DNA of 47,631 nt from a virus. Its lineage: Duplodnaviria; Caudoviricetes. The notes under the pieces were generated by a model that made no database searches, had not been told where the DNA came from, and worked only from the letters and a program-made list of their open reading frames with translations. Positions 1 through 47,631 of this stretch are shown here, piece after piece. The stretch is from positions 1 to 47,631 of IMG/VR virus record IMGVR_UViG_3300031924_000072. One strand, written 5' to 3'. How positions within the stretch are numbered: position 1 is the first letter of the stretch; the number at the start of each line of letters is the position of its first letter. The position numbers and the translations under genes were made by a program.

Positions 1-58
1 CCAGGTGGAGCAGTTTGGGTGGCCATAAGTGGAGCACTTTGGGTGGCCATCAGGGACA
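1..58 (-). mobile_element. Terminal end of an IS21-family insertion sequence (rest lies outside the window)
   Basis: Minus strand starts TGTCCCTGATGGCCACCCAAA at 58. Two 22-bp direct repeats GTGGAGCA(G/C)TTTGGGTGGCCAT at 5-26 and 29-50. TGT termini with tandem subterminal repeats are typical of IS21. It interrupts the ORF starting at 282. Confidence 0.7.
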
Positions 59-282
59 AAGATGGGTAGCGCAACACCAACAGAAGTTAGGCTCGCCCAA
101 ATCGCTCCTTGTGCCCACTCGCTTGACCCAGCAAAGCTGATGAACTCTCCCAAACGCAGGTAGTAAGCCAACCAAACCGTCAAAACGCACAAACTGAGGT
201 CGACGACCAGGGCAACGAGTCGTTTGGCAACGCGCGGCATCGCCAAGATGGGTACAACCAGCTTGAAAAAGGGCTTTTCCAT
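59..282 (-). pseudogene. 5' fragment of a WbpM/CapD/PglF-like polysaccharide biosynthesis dehydratase, interrupted by the IS
   Basis: Manual translation from ATG 282: MEKPFFKLVVPILAMPRVAKRLVALVVDLSLCVLTVWLAYYLRLGEF...ALPIF. This matches the membrane N-terminus of CapD-like proteins (PRxxKR...D...WLAxxLRL) and runs into the IS end at 58. Confidence 0.7.
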
Positions 283-301
283 TGCTTTTAGCGCCAAAAT
301 C

Positions 302-741
302 TCAGACCGCTTGGCCGGGCTGTAATGTCACCCCATCGGGAATGACAACACCATGACATAGTGACGATCCCGCTTTCATCCAGGAACTGCGCCCGAGAAC
401 AGACCCACCTGCCATACAGACGTTTAACCCACAGTGCCCGTAATCCATGACTTTTGCTTGGTGATCGACAACAGCCCCGCAGTTGACGATTGCACCCATC
501 CCTATGCTGGCTTCAGTGCCTACAACAGCGCCGGCCATAACCGTTGCACCAACTGCGACCTGCGCGCGCGGAGAAACGAATGCCTTGGGGTGAATGACTG
601 AGGCAATCTCTATGCGAGCCGCGACCAATTGTTGGATCAAGGTTTCGCGCAGATTGTTGTTCCCAATTGCCACGATGGCCTGATCACAGACGGGTCGATG
701 GTTGACCGCACTTGAGACTTGACCAAGCACGGGGTAGCCTA
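302..741 (-). pseudogene. PglD/NeuD-family sugar O/N-acetyltransferase, 5'-truncated by the prophage
   Basis: GYPVLG...AIVAIGNN..R...SVIHPKA followed by hexapeptide repeats (VGATVMAGAVVG, IVNCGAVVDH). The usual N-terminal GAGGHG segment is absent and the holin stop abuts it. Confidence 0.8.
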
Positions 742-1167
742 CCTGGGCACACCGCGCCATTTGTCGAAACTACGCGCGCCGGTGTAGCCGAGGTATCCGG
801 CACCGAAGAGCCACCACAGGCTTTCCGGCACGGCATTGAGCAGCTTGGACAGGTTTTCAGCAGCCTGGAACACCTCGGCGGGCCACCAGATGCCGATGAT
901 GCTGCCGATCACCGACAGCAGGATCACGCCGTAGATCACATACAGGAAGGTCGGGCGGGCTCGGCTGGTCCAGGGGTCGGCCGAGTTGGCTTCGGCCAGA
1001 ATGGCCGAGAGGCTCACCTGCATCTCCTGCAAGGCCTGCTGACCTTCAGCTTGAAACAAGGCGAGCTTGGCCTGCTCGCGCTGGGCTGGATCGGGAATCA
1101 GGCGGTCGATCAGTTTGGCACCGGCTTCGAAGAGGCCAGGGGCGAGCGTTGTGAAGATTGGGCTCAT
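739..1167 (-). CDS. Holin (GTA-type 3TM holin family)
   Basis: KLIDRLIPDP N-terminus, W..RARP motif, hydrophobic segments, GYLGYTGARSFDK end; last gene of the late operon. Confidence 0.8.
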   Translation of the reverse strand: MSPIFTTLAPGLFEAGAKLIDRLIPDPAQREQAKLALFQAEGQQALQEMQVSLSAILAEANSADPWTSRARPTFLYVIYGVILLSVIGSIIGIWWPAEVFQAAENLSKLLNAVPESLWWLFGAGYLGYTGARSFDKWRGVPR

Positions 1168-1454
1168 TGCGGGCCTCCGAACAGTTTGATTTTGACGATG
1201 GTGCCGGCAAGCAAGGCCAGCACGAGCCCCGTGACCAGCATCTTGACCAGCGTGAGACCGGCGGTTTTCTTGGCCTCGTTGAAGGCGTCGAGCAAATTCC
1301 TGAGCTCGCGGATGTCGTTTGCGGCATCCGGCCCATCCAGACCGACATCGGACAAGGCGTGACGCGCCCCACGTTCGGCGGCGCGCTCCAGCAGGGTTTC
1401 AAATTCGTCATGGGGCATGACCACCATGCCATCCATCAGGTGGGGTTCGTTCAT
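1164..1454 (-). CDS. Small phage protein with C-terminal TM helix (DUF6127-like)
   Basis: AAERGA..AL..VGL...A..DIRELR.LLDA pattern and C-terminal hydrophobic helix; overlaps the holin start. Confidence 0.65.
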   Translation of the reverse strand: MNEPHLMDGMVVMPHDEFETLLERAAERGARHALSDVGLDGPDAANDIRELRNLLDAFNEAKKTAGLTLVKMLVTGLVLALLAGTIVKIKLFGGPQ

Positions 1455-1465
1455 CTTCTTTCCTT

Positions 1466-3769
1466 TCAGATTGGGGCGGTGCTGCTGTCGACACTGCCAT
1501 CGGCGCTATGCACTGCCGGGTGCTCGGCCACACAGGTGATCTCCACCTGCTCGCCGCGCGGGCGCACCGCGATCACCCGGGCCAGCAAGCTCCATTGCTC
1601 GGCCACCCCGCAGGCGAAATGGGTGCGCTCGGCCGACAGGCCAGTCTCAATGGCGATGTCGGGCAGGTCTATAAAAACCACCTGCTGCGCATCACTGCCC
1701 GGTGTCACCGCATACGGACCACTGACGCCGCCATCACGGCGGCGCAATGCCATCACGTGCGGCTGTTCGGCCACGAAGGCGGCAGGCTCGGACAGCGTGG
1801 CGGTTTTTGTGTCGGCATCCCAGGCAACGATCTCGCCGCCCGCGCCCCAACTGGGCATGTCATGGGCAATGGCGATCAGGTCACCGTAGGTGGGAATCAG
1901 GCCTTCGAGCTCGGTGCGCAAGGTGATGATGCGCCGGCGATAACGGTTGGCCGCCGCCAGATACAGCCCCTCGCGCACTGCGTGGGCTTCGGTGATGCAA
2001 CCAAAGAGCCGCAGCTTGGCCGGATTGTCGCTGCTGGATCCCGGCAGGCTCACCGTCACTTCGTCTGGCTTCCAGGTGCGGCTGCTGAAAAACTCCACCG
2101 TCACCGCGTCCGCCGTCTCTTCGCCCGGCATCACGTACTGGATCTTGAGGCTGTTCTTGACGATGTTGCGCGGACTGAAGAGCGCCACGGGAAGTAGCCG
2201 GGCTTCGTCCCGCACCAGGCGCACAATGCCGCCTTGCAGAAAAGGCACCGCCCGACCACACCTGGCCACTCTGGTCAGGGCCTCCCAGACTGTGACCTGC
2301 TGGTCGAACACGCCATCGAACTGGTCGCCCCGACTGGCCCAGACCTGATCGAGTTGCGCCAAGGCAGCCAGATCGATCCGGGCATCCGGTAACTTGGCAC
2401 CGTAGCTCGCGCGTAGGATGTCGGCAAAGGCCCAGGCGATGGATCGCGTGGGCAAAGGGGCAGACCAGCCAGATTCCACCGACCAGACCGGCAGCTTGCG
2501 CGTGACGATGCAGTTGATGAGCCGACTTGACCGCTGCGACAGGTTGTCGGTGGCGCGCATGCGGATGGCGAGCAGTGTGACGTTGTCAGGGAAAGTGACG
2601 CCACCGGCCAGATAGCCCCGGGCCTCACCCCAGCGCACTTCGTGCCCAGCGCGTGAGTTGGTGTCTTTTCCATCGAGCCGCGTGGCACGCACTTCGTATC
2701 GCCCCGCAGCGACGGGATAAAGGTACGTACGCCGCTGCGGTGTGGTGGTGGCTGCCGTCAGGCTTTCACTGCCCAGCATGAACCAGTCTCCAACCGAGTC
2801 GCCTTCAGCATCAATGGCTCGGGCTTCGACCTTCCAACTGGCACTGCGGCTGTCCAGGCCGCCAGCGTCATTGGCGTAATACAGCCCACGCGGCAGCAGG
2901 ATGTCGATACCGACATGGGTGACTTCACTGTCAGCAGGGTTGATGGCAAAGCCCCCGGTCCAGGTTCCAGCCAGCAATTCCTGCCCGGCGACCTCGGGCG
3001 CAGTCACCACATCCGGATTGAAGAGCGTGACCGCGCTGCCCGGCGGGACGATCTGGTAGGTCACTTCCTCGAACGAGGACATTGGCGTGTCCTCGATACG
3101 GATCTGCTCGATGTCGTATTCGCCCAAGCCGATGCAATGCAGTTGGTGCAGGAACTGTTCATTGCCCTGGTATTCGCCATAGGGGGTAGCGGCCAGGTCG
3201 GGATAGACCAGATGGCGACCGTAGACCACCGGGATGGGTTGGGCCAGCCGCGCATAATTGCCCTGGCCTTGCAGGCTGTAGGTGGGCGACGGCTGCGCCA
3301 GACTCCCCCCTGATCCGGCAAAGGACGGCATGTTGGGCGTGGGTAGCGGCACGAGGGCGCTGACCAAGGCGGAACCCGCCGTCATGATGATGGCCGAACC
3401 GACGGCTGTGGCCAAGTTGCCGCTAAAGCCCAGGCTCGCTCCCAAGGGACCACCATAGACCGTGGCGACCACCATCACCGCGATCATCAGAACGGTGCGC
3501 AGGGGATTCTTACCACCGCCGCCACCTCCCCCGCCCTGCGGCAGGGTAATGAAGAGCACCACGCCATCGATCGGTGTGACCGCCCAATCGGCACGCAGCA
3601 CGGGTGTGCCATTCTTGATGCAGACCGTGGGCTGATCGAACTCGGCGATGCCCTGGGTGCCCATCCACTGGCGGATGGTCTGGTTGGGGTGGGCCACCAT
3701 CACTTCGCGCTGACTGGGCTGGAAGGGGTTGCGCAGCAGGACGACGGCACTTTGCTCGGCGTGAATCAC
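1466..3769 (-). CDS. Tail tip / host-specificity protein J-like (TipJ) with gpI-like N-terminus
   Basis: Likely GTG start at 3769 overlapping the NlpC stop; LPQGGGG..K, PIPVVYG and E.GDLI motifs; ~767 aa. Confidence 0.85.
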   Translation of the reverse strand: MIHAEQSAVVLLRNPFQPSQREVMVAHPNQTIRQWMGTQGIAEFDQPTVCIKNGTPVLRADWAVTPIDGVVLFITLPQGGGGGGGGKNPLRTVLMIAVMVVATVYGGPLGASLGFSGNLATAVGSAIIMTAGSALVSALVPLPTPNMPSFAGSGGSLAQPSPTYSLQGQGNYARLAQPIPVVYGRHLVYPDLAATPYGEYQGNEQFLHQLHCIGLGEYDIEQIRIEDTPMSSFEEVTYQIVPPGSAVTLFNPDVVTAPEVAGQELLAGTWTGGFAINPADSEVTHVGIDILLPRGLYYANDAGGLDSRSASWKVEARAIDAEGDSVGDWFMLGSESLTAATTTPQRRTYLYPVAAGRYEVRATRLDGKDTNSRAGHEVRWGEARGYLAGGVTFPDNVTLLAIRMRATDNLSQRSSRLINCIVTRKLPVWSVESGWSAPLPTRSIAWAFADILRASYGAKLPDARIDLAALAQLDQVWASRGDQFDGVFDQQVTVWEALTRVARCGRAVPFLQGGIVRLVRDEARLLPVALFSPRNIVKNSLKIQYVMPGEETADAVTVEFFSSRTWKPDEVTVSLPGSSSDNPAKLRLFGCITEAHAVREGLYLAAANRYRRRIITLRTELEGLIPTYGDLIAIAHDMPSWGAGGEIVAWDADTKTATLSEPAAFVAEQPHVMALRRRDGGVSGPYAVTPGSDAQQVVFIDLPDIAIETGLSAERTHFACGVAEQWSLLARVIAVRPRGEQVEITCVAEHPAVHSADGSVDSSTAPI

Positions 3770-4182
3770 TTGCTCTCCACAAATCGGTAATAGCCCTCGA
3801 CCCGCCAGCCGTGCAGCAGGAGTTCTGGCAGCTTCTGGAACACGACGCCTGCGTCCTTGACCGCGTGGAGCACACCACCGCCGTCGACCGCGAGCCACAC
3901 GCCGACATGCACCGGGTGGCGGGATTGGCGCAGCAACACAGCATCGCCCTCGGTGGGTTGCGCCACCACTGCCCAGCGTTGCCGCTCGGGATGGTCGCGG
4001 AAGGTGGTCATCACGGTGCGCAGGTCGTTGGCATTGACCGGGATTTCCGGCAAGTCACGGCCAAAGTGCTCGCGCTGGATGGCGAGGAACAGGCCCCAGC
4101 AATCGAATGCATCCGGGCCACGCGCACCGGCGTGCCAAGGCCGACCGATGAGCTCGGTCGCCCAATGGGGTGTCGGGTTCAT
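3766..4182 (-). CDS. NlpC/P60 tail assembly protein (gpK-like)
   Basis: GP.AFDCWGL, HVGVW and VLHA motifs. Confidence 0.88.
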   Translation of the reverse strand: MNPTPHWATELIGRPWHAGARGPDAFDCWGLFLAIQREHFGRDLPEIPVNANDLRTVMTTFRDHPERQRWAVVAQPTEGDAVLLRQSRHPVHVGVWLAVDGGGVLHAVKDAGVVFQKLPELLLHGWRVEGYYRFVESK

Positions 4183-4721
4183 CGGGTCAAGCCCGGGAAG
4201 GTTTTGGCGGTATAGCTGATACCCGGAAACGCCTTGTTGCCCACATCCAGCATGCGGGCACGCCCTGTCACCCGAAAGATGTCGGCTTCGACCTCGGTCA
4301 GCACCAGGTGGATAGGTGGGTCCATCTGTGGCCCTTCCAGATCGGTGGACAGGTACGGCCGGTAAGTCACCTCGATCACCGACTGCGACTCGGCGGCCGC
4401 ATCCAGGTGGCGCACTATTTCGCGCGACACGTTATCGAGCGTCACAGTGATTTCCGGCACCGGCATGGTGTCCACTGGCGGCAAGTCCAGCTCAAAGCCC
4501 ATGGCCACGAATTGCACGCGCTCGCCGGCTTGCAGCGGGGCTTGCGATTCCAGCCGAGCCCACAGATCACTGGTGTCGCGCACCACCCGAATGGCAACCA
4601 ACTGACCTGCGTCGTCGACGAAGGCCGGATGGCGCAATTCAAGGGTATGCAGGATGATCTGTTCAGAGGGAGCGCTGGCGTAGGCCTCCTTGATGGCTTC
4701 TGATAAAGCAGCGTTGGGCAT
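4179..4721 (-). CDS. Minor tail protein (DUF1833, gpL-like position)
   Basis: EAYASA..LHTLEL.HP, LDNV, YRPYLSTDL..P and FPGL end; position upstream of NlpC. Confidence 0.8.
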   Translation of the reverse strand: MPNAALSEAIKEAYASAPSEQIILHTLELRHPAFVDDAGQLVAIRVVRDTSDLWARLESQAPLQAGERVQFVAMGFELDLPPVDTMPVPEITVTLDNVSREIVRHLDAAAESQSVIEVTYRPYLSTDLEGPQMDPPIHLVLTEVEADIFRVTGRARMLDVGNKAFPGISYTAKTFPGLTR

Positions 4722-4734
4722 CAGAGATCACCGC

Positions 4735-6381
4735 TCACAGGATGACGGGGTAAGGCACGTAGCTGGTTTCGCTGTCGTCCTCGGGCAACTGCGCTTCGCC
4801 GGCATAGCCGCTGGCCAGCACCTGGCCATCGTCGAGCAGAAACACCAGGCCCTGCTCAGAGCTGGACCCATAGGACGAAAGATCAACCACGCGACGCTGC
4901 GCAATGCGCACCAGTTCCACGCTGCTGCGGTTGGTGGCGTCGCCCAGTCCGAGTGCCCCGTTGCCGTTGTAACCCCAGGCGTAGACGGTGCCGTTTTCCA
5001 ATAAAGCAGCGCCATAGTTGTAGGAGCCGGTGCCGCCATGCACGGCTTTGACTACGGTATTGCCCACCGGCACTTGCACGAAGTTGCCGCTGTTGCTGCC
5101 GTTGGCGTTTCCCCAGTAAGCACCAGCACCGCAGGCCCACAGCGTCTTGTCGGTTTTCTTGAGGTAAGTGAGCGGATAGTCGTAACTGCCGGTGTAAGCA
5201 TCGGCCACGTTGGTGGCCACCTGTATCGGGGTGAACTGGTTGGCAAGATTACCGTTTCCCAATTGACCGTAGTCGTTGGTGCCCCAAGCATGCAGGGTAC
5301 CGGTACTGTCCAAAGCAAATGCATGTACATAAGCACCGAACACCTTGACGATGGTTTTGCCAGCGAGACTGCCCCCCGCACGCGGCATGGCGACGTTGGC
5401 CTGGTTGCTGCTGCCATCGCCCAACTGCCCGTTGCCGTTGTATCCCCACGAGTACAAAGTGCCATCGTTCTTGACGGCGTAATAGGCGGTGTAACGCTCG
5501 CGCCCGGCGGCAATCTGGGTGATGCCGGCAAGCACCGGTAACTGCACCAAGTTGTTGCGCTGGGTGGTATCGCCCACGCCCAGCTGCCCATAACCGTTGT
5601 AGCCGCAAGCATGCACAGTGCCATCGCTGCACAGGACCAAGGTGCTGTTGTAACCCTCAGTGCCGCAGTTCAGTGCCAGCTGGATCACGGTTTTGCCGGC
5701 AATTGAGTTGCTGGCATTGGCACTCATGTTGTACGGCACCGGCTGGTTGGTCGTGCTGCTAGTACCGAGTTGGCCGTAACCGTTATAGCCCCAGCCCCAT
5801 AGCTGCCCGTTCTTGTCGATGCAGTAGCCGTTGGTGTCCTGGCTGTAACAGAGTTTCGAAGCCCCCGGAAACCCGGGCGGGAATGCGGTGCGTGCTGGGT
5901 ACGAGCGCGCATAGGTGGTCCCATCGCCCAGCTTCCAGTTGGCATTGCGCCCCCAGGCGCGGATGCTGCCATCGGTCATGATCAGACCGAACTGGCGGTA
6001 GCTGTTGGGTTGTGTGTTGCTTGCGTTTTCTGGCAATTTCAGCGCCTTGGTGCCTGAGCGCACATCGGGTGTCGCCCACACCGGTACGCCCTGTGCACCA
6101 ATGGTCAGCACCTGCCCGGCTTGGCCCACGGGCAAAGCGACCAGCTGGTTGCCATCGAAGTAGATGACCTCCCCCGGCAGGCTCGAGACCCCTTGGGTGC
6201 CTTGCGCAAACAGATCCCAAGCCGGGGAATTGGCGTGTGGTGTCACGCTCGTGGTGGCATCGGCGAGGCATACAAAGCTATCGCCGTTGTGGCCGACCAC
6301 GTCCTGGCGGGCGTAAGTGGCACTGGCGTCATACGCACCCCGCCAGGTAAAGGCAATCTTGCCCAGAGAAACGGTTCCCAT
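4735..6381 (-). CDS. RCC1/BLIP-II repeat beta-propeller tail-associated protein 2
   Basis: Multiple (L/V)xxWGxNxxGQLG repeats; N-terminal WRGAY...Y..QDVV module. Confidence 0.85.
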   Translation of the reverse strand: MGTVSLGKIAFTWRGAYDASATYARQDVVGHNGDSFVCLADATTSVTPHANSPAWDLFAQGTQGVSSLPGEVIYFDGNQLVALPVGQAGQVLTIGAQGVPVWATPDVRSGTKALKLPENASNTQPNSYRQFGLIMTDGSIRAWGRNANWKLGDGTTYARSYPARTAFPPGFPGASKLCYSQDTNGYCIDKNGQLWGWGYNGYGQLGTSSTTNQPVPYNMSANASNSIAGKTVIQLALNCGTEGYNSTLVLCSDGTVHACGYNGYGQLGVGDTTQRNNLVQLPVLAGITQIAAGRERYTAYYAVKNDGTLYSWGYNGNGQLGDGSSNQANVAMPRAGGSLAGKTIVKVFGAYVHAFALDSTGTLHAWGTNDYGQLGNGNLANQFTPIQVATNVADAYTGSYDYPLTYLKKTDKTLWACGAGAYWGNANGSNSGNFVQVPVGNTVVKAVHGGTGSYNYGAALLENGTVYAWGYNGNGALGLGDATNRSSVELVRIAQRRVVDLSSYGSSSEQGLVFLLDDGQVLASGYAGEAQLPEDDSETSYVPYPVIL

Positions 6382-6413
6382 GAATAGTCCTTGAAGAAAT
6401 GGAAAATCGGAAT

Positions 6414-8087
6414 TCAGAACAAGATCGGGGACGGGGCGTAGCGATGGTCGTTGTCATCGTCACCCGTCTGGCCGTAACCCCCATAGCCGGTCGACATCAC
6501 TTGCCCATCGGCGGTGAGGAAGTGGTAGGCGGACTCGTGGTACGCCCCACCCTCGGTGCAACCGACATGGCCCGAACGCGAGAAGTCCACGATCGGCCGA
6601 TCAATCAGCACGAAACTGTTGGGTGTCTGCGATTCATTGGCGTAGCCATTACCCGCGCACCCCGTGGAACCCATGCCCCATCCGACCGCCTTGCCGTCCG
6701 ATCGCAAGGCCATGGCTGAAGAGCCATAACACCCCCCATACATGCGCAGCTTTTTGACTTGGGTGAGAGCGTCGCCGCCGATGGTTACCCAAGAGCTGCG
6801 GTTGCCGTTGCCGCCTCCGATGTTGAAGCCGTCGTAGCCGGTATGGCGTATCGTGCCGTCCTGCATCAGCGCCAGGGTGCGACCATAACCTCCGGATATC
6901 GCGTATGCATCGACCACGCCATCGAGTACCTTGTAGGGAAACAGGACGTGGCCCGTGAAGATGTCCCCCGTGTATCCAGTCCCCCAAATCCCCGAGGTCT
7001 GGCCGCTGTCATGTCCCCAGCGATAGAGCGCACCATCTTCCAGAATAACCCCGTAGCTGCGGTAGTACTGACTACCCGCGACCCAATGGGCATCGGACTC
7101 GGAGCAGAAGACTTTCTTGACGCGCTTCTCGGTTCCCCAGGGCATCAACAAGCGATGAGTGGATTGGTCACTGCCAAAACCTGTCGAATTGGCTTCGCCG
7201 GCAACCCAGAGTTTTCCGGTGTGGTCGATCAGGTAGCTGGCCGCATAGGTTCCGCCAGAGAGGAAGACTTCTTTGATCGGCGTGTCTGCCGTAAATGGCA
7301 CCAAGCGGGGCGTCGAGACATTCGACGTATGCCCGAGGCCGAGGCTGCCTTGCTGGTTGTAGCCCCAGACATAAACCCGACCTTGCGCGTCCAGACAGGC
7401 TGCGGTGCGATAGCCGAAATAGTCGTGCCCCGTGAAGACCCGTTTGACAACAGCGTTGCTCGGCAGATCGCCATAACCGTTGATCTTTCTGGGCACGGGG
7501 TTGGCACTGCCGGTACCGGAAGCCAGACCCGCATCGTTGCCCCCGGCATGCCAAAGACCGCCATCGACATCAAGGAAAAAGCTGTCATCCCAGACGCAGG
7601 TGGCGGACACGATGCGTGGTGTTCCTGGCGGAAATGCCGTGCGCGCCGGGAAGGTGCGACCGATGTCACCCGTATTTCCCGTGCCCTGCTGGCCGTTGAC
7701 CGCCCGGCCCCAGGCGCGCACCGATCCATCGTTCATGATGGCCGCCATGAAATAGCTGGAGCTGTGCCGATCGGCAGCAGCCCGATCGGTGTTCATCAAG
7801 GCCGTGGCGATCGTGCCGTTGCGGTCGGCCATGAAGCGGAACTCCACACTTCCAGCGCCGTTGGAGTGGAGCACCATGCTACCGATCCCGCCCACAGACA
7901 CCCCACCGGTGAGTAAATGTCCCTTGAGCACAGCATCCTGCTGGCCGAGCGCAAAGGGCTGCGGCTGGCCATGGCGTATCACCCAGGCGCCGCCTTCCTT
8001 GAAGACCACATCCCCATCGCGGTAACTGAGATACGGGGAGTAGATGCCACACCAGCGATAGCCGAGCGCCGAGATATCGAGATTCAC
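6414..8087 (-). CDS. RCC1/BLIP-II repeat beta-propeller tail-associated protein 1
   Basis: DGSVRAWG..NGQQG, VYVWGYNQQGSLGLG and MSTGYGGYGQTG repeats; N-terminal WCGIY...Y.DGDVV module. Confidence 0.8.
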   Translation of the reverse strand: MNLDISALGYRWCGIYSPYLSYRDGDVVFKEGGAWVIRHGQPQPFALGQQDAVLKGHLLTGGVSVGGIGSMVLHSNGAGSVEFRFMADRNGTIATALMNTDRAAADRHSSSYFMAAIMNDGSVRAWGRAVNGQQGTGNTGDIGRTFPARTAFPPGTPRIVSATCVWDDSFFLDVDGGLWHAGGNDAGLASGTGSANPVPRKINGYGDLPSNAVVKRVFTGHDYFGYRTAACLDAQGRVYVWGYNQQGSLGLGHTSNVSTPRLVPFTADTPIKEVFLSGGTYAASYLIDHTGKLWVAGEANSTGFGSDQSTHRLLMPWGTEKRVKKVFCSESDAHWVAGSQYYRSYGVILEDGALYRWGHDSGQTSGIWGTGYTGDIFTGHVLFPYKVLDGVVDAYAISGGYGRTLALMQDGTIRHTGYDGFNIGGGNGNRSSWVTIGGDALTQVKKLRMYGGCYGSSAMALRSDGKAVGWGMGSTGCAGNGYANESQTPNSFVLIDRPIVDFSRSGHVGCTEGGAYHESAYHFLTADGQVMSTGYGGYGQTGDDDNDHRYAPSPILF

Positions 8088-8722
8088 AGTTGTACCTCCA
8101 GCGCGTTGTTGTGAATCGCGAAGGTCACGCCTTCGGTCAGCGTCCAGGCCAGGAAGTCCTGGACATCAACATCGGCATCACGCCCTTCGGTGAGCAGCAA
8201 CTCCGAGCCGTCGCTGGACAGATGAAATCCGTAGAAACGCGGCAAGGCGGCGGTATTGACCAACTCGTAGCCGGATTCATCGGCCTTGACCTTCAAAAGC
8301 ATGCCGCGTGCGCCGGTCAAGGAGTCGGGAAAGCCAACCGCCAACAGACGAGCGATGACCTGCTGCAACACGCTTTCCGCATCGACCAGGATCTGATTGC
8401 CGCTGGTCTGGACTAACTGCAGCACGGCATTGGTGTCGGTGACGCCTTGGCTGGCGGCAGACTGTGCACGGTCGGCTTCGCTCGAAGACAACTCCGCCGA
8501 GGTCAGTGCATCCTGGGCGGCAGATTGGCTTTGCGCGAGGATGCCTTGGGCCGCGAAGTTGATGCGGGCATCGGCATCATTCAGCAGCTTGGCCACGGTA
8601 ACGACAGTGCCACCTTCGGTGCTCACCGTCTCAAGGGAACTGCCATGCACAACGGCATGCAACAGCGCACTGTCGGTCGCCACCCGCGTGACGGCATCGT
8701 GCAGATCGGTTTGTAGGCTCAT
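8084..8722 (-). CDS. Tail fibre/adaptor N-terminal-like protein
   Basis: VHG....V.TEGG.V..VAK motif seen at fibre/spike N-termini; Ala-rich coiled coil; translationally coupled to the RCC1 gene. Confidence 0.55.
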   Translation of the reverse strand: MSLQTDLHDAVTRVATDSALLHAVVHGSSLETVSTEGGTVVTVAKLLNDADARINFAAQGILAQSQSAAQDALTSAELSSSEADRAQSAASQGVTDTNAVLQLVQTSGNQILVDAESVLQQVIARLLAVGFPDSLTGARGMLLKVKADESGYELVNTAALPRFYGFHLSSDGSELLLTEGRDADVDVQDFLAWTLTEGVTFAIHNNALEVQL

Positions 8723-8736
8723 GTCAATTTTTCGAG

Positions 8737-9222
8737 TCAGATTTGAACAGGCAGATGTCGCGGCAAAGTGACATGCACCAGCTGGTGCAGCTCGCCGCGC
8801 ATCGCGAAGAGGTCGTCAGCGTTCAGCTCCAGCATCAGGTTGAGCGCACCTTCATCGAGCGTGGGCCGCTCGCGGATTTCAAGCTCGCCTTTGACGTCCC
8901 AGCGCCGGGCCGAGCGCAGCTGGGCTTCGAACTGGCGGGTGAAACGGGCTTCGTGGGGCAAGAGGCCCAGACCGCCGAGCAAGGTGATCTCGAACCACTG
9001 CCCGCCCTCATCGGCGTGGTACTTGTACCAAGCCTCGAACAGCGCAAACTCAAACTCGCTAAACAGCCAGCGCACGGTGATGCGCGTGGGCGTTTGCCGA
9101 AAGCGGCGACGCTGGCGCGCTGGGCCCGATTCCATGTCGGTGCGCAGCACGGCTTCTTGCGGCGTGAGGCCATAGCCTTCGACCGAGGGCAACGGCAGTG
9201 TTGTAGGCCAGGTGATGTTCAT
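8737..9222 (-). CDS. Minor tail protein (distal tail / gpM-like position)
   Basis: WP..LPLP...GY, RTDMESGPARQRRRF and G..WF motifs; directly follows the tape measure gene. Confidence 0.75.
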   Translation of the reverse strand: MNITWPTTLPLPSVEGYGLTPQEAVLRTDMESGPARQRRRFRQTPTRITVRWLFSEFEFALFEAWYKYHADEGGQWFEITLLGGLGLLPHEARFTRQFEAQLRSARRWDVKGELEIRERPTLDEGALNLMLELNADDLFAMRGELHQLVHVTLPRHLPVQI

Positions 9223-9232
9223 GCACACCTCC

Positions 9233-11854
9233 TCATCGCATGGCTCCTGCGGCGGGGTTCAGTCCATAGCGCCGCTCCAGCGTCGGCGCCAAGCCGGAGC
9301 CTTGGGAAATCGACCGGGCCATGCGCGCTTCCATTTGCTCGACAATGACATCGAGCCGGGTGCTGCCATCGGGCTGCTGTTGCTGCTCGACGCGGGTCTC
9401 CACCCCACTGGCGCGGTTGATCACATTCACTTCCACATGGACTTGGGGTTTGGTGGCGACGGCACCACCCAAGGCACGCAACTGCCCCGGCGTGAACACC
9501 GCCTCCCCCTGTCGGGCGATGATCGGCACTTCACCCGACACCAGACCCCCGGTGTGAAATCGGCGTCCATCGGCAAACAGGGTGGCACTCACCTGACGCG
9601 ATGGCAGGCCGTCGCTACCGAGCAGGCCCCCACTGTGCGCGATGTTGGCGTTCACGCCCATCAAGTCACCCGAGCCCTGGGGCAATGCCGCACTGGCCGC
9701 CGGCGCAAACAGGCTCATCGCAAAGTTCGCCAACGGCAAGGTGATGGCGCGCTGGATCTGGATGCGGATCAGGTCGCTGATGATGGAGTTGGCCAGGCTG
9801 TTGAAGTCCAGCTTGCCGGTCATCACGAACTGGGTGAGCGCGTCCTCCATGGATTTGAAGGCGCCCGTCACCGCGCGTTCGGCCTGCTTGGCGGCGTTGG
9901 TGGCGTCCTCGATATAGGTGCGCAATACCGCCTTGGCCCCGAACTCGGTGCTGCGCTGGTACTCGGCGTTGGCCCGAATGAGGTTCTCCACAATGGGTAG
10001 CTGACGCGCCAGGGCGTCGTTGATGGCCTCGATGGTCTGGGCACGCAGATCGGCGTCCTGGATTTGGCTCGCTTCCTTGCGTGCGGCCACCGCGGACTTT
10101 TCCAACTCGGCGCGAGTTTGCAGGGCCGTGCGCTCAGTCGCAGACAGGTCCAGCATCTCGCGCTGCAGCTGCACACCTTCGATCCGCTGGCGATTGCCGC
10201 CAATCAGTGTCTCGACGATCTTGCGGGCGTTGGCTTCTTCTTTTTCGTAGGCTTCGAAGGCCTTGTCTTTTTCTTTCTGGCGCTCAATGGCTTCGAGCAC
10301 CTGGATGTACTGCTCGGCTTCGACGGCCACACCCTTGTAGCCCTTGGCTTCGATCTGCAGGGCGCGGGCACGCAGTTCAGCGGCTTCGCCCTCTTGGGTG
10401 CGGGTCAGGCGCGAGCGCAGTTGGTTGAGGAAAGCTTCGCCTTCGTTGAGCTTTTCTACGGGCTTGGATTTCTCGAAGCCGGAGAGATCCAATGCCGGGC
10501 GCGCCTTCCTGGGTAGGGTCGGCAGGAACTTGTCGTAGATCGACTGGACTTCCTTGGCCTGCGCCTCGGTGTCCAGCACGAATTTCTGGCCCATGACGCG
10601 CACGGTGCGGCGCTGCTCGTCAAAGAACTTGGCGACCCCGTCGGCGTAGCCAGGGTTTTGATTGATGTTGAAGAGCCGGTCATTGGCGGCACGCACATAG
10701 TCGTCACGTGCCGTTTGCAATTTGGCGATTTCGGCATCGATGGCCTTGGGGTCCAACCCCATCGCCTTGCCCGAGCGCAGCATGTCCGTCTTGAACCAGG
10801 TCTCAATGTCCTTGCCGACCACCGACAGGCTGTCAAACGGCTGAGCAATGACGCGCTTCAAGAGCACAGCGGACTCGGCAATGAAGGCCAGACCCGATGC
10901 AACGGACTCGAGGAAGGTAATAGTGGCCTCACGGTTGGCCGTGATGCGCTGCAGCTCGTTGCTGAAGCTGCCCGTCTCGGCCTGAGCAAGGATGACCTGC
11001 TCAGTGAAGTCCGCCAGGATCGGAATGACAGCGGCGCCGATCTGGCGCTGCATGCCCTCGAAGATGGCCGAGAGACGCGTGAGGTTGTCGTTGAAGACCT
11101 CGGATGCACGGGCGACGTCTTCGGACATCACTAGGCCCAGGCGCTGGGCTTCTTCCATCAGCGCCGTAATGCCCTCTCGTCCCTGGTTGAGGAAGGGAAT
11201 GATGGCCAGACCTTCCTTGCCGAATAGCTTGACAGCCAGTGCAGCCTTGTCCGCACCATCCGGCATGTCGGCGAATTTTTCGGCCAGCTCGAGCAGGACC
11301 TGCTCGGTGGGACGGATTTGTCCATGCGCATCCGTGGCCGAAACACCCAGAGCCTTCAGGGCGGCGCTGCCCTCTTGGCCATTGACCTGGGTGTCGAACA
11401 TGGCGACTGACAGCTTCTGCAGGGCTTTGGTCAGGCCCTCAGTGGTGACATCCGAGAGCTTGGCCGCGTAGTCCAGCGCGGTAAGCGCTTCGACGGAAAC
11501 GCCAGTCTTTTGCGAGAGTTTGAAGAACTCGTCGCCGACCCGGGCCACTGGCATGACCAAGGCCGTGATACCCACACCCAAGGCAGCGATGCTGGCGCCG
11601 GCGATCAGACCAGCAGGACCGAGTTTGCCCAGGACCGATCCGAGTACGCCAAGCCGGTCGGTGGCGGCCTGCAATTGGAACTTGGCGTCGTTGGCGGCAG
11701 ACGACAGCAGTTTCAGACCACCAGACGCTGGCGTGGCAGCCGCCTCGATCCTTTTGAGCGAGCGCTCCCCCTTTTCACCAATCTCGGACAGCTCGGCTTT
11801 GACCTTGCCGCCGTCGACCACAGACAGGCGGATGGAGAGGTTGCGTTCAGCCAT
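9233..11854 (-). CDS. Tail tape measure protein (lambda-type C-terminus)
   Basis: 873 aa, Ala/Leu-rich helical; F..MEDAL..FV.TGKLDF.SL..SII.DL; HTGG.V.GEVPII. Confidence 0.92.
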   Translation of the reverse strand: MAERNLSIRLSVVDGGKVKAELSEIGEKGERSLKRIEAAATPASGGLKLLSSAANDAKFQLQAATDRLGVLGSVLGKLGPAGLIAGASIAALGVGITALVMPVARVGDEFFKLSQKTGVSVEALTALDYAAKLSDVTTEGLTKALQKLSVAMFDTQVNGQEGSAALKALGVSATDAHGQIRPTEQVLLELAEKFADMPDGADKAALAVKLFGKEGLAIIPFLNQGREGITALMEEAQRLGLVMSEDVARASEVFNDNLTRLSAIFEGMQRQIGAAVIPILADFTEQVILAQAETGSFSNELQRITANREATITFLESVASGLAFIAESAVLLKRVIAQPFDSLSVVGKDIETWFKTDMLRSGKAMGLDPKAIDAEIAKLQTARDDYVRAANDRLFNINQNPGYADGVAKFFDEQRRTVRVMGQKFVLDTEAQAKEVQSIYDKFLPTLPRKARPALDLSGFEKSKPVEKLNEGEAFLNQLRSRLTRTQEGEAAELRARALQIEAKGYKGVAVEAEQYIQVLEAIERQKEKDKAFEAYEKEEANARKIVETLIGGNRQRIEGVQLQREMLDLSATERTALQTRAELEKSAVAARKEASQIQDADLRAQTIEAINDALARQLPIVENLIRANAEYQRSTEFGAKAVLRTYIEDATNAAKQAERAVTGAFKSMEDALTQFVMTGKLDFNSLANSIISDLIRIQIQRAITLPLANFAMSLFAPAASAALPQGSGDLMGVNANIAHSGGLLGSDGLPSRQVSATLFADGRRFHTGGLVSGEVPIIARQGEAVFTPGQLRALGGAVATKPQVHVEVNVINRASGVETRVEQQQQPDGSTRLDVIVEQMEARMARSISQGSGLAPTLERRYGLNPAAGAMR

Positions 11855-11872
11855 TTGAAATCAGTCGTCGCG

Positions 11873-12190
11873 TTATTCGTCTTGCTGCAATGTGCTCATC
11901 AGACCCGCCTCGACCGCTGGAAACAGGTCGATCGCCGTGGCCTTGTCCAACCCCGTGCACTCGCAGGCCAGCATCCAGGCATTGAGATCGAGCCCCACCA
12001 CGCGGCCTTGCGCCATGCGCAACTGGCTGGCACAGATGTCAATCGCACTGGCGGCTTGCCAGCCTTCCAGGCTCTCGGGCGCGTTCATGGTGTACGGGCA
12101 CTCGAGGCACGGTTCGGGGCAGCTTTGAAGACAGGCGCTGCAATAGCTCGGCCCGCCACCGAAGTGCCACGCGGTGCGGGCCTTCAGGCG
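11873..12190 (-). CDS. Tail assembly chaperone, gpT-like part (expressed via -1 frameshift)
   Basis: The -1 frame is open from the slippery site at 12190 through the 71-aa ORF at 11873-12088. Confidence 0.7.
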   Translation of the reverse strand, partial: RLKARTAWHFGGGPSYCSACLQSCPEPCLECPYTMNAPESLEGWQAASAIDICASQLRMAQGRVVGLDLNAWMLACECTGLDKATAIDLFPAVEAGLMSTLQQDE

Positions 12191-12534
12191 TTTTTTTCGG
12201 AGTCCAGTGCGTAGAGGCCGGCGAGGTACTCGCGCTCGAAGGCGTCGGCCAGGAGCCAGTGCTCCATCAAGGCGGCGACCCCCTCGGGCGTGACAGCAGC
12301 GGGCTTGCCCTTGTCGTCGGCCACACCTTCCCAGGCCAGAACGGCCAGCTTTGCCAGTTCGGTGATTAGCGTGGCGGTACGTTCACCGGCCGCAGCGGTA
12401 CCGGTGCCGGCCACTTTGGCGGCGGCATGGCGTGCTGCCATCACCAGCGCCGTGGTGGCGGGACGCACCTGCAGGCGCACGCCAGCGACCAGCGTGATCC
12501 AGTGCGGCTCACGCGGGAGATTGAGTTTGATCAT
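12184..12534 (-). CDS. Tail assembly chaperone gpG-like
   Basis: Lies between tail tube and tape measure genes; ATG 12534; ends GAA AAA AAC GCC TGA. Confidence 0.78.
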   Translation of the reverse strand: MIKLNLPREPHWITLVAGVRLQVRPATTALVMAARHAAAKVAGTGTAAAGERTATLITELAKLAVLAWEGVADDKGKPAAVTPEGVAALMEHWLLADAFEREYLAGLYALDSEKNA

Positions 12535-12554
12535 GAGAAACCTCGGTCGGGATA

Positions 12555-13493
12555 TCAGTAGGAAGAAACGTCGTTCACCAGTTCGACGGTGAACATGCGC
12601 GCCACGCTGTTGGCCTTGGCGGCTTGCCATTCGAAGGTTGCCTGGATGCCACCGGGCCCGGAGATGGAGAGCTTGGGCTTGGGCAGATAGACCTCGTGGG
12701 CGATGAAGGTCAGGCGGTGATCGACATCGATCGCGTAGCCAAAGGTCAATTCCAGCGGCGTGTTGTTCGTGGCGGCATCGATCAGCGTGGTGTCCGCAAA
12801 GCGCACTTCGAGATTGCCGGTGAGACTGGCCACCGTCGGGTCCGCCCCGTCAATCTTGCCGTCGGAGCGGATGGTCTCGATGCGTTCCAGGTTGTTGGCA
12901 TAGGTCAGCTGCGCCGAGACCACATTGCCGAGGGCCAGTCCCTCGCGCAGGATTTGGCCCTGGAACTGGTTGAAGCGCTGCAATTCGCGAGTGGCCGGGG
13001 TGTCATCCAGCGTAGCGGTGCGCCGCACCTCGCCTTGGGCCACCAGACCCACCGTGGCATTCGCGGCTCCAGAGCGGGCAAAGCCCACCTGCAGGCTGTT
13101 GACCATGACGCCGGAAGCCACGAACCAGGCCGGGATATCCGGCAGCCCCGTTTCCAGGGTGAGGCTGGGCAGGCTCGGTTTGCCAGAAGCAAAGGTGTGG
13201 GTCACCACACCCGCCCCCATCGAGGTGGGCTCACCCAGCAAGGCCTTGAGCCACAGGCCGATATGCCGCACGTCCAGCGGCACGACCATGTCGCCCTCGA
13301 CCTTGATCACGTCGCGGATCGGGGCACTCGGATCACGGCCCAGGCCGATCAGATCGTTGGCGATCAGCCCCTGTTCGGAACCGAGTGAGGTGGAGACAAA
13401 GGGCAGCTGCCAGTAGCCATCTACCGGGGTGCTGCCATAGGTGGATTCGAACGCGGCCAAGAGGCTGGCGTTCGCGCCGTAGGCACGGGCCAT
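12555..13493 (-). CDS. Major tail tube protein
   Basis: MARAYGAN...FES.YG start, GRDP and PKL.I.GPGGIQATF motifs; position in the tail module. Confidence 0.85.
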   Translation of the reverse strand: MARAYGANASLLAAFESTYGSTPVDGYWQLPFVSTSLGSEQGLIANDLIGLGRDPSAPIRDVIKVEGDMVVPLDVRHIGLWLKALLGEPTSMGAGVVTHTFASGKPSLPSLTLETGLPDIPAWFVASGVMVNSLQVGFARSGAANATVGLVAQGEVRRTATLDDTPATRELQRFNQFQGQILREGLALGNVVSAQLTYANNLERIETIRSDGKIDGADPTVASLTGNLEVRFADTTLIDAATNNTPLELTFGYAIDVDHRLTFIAHEVYLPKPKLSISGPGGIQATFEWQAAKANSVARMFTVELVNDVSSY

Positions 13494-13517
13494 ACAGAAC
13501 TCCTTTTGGATGTGATT

Positions 13518-13949
13518 TCAGGAAAGCGGTCCTGCACTGCTGTAGTGCAGGACCACGGGCAGTAGGCAGGCCTTGATGCCGCTCGTGCCCTCGGGGGCCA
13601 GTTCATCGAACTTCGGTTGACCGATTTCGGCGTACTCGACGACACCGGCGAGCGTCCGATCGGCTTCGATCAGGGTGGCGAGCTCGGTAAGCAGGCCATC
13701 CATGCGTGAATCACGCGCAGCGGCATCCGGGTCGGCGACGAACAGTTCGATGGCCACCTGGTGTTGCCAGTGGTAGGTCAGCGGCGAGAGCGACACCTCG
13801 GGTTCGCCCATCTCGCCGTCGCGCAGGATGACCATGGCGTGGTCCGCGATGCGCTCGGGCAAGGCGGCGTTGCGTTTGACCATCGTGCCCAGTGACAACT
13901 GGCCGAGCACGGCGAACAAAGCACCGATGGCGCTTTCTCGTTGGCTCAT
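13518..13949 (-). CDS. Tail terminator/completion-like protein
   Basis: ILRDG..GEPEV.LSP and DRTL.G motifs; immediately upstream of the tail tube gene. Confidence 0.65.
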   Translation of the reverse strand: MSQRESAIGALFAVLGQLSLGTMVKRNAALPERIADHAMVILRDGEMGEPEVSLSPLTYHWQHQVAIELFVADPDAAARDSRMDGLLTELATLIEADRTLAGVVEYAEIGQPKFDELAPEGTSGIKACLLPVVLHYSSAGPLS

Positions 13950-14608
13950 GACGTTGCCCCTTTGCGGTCGGCTTCATCGAAACGGTTGGCAATGCGCTGG
14001 GCCAGCGTGCTGATCCAGCGACGCGCGCTGCGGTCGATGTCGAATTTCTTCTTCAGGGTCACTTGGGGCACCAGCAGGAACATCGGCACCGTCACCAGCC
14101 CTCGGCCAGTAGTCTGGGCCTTTTGTGAGGCGGCCGAGAAACCGCCGCGTTGGCCTTGGCGGACGCGCTGGTTTTCTGCGACGAGAAGGGATGGTTTCCC
14201 TCGGCGGTAGATGAAACGCAGGCGCTGGCCCCGGAGCTTTTCCCAAAGGCCGGGGGTCATGCGTTTGCCGCGTGGGCCCTTGCCGGCAGCCGGCAGCGGG
14301 ATCACCAGCCAGAATCCATCCTTGGAACGGATGGTGGCCCCCTGGTCATGCGCACCGACGATGACGGGCGCCCGGCTGTACACCAGACCGGCGGCCTTGA
14401 TGCTCAGTTTGCCTTTGGGATAAACCTCGCCGCGCCAGGTGTTGGCCAGACGCTGGCCCAGGCCCGCACCGGTGATCTGGCTGCGCAGTTCGGTCTTGAG
14501 ACCATCGGTGGCTTCACGGATGGAATGCGTGACCGCCTGCTCGGCTATGCGCACTTCGTCGGCGAGCATCTGGTCCAAGTCGCCAGACAGGGCAGCTTGC
14601 AATCTCAT
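13946..14608 (-). CDS. Neck/tail completion protein (DUF6441-like)
   Basis: Basic protein; AGLG.RLA.TWR and VP.FLLVPQV.L.K; position in the head-tail joining region. Confidence 0.65.
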   Translation of the reverse strand: MRLQAALSGDLDQMLADEVRIAEQAVTHSIREATDGLKTELRSQITGAGLGQRLANTWRGEVYPKGKLSIKAAGLVYSRAPVIVGAHDQGATIRSKDGFWLVIPLPAAGKGPRGKRMTPGLWEKLRGQRLRFIYRRGKPSLLVAENQRVRQGQRGGFSAASQKAQTTGRGLVTVPMFLLVPQVTLKKKFDIDRSARRWISTLAQRIANRFDEADRKGATS

Positions 14609-14913
14609 ACCGGCGCTCCTGTGAGCGTCCAGATCAAGCGGTCCCGATCAGCCAGGGGGTCACCTACCACCTGATAGGTCTGGCCGGCAACGGTGAAACG
14701 ATCGCCCTCGCGGGGAGATGCCACGTCACGAGCCATCGCATCGAAGCGGTGGGCGGCCACCACCAGCCGGGTGTCGCCGAAAGACTCGACGACATCGGCC
14801 TGTTTGGCGATGAAGCGCGTTGCAATCTCTTGACCATCGACCAGCCGGTAGGTGCAAGGCACCCCCAGCCGTGCGAACAGGCGCGAAACCGCCCGCTCAA
14901 AGGCGGCTTGCAT
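14605..14913 (-). CDS. Head-tail joining protein
   Basis: P..GD...V.G..Y.V...P..D....W pattern; follows the capsid gene. Confidence 0.7.
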   Translation of the reverse strand: MQAAFERAVSRLFARLGVPCTYRLVDGQEIATRFIAKQADVVESFGDTRLVVAAHRFDAMARDVASPREGDRFTVAGQTYQVVGDPLADRDRLIWTLTGAPV

Positions 14914-14917
14914 CGGA

Positions 14918-15931
14918 TCAGGCGGTCAGCTTGATCAGCACGCCAGGGCGGTGGCACATCGGCAATGGATTGCTCTGGGTGTGCAGATCGGTGCCTCGGT
15001 CGAACTGGCGCGGCGCCTGCTTGGCGTACAGCGACTGGCCCAGCGTGTTGACCGTCTCGTTGAAGTCGGCCGGGGCAAAGTAGGTGCCAAAGGTGTCGAC
15101 GGTGCCGAGCGGAAAGGCATGGGCCTCGCCTGCTGCAATGAAGCGGCGGGTGCCGAGATCCCCATTGGCCTGCAAGTAAGCAGCCTGGCCCCGGTATTCT
15201 TCGAAGGTGACCCCGGCGTAAGTGAAGCCCGAGCGCACGTCGTTGATCAGCACCGCGCCTTGCTGCCAGTTGGTGTACGCGGTCTTGACCTCCTTGTGGG
15301 TGGTCAGTGCGCGGAAGAATTCAGGCGAACAGAGGACATGCACCCCGGTCATGAATTCCCCCTGCAGGGCGTCCTCGATCTTGGTGAGCAGGTCGTAGCA
15401 GTGGCCCTTGACCTCGCTGTTAGCATTGGCCAGATCGAAGTTGACCGATTGCGGGGTGATCTGAAACTCAGAGAACAGGTTGCTGATCACGCTGCCATCG
15501 GCATCCAGGATCTCACCTTTCAGGGCACCCATGCGCAGGTGCTCCAGCGTGATGGCGTGCTTGTTGCGCATGGTCTCCAGGTGCCGGGCCAGCACGCCGG
15601 AGATGGCTTCCATCTCAGTCTCCGACCCAAAGGCACGGATGCCCTGGACTTCCTCGGGCAGCACCACATCGTCGTGCGGGATGTGGGGGATGACGAAGGA
15701 GCGCAGCTTGCGCTTGCCACGCTCACCCACGGTACCTGGCGAGCCAGGCGGCTTGGTGGGCAGCAGGTTCAGGCGACCGGCGTACTCCTCCACGATGATC
15801 TGGCGGGTGCGCACGGGTTTGGCCGGAAACAGGTTCAAGGCTTCCAAGCGGCCGTAGCGGTTGGGGATGAGGTTGATGGCAGCGGTGAGGCTGGCCATCG
15901 AAAAACCAGGATTGAGAAACGGGTTGTTCAT
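14918..15931 (-). CDS. Major capsid protein (lambda gpE family)
   Basis: LT.AIN..P, T.EHLRMGALKG and QSNPLPMC.RP motifs. Confidence 0.92.
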   Translation of the reverse strand: MNNPFLNPGFSMASLTAAINLIPNRYGRLEALNLFPAKPVRTRQIIVEEYAGRLNLLPTKPPGSPGTVGERGKRKLRSFVIPHIPHDDVVLPEEVQGIRAFGSETEMEAISGVLARHLETMRNKHAITLEHLRMGALKGEILDADGSVISNLFSEFQITPQSVNFDLANANSEVKGHCYDLLTKIEDALQGEFMTGVHVLCSPEFFRALTTHKEVKTAYTNWQQGAVLINDVRSGFTYAGVTFEEYRGQAAYLQANGDLGTRRFIAAGEAHAFPLGTVDTFGTYFAPADFNETVNTLGQSLYAKQAPRQFDRGTDLHTQSNPLPMCHRPGVLIKLTA

Positions 15932-16018
15932 TCAGGGCTCCAGAAATAACGAAACCCGCGAAAGCCAGTCGGCCAGGCGGGTTCGGGGGATGGAAGGACG
16001 GGCTGTAAGTGGCGAAGG

Positions 16019-16396
16019 TCAGGCAGATTCACGCACCAACACGCCGCGCTCGGCCAATTGCTGCTCGTAAGCCGTGCGCTGGGCACCGGTGAGTGCGATC
16101 GGCCAGACCAGCGCAGTCTTGGCCACGATGGCGTGGCGCACGATCAGGATGGCATCGCTGCGGTCGGCGTTGGTGGCATCGATGGAGTTTGCGAGCACCC
16201 CGATGGCGGACTCGGTGCCGTCAGTGGCGGCCGGGTCGATGGCGTAGTGCTTGCCATCGCTGGCATTGCGGCCGAGTACCGTGCCCAAGGCCAGGTTCTG
16301 GCCAGCGGCGATGGTGGCGACGTCCCGCGAATAGCGGTTGGGAGCTTCGTACTTCAACAGGTCGCCGAGGTTGTTTTGTTCGGTGATGGGGGTCAT
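16019..16396 (-). CDS. Head decoration protein (gpD-like)
   Basis: LKYE....YSR, GTVLG and DG.E.A.GVL motifs; between protease and capsid genes. Confidence 0.85.
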   Translation of the reverse strand: MTPITEQNNLGDLLKYEAPNRYSRDVATIAAGQNLALGTVLGRNASDGKHYAIDPAATDGTESAIGVLANSIDATNADRSDAILIVRHAIVAKTALVWPIALTGAQRTAYEQQLAERGVLVRESA

Positions 16397-16423
16397 GGTT
16401 CAGTCCTTTCAGGTTCGGGTGCG

Positions 16424-17662
16424 TCAGGCTTGGGCTGTGAGCTTTTTGACGGCGGCCACGATCGGTGAGGCCTCCGGGCGGTCGAGGTTTTGGCTGCCGG
16501 CATCCACGGTGATGGTCGAGCGGATGTCATCGGCCTCAGAACGTGCCGCACGGGCGTCAACCAGGACGCGCCGGACATCAGCTTCGGTCTTGCCCGTGGC
16601 GATGAACTCGGCCGCGCGGTCGGGGCAGCCGGCCAGCAGACAAACCTCGGCGATGGCCTGGGCGGCCTGGGTCACCTCGCGGCGGGCTTCAGCCACCAGC
16701 ACGGCGGCTTCGTCGGTGCTGATGGTGTCGGCGGTCTCGATCACTTTCTCTTCTTCATTCATGGTCATTTCCTTCTTCAAGGGTGCCGCCTCAGCACGGA
16801 TGGCGCCCCGCACCTGAGACGGCGGATGGTTACGGGCGTTGAGATACGAGTGGAATTCGCTGAGGGTGGCCTCCAACGTCTGGAGTCCATCGGCCAGTCC
16901 TTGGGCCACAGCATTGCTGCCGAAGAAGAGTCCAGCCTCGGTGGCGCGCACGGCATCAACGTCCAGGTCTCGCATCGCAGCCACGTGCTCGGTGAAGATG
17001 GAATACAGCCGATCCACTTCGCCTTGCAGCTCGCTCTTGGCGGTGTCCGACAAAGGCTCATGTGGCGAGTAGTCGTTCTTGTGGGCGCCCGCCGTGATGG
17101 CCGTAAACCGATAGCCGTCCTTGGCATCCTTTACCGATTGGTCGACATGCAAGGCGATGACGCCGATCGAGCCGACCCCACCGGTTTCGGTTACGAACAG
17201 GCGCTGGGCACTGGCGGCAATCGCATAGGCCGCTGAATACGCGGCATCGTTGGCCACCGCCCAGACGGGTTTCATGGCTGCCACCTCGCGCACACGGCGG
17301 GCCAACTCGAAACTGCCCGAGGCTTCGCCGCCCGGGGAGTCGATGTCGAGCAAGATGCCGCTGACATGGGGATCAGCCAAGGCGGCATCCAACATCGCGG
17401 CGATCTCGCCGTAGGACGTCAGGCCTGAGGCGGCTTCCATGCCCAGCGAGCGCTTGACCAGCGAGCCGTGGATCGGGATCACTGCGATGCCGTCGGGGGT
17501 TGCGGCTGCAGGCGGCCGTTGGTAAACGGCCATGTCCATGGAAGGCAGCGTGGGGACATCGGCCATACCGATGCGCTGCCCGACCACGGAGAGAATCACG
17601 TCCAGCTTGGGTCGGTGAATCAGGAGGGGCGTCCCGAACAGGCGGGAGGCAAGGTAAGTCAT
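16424..17662 (-). CDS. S49 head maturation protease with C-terminal scaffold (gpC/Nu3-like)
   Basis: LDIDSPGG, SAAYAIA and GSIGV motifs. Confidence 0.92.
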   Translation of the reverse strand: MTYLASRLFGTPLLIHRPKLDVILSVVGQRIGMADVPTLPSMDMAVYQRPPAAATPDGIAVIPIHGSLVKRSLGMEAASGLTSYGEIAAMLDAALADPHVSGILLDIDSPGGEASGSFELARRVREVAAMKPVWAVANDAAYSAAYAIAASAQRLFVTETGGVGSIGVIALHVDQSVKDAKDGYRFTAITAGAHKNDYSPHEPLSDTAKSELQGEVDRLYSIFTEHVAAMRDLDVDAVRATEAGLFFGSNAVAQGLADGLQTLEATLSEFHSYLNARNHPPSQVRGAIRAEAAPLKKEMTMNEEEKVIETADTISTDEAAVLVAEARREVTQAAQAIAEVCLLAGCPDRAAEFIATGKTEADVRRVLVDARAARSEADDIRSTITVDAGSQNLDRPEASPIVAAVKKLTAQA

Positions 17663-19200
17663 GGTTGGGTGTCCTGGTTGTTGGGTGACGCACCGCCAGA
17701 CTCAGCAGTCTGTGATTCGTCAGTCTGTGGATCGCTTGGCTCTGTCGACACTGCAGCCAGCGCCTGGTCATGCCGGGCATCGGAGTCAAAGACCAAGCCC
17801 AGTGCATCGGCCCGGGCGTTATCGGCTGCGATCTCACGGTCCACGTCTTCGGCGTCGTAGCCGTTGCCGGAGATGGCCTCGGATCGGCTCATGAGGCCCG
17901 CCCGGATGGCCAACTTCATGGCGTTGAATTCTTTCTGCGGATCGACCCAGCTCCAACCCTGCGGAATCCACTTGGCTGACTGATACTGCCGTTTGTCTTT
18001 GCGGTAACCGGGAAGATCGAGTGCACCTTCCAACACTGCCTGGTCCATCCAGGCGCGCCAGATGGGTCGGCACAGCTGGTGCACGATCACACCGTGTTGC
18101 AGGGCTTCGCACCGACGGCGAAACTCCAACAGGCCAGCACGAATGGAGGAGTAATTCACCTGCGTCAGATCCCCCGTGAGCATCTCGTAGGTGATGCCCA
18201 TGGCAGCGGCCACCGCGCGGAACTGCTGGCGCATGAATTCAGCGTAAGAAGAGCCGACATCAGCAGGGGCCGAGAACTTGATGTCTTCGCCGGGTTCCAG
18301 AATCTGCAGCGTGCCGGGCTCCATGCCAGCGAGCGCCACGCCGTTGGCATCTGGCGCCGACTCGCCCATCAGGTTGTCTTCGGGTGCCATGCGGGTGATG
18401 AAGCCGGCAAACATGGCAGCGGTTTTCTTGCGGACCAGCTCCGCATCGTCGTACTGGTCCAGCTCGTTGAGCTTCACGAGCGCCCGGGTCAACCACGGCT
18501 CGCCCCGGATCTGGCCGGGACGCAAGGTACGAAACAGGTGGATGACTTCACTCGCATCCACCCGCACCGTGTCCATGCCACCGCCGCCGGCACTGCTGGA
18601 CATGGGTGCCAGCAGGCCATCATTAGGATGCGAGCGGTAGAGGTGGTAAGCCACCCGGCGACCCAGACGGTCGAACTCGATGCCAGCGCGAATGACATTA
18701 CCGCCAGGCAGATCCCGGTTCATGGTGGTTGGCAGGTGCTCTGCTTCCAGCACCTGGATCTGCAGCGCCACCGGCAGACCATCTTCGGTGCGGCGGTAGC
18801 GCAGTCGCACCAGGGCTTCGCCGCCTTCGAGCATGGCGCGGGTGGCCAGTGCCTGCAGACCGTAGAAGTCGGTAAGGCCTGCGGCATCGGCCTGTTCACA
18901 CCAGTCCCACCACAGGCTGTGGATCGCCTCGCGCCTGGCCTGGTCTTGCACCATGCTCTGCGGTTTGATGCCGGTACCGATCGCATTGGCCACAAAAGCT
19001 TCGATTCCAGCGGCAGCCCAGGCGTTGCGCCTGACCAGGTCACGGCTTTTGGCGCGCAGTTCGTCTTGGGCCAGCGACAGGGCTGCCACCGCACCGGGAT
19101 TGCTGGGCATCCAGGCCAGGGCACGGCGACCACCGCCGGTGCCGTCATAGACCGGCGTGCCACCGAACATGCGGAGACGCAGACTTTTGAACCAGGCCAT
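17659..19200 (-). CDS. Portal protein (lambda gpB family)
   Basis: RAKSRDL.R.N, RPGQ.RG.P, NYSSIR.G and WVDP.KE motifs. Confidence 0.95.
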   Translation of the reverse strand: MAWFKSLRLRMFGGTPVYDGTGGGRRALAWMPSNPGAVAALSLAQDELRAKSRDLVRRNAWAAAGIEAFVANAIGTGIKPQSMVQDQARREAIHSLWWDWCEQADAAGLTDFYGLQALATRAMLEGGEALVRLRYRRTEDGLPVALQIQVLEAEHLPTTMNRDLPGGNVIRAGIEFDRLGRRVAYHLYRSHPNDGLLAPMSSSAGGGGMDTVRVDASEVIHLFRTLRPGQIRGEPWLTRALVKLNELDQYDDAELVRKKTAAMFAGFITRMAPEDNLMGESAPDANGVALAGMEPGTLQILEPGEDIKFSAPADVGSSYAEFMRQQFRAVAAAMGITYEMLTGDLTQVNYSSIRAGLLEFRRRCEALQHGVIVHQLCRPIWRAWMDQAVLEGALDLPGYRKDKRQYQSAKWIPQGWSWVDPQKEFNAMKLAIRAGLMSRSEAISGNGYDAEDVDREIAADNARADALGLVFDSDARHDQALAAVSTEPSDPQTDESQTAESGGASPNNQDTQP

Positions 19201-19406
19201 CAGAGTGCCTTGCGCGTGGTCACGCGGATTTGGCGGGATTTGGGTGCGCTGGAATCACGAGCCATGGTGGCTTCGACTTCAGCAATCGCAGCCTTCAAAT
19301 CGGACACGCTGCGGTACTCGATGCTTTTGCCCTCGTAGGTCACGCGGTGCTCGCCACTGGCCAGCGCTTCGCGCAAGGCCTGCAGGTGTTCTGGTGTGTA
19401 GGTCAT
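19200..19406 (-). CDS. Head-tail adaptor gpW-like
   Basis: L..L..A.A.G...V.Y.G..IEYRS pattern; between terL and portal. Confidence 0.85.
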   Translation of the reverse strand: MTYTPEHLQALREALASGEHRVTYEGKSIEYRSVSDLKAAIAEVEATMARDSSAPKSRQIRVTTRKAL

Positions 19407-19420
19407 GCTTATTTGTTCAC

Positions 19421-21409
19421 TCAAGTCATCCATCGGCTGCGCACCACGCGCCGAGCGGGCGCTGGCGTGCTGCCAGAAGTGCTGAGGCCACCGTCGAATC
19501 GCTGTTCTTGGGTGGCCTCGGGGGTTGTGATTTGTTTGGCAACGACTGGTGGGTCGGTGCCGAGTTGTTTTTCGAGTTCTTGCCAGTGCCGGTCTTCGAA
19601 CCGGTCCAGTCCTGCCGCCGCAGCCGCCGCCCGGGCGTAGACATAGCAGTCGAGTGCCTCATTGCGCTCGCGCATCTTTTGCCATTCGCGGTGGGCAAAG
19701 CCGTTGCGGTCACGCCGAGTGATCAGCTGCTCGGCACAGAGCTGTTGCAGGTATTCGGCATCGACCTTGGGCAGGTGCACGAAACCGGCCGGGTAGATCG
19801 GCGTGACGCCGTCTTCGGCCACCTCGACGCTTTTGCGCAGGTTGTTGTAGAACTCCAGCTTGGCAATGCCGCCAGACACCGGAAACACCTTGATGCCCCG
19901 GCGCAGCTTCTTGCCACTGGCGGTGGCATCCACCGCCGTAGGGGTACCAATCAGTGCGGCACCCCCGGCAATCCCTTTGATCGGCATGAGCCGGGCATCG
20001 CGCACACCGCGCACGAAGGCATAGGCCTCCTGGGTGGCGTAGCCGGTGTCCAAGGCCAGGCGCGCTAGACTCAAATGGCAGCCCGAACTGTGGGTCCAGG
20101 TCTCTCCCATGAGCTTGGCGAGAGCCGACCAAACTTCGGTTCGCGCCGTGTCGCCCATCAGAATCCGGTGCTCCACCAGCCATGCGGCCTTGCCCCGCCC
20201 GAAGGCCCAGATCGAAACCTCGATGCGATCCTTCTGCACGTCAGCACCGGCAGTCAGCAACAGGCCGCCAGCGGGCACGTTGCCGATGCGGTATTCCTCC
20301 CGGCGCTCCAGCAGTCGTTGCCAGTCGGGCGCTTCGCCTTCTTCGACCCAGGTCTCACCCAGTTCGGTGTTTTTGAAAGTCTTGATGGCCGAGGCTGATC
20401 GGCTGTCAGACATGGCAGCCGACTCCCACGCCCGCGCGATCTCGATCCAGCTGCGCCAGCCGACTGGGCTATAAAGACTCGACAGGTGGAACCCGGCCGT
20501 GCGTCCGGCCTGTTCTGGCGCGCAGGCCTGCCACTGGCCGTTTTCCAGCATCCAGGTCTTGTGGTGCTCGGCAATCGGCTGAGTGCAAGACTCGCAGATG
20601 TAGGCAGCTGTCTCGGGTTGGCCCCGCTCCCAGCGCAGCTGCTCAAACCGCAGCCACTGGCGGTGGTCGCAATGCGGGCACGGCACGAAGTAGCGGCGCT
20701 GGTCCGACGCTTCAAACTCGCGCTCCACAGCACTGGCCCCGGCAATCGTGGGGGTCGAGACGATCAGGATCTTGCGCCGGGCAAAGGTGCGGGTACGCGC
20801 CTCGGCCAGGGAAATCGCATCGCCTTCGCCTTCCACATCCAGCGGGTAGCCGTCGACCTCGTCCAGGAACAGGTAGCGCACCGGCATGGAACGCAGGCCC
20901 ACCGCGCTGTTGGCACCGGTCATCACCAGCACGCCGCCATGGAATTCCTTGGCCAAGATGGTGTTGCCCGAGTCGCGGCTGCGCGCGGGCGCGATGCGCT
21001 CCTGGATGGCAGGACTCTCTTCGATCAGCGCGTCAATGCGCTGCTTGGACGCCCGCTTGGCCATCTCGACCGTGGGCCACACCGCCATCATCGGGCCCGG
21101 GGCGTGGTGGATCACGTAGCCAACCCAGTTCAGGCCCAGTTCGGTGCCGCCGACCTGTGCGCCTTTCATGAACACCACCCGCTCGATCGGTGACATCGGG
21201 GACAAGCAGTCCATGATCTCGCGCAAGTAGGGCGTGCGGCTGGTGCGCCAGCGGCCCGGCTCTGATGCAGCCTTGCTGGAGAGCACCCGGTGCTTGTCGG
21301 CCCATTCGGAGACCGTGAGCAGCGGATCGGGTGTGAGGCCTTCTCGCCAGGCGCGCTCGATCGCGTCCCAGCCTTCGTAATACTGCTCGTCCATGGTCAA
21401 TCCACTCAT
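19421..21409 (-). CDS. terL: Terminase large subunit (lambda gpA family)
   Basis: KGAQVGGTE (Walker A variant), LFLDEVD, STPT, CPHC, GADVQ and RNEALDC.VYA. Start may be 21394. Confidence 0.96.
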   Translation of the reverse strand: MSGLTMDEQYYEGWDAIERAWREGLTPDPLLTVSEWADKHRVLSSKAASEPGRWRTSRTPYLREIMDCLSPMSPIERVVFMKGAQVGGTELGLNWVGYVIHHAPGPMMAVWPTVEMAKRASKQRIDALIEESPAIQERIAPARSRDSGNTILAKEFHGGVLVMTGANSAVGLRSMPVRYLFLDEVDGYPLDVEGEGDAISLAEARTRTFARRKILIVSTPTIAGASAVEREFEASDQRRYFVPCPHCDHRQWLRFEQLRWERGQPETAAYICESCTQPIAEHHKTWMLENGQWQACAPEQAGRTAGFHLSSLYSPVGWRSWIEIARAWESAAMSDSRSASAIKTFKNTELGETWVEEGEAPDWQRLLERREEYRIGNVPAGGLLLTAGADVQKDRIEVSIWAFGRGKAAWLVEHRILMGDTARTEVWSALAKLMGETWTHSSGCHLSLARLALDTGYATQEAYAFVRGVRDARLMPIKGIAGGAALIGTPTAVDATASGKKLRRGIKVFPVSGGIAKLEFYNNLRKSVEVAEDGVTPIYPAGFVHLPKVDAEYLQQLCAEQLITRRDRNGFAHREWQKMRERNEALDCYVYARAAAAAAGLDRFEDRHWQELEKQLGTDPPVVAKQITTPEATQEQRFDGGLSTSGSTPAPARRVVRSRWMT

Positions 21410-21984
21410 CAGTCCACTTTGGGCTGCAAGTCGCCCAGGTCCTGCAGTTGCTGGCGCACAGCAGCGTCCAGCGCCACATGCAAGACATGCGCATCGACGC
21501 CCAGCCCTGCGGCCATCTGTGACGAAATGCGCGCTGGCCAGTTCAGCCAGGCATCCCGCTCGGCACGGGCCAGCTTGAACACGTGGGCCACGGCCTGTGA
21601 CCGATCGACCAGCTCACCCTTCAGGCGAGCAAGACGCACCTTGTTGGTCTGCGCCTTGACCACCTCGTTGACCGTACGCGCCTGCAGCAGTGACGTACCA
21701 CCGGAGGACAGCGCCGGGGTAGGTGGCTCTGGCGCGTCACGCACAACCTTTGCGGAAGCCTGCGGAATCTCGCGGGCAGATACGGAAACCTGCGGAGTCT
21801 CCCTGGCCTCAGCAGTCACCGACCGCCGGGTTGGTGTGGTGTTGGCCGCCCACTGGGCATCGGCCACCACCGGATCGATGGTGCCGTCTGGCAACTGGCT
21901 GATGCGCCCGGTATCGATGGCCTTCTTGACGGCCACGTGCGACACGCCTCGTTGGCGCGCGTAGGCGCGAATGGACAGTCCCAT
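21409..21984 (-). CDS. terS: Terminase small subunit (Nu1-like)
   Basis: N-terminal HTH (SIRAYARQRGVSHVAV.KAI..GRI) and C-terminal ..GELVD; directly upstream of terL. Confidence 0.8.
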   Translation of the reverse strand: MGLSIRAYARQRGVSHVAVKKAIDTGRISQLPDGTIDPVVADAQWAANTTPTRRSVTAEARETPQVSVSAREIPQASAKVVRDAPEPPTPALSSGGTSLLQARTVNEVVKAQTNKVRLARLKGELVDRSQAVAHVFKLARAERDAWLNWPARISSQMAAGLGVDAHVLHVALDAAVRQQLQDLGDLQPKVD

Positions 21985-22070
21985 GGTGTTGATCTACTCA
22001 GTGCAAGTGGGTGGCCTCCTGGAGGTATGGGTCAGGCAAAGGCGAGTGAATCACCCGGGATTAAAAAGCG

Positions 22071-22101
22071 CTTGGCTTCTGTGGCGCACAGCGCGTGAAT
22101 G
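22071..22101 (+). promoter_or_regulatory. Conserved promoter-like motif, copy 1
   Basis: CTTGGCTT-N10-CAGCGCG-TGAATG, ~40 nt before ATG 22141. Confidence 0.7.
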
Positions 22102-22140
22102 CGGATGTCGATTGACAAGCAACCCACCAAGGAGCCCCAC

Positions 22141-22431
22141 ATGGCCAAACCCAAGCAACCCACCGCACTCTCCACCGACGAGATCGAGCTTTTGCTCGAA
22201 TCGATTGCCCTGGACCACCTGTTCATCGAAACCCTGCAAACCCGCCACCGCGACAGTTTGGACTTCCACGACGTCAGCGTCTGGGGTGTCAAAAGCGCCT
22301 TGCAGGCCGCGTTTGATGCTGGCCTGCGTGCCGCTGGAGGCGCACCAAAACAGACCGTGCATCGCGTGCGCAAAGTCACCACAGCACATCAAACCAGTGG
22401 CAACGGCAGCGCCGCCGCCCTACAAGCGTGA
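22141..22431 (+). CDS. DUF6900-like small protein
   Basis: IA..HL.IETL.TR..DSLDFHDVSVW.VK.AL.AA; GGAG RBS. Confidence 0.75.
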   Translation: MAKPKQPTALSTDEIELLLESIALDHLFIETLQTRHRDSLDFHDVSVWGVKSALQAAFDAGLRAAGGAPKQTVHRVRKVTTAHQTSGNGSAAALQA

Positions 22432-22438
22432 GGGTGCT

Positions 22439-23005
22439 ATGACCATTTCACTCAACCCCAACCAACAGGCCATCCTGGAGCACGCCGTTCAAGACAGCGG
22501 CGGCAAGATCGCCTGGTTCCCCGAGCACATCAAGGGCGGCGCCCGCGCCAAGGTGCTCGAAGGCTTGTTCAAACGCGCCCTGATCACGCCCGATGGCGAT
22601 GACTGGGTGGTGGCCGCCGAGGGCTACGACGCCCTGGGCCTGCCCCGACCGGGCGCCTTGCCACCGACCATCACGCTCGACGACCCGGAGCTGGAAGCCG
22701 ATGTCGCCAGTGCAGAGGCCAGTTGGCAGCAGCCCGCCAAGGACAAGCCGGTTCGCACCCGAGCCGACAGCAAGCAGGCCCTGGTCATTGGCCTGCTGCA
22801 GCGCCCTGAAGGCGCCACCATCGCGCAGATCATGGAGGCCACGGGGTGGCAACAGCACACCGTGCGCGGGACCCTGGCCGGCACGCTCAAGAAGCGTTTG
22901 GGGCTGACCATCACATCAGCCAAGGAGGCCGGTGGTCAGCGCGTTTACCGCATCGAGTCCGCGTCCGCAGGCACCGCTACCGCTATCAATTCGGAGGCTG
23001 CATGA
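22439..23005 (+). CDS. DUF3489-domain (wHTH-like) protein
   Basis: SKQA.VI.LL.RPEGATI..I..ATGWQ.HTVRG...G.LKK.LGL. Confidence 0.85.
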   Translation: MTISLNPNQQAILEHAVQDSGGKIAWFPEHIKGGARAKVLEGLFKRALITPDGDDWVVAAEGYDALGLPRPGALPPTITLDDPELEADVASAEASWQQPAKDKPVRTRADSKQALVIGLLQRPEGATIAQIMEATGWQQHTVRGTLAGTLKKRLGLTITSAKEAGGQRVYRIESASAGTATAINSEAA

Positions 23006-23361
23006 ACGCCTGCCGCAACTTTGCTCGGATCGATGAACTCGGGCGGCGCCTGGCCGACCAGGCGTTTCGCACCCTGATCAGCCTGTGCCCCGAAATCCGC
23101 GGCGCCAGCCCAGCGCGCCAGGAGGCGGTGTGTGCCGCGATGCGGGCCAAGGTGGCGCCAAGCATCGACAGCTTGCTCGAAGACGCGCGGCTCGCGCCCT
23201 GTTTGGCCGAAGCGGCGTTTCACAACGCTGTGATCACCCTAGCGCTAGCCGGCGTCGAAGCCTTGCAGGCCAAGGCCGTGAGCCCCAAGTACCAATCAAC
23301 CAACCAAGTCTCCAATCAAACCAGAAAGGCCCGTCATGCCCAGCATGTCCATCACCATTGA
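23002..23361 (+). CDS. Hypothetical protein
   Basis: GGAGG RBS; ATGA overlap with the upstream stop. Confidence 0.55.
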   Translation: MNACRNFARIDELGRRLADQAFRTLISLCPEIRGASPARQEAVCAAMRAKVAPSIDSLLEDARLAPCLAEAAFHNAVITLALAGVEALQAKAVSPKYQSTNQVSNQTRKARHAQHVHHH

Positions 23362-23695
23362 ACGCACCCCCTTGACCCTCCAGTGGGAGGGCCAAGATAT
23401 CCAGGTCGAGCAGCTCGGCATCCGGCTGCCCTTTGCGCGCAAGCCCGAGAATCTCAGGGACATGAGCGCCAGCGGCGACTACATCGTCTACGTCACCGAG
23501 ACCCGGACCATGACGCCCGAGGAGTTCGATGGCTTTGCTGCCAACCTGCTGGTCTCGCGCGACTGGCTGGCCGGCAAGGGTGGCTATGTTGGCCAGGGGC
23601 GTTTGTGCGTGGAAGTCCATGCCCCCGGACGCCCGTGCCTCTATGTCGATCCGTCTGGCGGGGACTACGCCCGCTACGCGGCCCGCCTGAGGTAG
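23336..23695 (+). CDS. Hypothetical phage protein
   Basis: FARKP and Y.DPSG.DYARY motifs; part of the small-gene cluster. Confidence 0.65.
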   Translation: MPSMSITIERTPLTLQWEGQDIQVEQLGIRLPFARKPENLRDMSASGDYIVYVTETRTMTPEEFDGFAANLLVSRDWLAGKGGYVGQGRLCVEVHAPGRPCLYVDPSGGDYARYAARLR

Positions 23696-23735
23696 TGGCT
23701 GTGAGGCCACGCTGTTCATCTTCTGCAATCAAAGC

Positions 23736-23766
23736 CTTGGCTTTGCATCGCAGCAGCGCGTCAATG
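23736..23766 (+). promoter_or_regulatory. Conserved promoter-like motif, copy 2
   Basis: CTTGGCTT-N10-CAGCGCG-TCAATG, ~35 nt before ATG 23801. Confidence 0.7.
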
Positions 23767-23800
23767 GGGTCATTGCCCAACGATTGAACGGAGCCCCACC

Positions 23801-24064
23801 ATGACCCTCGACCTCGACACCCTGATGCGCCAGATGACCGAGCAAAAGGCCAAAGATGCCTTGCTCACCGCCCGGTCCACCCTGGAGCGCAGTCTGCGCG
23901 AGTTGGACCACTACATCGAGCGGCTCGACACGGCCGAAACGCCGCACGACAAATCGCAGGTGATGAACTGGGCGCTCAACGCCCTGGCCTGCAACATCAC
24001 GCCCAACCTGCGCCTGGACCTGATCGCCAACGCCCAAGCCGAACTGGCCAGCGTCGCAAAATGA
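23801..24064 (+). CDS. Hypothetical helical protein (87 aa)
   Basis: GGAG RBS; preceded by the conserved motif. Confidence 0.65.
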   Translation: MTLDLDTLMRQMTEQKAKDALLTARSTLERSLRELDHYIERLDTAETPHDKSQVMNWALNALACNITPNLRLDLIANAQAELASVAK

Positions 24065-24093
24065 TCACGCTCTCAAAAAATGATCGAGAAAGC

Positions 24094-24124
24094 CTTGGCT
24101 TCCATGCCCTACAGCGCGTCAATG
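24094..24124 (+). promoter_or_regulatory. Conserved promoter-like motif, copy 3
   Basis: CTTGGCTT-N10-CAGCGCG-TCAATG, ~30 nt before ATG 24154. Confidence 0.7.
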
Positions 24125-24153
24125 GAGTCATCGCCAACACAGAAACAGAGCCG

Positions 24154-24531
24154 ATGATGACCACCACCCAGCAAGCAAAAATTCCTGCAACTCAAAATGA
24201 GTCGTGGGGCCTATTTGGGACCCTCGGCAAGCACGCCGAAGCCGCCTGGCCGATCGCAATGACTGCGATTTCGGACGCCACCAACCAGCCTCTCGACTCG
24301 GTCCGCGCCTTCCTGGACAGCCGCCACGGACGCCACTTTGCCGACGATGTGCTCAACGGCCTGCACGCCGAATTGAACCTGCAGGAGGCGATCCACGCCG
24401 CCACCCAACGCTGGATGGGCTGGACCATCGGCCGCCTGACCAGCAAGCAGCACGGGATTCCCAAGGGGCTGCCCTACCTGACGGGCTTTGTAATTCACTG
24501 CGAGATCGTCGAGGAGGCCCTGCCCGACTGA
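24154..24531 (+). CDS. Hypothetical phage protein
   Basis: N.SWG..GT and FLDS.HGRHFADDV motifs; start placed after the promoter motif. Confidence 0.65.
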   Translation: MMTTTQQAKIPATQNESWGLFGTLGKHAEAAWPIAMTAISDATNQPLDSVRAFLDSRHGRHFADDVLNGLHAELNLQEAIHAATQRWMGWTIGRLTSKQHGIPKGLPYLTGFVIHCEIVEEALPD

Positions 24532-24743
24532 CGCACTCGCAGGGCTTCAAAGCCCCGGCGCAGCGCGTAGCTGCGCACGATCGAGACGGCCGTGAAGATC
24601 AAGCCGATCAGCAGGTTTTCGGTGACGGTCACGGCCAGGCCGAACAGCGGGAACACCGCCATCTGTGTGGCCACCGCCACGACATAACCCACCAGCACAT
24701 TGGCCAGCGACTCCACGAGGGACATCAGGCGCGACTGCTTCAT
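24495..24743 (-). CDS. Small membrane protein often following phage MTases (DUF7220-like)
   Basis: MKQSR.MSLVES..NV.VG...FT.VS..RSY.LRR.F; coupled to the MTase stop. Confidence 0.7.
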   Translation of the reverse strand: MKQSRLMSLVESLANVLVGYVVAVATQMAVFPLFGLAVTVTENLLIGLIFTAVSIVRSYALRRGFEALRVRQSGRASSTISQ

Positions 24744-26032
24744 GCGTCGGCCTCCGCTGCATCAGTCGTGACAGCCACACCTGCCAAAGCCGCCAAGTCG
24801 TTGAACTTGACCTCGTCAAGTTCCCGGTAGGCTTCTTGCCCGCTCCAGTCCTGCCAACGGCGCACGATCACGTCCACGTACTTGGGATCGAGTTCGATGA
24901 GCCAGCCGATGCGACCGGTTTTTTCTGCGGCGATGAGGGTGGTGCCAGAGCCGCCGAACGGGTCGAGCACGATGTCACCCGGTCGGCTGGAATTGCGGAT
25001 GGCCCGCTCGACCAACTCCACCGGCTTCATGGTCGGGTGCAGGTCGTTTTTCTGCGGCTTCTTGATGTTCCAGACATCGCCCTGGTCGCGATCCCCGCAC
25101 CAGTGGCGATTCTCTCCCTCGGGCCAGCCGTAGAGGATGGGCTCGTACTGGCGCTGGTAGTCGGCGCGGCCAAGTGTGAAGGTGTTCTTGGCCCAGATGA
25201 TGAAGGTAGACCACTTGCCCCCGGCAGCACGGAAGGCCTGCTGCAGCGTGTCCAGTTCGCTGGAGGACATGGCAATGTAGGTGGCGCCTGCACAGCGCTC
25301 GAGCATCGGCGTCAATGCCGCCAGCAAGAAATCGTAGAAGCCATCGCCCAGGTTGTCGTTCAGGATCGGACGGTCCTTGCCACGCATCTTGTCCTTCGCG
25401 CTATTAGCATAGTCCACGTTGTACGGTGGATCGGTGAACACCATGTTGGCTTGGGCGTCGGCCATCAGCAGCTCGTAGCTCCTAGGGTCGGTGGCATCGC
25501 CACACACCAGTCGGTGCTTGCCCAGCTCCCAAACATCGCCAGGGCGGGAGATCAGGGTGGCCGACACATCGGGAACGGCATCGTCATCGGTTTGGCCATC
25601 GACCGTGGTCTCTTCGCCCGCCATGATTTCGGCCAGGGCGTCGGCATCGAAGCCGGTGATGTCCAGATTGAAACCATCCTCCTGCAAGGACTGCAGTTCG
25701 ATGCGAAGCATGGTCTCGTCCCAGCCAGCGTTTTCTGCAATGCGGTTGTCCGCAATGATGAGCGCACGGCGCTGGGTGGGCGTCAGGTGATCGAGCACGA
25801 CCACGGGCACGGTGTCCAGGCCCAGCTTTTGCGCAGCGGCCAACCGTCCGTGACCGGCGACGATCACGCCATCAGACCCCGCCAGGATCGGATTGGTGAA
25901 ACCGAACTCGACGATGGAGGCGGCAATCTGTGCCACCTGCTCTTCGGAGTGGGTCCGGGCGTTGCGGGCGTAGGGCACGAGCTTGGCAGTCGGCCAGCGT
26001 TCGATGTGGGTAGAAAGCCAGGGTTCAGACAT
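24740..26032 (-). CDS. ParB-fused DNA methyltransferase, beta class, DPPY (N6-adenine likely)
   Basis: PYARNARTH, AGHGRL and ADNR (ParB-like); FTDPPY; HPTMKP; DPFGGSGTT. Confidence 0.93.
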   Translation of the reverse strand: MSEPWLSTHIERWPTAKLVPYARNARTHSEEQVAQIAASIVEFGFTNPILAGSDGVIVAGHGRLAAAQKLGLDTVPVVVLDHLTPTQRRALIIADNRIAENAGWDETMLRIELQSLQEDGFNLDITGFDADALAEIMAGEETTVDGQTDDDAVPDVSATLISRPGDVWELGKHRLVCGDATDPRSYELLMADAQANMVFTDPPYNVDYANSAKDKMRGKDRPILNDNLGDGFYDFLLAALTPMLERCAGATYIAMSSSELDTLQQAFRAAGGKWSTFIIWAKNTFTLGRADYQRQYEPILYGWPEGENRHWCGDRDQGDVWNIKKPQKNDLHPTMKPVELVERAIRNSSRPGDIVLDPFGGSGTTLIAAEKTGRIGWLIELDPKYVDVIVRRWQDWSGQEAYRELDEVKFNDLAALAGVAVTTDAAEADA

Positions 26033-26474
26033 GGACCAACCCCGTTTCATAGACGGTCTTACCCTGGTTCAGCTTGGCCGTGAGCAGCTGGGTGCGCTCA
26101 TTCGAGATCGCCACTGCCAGATGGGTCCACCGTCCGAACTCGTGAATGATCTGCACGCAGGGCAGCTTCAACTGGTGGGCGGCCTGGCATACGAGCAACG
26201 GCGTCATACCTGGCACGATGAGGTCCGCCGCACGCCCTTGCATGTGGTGGCTGGTCGGACTGCCGCCGATCGCGCGGTTCAATGCCGGCGAGCGGTAGCC
26301 GGAGGTGATCACCACCGGACGCTTGAGGTGAACGCGCAGCGGCTGCAGTACCGACTGACACAGCCGACGCAAGTTCTCGATGACTTCGGGTGTGGGCTCG
26401 TTGGCAATGCCACGGCGAGCCGCCGTTTCTGAGACCAGAAGCTCGGCCAGTTCGAAATGTTCAGACAGTTGCAT
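26025..26474 (-). CDS. Peptidase M15A-family endolysin
   Basis: LS.HF...E, ITSGYRS..LN.AIGG...SHH..G.AAD and W.H Zn-peptidase motifs. Confidence 0.85.
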   Translation of the reverse strand: MQLSEHFELAELLVSETAARRGIANEPTPEVIENLRRLCQSVLQPLRVHLKRPVVITSGYRSPALNRAIGGSPTSHHMQGRAADLIVPGMTPLLVCQAAHQLKLPCVQIIHEFGRWTHLAVAISNERTQLLTAKLNQGKTVYETGLVHV

Positions 26475-27885
26475 GTTCGCTCTCTTGTCGATGCTCGGCT
26501 TTGCGTTGTTGAGCAACAACCTCAAAGGGTTCTCCGGTGGCGGCCAGGGTGACCGGCACGCCAGGGAAGTTCTGTTGGAAACGGAACAGCGCCACGTCGA
26601 CATACTCGGGTGCGATCTCCACGGCGCGGCCCATGCGACCGGTGCGTTGGGCGGCCATCAGCGTGGTGCCGCTGCCGCCAAAGGGCTCAAACACGATCTC
26701 GCCTTCATTGGTGTACGCCTCAATGACCTCCACCGGCAGCGTCACCGGAAACACGGCCGGGTGATCAATGTCCTTGCCGATCTTTCCCTTGTGGCGCATG
26801 ACCCGGATGACGGAGTCAGGGATGCGGTGGTCCTGGGTCGGTTGACCGGCAGCGGTCCAGCCGTTGACTTGGCCATCCTTGCCGCGCATCGCGGTCGAGG
26901 ATCCGTCGGCGCGCAGGTGCGTTTCCTGACCGGCAAACTTGCAGGGCACCGTCTTGTTGGGTTTGCGCGTTTGCCGGTTGAAGTGGAAGATGAATTCAAA
27001 GCTCGGCGCCAGGCGCCCCTGCCAGTCGCCGGGCATCCCTGGCCCCTGGTCCCAGACGTACCAAGCAAAGCGCCGCCAGCCTTGTGTCCGCATCCAGTCG
27101 AGCCATGCGTCCCAATACGGGATGAACTCGTTGTCGCGGTGGATCAGGCCAAGGTTGACCAGCAGCTGGCCATCGGCGGCCATGGGCACTTGCGCGAACA
27201 CGCCGCGCATCAGGCCATCCCAGTCGGCAATGCCGCCAGAGGTGTAGTCGCGCTGGTTGCCATAGGGCGGCGAGGTGAAACACAGACTGGCCTGCTCGCC
27301 CTGCATCAGGGTGGCGACCACTGCTGGATTGCTGGCATCGCCGCAGATCAGGCGGTGCGGGCCCAGCTGCCAGACATCGTCCGGGCGAGAGATGGGCTGC
27401 TTGGGTGGTTCGGGAACGTCGTTTTCCTCATCGGCATCCGACTCATCTCCAGACTCGCCGCCTTCACCATCACCCAAATCGGCCAGCATCCTGGCGAGCT
27501 CGTCATCGTCGAATCCGGTAAGCAGCAGTTCGTATCCGGCCTCGGATAACTCGGCCAGTTCAAGCGCCAGCAACTCGTCGTCCCACCCGGCGTCTAGCGC
27601 CAGGCGGTTGTCGGCGATCACGTAGGCACGCTTTTGCGCCGGGGTGAGGTGACCCAGTTCAATGACCGGGACCTCGGGCAACTCCAGCTTGCGCGCGGCC
27701 GCGAGGCGTCCGTGGCCCGCAATAATGCCGTTGTCGCCATCGACCAAGATGGGTTGCGTCCAGCCAAACTCCACGATGCTGGCCGCGATCTTGGCAATCT
27801 GCGCCGGGGAATGCGTGCGGGGATTCCTCGCATACGGCAGCAGCGCATCGATCGGTCGATATTCGATCTGCAGGTTGGGCGTCAT
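26461..27885 (-). CDS. ParB-fused DNA methyltransferase, beta class, SPPY (N4-cytosine or N6-adenine)
   Basis: ParB-like N-terminus; FTSPPY; HPAVFP; EPFGGSGTT. Confidence 0.93.
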   Translation of the reverse strand: MTPNLQIEYRPIDALLPYARNPRTHSPAQIAKIAASIVEFGWTQPILVDGDNGIIAGHGRLAAARKLELPEVPVIELGHLTPAQKRAYVIADNRLALDAGWDDELLALELAELSEAGYELLLTGFDDDELARMLADLGDGEGGESGDESDADEENDVPEPPKQPISRPDDVWQLGPHRLICGDASNPAVVATLMQGEQASLCFTSPPYGNQRDYTSGGIADWDGLMRGVFAQVPMAADGQLLVNLGLIHRDNEFIPYWDAWLDWMRTQGWRRFAWYVWDQGPGMPGDWQGRLAPSFEFIFHFNRQTRKPNKTVPCKFAGQETHLRADGSSTAMRGKDGQVNGWTAAGQPTQDHRIPDSVIRVMRHKGKIGKDIDHPAVFPVTLPVEVIEAYTNEGEIVFEPFGGSGTTLMAAQRTGRMGRAVEIAPEYVDVALFRFQQNFPGVPVTLAATGEPFEVVAQQRKAEHRQESEHATV

Positions 27886-27892
27886 GGAATTG

Positions 27893-27924
27893 AAAAACCC
27901 GCCGAGCGTTGCCGCCGGGCGGGT
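27893..27924 (-). terminator. Terminator-like hairpin in the late-operon leader
   Basis: ACCCGCC-14 nt-GGCGGGT followed by TTTT, a few nt before the MTase ATG at 27885. Confidence 0.5.
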
Positions 27925-27942
27925 GGGAAATATTCAGGAGGT

Positions 27943-28071
27943 GGTAACTGTCTGGGGTGGTGGTAACCACAGGCCGGTAACCTGGCCGGGTGGTAACCTG
28001 TTTTTCAGGGCAGACGCTATCGAAATCTCGCGCTGTTGCCCCCCGCATACCGTTTTGGCCAGGAAGGACCC
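27943..28071 (-). other. Putative cos packaging site (cosQ-, cosN- and cosB-like elements)
   Basis: GGGTCCT (identical to lambda cosQ) at 28071-28065, then TATGCGGGGGGCAACAGCGCG resembling lambda cosN, then four GTTACC repeats (plus-strand GGTAAC at 27943, 27962, 27976, 27992). Confidence 0.65.
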
Positions 28072-28315
28072 ATCGATTGTCCGCAGGACTCCGCATTCAT
28101 CTGATTGGCACAAGCCATCAGGCGTTTGCATCGCTTCGCATCTGTCGGGGTGCAAGGTTGCAGTCGGAAGATCACGCCCGCTGCTCACACCGCTGTCCTG
28201 ACCATAGCTGAAACTGTAGGCCCAAACCGGGCAAAACGCGACAGGGGGTGTTTTGGCATCTGTCATCACCATCCCCCACCACCCCGCGCCCGTCTTCGAT
28301 TTGCCGCGACTTCAA

Positions 28316-28708
28316 TCAGTGCCCCTTGTTCAGGTGCAGAACGACCAGATGAATAGCGGCGTCGTACCGCCGCTGCGCAGTTCTTGCCGCGCAGGCAAAC
28401 CGCCGACCGATCTGCTCCCAGCGATACCGGTTCGAGCGCATCCAGACCAGGTGTCGCTGCTCCACCTCCAGCCACTGCACCCAGCGCATGGTCTCCAGCA
28501 TTCGCTCCACGGCATGGGGGCTGGGAGGCATGGGCCGGTATAGCCGCTCGGGATCGGGGTAGCGCTCGGGCACTTGGAAGGCCAGGGTCATCCACGGGTT
28601 GAAGTAGCCGCCGGGTCTGACCCGGGGCAGCTTGTGCGCGGTTTCGGCAGCTTCAGCAAATCGGGCGGCCACATCCTCGACAGTCCATTCGGTTCGTGTC
28701 TCAGTCAT
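28316..28708 (-). CDS. Putative late-gene regulator (DUF6362-like, sigma region 4-type C-terminus)
   Basis: V..RF.EAA.T...LP and LVWMR....RW..I HTH-like segment; last gene before cos and the late operon. Confidence 0.65.
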   Translation of the reverse strand: MTETRTEWTVEDVAARFAEAAETAHKLPRVRPGGYFNPWMTLAFQVPERYPDPERLYRPMPPSPHAVERMLETMRWVQWLEVEQRHLVWMRSNRYRWEQIGRRFACAARTAQRRYDAAIHLVVLHLNKGH

Positions 28709-28910
28709 GGCGCTTGCCTCCATCACCGTAGAGGCGTTCGCCCAGCCTGCGCACGAACTGTTTCTCCACCCAGTCGAGCCGTTCGTCGTGCTCGCTGACC
28801 ACCAGGATGTGATCGGTGCGCCAGCCCTCGCGTTTGACGGCGTCCAGGTCGGGGGTGGTCGGCTGCAGGTTGCCCAAGGGGCAGCGGTAGCGGTATTGAG
28901 GCACCTTCAT
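28701..28910 (-). CDS. Hypothetical phage protein
   Basis: MKVPQYRYRCPLG..QP...D...VKREGW...; GGAGGG RBS. Confidence 0.6.
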   Translation of the reverse strand: MKVPQYRYRCPLGNLQPTTPDLDAVKREGWRTDHILVVSEHDERLDWVEKQFVRRLGERLYGDGGKRHD

Positions 28911-28911
28911 G

Positions 28912-29385
28912 TCACACGCCCTCCTGCGCCATCTCGCGAGCCAGGTACAACAACGCAATGGCGTCGGCCTCGTTGTCATCTGCGGGGGCGTGGCCACGGG
29001 CACGAACAGATGCCACCATTTCGTCCTTGCTGGCGTTACCTTTACCCGTGGCGTGCTTCTTGATCGTGCCGACCGGAATGCCCTGGTAGGGAATCTGGTG
29101 GTGCTCGCACCAGGCAGTGAGTTGTCCCATGAATCCGCCGTAGGCATGGGCCGCGTCGACACCAACGTGGCGGCGGACCTCTTCGAAGACGACTTGGTCG
29201 ATACCGTCGTTGCACTGCTTGATGTCGGTGAGCCAGCGCTTGAACCGCAGAAAGCGCATGCCGCCGCCTTCGAAGCGTTGGGGTTTGAAGGATTGGCTGC
29301 CACTGGTGATGCTGCCGTCACGGCTGGTCAGTGCCCAGCCGGTTTGTGTGCCCATATCGAGGGCGAGGATGGTCATTGTGTTCAT
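28912..29385 (-). CDS. RuvC-like Holliday junction resolvase
   Basis: ILALD.G..TGWA, FEEV, K..ATGKGNA.K and NEADA motifs. Confidence 0.85.
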   Translation of the reverse strand: MNTMTILALDMGTQTGWALTSRDGSITSGSQSFKPQRFEGGGMRFLRFKRWLTDIKQCNDGIDQVVFEEVRRHVGVDAAHAYGGFMGQLTAWCEHHQIPYQGIPVGTIKKHATGKGNASKDEMVASVRARGHAPADDNEADAIALLYLAREMAQEGV

Positions 29386-29412
29386 TGGTCACTCCATGCA
29401 TTTTTGGCATCT

Positions 29413-29506
29413 GGTGACCGAAGGTGACCCGTTTCTCGTTATCCGCTCGCGCCTGCGCACGTACACGTGTAGAGAGATAACGATATGCCGGTCACTTTCG
29501 GTCACC
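29413..29506. repeat. 94-bp imperfect palindrome, candidate replication origin
   Basis: GGTGACCGAAGGTGACC (29413-29429) / GGTCACTTTCGGTCACC (29490-29506) and TCGTTATC (29436-29443) / GATAACGA (29476-29483) share one symmetry centre; directly after the primase gene. Confidence 0.7.
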
Positions 29507-29527
29507 CACTGGGGTCTGTCGATTCGG

Positions 29528-31855
29528 TCAGTCGTCGCGATAGGGCATGTAGCCGCCCGGCTCGCGGGGTTTGAGCAAGAGGCCTGACAGGGCTTTTGCC
29601 CCGCCATGCAGGCGTGTGCGCGCAAACCCACGGTTGATGAGTTGCTGGGTCAGCCAGCGGCTGGTGCCCACGTACTCGCCACGCCGCTCAGCGCGCTCAC
29701 GCCAGCGCTGGTAGATCGCGGAAATCGCTTCCCGCGCCACGGGCGATTGCTGGCAGTCCTCGTCGAGGAACTCACCGATCGCGTCCTCTTCTTCGAAGTA
29801 CTCATCGGTGGCATCGAGCACCTGCTGGGGTGGGTCGAGCCGGCCCTGACGCTGCCACTCCAGACAGCCTTGAACTGCCCAAGCCAGGATCCCATCCCGT
29901 TCAGCCAGCAGCTTTTGCTGCAGGTGCTTGTCACGCCTTTCCGGTGGGACGGTGATCGTGAACGGGATCAGGTGGAGGCGCCGCTTCATCGCCTCGTCGA
30001 TGTTGCGGATGGCTGGCTTGTGATTGCCGGCCACGATCAACTTGAACTGCGGCATGAACTCGAAAAAATCCTGGCGCATGAAGCGCGCAGAGATCTTGTC
30101 GCCACCGGTCAAGCTCTTGACCTTGGACTCGGCCCAGCGTCGCCCTTGCTCGGTTTCGATGGCGGCGACAAACCGGGCCCCACGCAGGCTGGCCATATCG
30201 GTCGGGTGCCTGTCTGTGCGGGTCTCCATGAACGTGTCCATGGGAGCATTGGTGGCGTAGTCGCCCAAGATGGTGGCCAGGGTGTTCACGAACACCGATT
30301 TGCCGTTGGCACCCGTGCCATACAGAAAGAACAGCGCGTGCTCGCGTGTCGATCCAGTCAGGGAATACCCTGCCATCCGGGCAAGATAGGCCTGCAGAGG
30401 CTGATCACCGCCCGTGACCTCATGGATGAACTGCCGCCAGGTGGGGCAATCACCCGCGGGGGTGGCCGTCGTGATCTTGGTCAGTCGATCCAGACGGTCG
30501 TGGGGGCGCAGCACGCCATTCTTGAGGTTCACCACACCGCCTGGTGTGTTGAGCAGCCAGGGGTCGGCATCCCACTCGTCGGCGGTGGCGGCATGACGCC
30601 GATCGGAGCGTGCGAGCCGCTCCAAGCCAGCCACCGTGCCACTGCTGGCGAGTTTGGCGGCCACCCGGTGAGAATCGGCCTTGAGGGCGGCCTCCCGACA
30701 GATCTGGCGCATCAGGTGGTGCGCCGCCAGAGTCTCCTCGGTTTGCCAGCGCTTGCCAGTCCAGAACACCCACTTTCCCCACAACGCGACATAGCGCCAG
30801 TCCTGGGCGTACCGACCCGAGAAGGTCAGCGCCAGTGCGTCTTCAGTGGCCCACACCGATTGCTCGGTCGGATCTGCTGCCTGCGTGATGTCTGGCGTTG
30901 AAGGCTGGAATTGGATGCGCTCACCGTGGGCAAGGAAAGCCTCCACATCAAAGCCCTCAGCAATGGCGTCGGCTGCGTCCCAGCCATCCGCACTCCCTTG
31001 GGGGTCTTGCGCCGTGGGATTGGACGGCGGCATCAACACCGCGCATTGCTGGGCACCCGCTGCCATGACCGCCTCGGCGGCATTCATGGCGTACTCCCAG
31101 CCTGGTTTGTCGCGGTCTGGCCAAATCAGGACATGCTTACCCTGAACGGGCGACCAGTCGGTCTTGTCGATCGGTGCGTTGGCACCGTGCATCGCGGTGG
31201 TCGCGCAGTGGCCCACGTCGATCAAGGCCTGGGCGCATTTTTCGCCCTCGACCAGAATCACCCGGTCGGCATGAGCAATGCCAGGTTGGTTGAACAACGG
31301 CCTCGGATCGGGCGGCGCCATTTTGCGACGCTTGGCATCCCAAGGGCGGAATTCCTTATGTCCAGGACTGGGCTCATAGCGATACACGCAGGCAATCAGA
31401 CTGCCGTCAGCAGCCAGGTAGTCCCACTTGGCGGTGGCTGGTCCCAAGTCATCCACTGGCGCACTTGCCTTGCGTTTGGCGGGTGACACGGCGGGCGCTC
31501 GGCCGAGCAGCTCCCGGGCGAAACCGAGGACGGCCGCGAAATCACGATGCGTGTCCCAATGGCGGTGCGCAGCAATGAGCGCAAAGACATCGCCACCATT
31601 GCCCGTGGCGCGGTCGATCCACAGGCCCGCCCGTTCACCATCCAGCTCAATCTCCAGACTGCGACCTGGACTGCCCAGCACATCGCCAACGACGAATTTG
31701 CCATGAGTCACCTTGCCTGCCGGGAATAAAGCAAACAGCACGCCCTCGAGCCGTGCCATCAAGGCCGATCGCAGTTCATCCCGCTCGGCATTCCCGATGG
31801 GTGATGGAACAGCGGAGTCTTGGTCGTTGAAATCAAGCATGGACACCTCCTTCAT
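29528..31855 (-). CDS. P4/D5-type primase-helicase (TOPRIM + SF3 helicase)
   Basis: VEGEK and WPDRD.PG (TOPRIM); DADPWLLN.PGG (D5_N); YGTGANGKS; KSLTGGD.I.ARFM. Confidence 0.92.
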   Translation of the reverse strand: MKEVSMLDFNDQDSAVPSPIGNAERDELRSALMARLEGVLFALFPAGKVTHGKFVVGDVLGSPGRSLEIELDGERAGLWIDRATGNGGDVFALIAAHRHWDTHRDFAAVLGFARELLGRAPAVSPAKRKASAPVDDLGPATAKWDYLAADGSLIACVYRYEPSPGHKEFRPWDAKRRKMAPPDPRPLFNQPGIAHADRVILVEGEKCAQALIDVGHCATTAMHGANAPIDKTDWSPVQGKHVLIWPDRDKPGWEYAMNAAEAVMAAGAQQCAVLMPPSNPTAQDPQGSADGWDAADAIAEGFDVEAFLAHGERIQFQPSTPDITQAADPTEQSVWATEDALALTFSGRYAQDWRYVALWGKWVFWTGKRWQTEETLAAHHLMRQICREAALKADSHRVAAKLASSGTVAGLERLARSDRRHAATADEWDADPWLLNTPGGVVNLKNGVLRPHDRLDRLTKITTATPAGDCPTWRQFIHEVTGGDQPLQAYLARMAGYSLTGSTREHALFFLYGTGANGKSVFVNTLATILGDYATNAPMDTFMETRTDRHPTDMASLRGARFVAAIETEQGRRWAESKVKSLTGGDKISARFMRQDFFEFMPQFKLIVAGNHKPAIRNIDEAMKRRLHLIPFTITVPPERRDKHLQQKLLAERDGILAWAVQGCLEWQRQGRLDPPQQVLDATDEYFEEEDAIGEFLDEDCQQSPVAREAISAIYQRWRERAERRGEYVGTSRWLTQQLINRGFARTRLHGGAKALSGLLLKPREPGGYMPYRDD

Positions 31856-32177
31856 CGGTGTCTGATGGATTCAAGTAGCCAGCCTTGGTCGCGATCTCTC
31901 GCATGAAGTTGGGGGACAGACCGACCTGGTCGCACCACAGCTCCAGGCGTCCGTCTCGAAAGAAACGTCTGGCCTCAGTGCGCAGATGTTTAGAGGGCGA
32001 ACACAGGTCAATGAACGCCTGTTTGATGACAGCCACGACCAGTCGCGACTCCGGACACACGACAGCGACATGGCGAAGTAGCAGACGCTCCAGCAGGGAT
32101 GCACCGATCAAGGGTTTCTGGCGACGGGCGGTCACCGTCAATGCCTCGATGACGGGTTGAGGAAGACGCGCATTCAT
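31833..32177 (-). CDS. Hypothetical protein
   Basis: PE..L..AVI.QA..D...A.RFF...C..VGL pattern; coupled to both neighbours. Confidence 0.6.
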   Translation of the reverse strand: MNARLPQPVIEALTVTARRQKPLIGASLLERLLLRHVAVVCPESRLVVAVIKQAFIDLCSPSKHLRTEARRFFRDGRLELWCDQVGLSPNFMREIATKAGYLNPSDTDEGGVHA

Positions 32178-32959
32178 GACTGCACCCCCGATGCGCTCAC
32201 ACCCTGCTCGCGCCAACACCGACGCGCCCAGGCGCAGTACTTGCACTCGTAGAAACTCGGCTCAGACGCCACGCGCGGCAGCAATTCACCAGCCTCGGTC
32301 GCATGGATGACTTTGACAGCGCGATCAGACATGCGCTGCGCAAGCGCTGCGTCAAACGGCACCAGCTCCAACCAAAGCTCCTGGGTGTCCTTGTTGATGG
32401 CGGTGAACAGCGCAGGCTGAGATGCGATGCCAGGAATGCTCGGCCCCATGTACGCCTGATAGATCGCCATTTGCGCGGCGTAGATCGGCTTGGTCACGGT
32501 CACGCCCTTTTTGGCGGTATCGCGCCAGTGTTTGTCGTTCATGGTCTTGCACTCCCAGAGCATGGGAAACGACAAACCCAGGTCGGCAGGAGCACCAGCG
32601 ATCACGCCGTCGATATGCCCCTGAATACGGCCCCCCGCAACGGAGAAGCCAAATTGCTCGCCATCCTGCTTGCGGGTGTAGAGGTCAAAGCCAGCCAGGC
32701 GCAGCCAGCGAATGGCCAGGTCCTCCATGACATGGCCGACTTCAAAGATCCGCAGCGTGCGACCAGGCAGCTCGGCACCGTCGTCCACCGGCGCGTCGAC
32801 GTACTCGTATTGCAGGGCGCGCTCGCAGGGCACACCGAGGCGTGAGGCGCCCAGATAGCGCCGGCGGGCCTGATGGCTGCGCTCGGCTTGCAAGGCTGCA
32901 TCCAGCAACATTGACACCTGCTCGTGAAATTTGGGTTGATGGTTCAGGTCGATCATCAA
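32174..32959 (-). CDS. PD-(D/E)XK (Cas4/RecB-like) exonuclease
   Basis: YLGAS.LG..C, GHIDG, WECK, Y.AQ..Y and C-terminal CKYC.W..RC. Confidence 0.85.
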   Translation of the reverse strand: MMIDLNHQPKFHEQVSMLLDAALQAERSHQARRRYLGASRLGVPCERALQYEYVDAPVDDGAELPGRTLRIFEVGHVMEDLAIRWLRLAGFDLYTRKQDGEQFGFSVAGGRIQGHIDGVIAGAPADLGLSFPMLWECKTMNDKHWRDTAKKGVTVTKPIYAAQMAIYQAYMGPSIPGIASQPALFTAINKDTQELWLELVPFDAALAQRMSDRAVKVIHATEAGELLPRVASEPSFYECKYCAWARRCWREQGVSASGVQS

Positions 32960-33402
32960 AATGGAATCCTGTGGTGATCGCCACCCGTGCTGGCAGTGGC
33001 CTTGCGGCTGGCGAGTTGTTCAAAGAAAGTGCGGTCGCGCTCGACCATGCGCTCGTGCTCGGCCAACATGTGGGCCTGATAGGCGTCGACCACGACCTCC
33101 ACCAGACGCAGGACTTCGTCCTTGCCGTAGTCGGCTAAAGGGCGATCCATGCCGATGGAGGCGACGTACTCGCCTAAGGGGCCGAGTGCCGATCGCATAG
33201 CGGCGATCTCCATGTCGCTGGGGTCAATCACGGCGTCCTCCTGAAATGAGGTCAGGCGCTCCATCAGTCGGGAGAAGGCGTTCTGGCACCGCATGGAGCA
33301 GAACACCCACCGGTTGTTGTAGCGGCGGGGGTCGGAACGCCGTAAGCGTGGGTTGAAATACCCCAGGCCTTTGGCTTGACGGGAACACACAGCACATCTC
33401 AC
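32956..33402 (-). CDS. Zn-finger protein (DUF6511-like)
   Basis: CAVC...FCSMRC; IPF end. Confidence 0.65.
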   Translation of the reverse strand: MRCAVCSRQAKGLGYFNPRLRRSDPRRYNNRWVFCSMRCQNAFSRLMERLTSFQEDAVIDPSDMEIAAMRSALGPLGEYVASIGMDRPLADYGKDEVLRLVEVVVDAYQAHMLAEHERMVERDRTFFEQLASRKATASTGGDHHRIPF

Positions 33403-35087
33403 GCAGCCTCCCGAAACTCGGCCATCACCGCATCGTTGGCTGCGGTAACCAGGCGCTGAATGGCCGCCTTGTTGAACTGGAAGGTCAACAGCGCTGAGAC
33501 CTGATAGCGGGTCAGGCTGAAATCCGCGCGTAGTGGCGCAGGCAGGTAACGCAGTTGCCCAGGTGTGGGCGACTCCTGCAGCCAGCGACGGGTTTTATGG
33601 GCAGCATCGTCGACTTCCTGGTTATTGAGCCAGTCATTAGCCTGGGCCAGACACACCGTGCGCTCCCCTGCACCCAGCAAGCGGGCGGGCAGTTTTTCGG
33701 CACCGCCCACCGCGTACCAACGCCCACCCAGGAAGAAGACACCCGCCCAGGCTTTGAAACCGGTGGCCAGCAGCGCGCAGTCGTCGCCGAAAAGGTCGCA
33801 CCAGGCAAAGTTGGAGCGCTTGAGCAGATCGATTTCGGTCATCACGAAATCGCTGATTTGGTGACGCGCTTCCTCGATCGCCTTGGCAAAGCTGTGGCCA
33901 CAGAGCGGACACTCGCGACTGGCCATCGGCACTTCGGCATCGCACTGCGGGCAGCGCTTGGTCGGCGCCTCGCCATCACCGGCAAAACCATCCAGATCGA
34001 CTTCCTGCTCCAGACTGCCATGGCGCAGGGATGCGGTGCCGAAGTCCAGGACCACGCAATCGGTCTTGATGACGCCGGGGTGCTCGGCAGGGTCGACCAC
34101 GCGCAGGCCGCGTCCGACCATCTGGATCAGCGTGGACTTGTAGGAGCTGGGGCGGAGCAGCACGATGCAGGAGGTGGGGGTGTAGTCATACCCTTCCGTG
34201 AGTACGGCCACGTTCACCAGCACCATGACATCGCCAGTCTCATACGAAGCCAGGGTGAACTGCCGCTCGGCATGTGTCATCTCGCCATGAACCACTGAGG
34301 CCCGAACCCCCGCCGCGTTGAAGGCCTGGCAGACGGCATGGGCATGATCGACGGTGGCGGCGAATGCAATGGTCTTGCGACGGGCGGCATGCTCCAGCCA
34401 ATGCTGGACCACTGCCGCATTGACAGGCGTGGTGTTCATGATCGACGCCACGGCATTCATGTCGTAGTCGTCGGTCAGTTTGCGAACGCCGTCGAGTGCG
34501 TCACGCGTTCCGACATCGACCACGAAGGTGCGCGGTGGTACCAAATGCCCAGAGCGGATCAGCTCGCCCAATCTGATCTGGTCTGCGACATTGGAGAACA
34601 CCTCACGCAGGCCCTTGCCATCCCCGCGATTGGGCGTAGCAGTCACGCCGTAAATCAGCGCATGCGGGTTCTTGGCCAAGACCGAGTCGATGACCTGCCG
34701 GTAGGTGGGGGCCGCGCAGTGGTGAGCCTCGTCGATCACCAGCATGTCCAGCGTGGGCATCTGCTCCAGGTTGCGTGCCAACGTTTGCACCATGGCAAAG
34801 GTGGCCTGACCCGACCACGACTTCTGGTGGGCATCGAAGACCGAGGTGCTGACGTGCGGATTGACGCGGCCAAACTTCGCCAGGTTTTGCGCGGTCAATT
34901 CGTCGCGGTGCGCCAAGATGCAGGCCTTGGCGTCCGGATGTTGAAGAAACTCCCCGGCGGTGCCGGACAGGCAGATCGTCTTGCCTGCACCGGTCGGCGC
35001 CACACCGAGGGTGTTGCCATGGGCCTTGAGAGCCGTGACGCAGCGGGTGACGAATTCCCGCTGCCGAGGACGCAGCATCATCGCCAT
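33399..35087 (-). CDS. SF2 DEAD/DEAH helicase with Zn ribbon
   Basis: APTGAGKT, DEAHH, TATP, TEGYD, QMVGRGLR and CPQC..CPLC. Confidence 0.93.
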   Translation of the reverse strand: MAMMLRPRQREFVTRCVTALKAHGNTLGVAPTGAGKTICLSGTAGEFLQHPDAKACILAHRDELTAQNLAKFGRVNPHVSTSVFDAHQKSWSGQATFAMVQTLARNLEQMPTLDMLVIDEAHHCAAPTYRQVIDSVLAKNPHALIYGVTATPNRGDGKGLREVFSNVADQIRLGELIRSGHLVPPRTFVVDVGTRDALDGVRKLTDDYDMNAVASIMNTTPVNAAVVQHWLEHAARRKTIAFAATVDHAHAVCQAFNAAGVRASVVHGEMTHAERQFTLASYETGDVMVLVNVAVLTEGYDYTPTSCIVLLRPSSYKSTLIQMVGRGLRVVDPAEHPGVIKTDCVVLDFGTASLRHGSLEQEVDLDGFAGDGEAPTKRCPQCDAEVPMASRECPLCGHSFAKAIEEARHQISDFVMTEIDLLKRSNFAWCDLFGDDCALLATGFKAWAGVFFLGGRWYAVGGAEKLPARLLGAGERTVCLAQANDWLNNQEVDDAAHKTRRWLQESPTPGQLRYLPAPLRADFSLTRYQVSALLTFQFNKAAIQRLVTAANDAVMAEFREAA

Positions 35088-35093
35088 CCCTCC

Positions 35094-35714
35094 TTATTGC
35101 GCCCAGGCGGGACGGGTGGGAACGGCAGGCGCCGATGACACAGGGGGCGTACCGGTGGGAGCCGAAGGCGCTTGGCTTGGGGTGCGCATCGGCTGCCCCA
35201 TCAGCACGGCATACTCTTTGTGATCCGGCTGAATGGCGGCCTTGATCACGTTCTTGTCGTCGCCGTTCTGATCCTTCTCGACATCAATGCGGGCGACAAA
35301 CTCCACACCATCCAGATCGGCAAAGCCCTTGATGCGGCGCGCACTCTGCGCCTGTGGCGAGTTGTCTGCCGGATTTATGCCTCGTGCCGAGTTCAGGATG
35401 GCGCGCAGGAAGCTGCGCCCGATATGGGTCCACTCCGGGCCCTTGGGACTGGACAGGCCAATCAGCCCGAACACCACGCGTTTGGCAAACGGTCCTTCCA
35501 GAATGGTGAACTTGGCGTTGAGATAGATCGCACCGGTCTTGTCGGAACGGGTCGCGTAACCGCCAGTCCAGCCTTGGCTTGGATCGTCATACCCACCCGG
35601 GCGAATGGCCATGATGACCTTGGCCAGGGTTTTGGGTGGGATCAGGGCGTACTCGCGCTGGTCTTCGGCATCGTTGAAGTCATTCCAGGCGGCGTTGTTG
35701 CTGTAGCTGTTCAT
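35094..35714 (-). CDS. Putative single-stranded DNA-binding protein (DUF669-like)
   Basis: DFNDA start, Pro/Ala-rich tail ending PAWAQ; sits between the AAA ATPase and helicase genes. Confidence 0.6.
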   Translation of the reverse strand: MNSYSNNAAWNDFNDAEDQREYALIPPKTLAKVIMAIRPGGYDDPSQGWTGGYATRSDKTGAIYLNAKFTILEGPFAKRVVFGLIGLSSPKGPEWTHIGRSFLRAILNSARGINPADNSPQAQSARRIKGFADLDGVEFVARIDVEKDQNGDDKNVIKAAIQPDHKEYAVLMGQPMRTPSQAPSAPTGTPPVSSAPAVPTRPAWAQ

Positions 35715-35728
35715 GAATACTCTCCTGC

Positions 35729-36532
35729 TTATTGCGCGCGCGGCGCAGTGATCTTGGAAATGAGGCGGCCCAGATGCGGCTCCTCGACGACTTCCAGTCG
35801 TCCGGAACGGTCTTTGGCGGGGTAGCCCCAGGGGTTGATGTGCTGGCAGACGAAGGCGCGATAAGGGGTGCCGTCATCCGACTTGAGCACCACCATCGAG
35901 ATGACCTGATCGACAATGCCGGGCAGTTCCAGCGCGGCTTTGGAGCCTTCGATCTGAGGGCTGAACACCTTGCGGTTGAAGTCATCGAGCTTTTCGTCGA
36001 GGATTCCGACCAGCCAGATGTCCTTGTCACGGACATGCTGCAACTGGGTGAGCCACCCGACCAGTTCGCTGGCGTGCAGGCCATAGGCACCGCGTGTGTC
36101 GGGCTTGCCGGTTTTTTCGGAGAAGGCCTGTGGCTGCCCCTTGGCCCACTGCAGACACAGGCGCCCCGCAACAGTGATCGAGTCCACAAAGATCAGCGAG
36201 TACTTGGCCAGCATGGCGGGATCGCCATACAAGGCACACACTTGGTCGTAATGCGCCTGGCTGTAGGACTGGTCGTCACGCAGCGCGGGGTTCGGGCCAC
36301 CGATGTAGCAGGCCAGATCGCGGCATTCCTGCCAGGTGCGTGGCCGCACGCTGTCGCCAGGCCAATCCAGCACGGCCAGATCGCCAGCCTCCAGGTCAAT
36401 GAACAGGGTGCGGGTCGCATCGGCGGTTTTGAGCAGCGTGGTTTTGCCCACACCTGACGGCCCAAGAATGACGCCCTTGGAGCCACGCTTTTCTGCGAGG
36501 CGCTGCTCGGCGGTGATGAAGGGAAAGTTCAT
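35729..36532 (-). CDS. AAA_24 / Sak4-like ATPase
   Basis: GPSGVGKT, DLEAG, FVDSIT and AKDRSG motifs. Confidence 0.88.
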   Translation of the reverse strand: MNFPFITAEQRLAEKRGSKGVILGPSGVGKTTLLKTADATRTLFIDLEAGDLAVLDWPGDSVRPRTWQECRDLACYIGGPNPALRDDQSYSQAHYDQVCALYGDPAMLAKYSLIFVDSITVAGRLCLQWAKGQPQAFSEKTGKPDTRGAYGLHASELVGWLTQLQHVRDKDIWLVGILDEKLDDFNRKVFSPQIEGSKAALELPGIVDQVISMVVLKSDDGTPYRAFVCQHINPWGYPAKDRSGRLEVVEEPHLGRLISKITAPRAQ

Positions 36533-36533
36533 G

Positions 36534-36818
36534 TCAGACCTCCTCGCCAAAGATTTCAACGACCTTGTCCGTGCCGAGCGCACCCCGTGCGCGCGCCAGG
36601 TCGTGCAGGCGGCGCAGGGAATGCAACTGGCAGGAGATCTCGGAAGAACGTGCCTCCAGCCCCTGGATGGCAAAGGCCAGGTCATCGACCGATGCCTGGT
36701 CGAGGGGAAGGCGGTCGATGTCGGTCTGCCCGGCGTGACCCGGGACGCGGATGGTTTCCGGCAGGTCCGACAGGGACAAGGTTTTTTTGCGCAGGGATTC
36801 GATGAGGTTTTTGAACAT
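36534..36818 (-). CDS. Hypothetical protein
   Basis: GGAG RBS before ATG 36818; fills the operon gap. Confidence 0.6.
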   Translation of the reverse strand: MFKNLIESLRKKTLSLSDLPETIRVPGHAGQTDIDRLPLDQASVDDLAFAIQGLEARSSEISCQLHSLRRLHDLARARGALGTDKVVEIFGEEV

Positions 36819-36823
36819 GGTGA

Positions 36824-37306
36824 TTACTCCGAAAGCAGGGCGAGACGGAAGCTGGGCTTGCCCACCTTCACGGTTCGCGCGGGGATGAATTGCTCGCGCA
36901 GAGCACTGGCCCAGGCGGAGAACTTGGTCTCTGAGACGCGATAGCTGACGTCGATAAATTCGCGGGGGTTGTCGCCGTTGGCGGCAATGCGCGCATCTAG
37001 GTTGGCCAGCAGCGCCTGATCCCATTCGACTTTCTTGGGCAGGTCGGCAGTGATACGCACGTCGCCATCGTCGAAATGCACCACGCCACTGTCTTTGGCA
37101 GCGACCAGGCGCAGGTGCTTGGCGCGCTCGGCATACTTGAGGTTCAGGGCATGCTCGATGTGATCGACTTGCGCCCTCGCGGTGGCCAGTCGGTCGGCGG
37201 CCAGCGTCTTGAGCTGGAACAGGCTGCGGGCATCGAATGCAGCCAGATCAGTGGCCGGGATGGACAGAACGTCCTGGTGTTGCGGGGGCAGATGGCGTTG
37301 GCTCAT
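36824..37306 (-). CDS. Conserved hypothetical phage protein
   Basis: LPKKVEWDQ..L, Y.VSE.K..AW and ARTV..GKP.F motifs; GGAGG RBS. Confidence 0.7.
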   Translation of the reverse strand: MSQRHLPPQHQDVLSIPATDLAAFDARSLFQLKTLAADRLATARAQVDHIEHALNLKYAERAKHLRLVAAKDSGVVHFDDGDVRITADLPKKVEWDQALLANLDARIAANGDNPREFIDVSYRVSETKFSAWASALREQFIPARTVKVGKPSFRLALLSE

Positions 37307-37515
37307 GCCACACCTCCTGCAACCACACGCGACGATGTGCTGCTGTGCAGACTCCTCGCCTCGTACTCCTCGATGTCCTCGACGCGGTAGAGGACGCGGC
37401 CCTGCAACTTCAGATACACCGGCCCGATACCGGCAGATCGCCAGCGCTCGAGCGTGGCCTCCGCGACATTCCAGCGCTCAGCCAGTTGGCGCTGATTCAG
37501 GTGTTTGACACTCAC
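37303..37515 (-). CDS. Excisionase/AlpA-like HTH protein, copy A
   Basis: HLNQ.QLA.RW....TLERWR....GP.YLKL.GRVLYR; AAGGAG RBS. Confidence 0.85.
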   Translation of the reverse strand: MSVKHLNQRQLAERWNVAEATLERWRSAGIGPVYLKLQGRVLYRVEDIEEYEARSLHSSTSSRVVAGGVA

Positions 37516-37569
37516 GTTGATCTCCTTTCAGGTGATTGCGAAAACGTGAGTGCAGTTTGGAATTCAGGG

Positions 37570-37611
37570 GGTGGGCAAACCGGTGGGCAAGGTGGACAGA
37601 ATGGGTGGGCA
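37570..37611. repeat. Four GGTGG(G/A)CA direct repeats upstream of the early/replication operon
   Basis: Copies at 37570, 37582, 37591 and 37604. Confidence 0.7.
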
Positions 37612-37682
37612 GATCAGGCAGTTGATGCCTGTGCCGGTCTAAACGGGGATGTTCTTGGAGATTCGGCCGTGCAAGGCCTGGA

Positions 37683-37889
37683 TCAGGGGCTTGCGCTGTC
37701 GGCCTGAGGCCGCATGCTTTTCAAGCAGCACGACTCGAATGCTTCGATGTCTTGTTGACGGTATAAGACCCGACCATGCAACTTGAGGTAATCGGGGCCA
37801 AGTTTTTCAGAGCGCCAACGCTCAAGAGATGCTTCGCTGACTTGCCAGCGTTCAGCCAGTTGCTTTTGATTCAGGTGCCGGATTTCCAT
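37683..37889 (-). CDS. Excisionase/AlpA-like HTH protein, copy B
   Basis: Clear paralogue of 37303-37515. Confidence 0.8.
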   Translation of the reverse strand: MEIRHLNQKQLAERWQVSEASLERWRSEKLGPDYLKLHGRVLYRQQDIEAFESCCLKSMRPQADSASP

Positions 37890-37916
37890 GGTGACTCATT
37901 GCTGTTGAATGACCAC

Positions 37917-37947
37917 CATTGAGGCGCTGGTTGGCATAGAAGCCAAG
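37917..37947 (-). promoter_or_regulatory. Conserved promoter-like motif, copy 4
   Basis: CTTGGCTT-N10-CAGCGCC-TCAATG, ~28 nt before ATG 37889. Confidence 0.7.
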
Positions 37948-38014
37948 CGCTTTTACCCCCTTCAGCAAGAGGATGTGCTGTCCGAAAAATGCATGCAAAT
38001 TTCGGACGTAGAGC

Positions 38015-38302
38015 TCAGATCTGCGCTTCGATGCGAAGGAAAGCTTTGTCGTTCCGTTTGTAATCAGGACGCGGCCCGGGAAATTTACCGGGGAGAATCG
38101 TGAGGTGCCGAATCTCGCGGATGTGGAACAGCTTCCAGCCCACGTACTCCCCGGACTCACTCCCGCCTTGCACTTGGTAAGCTCGAAGCGCCGGGTGTCC
38201 TTTTTTGTCTGTACCACAGCAGTGGGGCTCAACCACCCTCGGGAATCCGTCATAGGTGAAGGACAGTAGGTGGCGGTCGTGGATGGCAGATGAAATGGTC
38301 AT
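38015..38302 (-). CDS. Stand-alone WYL-like domain protein (95 aa)
   Basis: AI.....L.F.Y....R.VEPH..G........LRAYQ......GWKLF....I matches the WYL fold pattern. Confidence 0.7.
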   Translation of the reverse strand: MTISSAIHDRHLLSFTYDGFPRVVEPHCCGTDKKGHPALRAYQVQGGSESGEYVGWKLFHIREIRHLTILPGKFPGPRPDYKRNDKAFLRIEAQI

Positions 38303-38328
38303 GGCATGTCCCTGGTCAGTTTCAATTT

Positions 38329-38841
38329 TCAACGCCCCTCGAAGACCGCCAGCAGCTGGTCCAATTCGACGATCTTCAATCTGGCGGCATCGAGCACCGG
38401 CTTCGGAAAATGCTTGGCATAACTCTGCCTTTCCGTCAGGTCGACACCCAACAGCAAACTGATCGCTTTTTTGCAATCCGCACATTGCGCGGCAGGATAT
38501 TTCCCAAGGATCGCCAGCAGCAGCCCTTCGAAGCAAGGAATCGAGCCGATCATGTTGATCTTCGCTTTGCGTGCTTCCTTTTTCAGCTTGTCCGTCCAGG
38601 GGATATCCGTGTCGAGCAGTGCTACGCGTTTGTCAAAGCTTGCGATTCTGGCCAGTCGGGTTGCATGATCGATGACGTTCTCCGGCCCTTTGCCATGCGC
38701 ATTGCGCACAGTGACAGCCACTCCAGCGCCGCCGGAGCAATAAAGTTCACGCAGGTGCTTGAGGAACGCTTCCTCCGAATCCCCCTCGCCAACGATCAAC
38801 AGCGTTTTGCGAACCTGATGTTGTTTTCGAGCCATCACCAT
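38329..38841 (-). CDS. RloB/AbiLii-like TOPRIM protein
   Basis: LIVGEG.SE..FL, LLDTD and S.PCFE.LLL motifs. Confidence 0.8.
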   Translation of the reverse strand: MVMARKQHQVRKTLLIVGEGDSEEAFLKHLRELYCSGGAGVAVTVRNAHGKGPENVIDHATRLARIASFDKRVALLDTDIPWTDKLKKEARKAKINMIGSIPCFEGLLLAILGKYPAAQCADCKKAISLLLGVDLTERQSYAKHFPKPVLDAARLKIVELDQLLAVFEGR

Positions 38842-38844
38842 CTC

Positions 38845-40029
38845 TCACAGTTGGGGAATGGCGCCGTATGCACCGGCCATGTATTTGGCGTAGAGGTTAT
38901 CGTCGGCACGAACACCCTTGACGCTGTCCAGTCGCCAGGCATCGCTCTCGCAGTTGTCATCCTTTTCGACCAGTACCACTTGCGCCTTGTGCAGCAGGCT
39001 CAACACCTCGATTGAGTGGCAGGTAAAAATGATCTGCGCATTGTGCGGGTTGGTTTTCGGAGAAAAGAACAAATCCAGCAGAGGGGTGAGCATGTGCGGG
39101 TGGAGATCTGCTTCAAGCTCATCGATCACGACCAGACCACCGTGCTGCAGCGCCGGCAAGATGCGGGACAGCAATATGAATGCGCCCTGGGTACCACTGG
39201 ATTCATGCAAAAACATCAAAGGATGTTCTTTGTCGCCTACGCGATGAATGCCGAAGGGGATGTGAATCTCTTCGGTTTTGCCACTTTCACGTGTCACCGT
39301 GTGTTTCTCGACACGCACATCCGACAGGCCAAAATCCCACTGATGCAACAGGGTCGCCATCTGGCCGCGAATGGCCGTATTTTTGGCATAGAACTCGGAG
39401 GCACGCATGATCTGATCTTGGTCCATTGCCTGGCGACCGAGACCATGGACGTTACTCAGGACATTGGCCGTCACCAGTTTCAAGGCCAAGCCAACCTCGT
39501 ATTGGGCGGCCGTCGAGATCAGCGATGCGTTTTCGCGAACCTTCTCAGCTTCCTTTTGAAGCATGCCGAACTGCTGCTGTTTGACCGTATAGCCCTTGCG
39601 TTCAGGATTCCATTCGCGGGTAAAGACATACGAGAATGCACGGCTTTGTTTGCTGTAAAGCGACTCGTGATAGACGCGATCCCTTGAGGCAACCAGACGG
39701 TAGCGCCATTCACGGCCGTCCAACTCGAACTCCACCTCAAAGGTGCTGGGCTCGGTCGTTGCCGAAAAGTGGGCTGCCAGGGGAATCGGTTCGTCTGGCT
39801 TGGCATGAAACGAGTGCTTGACGAACCAGTCGACGAAGACCAGCGACTTGATCAAGGTTGTTTTACCGCTTGCGTTGGCGCCTACGACCGCGATGGCTTT
39901 GGAAAGGCGGGTGCCAAGAGCAGACGTGCAGGACCGGCCATCCTCAGGGGTGTGGCGGTTCAGTTCCAGCGATATCTGCACGGGCTCTCTGAACGACTGG
40001 AAGTTTTGCAGGGTGAACGAGCGAAGCAT
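38845..40029 (-). CDS. RloA/AbiLi-like ABC-type ATPase (AAA_21)
   Basis: NFQSF, GANASGKT, ESSGT, VIDELE..LHP, Q.IFTCH and Y..G.YGAIP motifs. Confidence 0.88.
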   Translation of the reverse strand: MLRSFTLQNFQSFREPVQISLELNRHTPEDGRSCTSALGTRLSKAIAVVGANASGKTTLIKSLVFVDWFVKHSFHAKPDEPIPLAAHFSATTEPSTFEVEFELDGREWRYRLVASRDRVYHESLYSKQSRAFSYVFTREWNPERKGYTVKQQQFGMLQKEAEKVRENASLISTAAQYEVGLALKLVTANVLSNVHGLGRQAMDQDQIMRASEFYAKNTAIRGQMATLLHQWDFGLSDVRVEKHTVTRESGKTEEIHIPFGIHRVGDKEHPLMFLHESSGTQGAFILLSRILPALQHGGLVVIDELEADLHPHMLTPLLDLFFSPKTNPHNAQIIFTCHSIEVLSLLHKAQVVLVEKDDNCESDAWRLDSVKGVRADDNLYAKYMAGAYGAIPQL

Positions 40030-40049
40030 GACGTGACTCTTTGGGCGAT

Positions 40050-40130
40050 TTCAACAAGTTTTTGTATGTTACGCCTTTAGACTGGTCAAATCAAGCCATA
40101 AAATACAACATTCAACAAAATATTGTTGAA
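40050..40130 (-). promoter_or_regulatory. Sigma70-like promoter and palindromic operator of the ATPase-RloB-WYL operon
   Basis: -35 TTGATT (40094-40089), 17 bp, -10 TAACAT (40071-40066). Palindrome TTCAACAA-AATA-TTGTTGAA at 40111-40130; extra half-site at 40050-40057. Confidence 0.6.
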
Positions 40131-40151
40131 GTTTGCGTTGCGAGGCTAGTT

Positions 40152-40613
40152 TCATAGACAAAAGCCCAGCAACCGTCGCTGCTCATCCCAGTCCACAGGC
40201 ACGTCCGCCTGGCGGCCCCGGACTGCGTGAAGATTGAGGTGGCGCGGCTGGCGACCATCCAAAACAGCCTGCACGATGTCGGGTGCCAGGCGTGTAAGCC
40301 GCATTACCTCTGCGACCCACCCTGGCTCGAGTTTCAACTGTCGCGCCAGTTCGGTCGCGTTGGAGACCTCGCCACTGTCGAGCAGCTTTTGCCAGTAAAA
40401 AGCCTTGCCGATCGTTCGGATCATGGGCAGGTCAAATGATGAGCGGACCTTGGCATCTTCCTGGCCAGGCGGCGCAATCAGCAGTTTGCGGGTGTGACGA
40501 CGCTTGATGGTCAGGGGGACGAAGGTCACCGCCGAGCCCTGGCTCTGGTATTCACGCGACGGACCCGATACGGATATCTCAATCTTGCAACGTTGCGGGG
40601 TGGATTGGCTCAT
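40152..40613 (-). CDS. Recombinase-associated HTH-like protein
   Basis: KAFYWQ.LL.SG.......LA......V....RL..LAPDIV.A.L.G pattern typical downstream of large serine recombinases; ATGA-coupled. Confidence 0.7.
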   Translation of the reverse strand: MSQSTPQRCKIEISVSGPSREYQSQGSAVTFVPLTIKRRHTRKLLIAPPGQEDAKVRSSFDLPMIRTIGKAFYWQKLLDSGEVSNATELARQLKLEPGWVAEVMRLTRLAPDIVQAVLDGRQPRHLNLHAVRGRQADVPVDWDEQRRLLGFCL

Positions 40614-42058
40614 GCCATCACCTCTTCATCATGGCCGAGGCGCCCCATGGCGGGCGCATCTTTCTGCTCCACCACAAAGGGGTGCTGGGCCAGTTCACGC
40701 CGGAATCGGTGCCATCCGTCTTCACGCCAGACAATGTCGAGGCCATTCGGGTGCAGTTGCACACGCTCGATCAGCAGCCGCATGATGCGGTGCTGCTCCA
40801 CCGGGAACATCTGCGCCCAGATGTCACCGATACGGCGCATGGCCACCACGATCATGGCTTCATCGAGTCCGGGTTGCTCCTGCATTGCCAGCACTTCGCG
40901 CCACACGCCGATGATCATCTCGGGCTCCTGCAACACGCGCAGGACCTGCATCAGCACAGCTGATTCGATTTCAGCGGCCGGCATGGGCCCCATGCTGCGC
41001 TGCCCAGGGATGCGTGATGCACCAGCGGTCTGGCGCTTTTCCAGGTAGGGAACGTAGTAGTGGTACCGCTTGCCGTTTTTCTTCTGCGTGTATGTAGGCA
41101 GCATGCGCTGGCCGTCGGGGGCATAGAGGAATCCCGCCAGCAGCGCCGGCGTCTCGTTGTAGCGGTCACGGGTCGTGCTGCGCTTGCGTTGCGCAACGAT
41201 GGCGTCGACCGCCTCCCATTGCGCCGTCGAGATGATGGGCTGGTGTTGGCCTATGAAAACCTCGCCCTTGTGCGTGATCTCACCCAGGTACAGACGATTG
41301 CGCATCAGCTTGAACAGGTACTGCTGATCAATGATCCGACCGTGGTGGAACTTACCGGTCTGGGTCTCCCAGGACTTGGTGGTGTGGCCTTCAACCTGGA
41401 GTTCGCGCACCAGACGCGCGGCTGATCCATGCTCTGCGTAACGCATGAAGATCTCGCGCACCAGAGCCGCCTCCCTTTCGTTGACGACCAGCTTGCGATC
41501 CTTGACGTCATAGCCCAAGGGAGGCACGCCGCCCATCCACATCCCCTTGGCCTTGCTGGCGGCAATCTTGTCGCGGATGCGCTCGCCGGTGACCTCACGT
41601 TCGAACTGGGCAAAAGACAGCAGGATGTTGAGCGTCAGGCGTCCCATCGACGTCGTGGTGTTGAACTGTTGGGTCACAGACACGAACGAAACTCCGTGCC
41701 GATCAAAGACTTCCACCAGTCGCGCGAAGTCCGGCAAGCTGCGCGTCAGGCGGTCGATTTTGTAGACCACGACGATGTCGATCTTTCCGTCCTCGATATC
41801 GTCCATCAATCGGCGCAGCGCGGGCCGCTCCATATTGCCACCCGAGAAGCCGCCATCGTCATAACCATCGGCCACAGCGATCCAGCCTTCATGGCGCTGG
41901 CTGGCAATGTAGGCAAGCCCCGCATCACGCTGCGCCTCCAGGCTGTTGTATTCCATGTCCAGGCCTTCATCGGTGGACTTTCGGGTGTAGACCGCACAGC
42001 GCCGCTTGGGGGTAGTGGCAGGCGTTTGCGTATTGGAGTGAGGAACAGGTCTTCTCAT
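40610..42058 (-). CDS. Large serine recombinase (integrase)
   Basis: AVYTRKS catalytic motif, D.GFSG....RPAL, YKIDRL.RS, AQFERE...ERIRD, GG.PPLGY and Y.G...H recombinase domain. Confidence 0.95.
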   Translation of the reverse strand: MRRPVPHSNTQTPATTPKRRCAVYTRKSTDEGLDMEYNSLEAQRDAGLAYIASQRHEGWIAVADGYDDGGFSGGNMERPALRRLMDDIEDGKIDIVVVYKIDRLTRSLPDFARLVEVFDRHGVSFVSVTQQFNTTTSMGRLTLNILLSFAQFEREVTGERIRDKIAASKAKGMWMGGVPPLGYDVKDRKLVVNEREAALVREIFMRYAEHGSAARLVRELQVEGHTTKSWETQTGKFHHGRIIDQQYLFKLMRNRLYLGEITHKGEVFIGQHQPIISTAQWEAVDAIVAQRKRSTTRDRYNETPALLAGFLYAPDGQRMLPTYTQKKNGKRYHYYVPYLEKRQTAGASRIPGQRSMGPMPAAEIESAVLMQVLRVLQEPEMIIGVWREVLAMQEQPGLDEAMIVVAMRRIGDIWAQMFPVEQHRIMRLLIERVQLHPNGLDIVWREDGWHRFRRELAQHPFVVEQKDAPAMGRLGHDEEVMA

Positions 42059-42525
42059 GCCAATCCCCCCTGACGCTTGGGCGCGGGTTGGCGCAGTCCG
42101 AAGAATGCCGGCCCAGACCACGCGGTGCCGGTGATGGCCTTGGCCACCCCAGACAAGCTTTTGTAGGCACGGGCCTGGTATTCGAAACGCCCATCGTCCA
42201 GGACTTTGACCTGATGGGCAATGCCGTTGTGTTCGCGGATCAGGGTGGCACCCGGCGCCAGCTGGTTTTCTGCTCTGCGCTTCTGGTTGGGCACCTCGCC
42301 GGTCTCACCGATTTTTTGCAGGCGGCGCTTGAGCGATGAGGACATGGCACCAAACGCCTCTTCCTGAATCTTGTAAGCCAGCCGACTTTCAAGCCAGGTG
42401 CGGTGATGGTGGCCAGGGCGACGATCAAAATACTGATCCCAGAGCGCCCAGATGTTTTCCATCGGCAGGTAGGGCAATTGCGCGAGCCGCGCGGCGACCG
42501 TTTCTTTGCTTGCGTGTGTCGTCAT
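42055..42525 (-). CDS. DUF2924-domain protein
   Basis: RLAY.IQE.AFG, PG..L.RE..G..H.V.V and SLS.VA.AITGT.WSGP.FFGL. Confidence 0.88.
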   Translation of the reverse strand: MTTHASKETVAARLAQLPYLPMENIWALWDQYFDRRPGHHHRTWLESRLAYKIQEEAFGAMSSSLKRRLQKIGETGEVPNQKRRAENQLAPGATLIREHNGIAHQVKVLDDGRFEYQARAYKSLSGVAKAITGTAWSGPAFFGLRQPAPKRQGGLA

Positions 42526-42758
42526 ACGAAAACTCCTTCTTGTTGAGACGGGTTCGTATGAACGCGCTGGTGGCCAGTAAAGCCAAGCGGAATATCGCCA
42601 GCCGTGGCGTCATGCTGACATGAGCTCGCCAGCGCTGCGCCTGTACGTACCCGGAGAATGCCGGCGGCAAGCAACTGCGCGATTTCCTGACAAGGGGATC
42701 GGCCAAGCTCACGGGTATCGCGGCTGGCGGATTTGGAGTGATGTTCGAGATGTGACAT
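42522..42758 (-). CDS. Small hypothetical protein upstream of DUF2924
   Basis: EIA.LLAAG.LR motif; ATGA overlap; its 3' end carries motif copy 5. Confidence 0.45.
   Translation of the reverse strand: MSHLEHHSKSASRDTRELGRSPCQEIAQLLAAGILRVRTGAALASSCQHDATAGDIPLGFTGHQRVHTNPSQQEGVFV
42557..42587 (-). promoter_or_regulatory. Conserved promoter-like motif, copy 5
   Basis: CTTGGCTT-N10-CAGCGCG-TTCATA, ~32 nt before the DUF2924 ATG at 42525. Confidence 0.7.
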
Positions 42759-42852
42759 GGCAGGCTTTCGTGATGAAAAACTGCCACCATTTCACCGGCA
42801 GGTCGCCGGAATTCCGAGCAGGGAATTGCGGACGAATGCGGGTAATCGCCAA

Positions 42853-43180
42853 TCAGAGGCCGGTAGCCACGAAATAGCTCGCCGCAGTGGTCAGCATGCC
42901 AACGCCCAAAAGCGCAAAACCCAAGATCAAAAGGACGAAGCCAAGTTTAATTTCGATGTCGAGCAGATGTTTGGTTACGCCGCCAACGATAGGGTCGCTT
43001 TGCCGTTGATTGGCAGCGATCCTGGCCAACTGATCGATAGACTGTTCGTGGGCCACCAGGCAGTAAACAACCCACTTAAGGATTGCCTTTACCCGCCATG
43101 CCAACAAGATGGAACCAATGCCAGTAGTGAGTGCGCCTGAAAACCTTCAGCAACGTGTGAATATCAGCGGGTAATTGCAT
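42853..43180 (-). pseudogene. Small two-TM membrane protein, apparently frameshifted
   Basis: GGAG RBS + ATG 43180 gives MQLPADIHTLLKV. Removing one base of the T4 run (43140-43143) joins it to SGALTTGIGSILLAWRVK...ATGL* (~108 aa). Confidence 0.5.
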
Positions 43181-43221
43181 ACACAGGTCTCCAAAAAAAC
43201 ACCGTCGGAATTGCCGTGCCG

Positions 43222-44178
43222 TCAGCGCACTGGCGGCTGACCGTTACGCACGAAACGATCGAAGGTGTTTTCAAGGCCATCGTCGTCATCGTCCATCTTG
43301 TCTCGCTCCCAGGGCTTGACCTCGGGCGGTAGGACCAGCAGCGTCATCGTTTGACGGTAGAAATCAGACGCGATGCGCATCTCCCGCGCCACCATGCCCT
43401 CGGGCTCGTGCGTAAACCAGATGCTCGCATCGATCGGCGTGCCCAGCCGATCGACGTTGGTGTCCGTGCCCAAACGTGTGGCACTCCTGGCAGGCAGTGG
43501 CCGTCGGTGACCGTTGGCCAGCCGTTTGTTCAGATGCATGGAGAGCCACTTGCCCGACTCACTGCCGCAAGCCCACTGAACGATCCCGCTCTGCGACATG
43601 ACCAGCACCGCACGCTGTGGTGTGAGCTCCAGCCACTTGAGAATTGCCGACGTCATGGACACGCCATACCGATCCGCACACGCGCCGAGCACATCCAGAT
43701 CGATGGCCGTCCCCTGGATCTGCCGACGATAATCGTCGGCAGGCATCAGCAGGTACGACGCAAAGGTGTTCGCTTCTGACTCAATCTTTCTCTCGTCGCT
43801 GTCCCACTGAGTGGTGTCCACCTCGCTGCAGTTGAAAGACGTCTGCAGATGGCGATGCACCAGGTAATGCCCCAGCTCGTGTGCCAGCGTGAAGCGGATT
43901 CGCCCCGGTGAGCTGATCGCCTGGTTGTAGATGATGGCCCAGTTGCCCTTGCCCGGCGTATCCGCATTCAGGTTGAACAGCGCCCCCTCGAACTCCGGGT
44001 CCATCGCCTCGCCCTGAATGGTGATCGGCTCGCCGGTCTGGAAAGTACCCGGCACTTCCCGAATCAGCGCTTCCACATCGACCGGGAATCGCTCGCCACC
44101 ATGGACGGTGTGAAACTGATCCAAGAGCTTGTTCAGCCGGTTGGCCCAAGGCGCCGGCTTGTTGGGCGGAGCACTCAT
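43222..44178 (-). CDS. IrrE/ImmA-family Zn metallopeptidase, CapP-like
   Basis: R.RFTLAHELGH (HEXXH), E.EAN.FASYLLMP, RYGVS..S HTH and GAF-like C-terminus; ATGA-coupled to the HTH gene. Confidence 0.9.
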   Translation of the reverse strand: MSAPPNKPAPWANRLNKLLDQFHTVHGGERFPVDVEALIREVPGTFQTGEPITIQGEAMDPEFEGALFNLNADTPGKGNWAIIYNQAISSPGRIRFTLAHELGHYLVHRHLQTSFNCSEVDTTQWDSDERKIESEANTFASYLLMPADDYRRQIQGTAIDLDVLGACADRYGVSMTSAILKWLELTPQRAVLVMSQSGIVQWACGSESGKWLSMHLNKRLANGHRRPLPARSATRLGTDTNVDRLGTPIDASIWFTHEPEGMVAREMRIASDFYRQTMTLLVLPPEVKPWERDKMDDDDDGLENTFDRFVRNGQPPVR

Positions 44179-44501
44179 CCTTGGGTTTTCTTGAGGGTCT
44201 TCAGGATCTCAAGGAGCTGATGCTTGGTCTCGGGCTTGAGCGTCTTGTAGTTCCGAAAGAACGCCTTGTCAAAGGCGTCCTCGGGCTGATCGGCCTGTTC
44301 GTTGTGCGCCAGAAACTCAGGCGTGACGTTCAAGACGGCGGCGATGCTGGCCAGTTTTTCCATGGTGGGGTTGGCATCGTCGTTGTTCTCCAACTCCCAC
44401 AGATAGCTCTTGCTCATGCCAGCTGCGGCAGCCAGTGCGTCGAGACTCAACTTCTGCTCACGGCGCAGCCTGCGAATTTTGTCACCCAGTGGGGTTGCCA
44501 C
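44175..44501 (-). CDS. XRE-family HTH repressor, CapH-like
   Basis: LG.KIR.LR....LSL..LA...G.SKSYLWELEN and C-terminal FFRNY..L....K; GGAG RBS + GTG. Confidence 0.9.
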   Translation of the reverse strand: MATPLGDKIRRLRREQKLSLDALAAAAGMSKSYLWELENNDDANPTMEKLASIAAVLNVTPEFLAHNEQADQPEDAFDKAFFRNYKTLKPETKHQLLEILKTLKKTQG

Positions 44502-44599
44502 GGTTTCTCCTGTGTTCTCTCAGCCCCACGCGAACAGGGGACGGGTAGCGCTTTGCACAGACCGAGATATTACGTTATTTCGAACGAATCCGCACCGGC

Positions 44600-44628
44600 T
44601 TGACAACACAATCATCCACCGTTAAATT
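44600..44628 (+). promoter_or_regulatory. Sigma70 promoter of the divergent 411/343-aa operon
   Basis: TTGACA (44600-44605), 17 bp, TAAATT (44623-44628). Confidence 0.7.
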
Positions 44629-44767
44629 CCATCAAACACCCGATATAGCGAACAAATAAATTTTGCTTTGTTGTGCGATACGGTGTTGAGAACAGTGTAA
44701 CCAACCCAGGCCTCTCGCGCACACAAGAAGTCATCGGCACGGCGGCCCAGCAAAAAGGAAAGACAAG

Positions 44768-46003
44768 ATGGCCGCCTTCAACTACCGTCAACTCATCCGC
44801 CAAATCCCTGCACGGACTTGGGAGTTTTACTTTCAGTCTCGCAAGCTGGAACTGCCTGACCTGCTTGCCGGTGACAATCTGATCAGCAGCGTCATCGACA
44901 TCATCGATGCCTTGCCTGCGGCACAGGGTGAAGCCGTCTATGCCGAATTGCGGCGCGTGCACGACTTGGCCAACGGGCGTGGTGTCGATGCCCTTCGTAA
45001 CACCGCACCGCCAGACTCCACGATCCATGAGGATTTCACGAAGTTCTCCAGCGATGCCGAGCGTGCCTTGTGGGTCATGGCCAACTGGCCTGACCTGTTC
45101 GCCACGGCCGAGGCCATCTACGCGGTGAGCCTGCGCATTGGCAAGCGTGGGTGGAAACGCTTGCAGGTGCCGCCCGTCGATGCGCTGTTCCGTGGCCAGG
45201 AAGACATTCGCGCCCTCGAGGTGGCACTGGCCACCGCATTCACGCCGCGCAAGGGGACGCCGCGCGCCTGTCAGATCGACACCCTGGACCGGCATCTGGA
45301 TGGTGGCGTGCAACTGGGCATCCTCATTGAGGACAACGCCCAGCGTCAGCTGGAATTTGGCGACGACAACCGGGCGCACTGGCGTGACGTCCGACCACCC
45401 ATGGCCATGGATGTCGTCATATACCCGGCCAGCGGGGTGATTGATGTGCTGGCGCCCGGTGGTGCCAAGACGCAGCAGACCTTGCTGGAGCACCTCGGCA
45501 AGCATGTATTCAAGCAGGTGCTGCAGCCCCAGGACATCGAGAAGCCGATGTTTTTACTGAACCGTCTGCGGGATGGCTTCGAGCTTTTCGATGACAGCGA
45601 ATGTGACCTGGCGGCACACCGGGTTGAGCGCATCCGTTTGTCACAGGCGAAAGTGCGGGCCATCCATCCCCCGATCTGCGACTACCAGATCAAGCCGCCG
45701 GGGGAGAAAGACGCGCCCGATGTGCTGGCCTGTCTCGCTGCTCAGCAAATCAGTCCCATCCTGATGGGACAAGGCTTCAACATCATCGACGCCGTGGTCT
45801 CGCTGTACTTCGAGCCGCTGCAGCCGGGAAAAGCCAGCCGGGTGCTGCACATCGATCTCAAGCAAAGCGGGATTAGCAATCTGCGGGACATGGAAGAGGC
45901 TGACGCCCGGCTGGTGGAATCGCTGCTGCGCGCACTGGGTGTCATGCAGTCACCCGCGACGGCCAAGCTGGCGGAGGAAGCCGAAGGAGTCATGCATGAA
46001 TGA
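44768..46003 (+). CDS. Uncharacterised 411-aa protein
   Basis: Long ORF with AAGGA RBS; no catalytic motif recognised. Confidence 0.8.
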   Translation: MAAFNYRQLIRQIPARTWEFYFQSRKLELPDLLAGDNLISSVIDIIDALPAAQGEAVYAELRRVHDLANGRGVDALRNTAPPDSTIHEDFTKFSSDAERALWVMANWPDLFATAEAIYAVSLRIGKRGWKRLQVPPVDALFRGQEDIRALEVALATAFTPRKGTPRACQIDTLDRHLDGGVQLGILIEDNAQRQLEFGDDNRAHWRDVRPPMAMDVVIYPASGVIDVLAPGGAKTQQTLLEHLGKHVFKQVLQPQDIEKPMFLLNRLRDGFELFDDSECDLAAHRVERIRLSQAKVRAIHPPICDYQIKPPGEKDAPDVLACLAAQQISPILMGQGFNIIDAVVSLYFEPLQPGKASRVLHIDLKQSGISNLRDMEEADARLVESLLRALGVMQSPATAKLAEEAEGVMHE

Positions 46004-46970
46004 GGCGGTCGCGGTCATGAACGACCAGGGGCTGGCCGAGATCTGCCGCCTGCTCGAGCGTGAAGACATGCTGATCTCCCCCGACGCGGTCTGGCTTTCG
46101 AGCCGGCCCGGGTTCTATGGCCATCTGCTGGCCCTGGATGCCATCGCCGTCAGCCGCGAGCGGGCACTGGACATCCTCTGCCCGGAGTGCGGCACCGAGG
46201 CCATGCGGCCGCAGCCACACGCCGCGCCAGATTCGCAACCCTATCGCGGCTATTGCCCGGAATGCGGTTGGGTTGGACTGGCGAATCAACAGGCGCACTT
46301 TTGGCAGGTGCAACCGCAGAAGCTGGCCAAGTGGTTGTCAGCAGGATTGGGGCTGGCACCGCGCTATGCCGTCGAGCCGATCGTCGACAACGTCTTGTGG
46401 CGGCTGGGTGAGTTCGAGCATCGACGCCGGCGGCACACGGTTTTCTTTGGACGTCGCCTGAGCGCGATGTCCGATCCAGTGGCCGCCAAGCTGGCGCAAT
46501 TGGCGGCGCCCGGCGCTGAGGTGATCATCACGGCGGGAGAGCCTGCGTCCTTGCTCGGTACTGCCTTGGGCGATCGCCTGTTGGTGCCGCTGCGGGCCAT
46601 TGCCCACATCCGCAAATCCGGCCTGGTGATCGAGAACCTTGAGGCATATCTGACCCGCCCAGCACCGGTGCAGGAATCGACGGAGACGTCCCTGCGACTG
46701 ATGCACACCCAGCGCGTGGCGCTGATCAATGGTGAGCCGATAGACCTCTCACCACAGGTCTATCTCTTCCTGAAGATTCTGGAAGACGCCGATGGCGACG
46801 AAGTGCACAAGCGGCACATGGCCGAAGGGCTGGGCCTTGAGCCTGGCACCAGCTTCCGGACGGCAGACATTTTCAAACGCCACAAGCAGGTCTACGCCAC
46901 ATTCGTCGACAAGGACGACAAAGGGCACTACTGGCTCAAGCCTGACTTCGTGATTCTGGAAAGGGGGTGA
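45996..46970 (+). CDS. Uncharacterised protein with Zn ribbon and probable C-terminal winged HTH
   Basis: CPECG-x-CPECG; C-terminal INGEPIDLSPQVYLFLKIL...V....MAE.LG resembling an OmpR-type wHTH; start (MNEAV) after GGAG overlapping the upstream stop. Confidence 0.75.
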   Translation: MNEAVAVMNDQGLAEICRLLEREDMLISPDAVWLSSRPGFYGHLLALDAIAVSRERALDILCPECGTEAMRPQPHAAPDSQPYRGYCPECGWVGLANQQAHFWQVQPQKLAKWLSAGLGLAPRYAVEPIVDNVLWRLGEFEHRRRRHTVFFGRRLSAMSDPVAAKLAQLAAPGAEVIITAGEPASLLGTALGDRLLVPLRAIAHIRKSGLVIENLEAYLTRPAPVQESTETSLRLMHTQRVALINGEPIDLSPQVYLFLKILEDADGDEVHKRHMAEGLGLEPGTSFRTADIFKRHKQVYATFVDKDDKGHYWLKPDFVILERG

Positions 46971-47026
46971 CTCGACAGCCAATACCCTGACTTCCAGCAT
47001 CCACCCAACCTTGAAAGGATTTTGAA

Positions 47027-47251
47027 ATGGCCGGTAAAAACCAACATGTAGTGAAGCGCGACGACGGCTGGGCTGTGCGCGGCGCAGGCAACCAGCGAGA
47101 CACCTCGCATCACCGCACGCAGTCCGAGGCCGAACGGGCCGCTCGTGACATCGCCATCAACCAGCGCAGCGAGGTGTTGATTCATGGCGAGAACGGTCGT
47201 ATCCGTGAGCGCAACAGCTACGGCAACGATCCACACCCGCCCAAGGGCTGA
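47027..47251 (+). CDS. DUF2188-domain protein
   Basis: NQHVV....GWAV..AG......H.TQ.EA..AAR.IA.....E..IH...GRIRE.NSYG.DP.PPKG. Confidence 0.88.
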   Translation: MAGKNQHVVKRDDGWAVRGAGNQRDTSHHRTQSEAERAARDIAINQRSEVLIHGENGRIRERNSYGNDPHPPKG

Positions 47252-47269
47252 CGATCGCTGCCCTGAAAT

Positions 47270-47317
47270 CATCGGGTTCGACCATTGCAGTAAGCGGTCC
47301 ATGCGTCGAACCCGATG
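47270..47317. repeat. 13-bp perfect inverted repeat after DUF2188
   Basis: CATCGGGTTCGAC / GTCGAACCCGATG with a 22-nt loop. Confidence 0.6.
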
Positions 47318-47521
47318 CGGTGCATCAATGGCAATCGATTGTCACGAAAGGGTTTCTGCGTGTGCTCGGCTGGCGAAGTTCTGGCCGATTTTTTGAGAAC
47401 AGAGACCAGAAAAGAGTCAAACTTGGCGGGTCGGTGGGCGCTTTCTGGCCGGCGCGATATGGCCTGTGGCACACGCAAAATCGGCAGAATCCCCGCACAG
47501 TGTGGGGAAAGCACAGATGTG

Positions 47522-47550
47522 AAAAAGCCCAACCGAGAAGGGTTGGGCTT
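47522..47550 (-). terminator. Intrinsic terminator just inside the right prophage end
   Basis: Minus strand GCCCAACC-CTTCTC-GGTTGGGC followed by TTTTT. Confidence 0.7.
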
Positions 47551-47631
47551 AGAAATTGGTGGTGGAGTCTAGCAGCTCCGCAGACACACCTGCCTAAGGT
47601 GTGAGGTTGATTGTCCTGAAATTACCCCCCG

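Follow-up and report, generated by a model that had tools for sequence, protein, structure and literature searches.

In SXT/R391 ICEs (SetR–SetCD) and IncA/C plasmids (AcaCD) a repressor inactivated upon DNA damage guards the strong promoter of a two-gene activator (PMC4542580). SetR cleaves itself through RecA, and SetCD and AcaCD are FlhCD relatives acting on 11–19 target promoters, in which an element-specific motif stands in place of the −35 hexamer. A repressor accompanied by a Zn peptidase serves as mobile-element switch in the case of ImmR/ImmA (ICEBs1, phi105; Lau et al.), where ImmA is RecA/RapI-dependent and derepression acts directly on excision genes. The pair CapH and CapP (Lau et al. 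2022, 10.1101/2022.04.27.489752; Calloji et al. 2026, 10.64898/2026.05.16.725639) controls immune operons, and DUF2188 had already been noticed in the operon by Lau et al. 2022. GAPS4 (PMC13748975) combines a predicted ring-type subunit with a nuclease partner, has an active HGxD-SxK site in GAPS4a and is linked to DNA damage.

The window analysed here (47,631 nucleotides, the viral record IMGVR_UViG_3300031924_000072) encodes a peptidase and an HTH protein that, judged by their sequences, are close relatives of CapP and CapH. Both open reading frames had been pointed out in an earlier note on this DNA, and both were confirmed. The CapP-type Zn peptidase (318 aa; 43222..44178, minus strand) matches PADLOC capP at 2e-68 and the CapP structure 7t5t at 7e-73 over residues 8–291. 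It carries the HEXXH motif as HELGH at residues 100–104, E135 and the cysteine-switch residue C117, which aligns with C113 of the Thauera protein, so the loop cysteine is conserved; R93, W202 and Y274 occupy ssDNA-binding positions, their roles being mapped through the CapP alignment. HEXXH, HTH and GAF together with full-length homology, the combination by which CapP is recognized, are all found, and from CapP/CapH biochemistry the activity of this peptidase would be expected to be stimulated by ssDNA. The CapH-type repressor (108 aa; 44175..44501, minus strand; PADLOC capH 2e-25, PDB 7t5u 9e-15, C-domain 7t5w 8e-6) has an HTH, a C-terminal dimer domain, S32 and W35. The FFR reported at residues 81–83 is there, and the Phe-Arg bond previously named as the CapP cut site agrees with F82|R83 in Lau et al. 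2022. Asparagines N40 and N44 stand at the positions of DNA-binding R40 and R44 in E. coli CapH, which suggests an operator differing from the known one. As in the described systems, capH and capP are divergent, lying on the opposite strand ahead of the operon that they would control; there it is an immune operon, whereas here a pair of prophage regulators is predicted under control. The only HTH_3 gene in the record is capH; no other XRE repressor and, as had been claimed, not a single Peptidase_S24 match was found in the 47.6 kb, but since the record is about 80% complete this absence applies only to these 47.6 kb.

The operon facing capH consists of genes A (411 aa, 44768..46003), B (45996..46970) and DUF2188 (47027..47251), all on the plus strand. 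For B the previously given length of 343 aa was corrected to 324 aa, since close homologues have about 324 aa and the Atlas record of B begins at residue 20; the upstream start was rejected and ATG at 45996 is most likely the true one. DUF2188 (Pfam 5e-24) is the only one of the three to match a candidate defence model (PADLOC PDC-S16, 1e-38), and it looks like a passenger gene, being missing or relocated in other clades. The operon reads into the right end of the prophage, placed at 47550..47562 (no strand): 17 of 27 alignments to relatives break off at 47562, and among 9 relatives scanned 6 have a tRNA 3′ end there. Read-through from the operon therefore cannot reach the early genes. Contigs from RNA runs span the whole region and are uninformative on expression.

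Both A and B proved to be uncharacterised, as had been stated: searches in Pfam, NCBIfam, PADLOC and PDB sequences name neither protein and gave nothing beyond weak Zn-ribbon matches (PADLOC gives nothing for A and, for B, a single match at E 0.049). A tblastn search of 50,697 phage records with A, B and one divergent A as queries produced no match, and PHROGs assigns A only to a family without known function. The structure model of A (pLDDT 87) combines a helical N-domain with an RdgC/CENP-N-like alpha/beta fold. Foldseek found CENP-N/Chl4 at 5e-5 and RdgC at 8e-5, with low TM (0.19–0.2), VIA gave Z 9.0 for CENP-N/Chl4 (rmsd 3.1, 108 aligned) and 6.2 for RdgC, and a phage RdgC is among the BFVD matches, although no RdgC match appeared at the level of sequence in PDB and family searches. 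The nearest named Atlas cluster to A is GAPS4b (0.80, 138 shared features), which should be taken as a lead only, and so should homology between the two.

The model of B (pLDDT 92) comprises an N-terminal domain, a nuclease-like middle and a C-terminal winged helix of OmpR/PhoB type. The latter is close to the VicR DNA-binding domain (VIA Z 8.5, rmsd 2.5, 87 aligned), the middle weakly resembles N.BspD6I, VC1899 and Bax1 (Z 5.1–5.5), and Trans_reg_C is present in 10% of members of the Atlas cluster of B. No receiver match in Pfam was found in 96 B members, and the matched folds cover the winged helix only. Between residues 120 and 215 neither a conserved Lys nor an HGxD-SxK-like motif is present among 48 divergent sequences. 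The earlier description of this operon as “Zn-ribbon/wHTH” held for the winged helix, on the strength of the OmpR-type model match, and failed for the ribbon: four cysteines are invariant in 96 close homologues, but of the 48 divergent ones only 11 have a cysteine at the first of these positions, and the C4 is therefore clade-specific rather than a family trait. Fold scores for both proteins are middling (Z 8.5–9, TM 0.2). FlhC/FlhD, KwaB and GAPS4 are absent from the listed fold matches of A and B, other folds being possible beyond those listed; there is also no FlhC/FlhD match in Pfam, but these Pfam models miss SetCD too, and the positive matches are to other folds. B is predicted to be the DNA-binding activator subunit and A its co-activator; the logic would be that of SetCD, with probably unrelated parts: A and B are modelled as RdgC-like and OmpR-winged-helix proteins, and SetCD and AcaCD are FlhCD relatives.

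The promoter TTGACA-17-TAAATT proposed for the operon is found at 44600..44628 (plus strand), though by itself it is no better than chance (one found versus 1.0 expected in shuffles). It is of strong sigma70 type, and 66 of 68 close loci keep TTGACA ahead of A. CapH would bind at two predicted operators, TTACG-N6-CGAAC upstream of the −35 element (44570..44585, plus strand) and a site recognized by eye downstream of the −10 (44638..44653, plus strand), degenerate in this locus and represented in several relatives by a perfect palindrome GTTCG-N6-CGAAC. GAAC is present at the upstream site in 65 and at the downstream site in 64 of the 66 loci with TTGACA.

Winged helices of the PhoB/OmpR family bind direct repeats of about 11 nt that replace the −35 element. 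Only one site in the whole record passes the array-plus-−10 rule at score at least 20, and it has this anatomy: four direct repeats TG(C/T)CCACC spaced by 13, 9 and 12 (TGCCCACC array; 37570..37611, minus strand), conserved in close loci and predicted to be bound by B, are followed 10 nt after the last repeat by the −10 hexamer CAAACT (37554..37559, minus strand) without −35. As for SetCD and AcaCD, the absence of −35 and the specific motif in its place can be read from the sequence. This is the promoter of the early replication/recombination operon, where the HTH_17 gene (37303..37515, minus strand; Pfam) comes first and is followed by AAA_24, helicase, PD-(D/E)XK and D5 primase. Strict arrays, i.e. 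direct repeats with a period of 11–12 nt ending 9–10 nt before −10, were registered in 83 of 141 independent loci compared with 8 of 705 shuffles, and in all 83 cases the array lies 50–65 nt from the start codon. The best −35 match of such promoters does not exceed 3/6 in 46 of 47 and 83 of 83 cases; terminators lie ahead of the array in 38 of 83 cases against 7 of 249 shuffles, and in 24 of 46 against 6 of 138. The strict rule was failed by 58 of the 141 loci; it also passed over arrays visible by eye in L308, L354 and L355. No array of this kind precedes the recombinase operon; with one box array in the record, the regulon looks small, unlike the 11–19 promoters of SetCD and AcaCD. Geometry of the repeats is fixed, and their sequence varies by clade: a second Methylococcus element (L079), for instance, has a box of GTTCGCCA type, and L162 one of CCTACC type. 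In contrast to PhoB/OmpR, where a receiver is part of the protein, the output of B would be set by its synthesis and partner, not by phosphorylation.

The clean test for co-variation is provided by the second set of loci, collected by a content-free rule. Among its 26 non-redundant independent loci the box follows B when A and HTH_17 are controlled for (partial r 0.50, p 0.0005), and it follows the B helix-turn-helix when the N-terminal part of B is controlled for as well (0.36, p 0.0005), but it follows neither HTH_17 (0.05, p 0.34) nor A (−0.25); these Mantel p-values overstate, because the loci are related, and linkage can add to the signal because the C-terminus of B usually adjoins the box. 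The same result for B was obtained with 15 loci from the first set (0.46, p 0.001). In both informative loci with the box far from B (n = 2) the box can be predicted from the closest B but not from the closest HTH_17. Thus, in the independent-locus set the repeat sequence follows B, not A or HTH_17. A sliding-window scan placed the top two of 366 windows in the B helix-turn-helix, but the best r of 0.33 was no higher than permutations could give (mean 0.26, max 0.41). The first, unanchored automatic picker mis-registered about 12 of 50 loci, and B showed no signal with it (B helix 0.07 versus HTH_17 0.25). The anchored picker, whose four patterns were selected once the data had been seen, found 47 of 50; L001 with its cut B was dropped, mis-picks L009 and L021 were kept, and L177, L139, L089, L121 and L115 had been dropped beforehand. 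Pooled over clades, box distance goes more closely with HTH_17 (rho 0.59) and A (0.53) than with the B recognition helix (0.38), the latter with a partial of 0.04 (p 0.26) given HTH_17 and A; this test, in which differences between clades dominate, did not single out B.

A and B are a fixed part of a prophage family with serine recombinase and DUF2924. Of 401 sampled genomes 33 contain A, and 1214 clusters at 50% identity were counted for this family. Among 71 close loci, those with enough flank have B after A (68/68), capH (65/65) and capP (59/59); the early operon follows immediately downstream in 37, comes beyond the recombinase genes in 20 and is not visible in 14. B was found in 154 of 159 and differs in this from patchy cargo such as AbiL. 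Four natural A-B fusions (L177, L354, L355 and gp6 of Acidithiobacillus phage AcaML1, JX507079) bear on a heteromeric complex. AcaML1 has the same backbone, and its gp6, a hypothetical protein of 751 aa, matches A and B at E 2e-29 and 2e-35 with profile HMMs only; capH and capP, however, are absent among the nine genes tested, and a PIN + HTH_17 pair precedes gp6. Different sensors can take the place upstream of A-B.

The locus is probably the induction switch of a serine-recombinase prophage leading from damage through CapP, CapH and A-B to the early replication promoter. CapH would repress the strong promoter at 44600, and after DNA damage CapP would cleave CapH, so that A-B is derepressed, as CapP/CapH biochemistry implies. 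A-B would then activate the promoter at 37554–37611 in trans, the winged helix of B binding the repeats in place of −35 and B recruiting RNA polymerase as a class II activator, to judge from promoter anatomy. The suggestion of a two-subunit lytic activator is in this way partly supported, by early promoter repeats following B, by the fusions and by the fixed position in the prophage family. A separate peptidase distinguishes this switch from SetR, and the A-B tier from ImmR/ImmA. The least certain part is A, as an obligatory partner and probably a DNA-encircling dimer holding B on the array. That A-B is a new class of activator, with an RdgC/CENP-N-type clamp keeping a disarmed-nuclease/winged-helix partner on the repeats, is a tentative idea that we regard as rather doubtful.

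Resemblance of A to the DNA clamps RdgC and CENP-N, iteron-like repeats and replication genes downstream could also mean that B binds the array for a DNA transaction, the array being an origin or a recombination enhancer and A a clamp loading replication or excision proteins. This is improbable given the fixed distances of the array from −10 and start codon in 83/83, its location behind a terminator and its presence before a ubiquitin-like operon on a plasmid, the A-B pair with its box heading non-phage operons as well. It is still harder to believe that another phage protein binds the repeats, for instance HTH_17 in autoregulation, or that B represses the early promoter, A-B having a separate role. 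HTH_17 does track the box best in the pooled comparison, but it has no independent signal within clades, arrays occur also where no HTH_17 follows, and the same HTH_17 N-terminus goes with different boxes and B helices (L161/L162; L153/L174/L176); L149 combines HTH_17 like that of the window with a TGAGTAAT box and the matching B type. Where the −35 is missing from a promoter, there is little call for a repressor.

A defence role of A-B, the other option of the earlier note, is unlikely, and a damage-inducible system in the CBASS slot with a GAPS4-like ring and nuclease has very little probability. CapH/CapP usually precede defence operons, GAPS4b, the Atlas lead for A, is a predicted DNA ring, and one plasmid copy of A-B stands ahead of a Bub-like operon. 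As in GAPS4, two adjacent genes encode a predicted ring-type subunit and a nuclease-fold partner linked to DNA damage, and DUF2188 has its PDC-S16 match; B, however, lacks the HGxD-SxK active site and adds a winged helix, PADLOC recognizes neither A nor, beyond the match at E 0.049, B, and with a toxic system at the head of its lytic operon the prophage would abolish its own induction. Neighbourhoods, surveyed for phage family versus defence islands, also went against this option, with 116 of 122 divergent loci lying close to genes of a phage backbone and B retained almost throughout.

The preferred reading, an induction switch, gives a testable circuit for a large unstudied prophage family including AcaML1. 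If true, it would be the first case in the literature searched of a CapH/CapP immune regulator as a prophage switch, and a route of induction without need for RecA-driven self-cleavage. Should the clamp also be real, a GAPS4-like sensor-nuclease architecture would have turned into a master switch, its activation may depend on DNA state, and a portable helix-to-box module would work behind varied stress sensors, running prophages (~8% of sampled genomes of the phylum), satellites and a ubiquitin-like defence operon. The natural series of helix/box pairs is a source of orthogonal activator–promoter sets. A function and a target site are hereby proposed for two large hypothetical families, one of which (A or B) is misannotated in GenBank as glycine hydroxymethyltransferase.

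The A-B pair (A, 44768–46003; B, 45996–46970; plus strand), whose operon is closed by a DUF2188 gene (47027–47251), is in our judgement probably a damage-triggered activator of the phage early promoter. In a lysogen CapH would keep the promoter at 44600–44628 (plus strand) shut, and the early promoter would be silent because it has no −35 element. Upon damage CapP would be activated by ssDNA and cut CapH at F82|R83, so that A and B are produced; winged helices of B would then line up head to tail on the repeat array and recruit RNA polymerase, with A as a likely required partner, perhaps a dimeric clamp. In some phages the two are fused, and single-ORF fusions were found in L177, L354, L355 and gp6 of phage AcaML1. 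Such a scheme follows known induction logic, with constituent parts not previously known in this role.

The window record is a linear virus contig of ~80% completeness with (by Pfam) a lambda-like head, tail genes, two methylases, DUF2924, a large serine recombinase and an early block of D5 primase, helicase and AAA_24; two RCC1-repeat proteins lie side by side in its tail region (4735–8087). The five ORFs, HELGH, FFR at residues 81–83 and the TTGACA-17-TAAATT site were all located as the earlier note had claimed, and the claimed absence of an S24-type repressor agrees with the lack of Peptidase_S24 matches and the single HTH_3 gene in this ~80%-complete record. A has the 411 aa ascribed to it; B, given as 343 aa, probably starts at ATG 45996, which leaves 324 aa.

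The peptidase gene (43222–44178, minus strand) matches PADLOC capP at 2e-68 and PDB CapP 7t5t at 7e-73 over residues 8–291, and the HTH gene (44175–44501, minus strand) matches PADLOC capH at 2e-25 as well as both PDB CapH domains. The available text of Lau et al. (10.1101/2022.04.27.489752) describes the cysteine switch of CapP, mentions DUF2188 beside HTH and metallopeptidase genes (citing Burroughs and Aravind 2020) and maps the CapH cleavage point to F82|R83, bearing out the Phe-Arg bond given in the earlier note; ssDNA-binding residues of CapP are tabulated in the accessible part of Calloji et al. (10.64898/2026.05.16.725639). Mapped through the Thauera alignment, C117, R93, W202 and Y274 are conserved in the window CapP, and S32, W35 and F82-R83 in the window CapH, in which positions 40 and 44 are Asn.

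Conservation was followed in a close set of 71 partly redundant loci (21 viral, 50 genomic), counts being limited to those with enough flank. A is followed by B in 68/68 and by DUF2188 in 61/62, while upstream of A there are capH (65/65), capP (59/59) and DUF2924 (46/49). The near-consensus promoter noticed earlier is present, but its frequency in the window, taken alone, is at chance level; what speaks for it is the recurrence of TTGACA upstream of A in 66/68 close loci. GAAC half-sites stand on either side of it (65/66 and 64/66), and the full GTTCG-N6-CGAAC palindrome is visible in several relatives. By analogy with its family, CapH may be expected to repress this promoter and to be cut after damage.

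A homologues form 1214 clusters, and A is present in 33/401 genomes of the phylum sample. The neighbourhood survey proposed in the earlier note covered 169 further, divergent loci with denominators varying by feature, and found B after A in 154/159, HTH_17 downstream in 112/117 and a phage backbone gene nearby in 116/122. CapH/capP accompany only 75/114. Of the remaining 39, many carry a 239-aa ORF in the same orientation, some a 413-aa ORF and some nothing, so A-B is constant and the sensor exchangeable. An ORF resembling the 239-aa one is an M78 peptidase in L154, the one similar case scanned.

The first early gene, HTH_17 (37303–37515, minus strand), is preceded by four TG(C/T)CCACC repeats (37570–37611), a 10-nt gap and the −10 CAAACT (37554–37559). 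This array alone was top-scoring in the whole window record, and no second one that could switch excision or late genes was found there. Close relatives retain it with a −10 drifting around xAxxxT; in distant clades the geometry is kept but the repeat word differs (TGAGGAA, GTTCGCCA, CCTACC, CCTCAG, CCTCCC, TCTCCC), TGAGGAA arrays sharing the window spacing of 13, 9, 12. Under a content-free rule arrays were registered in 83/141 independent loci versus 8/705 shuffles, all 50–65 nt ahead of the start codon. The −35 is absent from 129/130 array promoters and a terminator lies upstream in about half. Judged by sequence, the layout is that of a promoter dependent on a class II activator, to which PhoB targets are similar. 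The same layout is described for SetCD/AcaCD targets in the accessible text of PMC4542580. In each of two genomes, a pair of elements 50–60 kb apart (L052/L074 on G001:C15; L066/L079 on G003:C5) differs in A-B clade and in box, a pattern that would follow if the boxes insulated prophages sharing a host from one another's activators. Ahead of the recombinase operon (~42810–42860, minus strand, before a 78-aa ORF) there are CCGCA-like words, of ~10-nt period in relatives, possibly the site of a second regulator; TTCGCAATCACC is common to this region and the HTH_17 leader in some relatives.

That HTH_17 itself binds the box fits in part. Unanchored box picks were noisy and did not favour B, and anchored picks in 46 pooled loci favoured HTH_17 and A over the B recognition helix. 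Within-clade cases disagree. In the most diverse clade, represented by 15 loci, anchored picks favoured the B helix alone (partial 0.46, p 0.001, box-B figures here and below being inflated by locus relatedness and linkage). Among 26 independent loci (<75% identity, strict boxes) box distance correlated with B at r 0.48, A 0.20 and HTH_17 0.10; partial r was 0.50 for B and 0.05 for HTH_17, and 0.36 for the B helix-turn-helix once the N-terminal part of B was removed. The nearest neighbour predicted the exact box in 13/26 cases by the B helix-turn-helix, 6/26 by A and 2/26 by HTH_17. A sliding-window scan (30 loci, relaxed boxes) peaked at the B helix-turn-helix, within the permutation range, and both of the only two loci informative for linkage favour B over HTH_17.

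Sequence searches (Pfam, PADLOC, PHROGs and others) named neither A nor B. In the model of B (pLDDT 92) the C-terminus folds as an OmpR-type winged helix (Z 8.5), and the middle domain bears a weak resemblance to nuclease folds (Z 5.1–5.5). In 48 divergent sequences this domain retains W-x-L-G and F-x-R-R-L, five positions are acidic in 50–67%, and no conserved Lys was found. The Cys cluster, read earlier as a Zn ribbon, exists in the window B but in only ~1/4 of these sequences, and is not a family trait. The model of A (pLDDT 87) resembles CENP-N/Chl4 and RdgC with modest scores, neighbours shared by another clamp, YejK, according to the part of PMC11229321 available. With this fold a role of the array in replication or recombination would be consistent, and it explains the data in part; it clashes with the fixed distance of the array to the −10 and to the start codon. 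Defence, the other role offered earlier for the pair, also fits in part, given the CapH/CapP precedent, DUF2188 and a GAPS4b lead for A. However, GAPS4a carries a motif that B is without, and A-B behaves as core genes. The openly accessible literature searched describes neither the pair nor the early promoter, though subscription papers and supplements might mention the neighbourhood; the words "repressor" and "activator" are absent from the available text of a Methylococcus prophage survey (PMC12924245).

A-B also occurs in other contexts. In the Ca. Tenderia plasmid copy (CP013100, 8989–13670) A, B and a box array with CATAAT precede multi-ubiquitin, JAB-like and ThiF genes, which reads best as an activator recruited to a defence-like operon; Bub operons are often controlled by CapH+CapP (10.1101/2024.11.21.623953, available part). 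Non-phage elements (L308 5995–13164, L353 9269–19890, L351 5159–10443) have A-B ahead of a rep-like gene (Phage_CRI, E 3e-4) with putative type I R-M subunits judged by eye, or of an AlpA-like gene and DUF927 primase. In AcaML1 (3281–6600), listed as a prophage in the accessible part of PMC3826726, the sensor slot holds PIN (gp7) and HTH_17 (gp8, annotated excisionase). In the fused clade of L354 and L355 the genes behind the box promoter are a short ORF rich in Cys and one for a sigma-70 region 4 protein, not HTH_17. The Ralstonia megaplasmid A homologue (L073 15055–16284; 59 records) is often annotated, probably wrongly, as glycine hydroxymethyltransferase; this element has A-B, and capH/capP were not detected in it.

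In 37 of the 71 close loci the early block follows immediately downstream; in 20 it sits beyond the recombinase genes (window type), and in 14 it is not visible. The window-type operon terminates at the prophage boundary near 47562, where 6/9 relatives have a tRNA 3' end. The prophage end (window 47520–47562; near 12790 in L022, L024, L026, L028, L031 and L033), made up of an inverted repeat and then TGGTG, adjoins the CCA end of different tRNA genes. These are Phe(GAA) in 4/9 and Ala(CGC) in 2/9 loci scanned, and the serine-recombinase element uses several tRNA 3' ends. Variable cargo (37636–40160) separates the recombinase accessory gene from the box promoter and includes an AbiLi/AbiLii pair (PADLOC 4e-77, 2e-20) and a second HTH_17 gene (37683–37889); contigs skipping this cargo were found in three sequencing runs.
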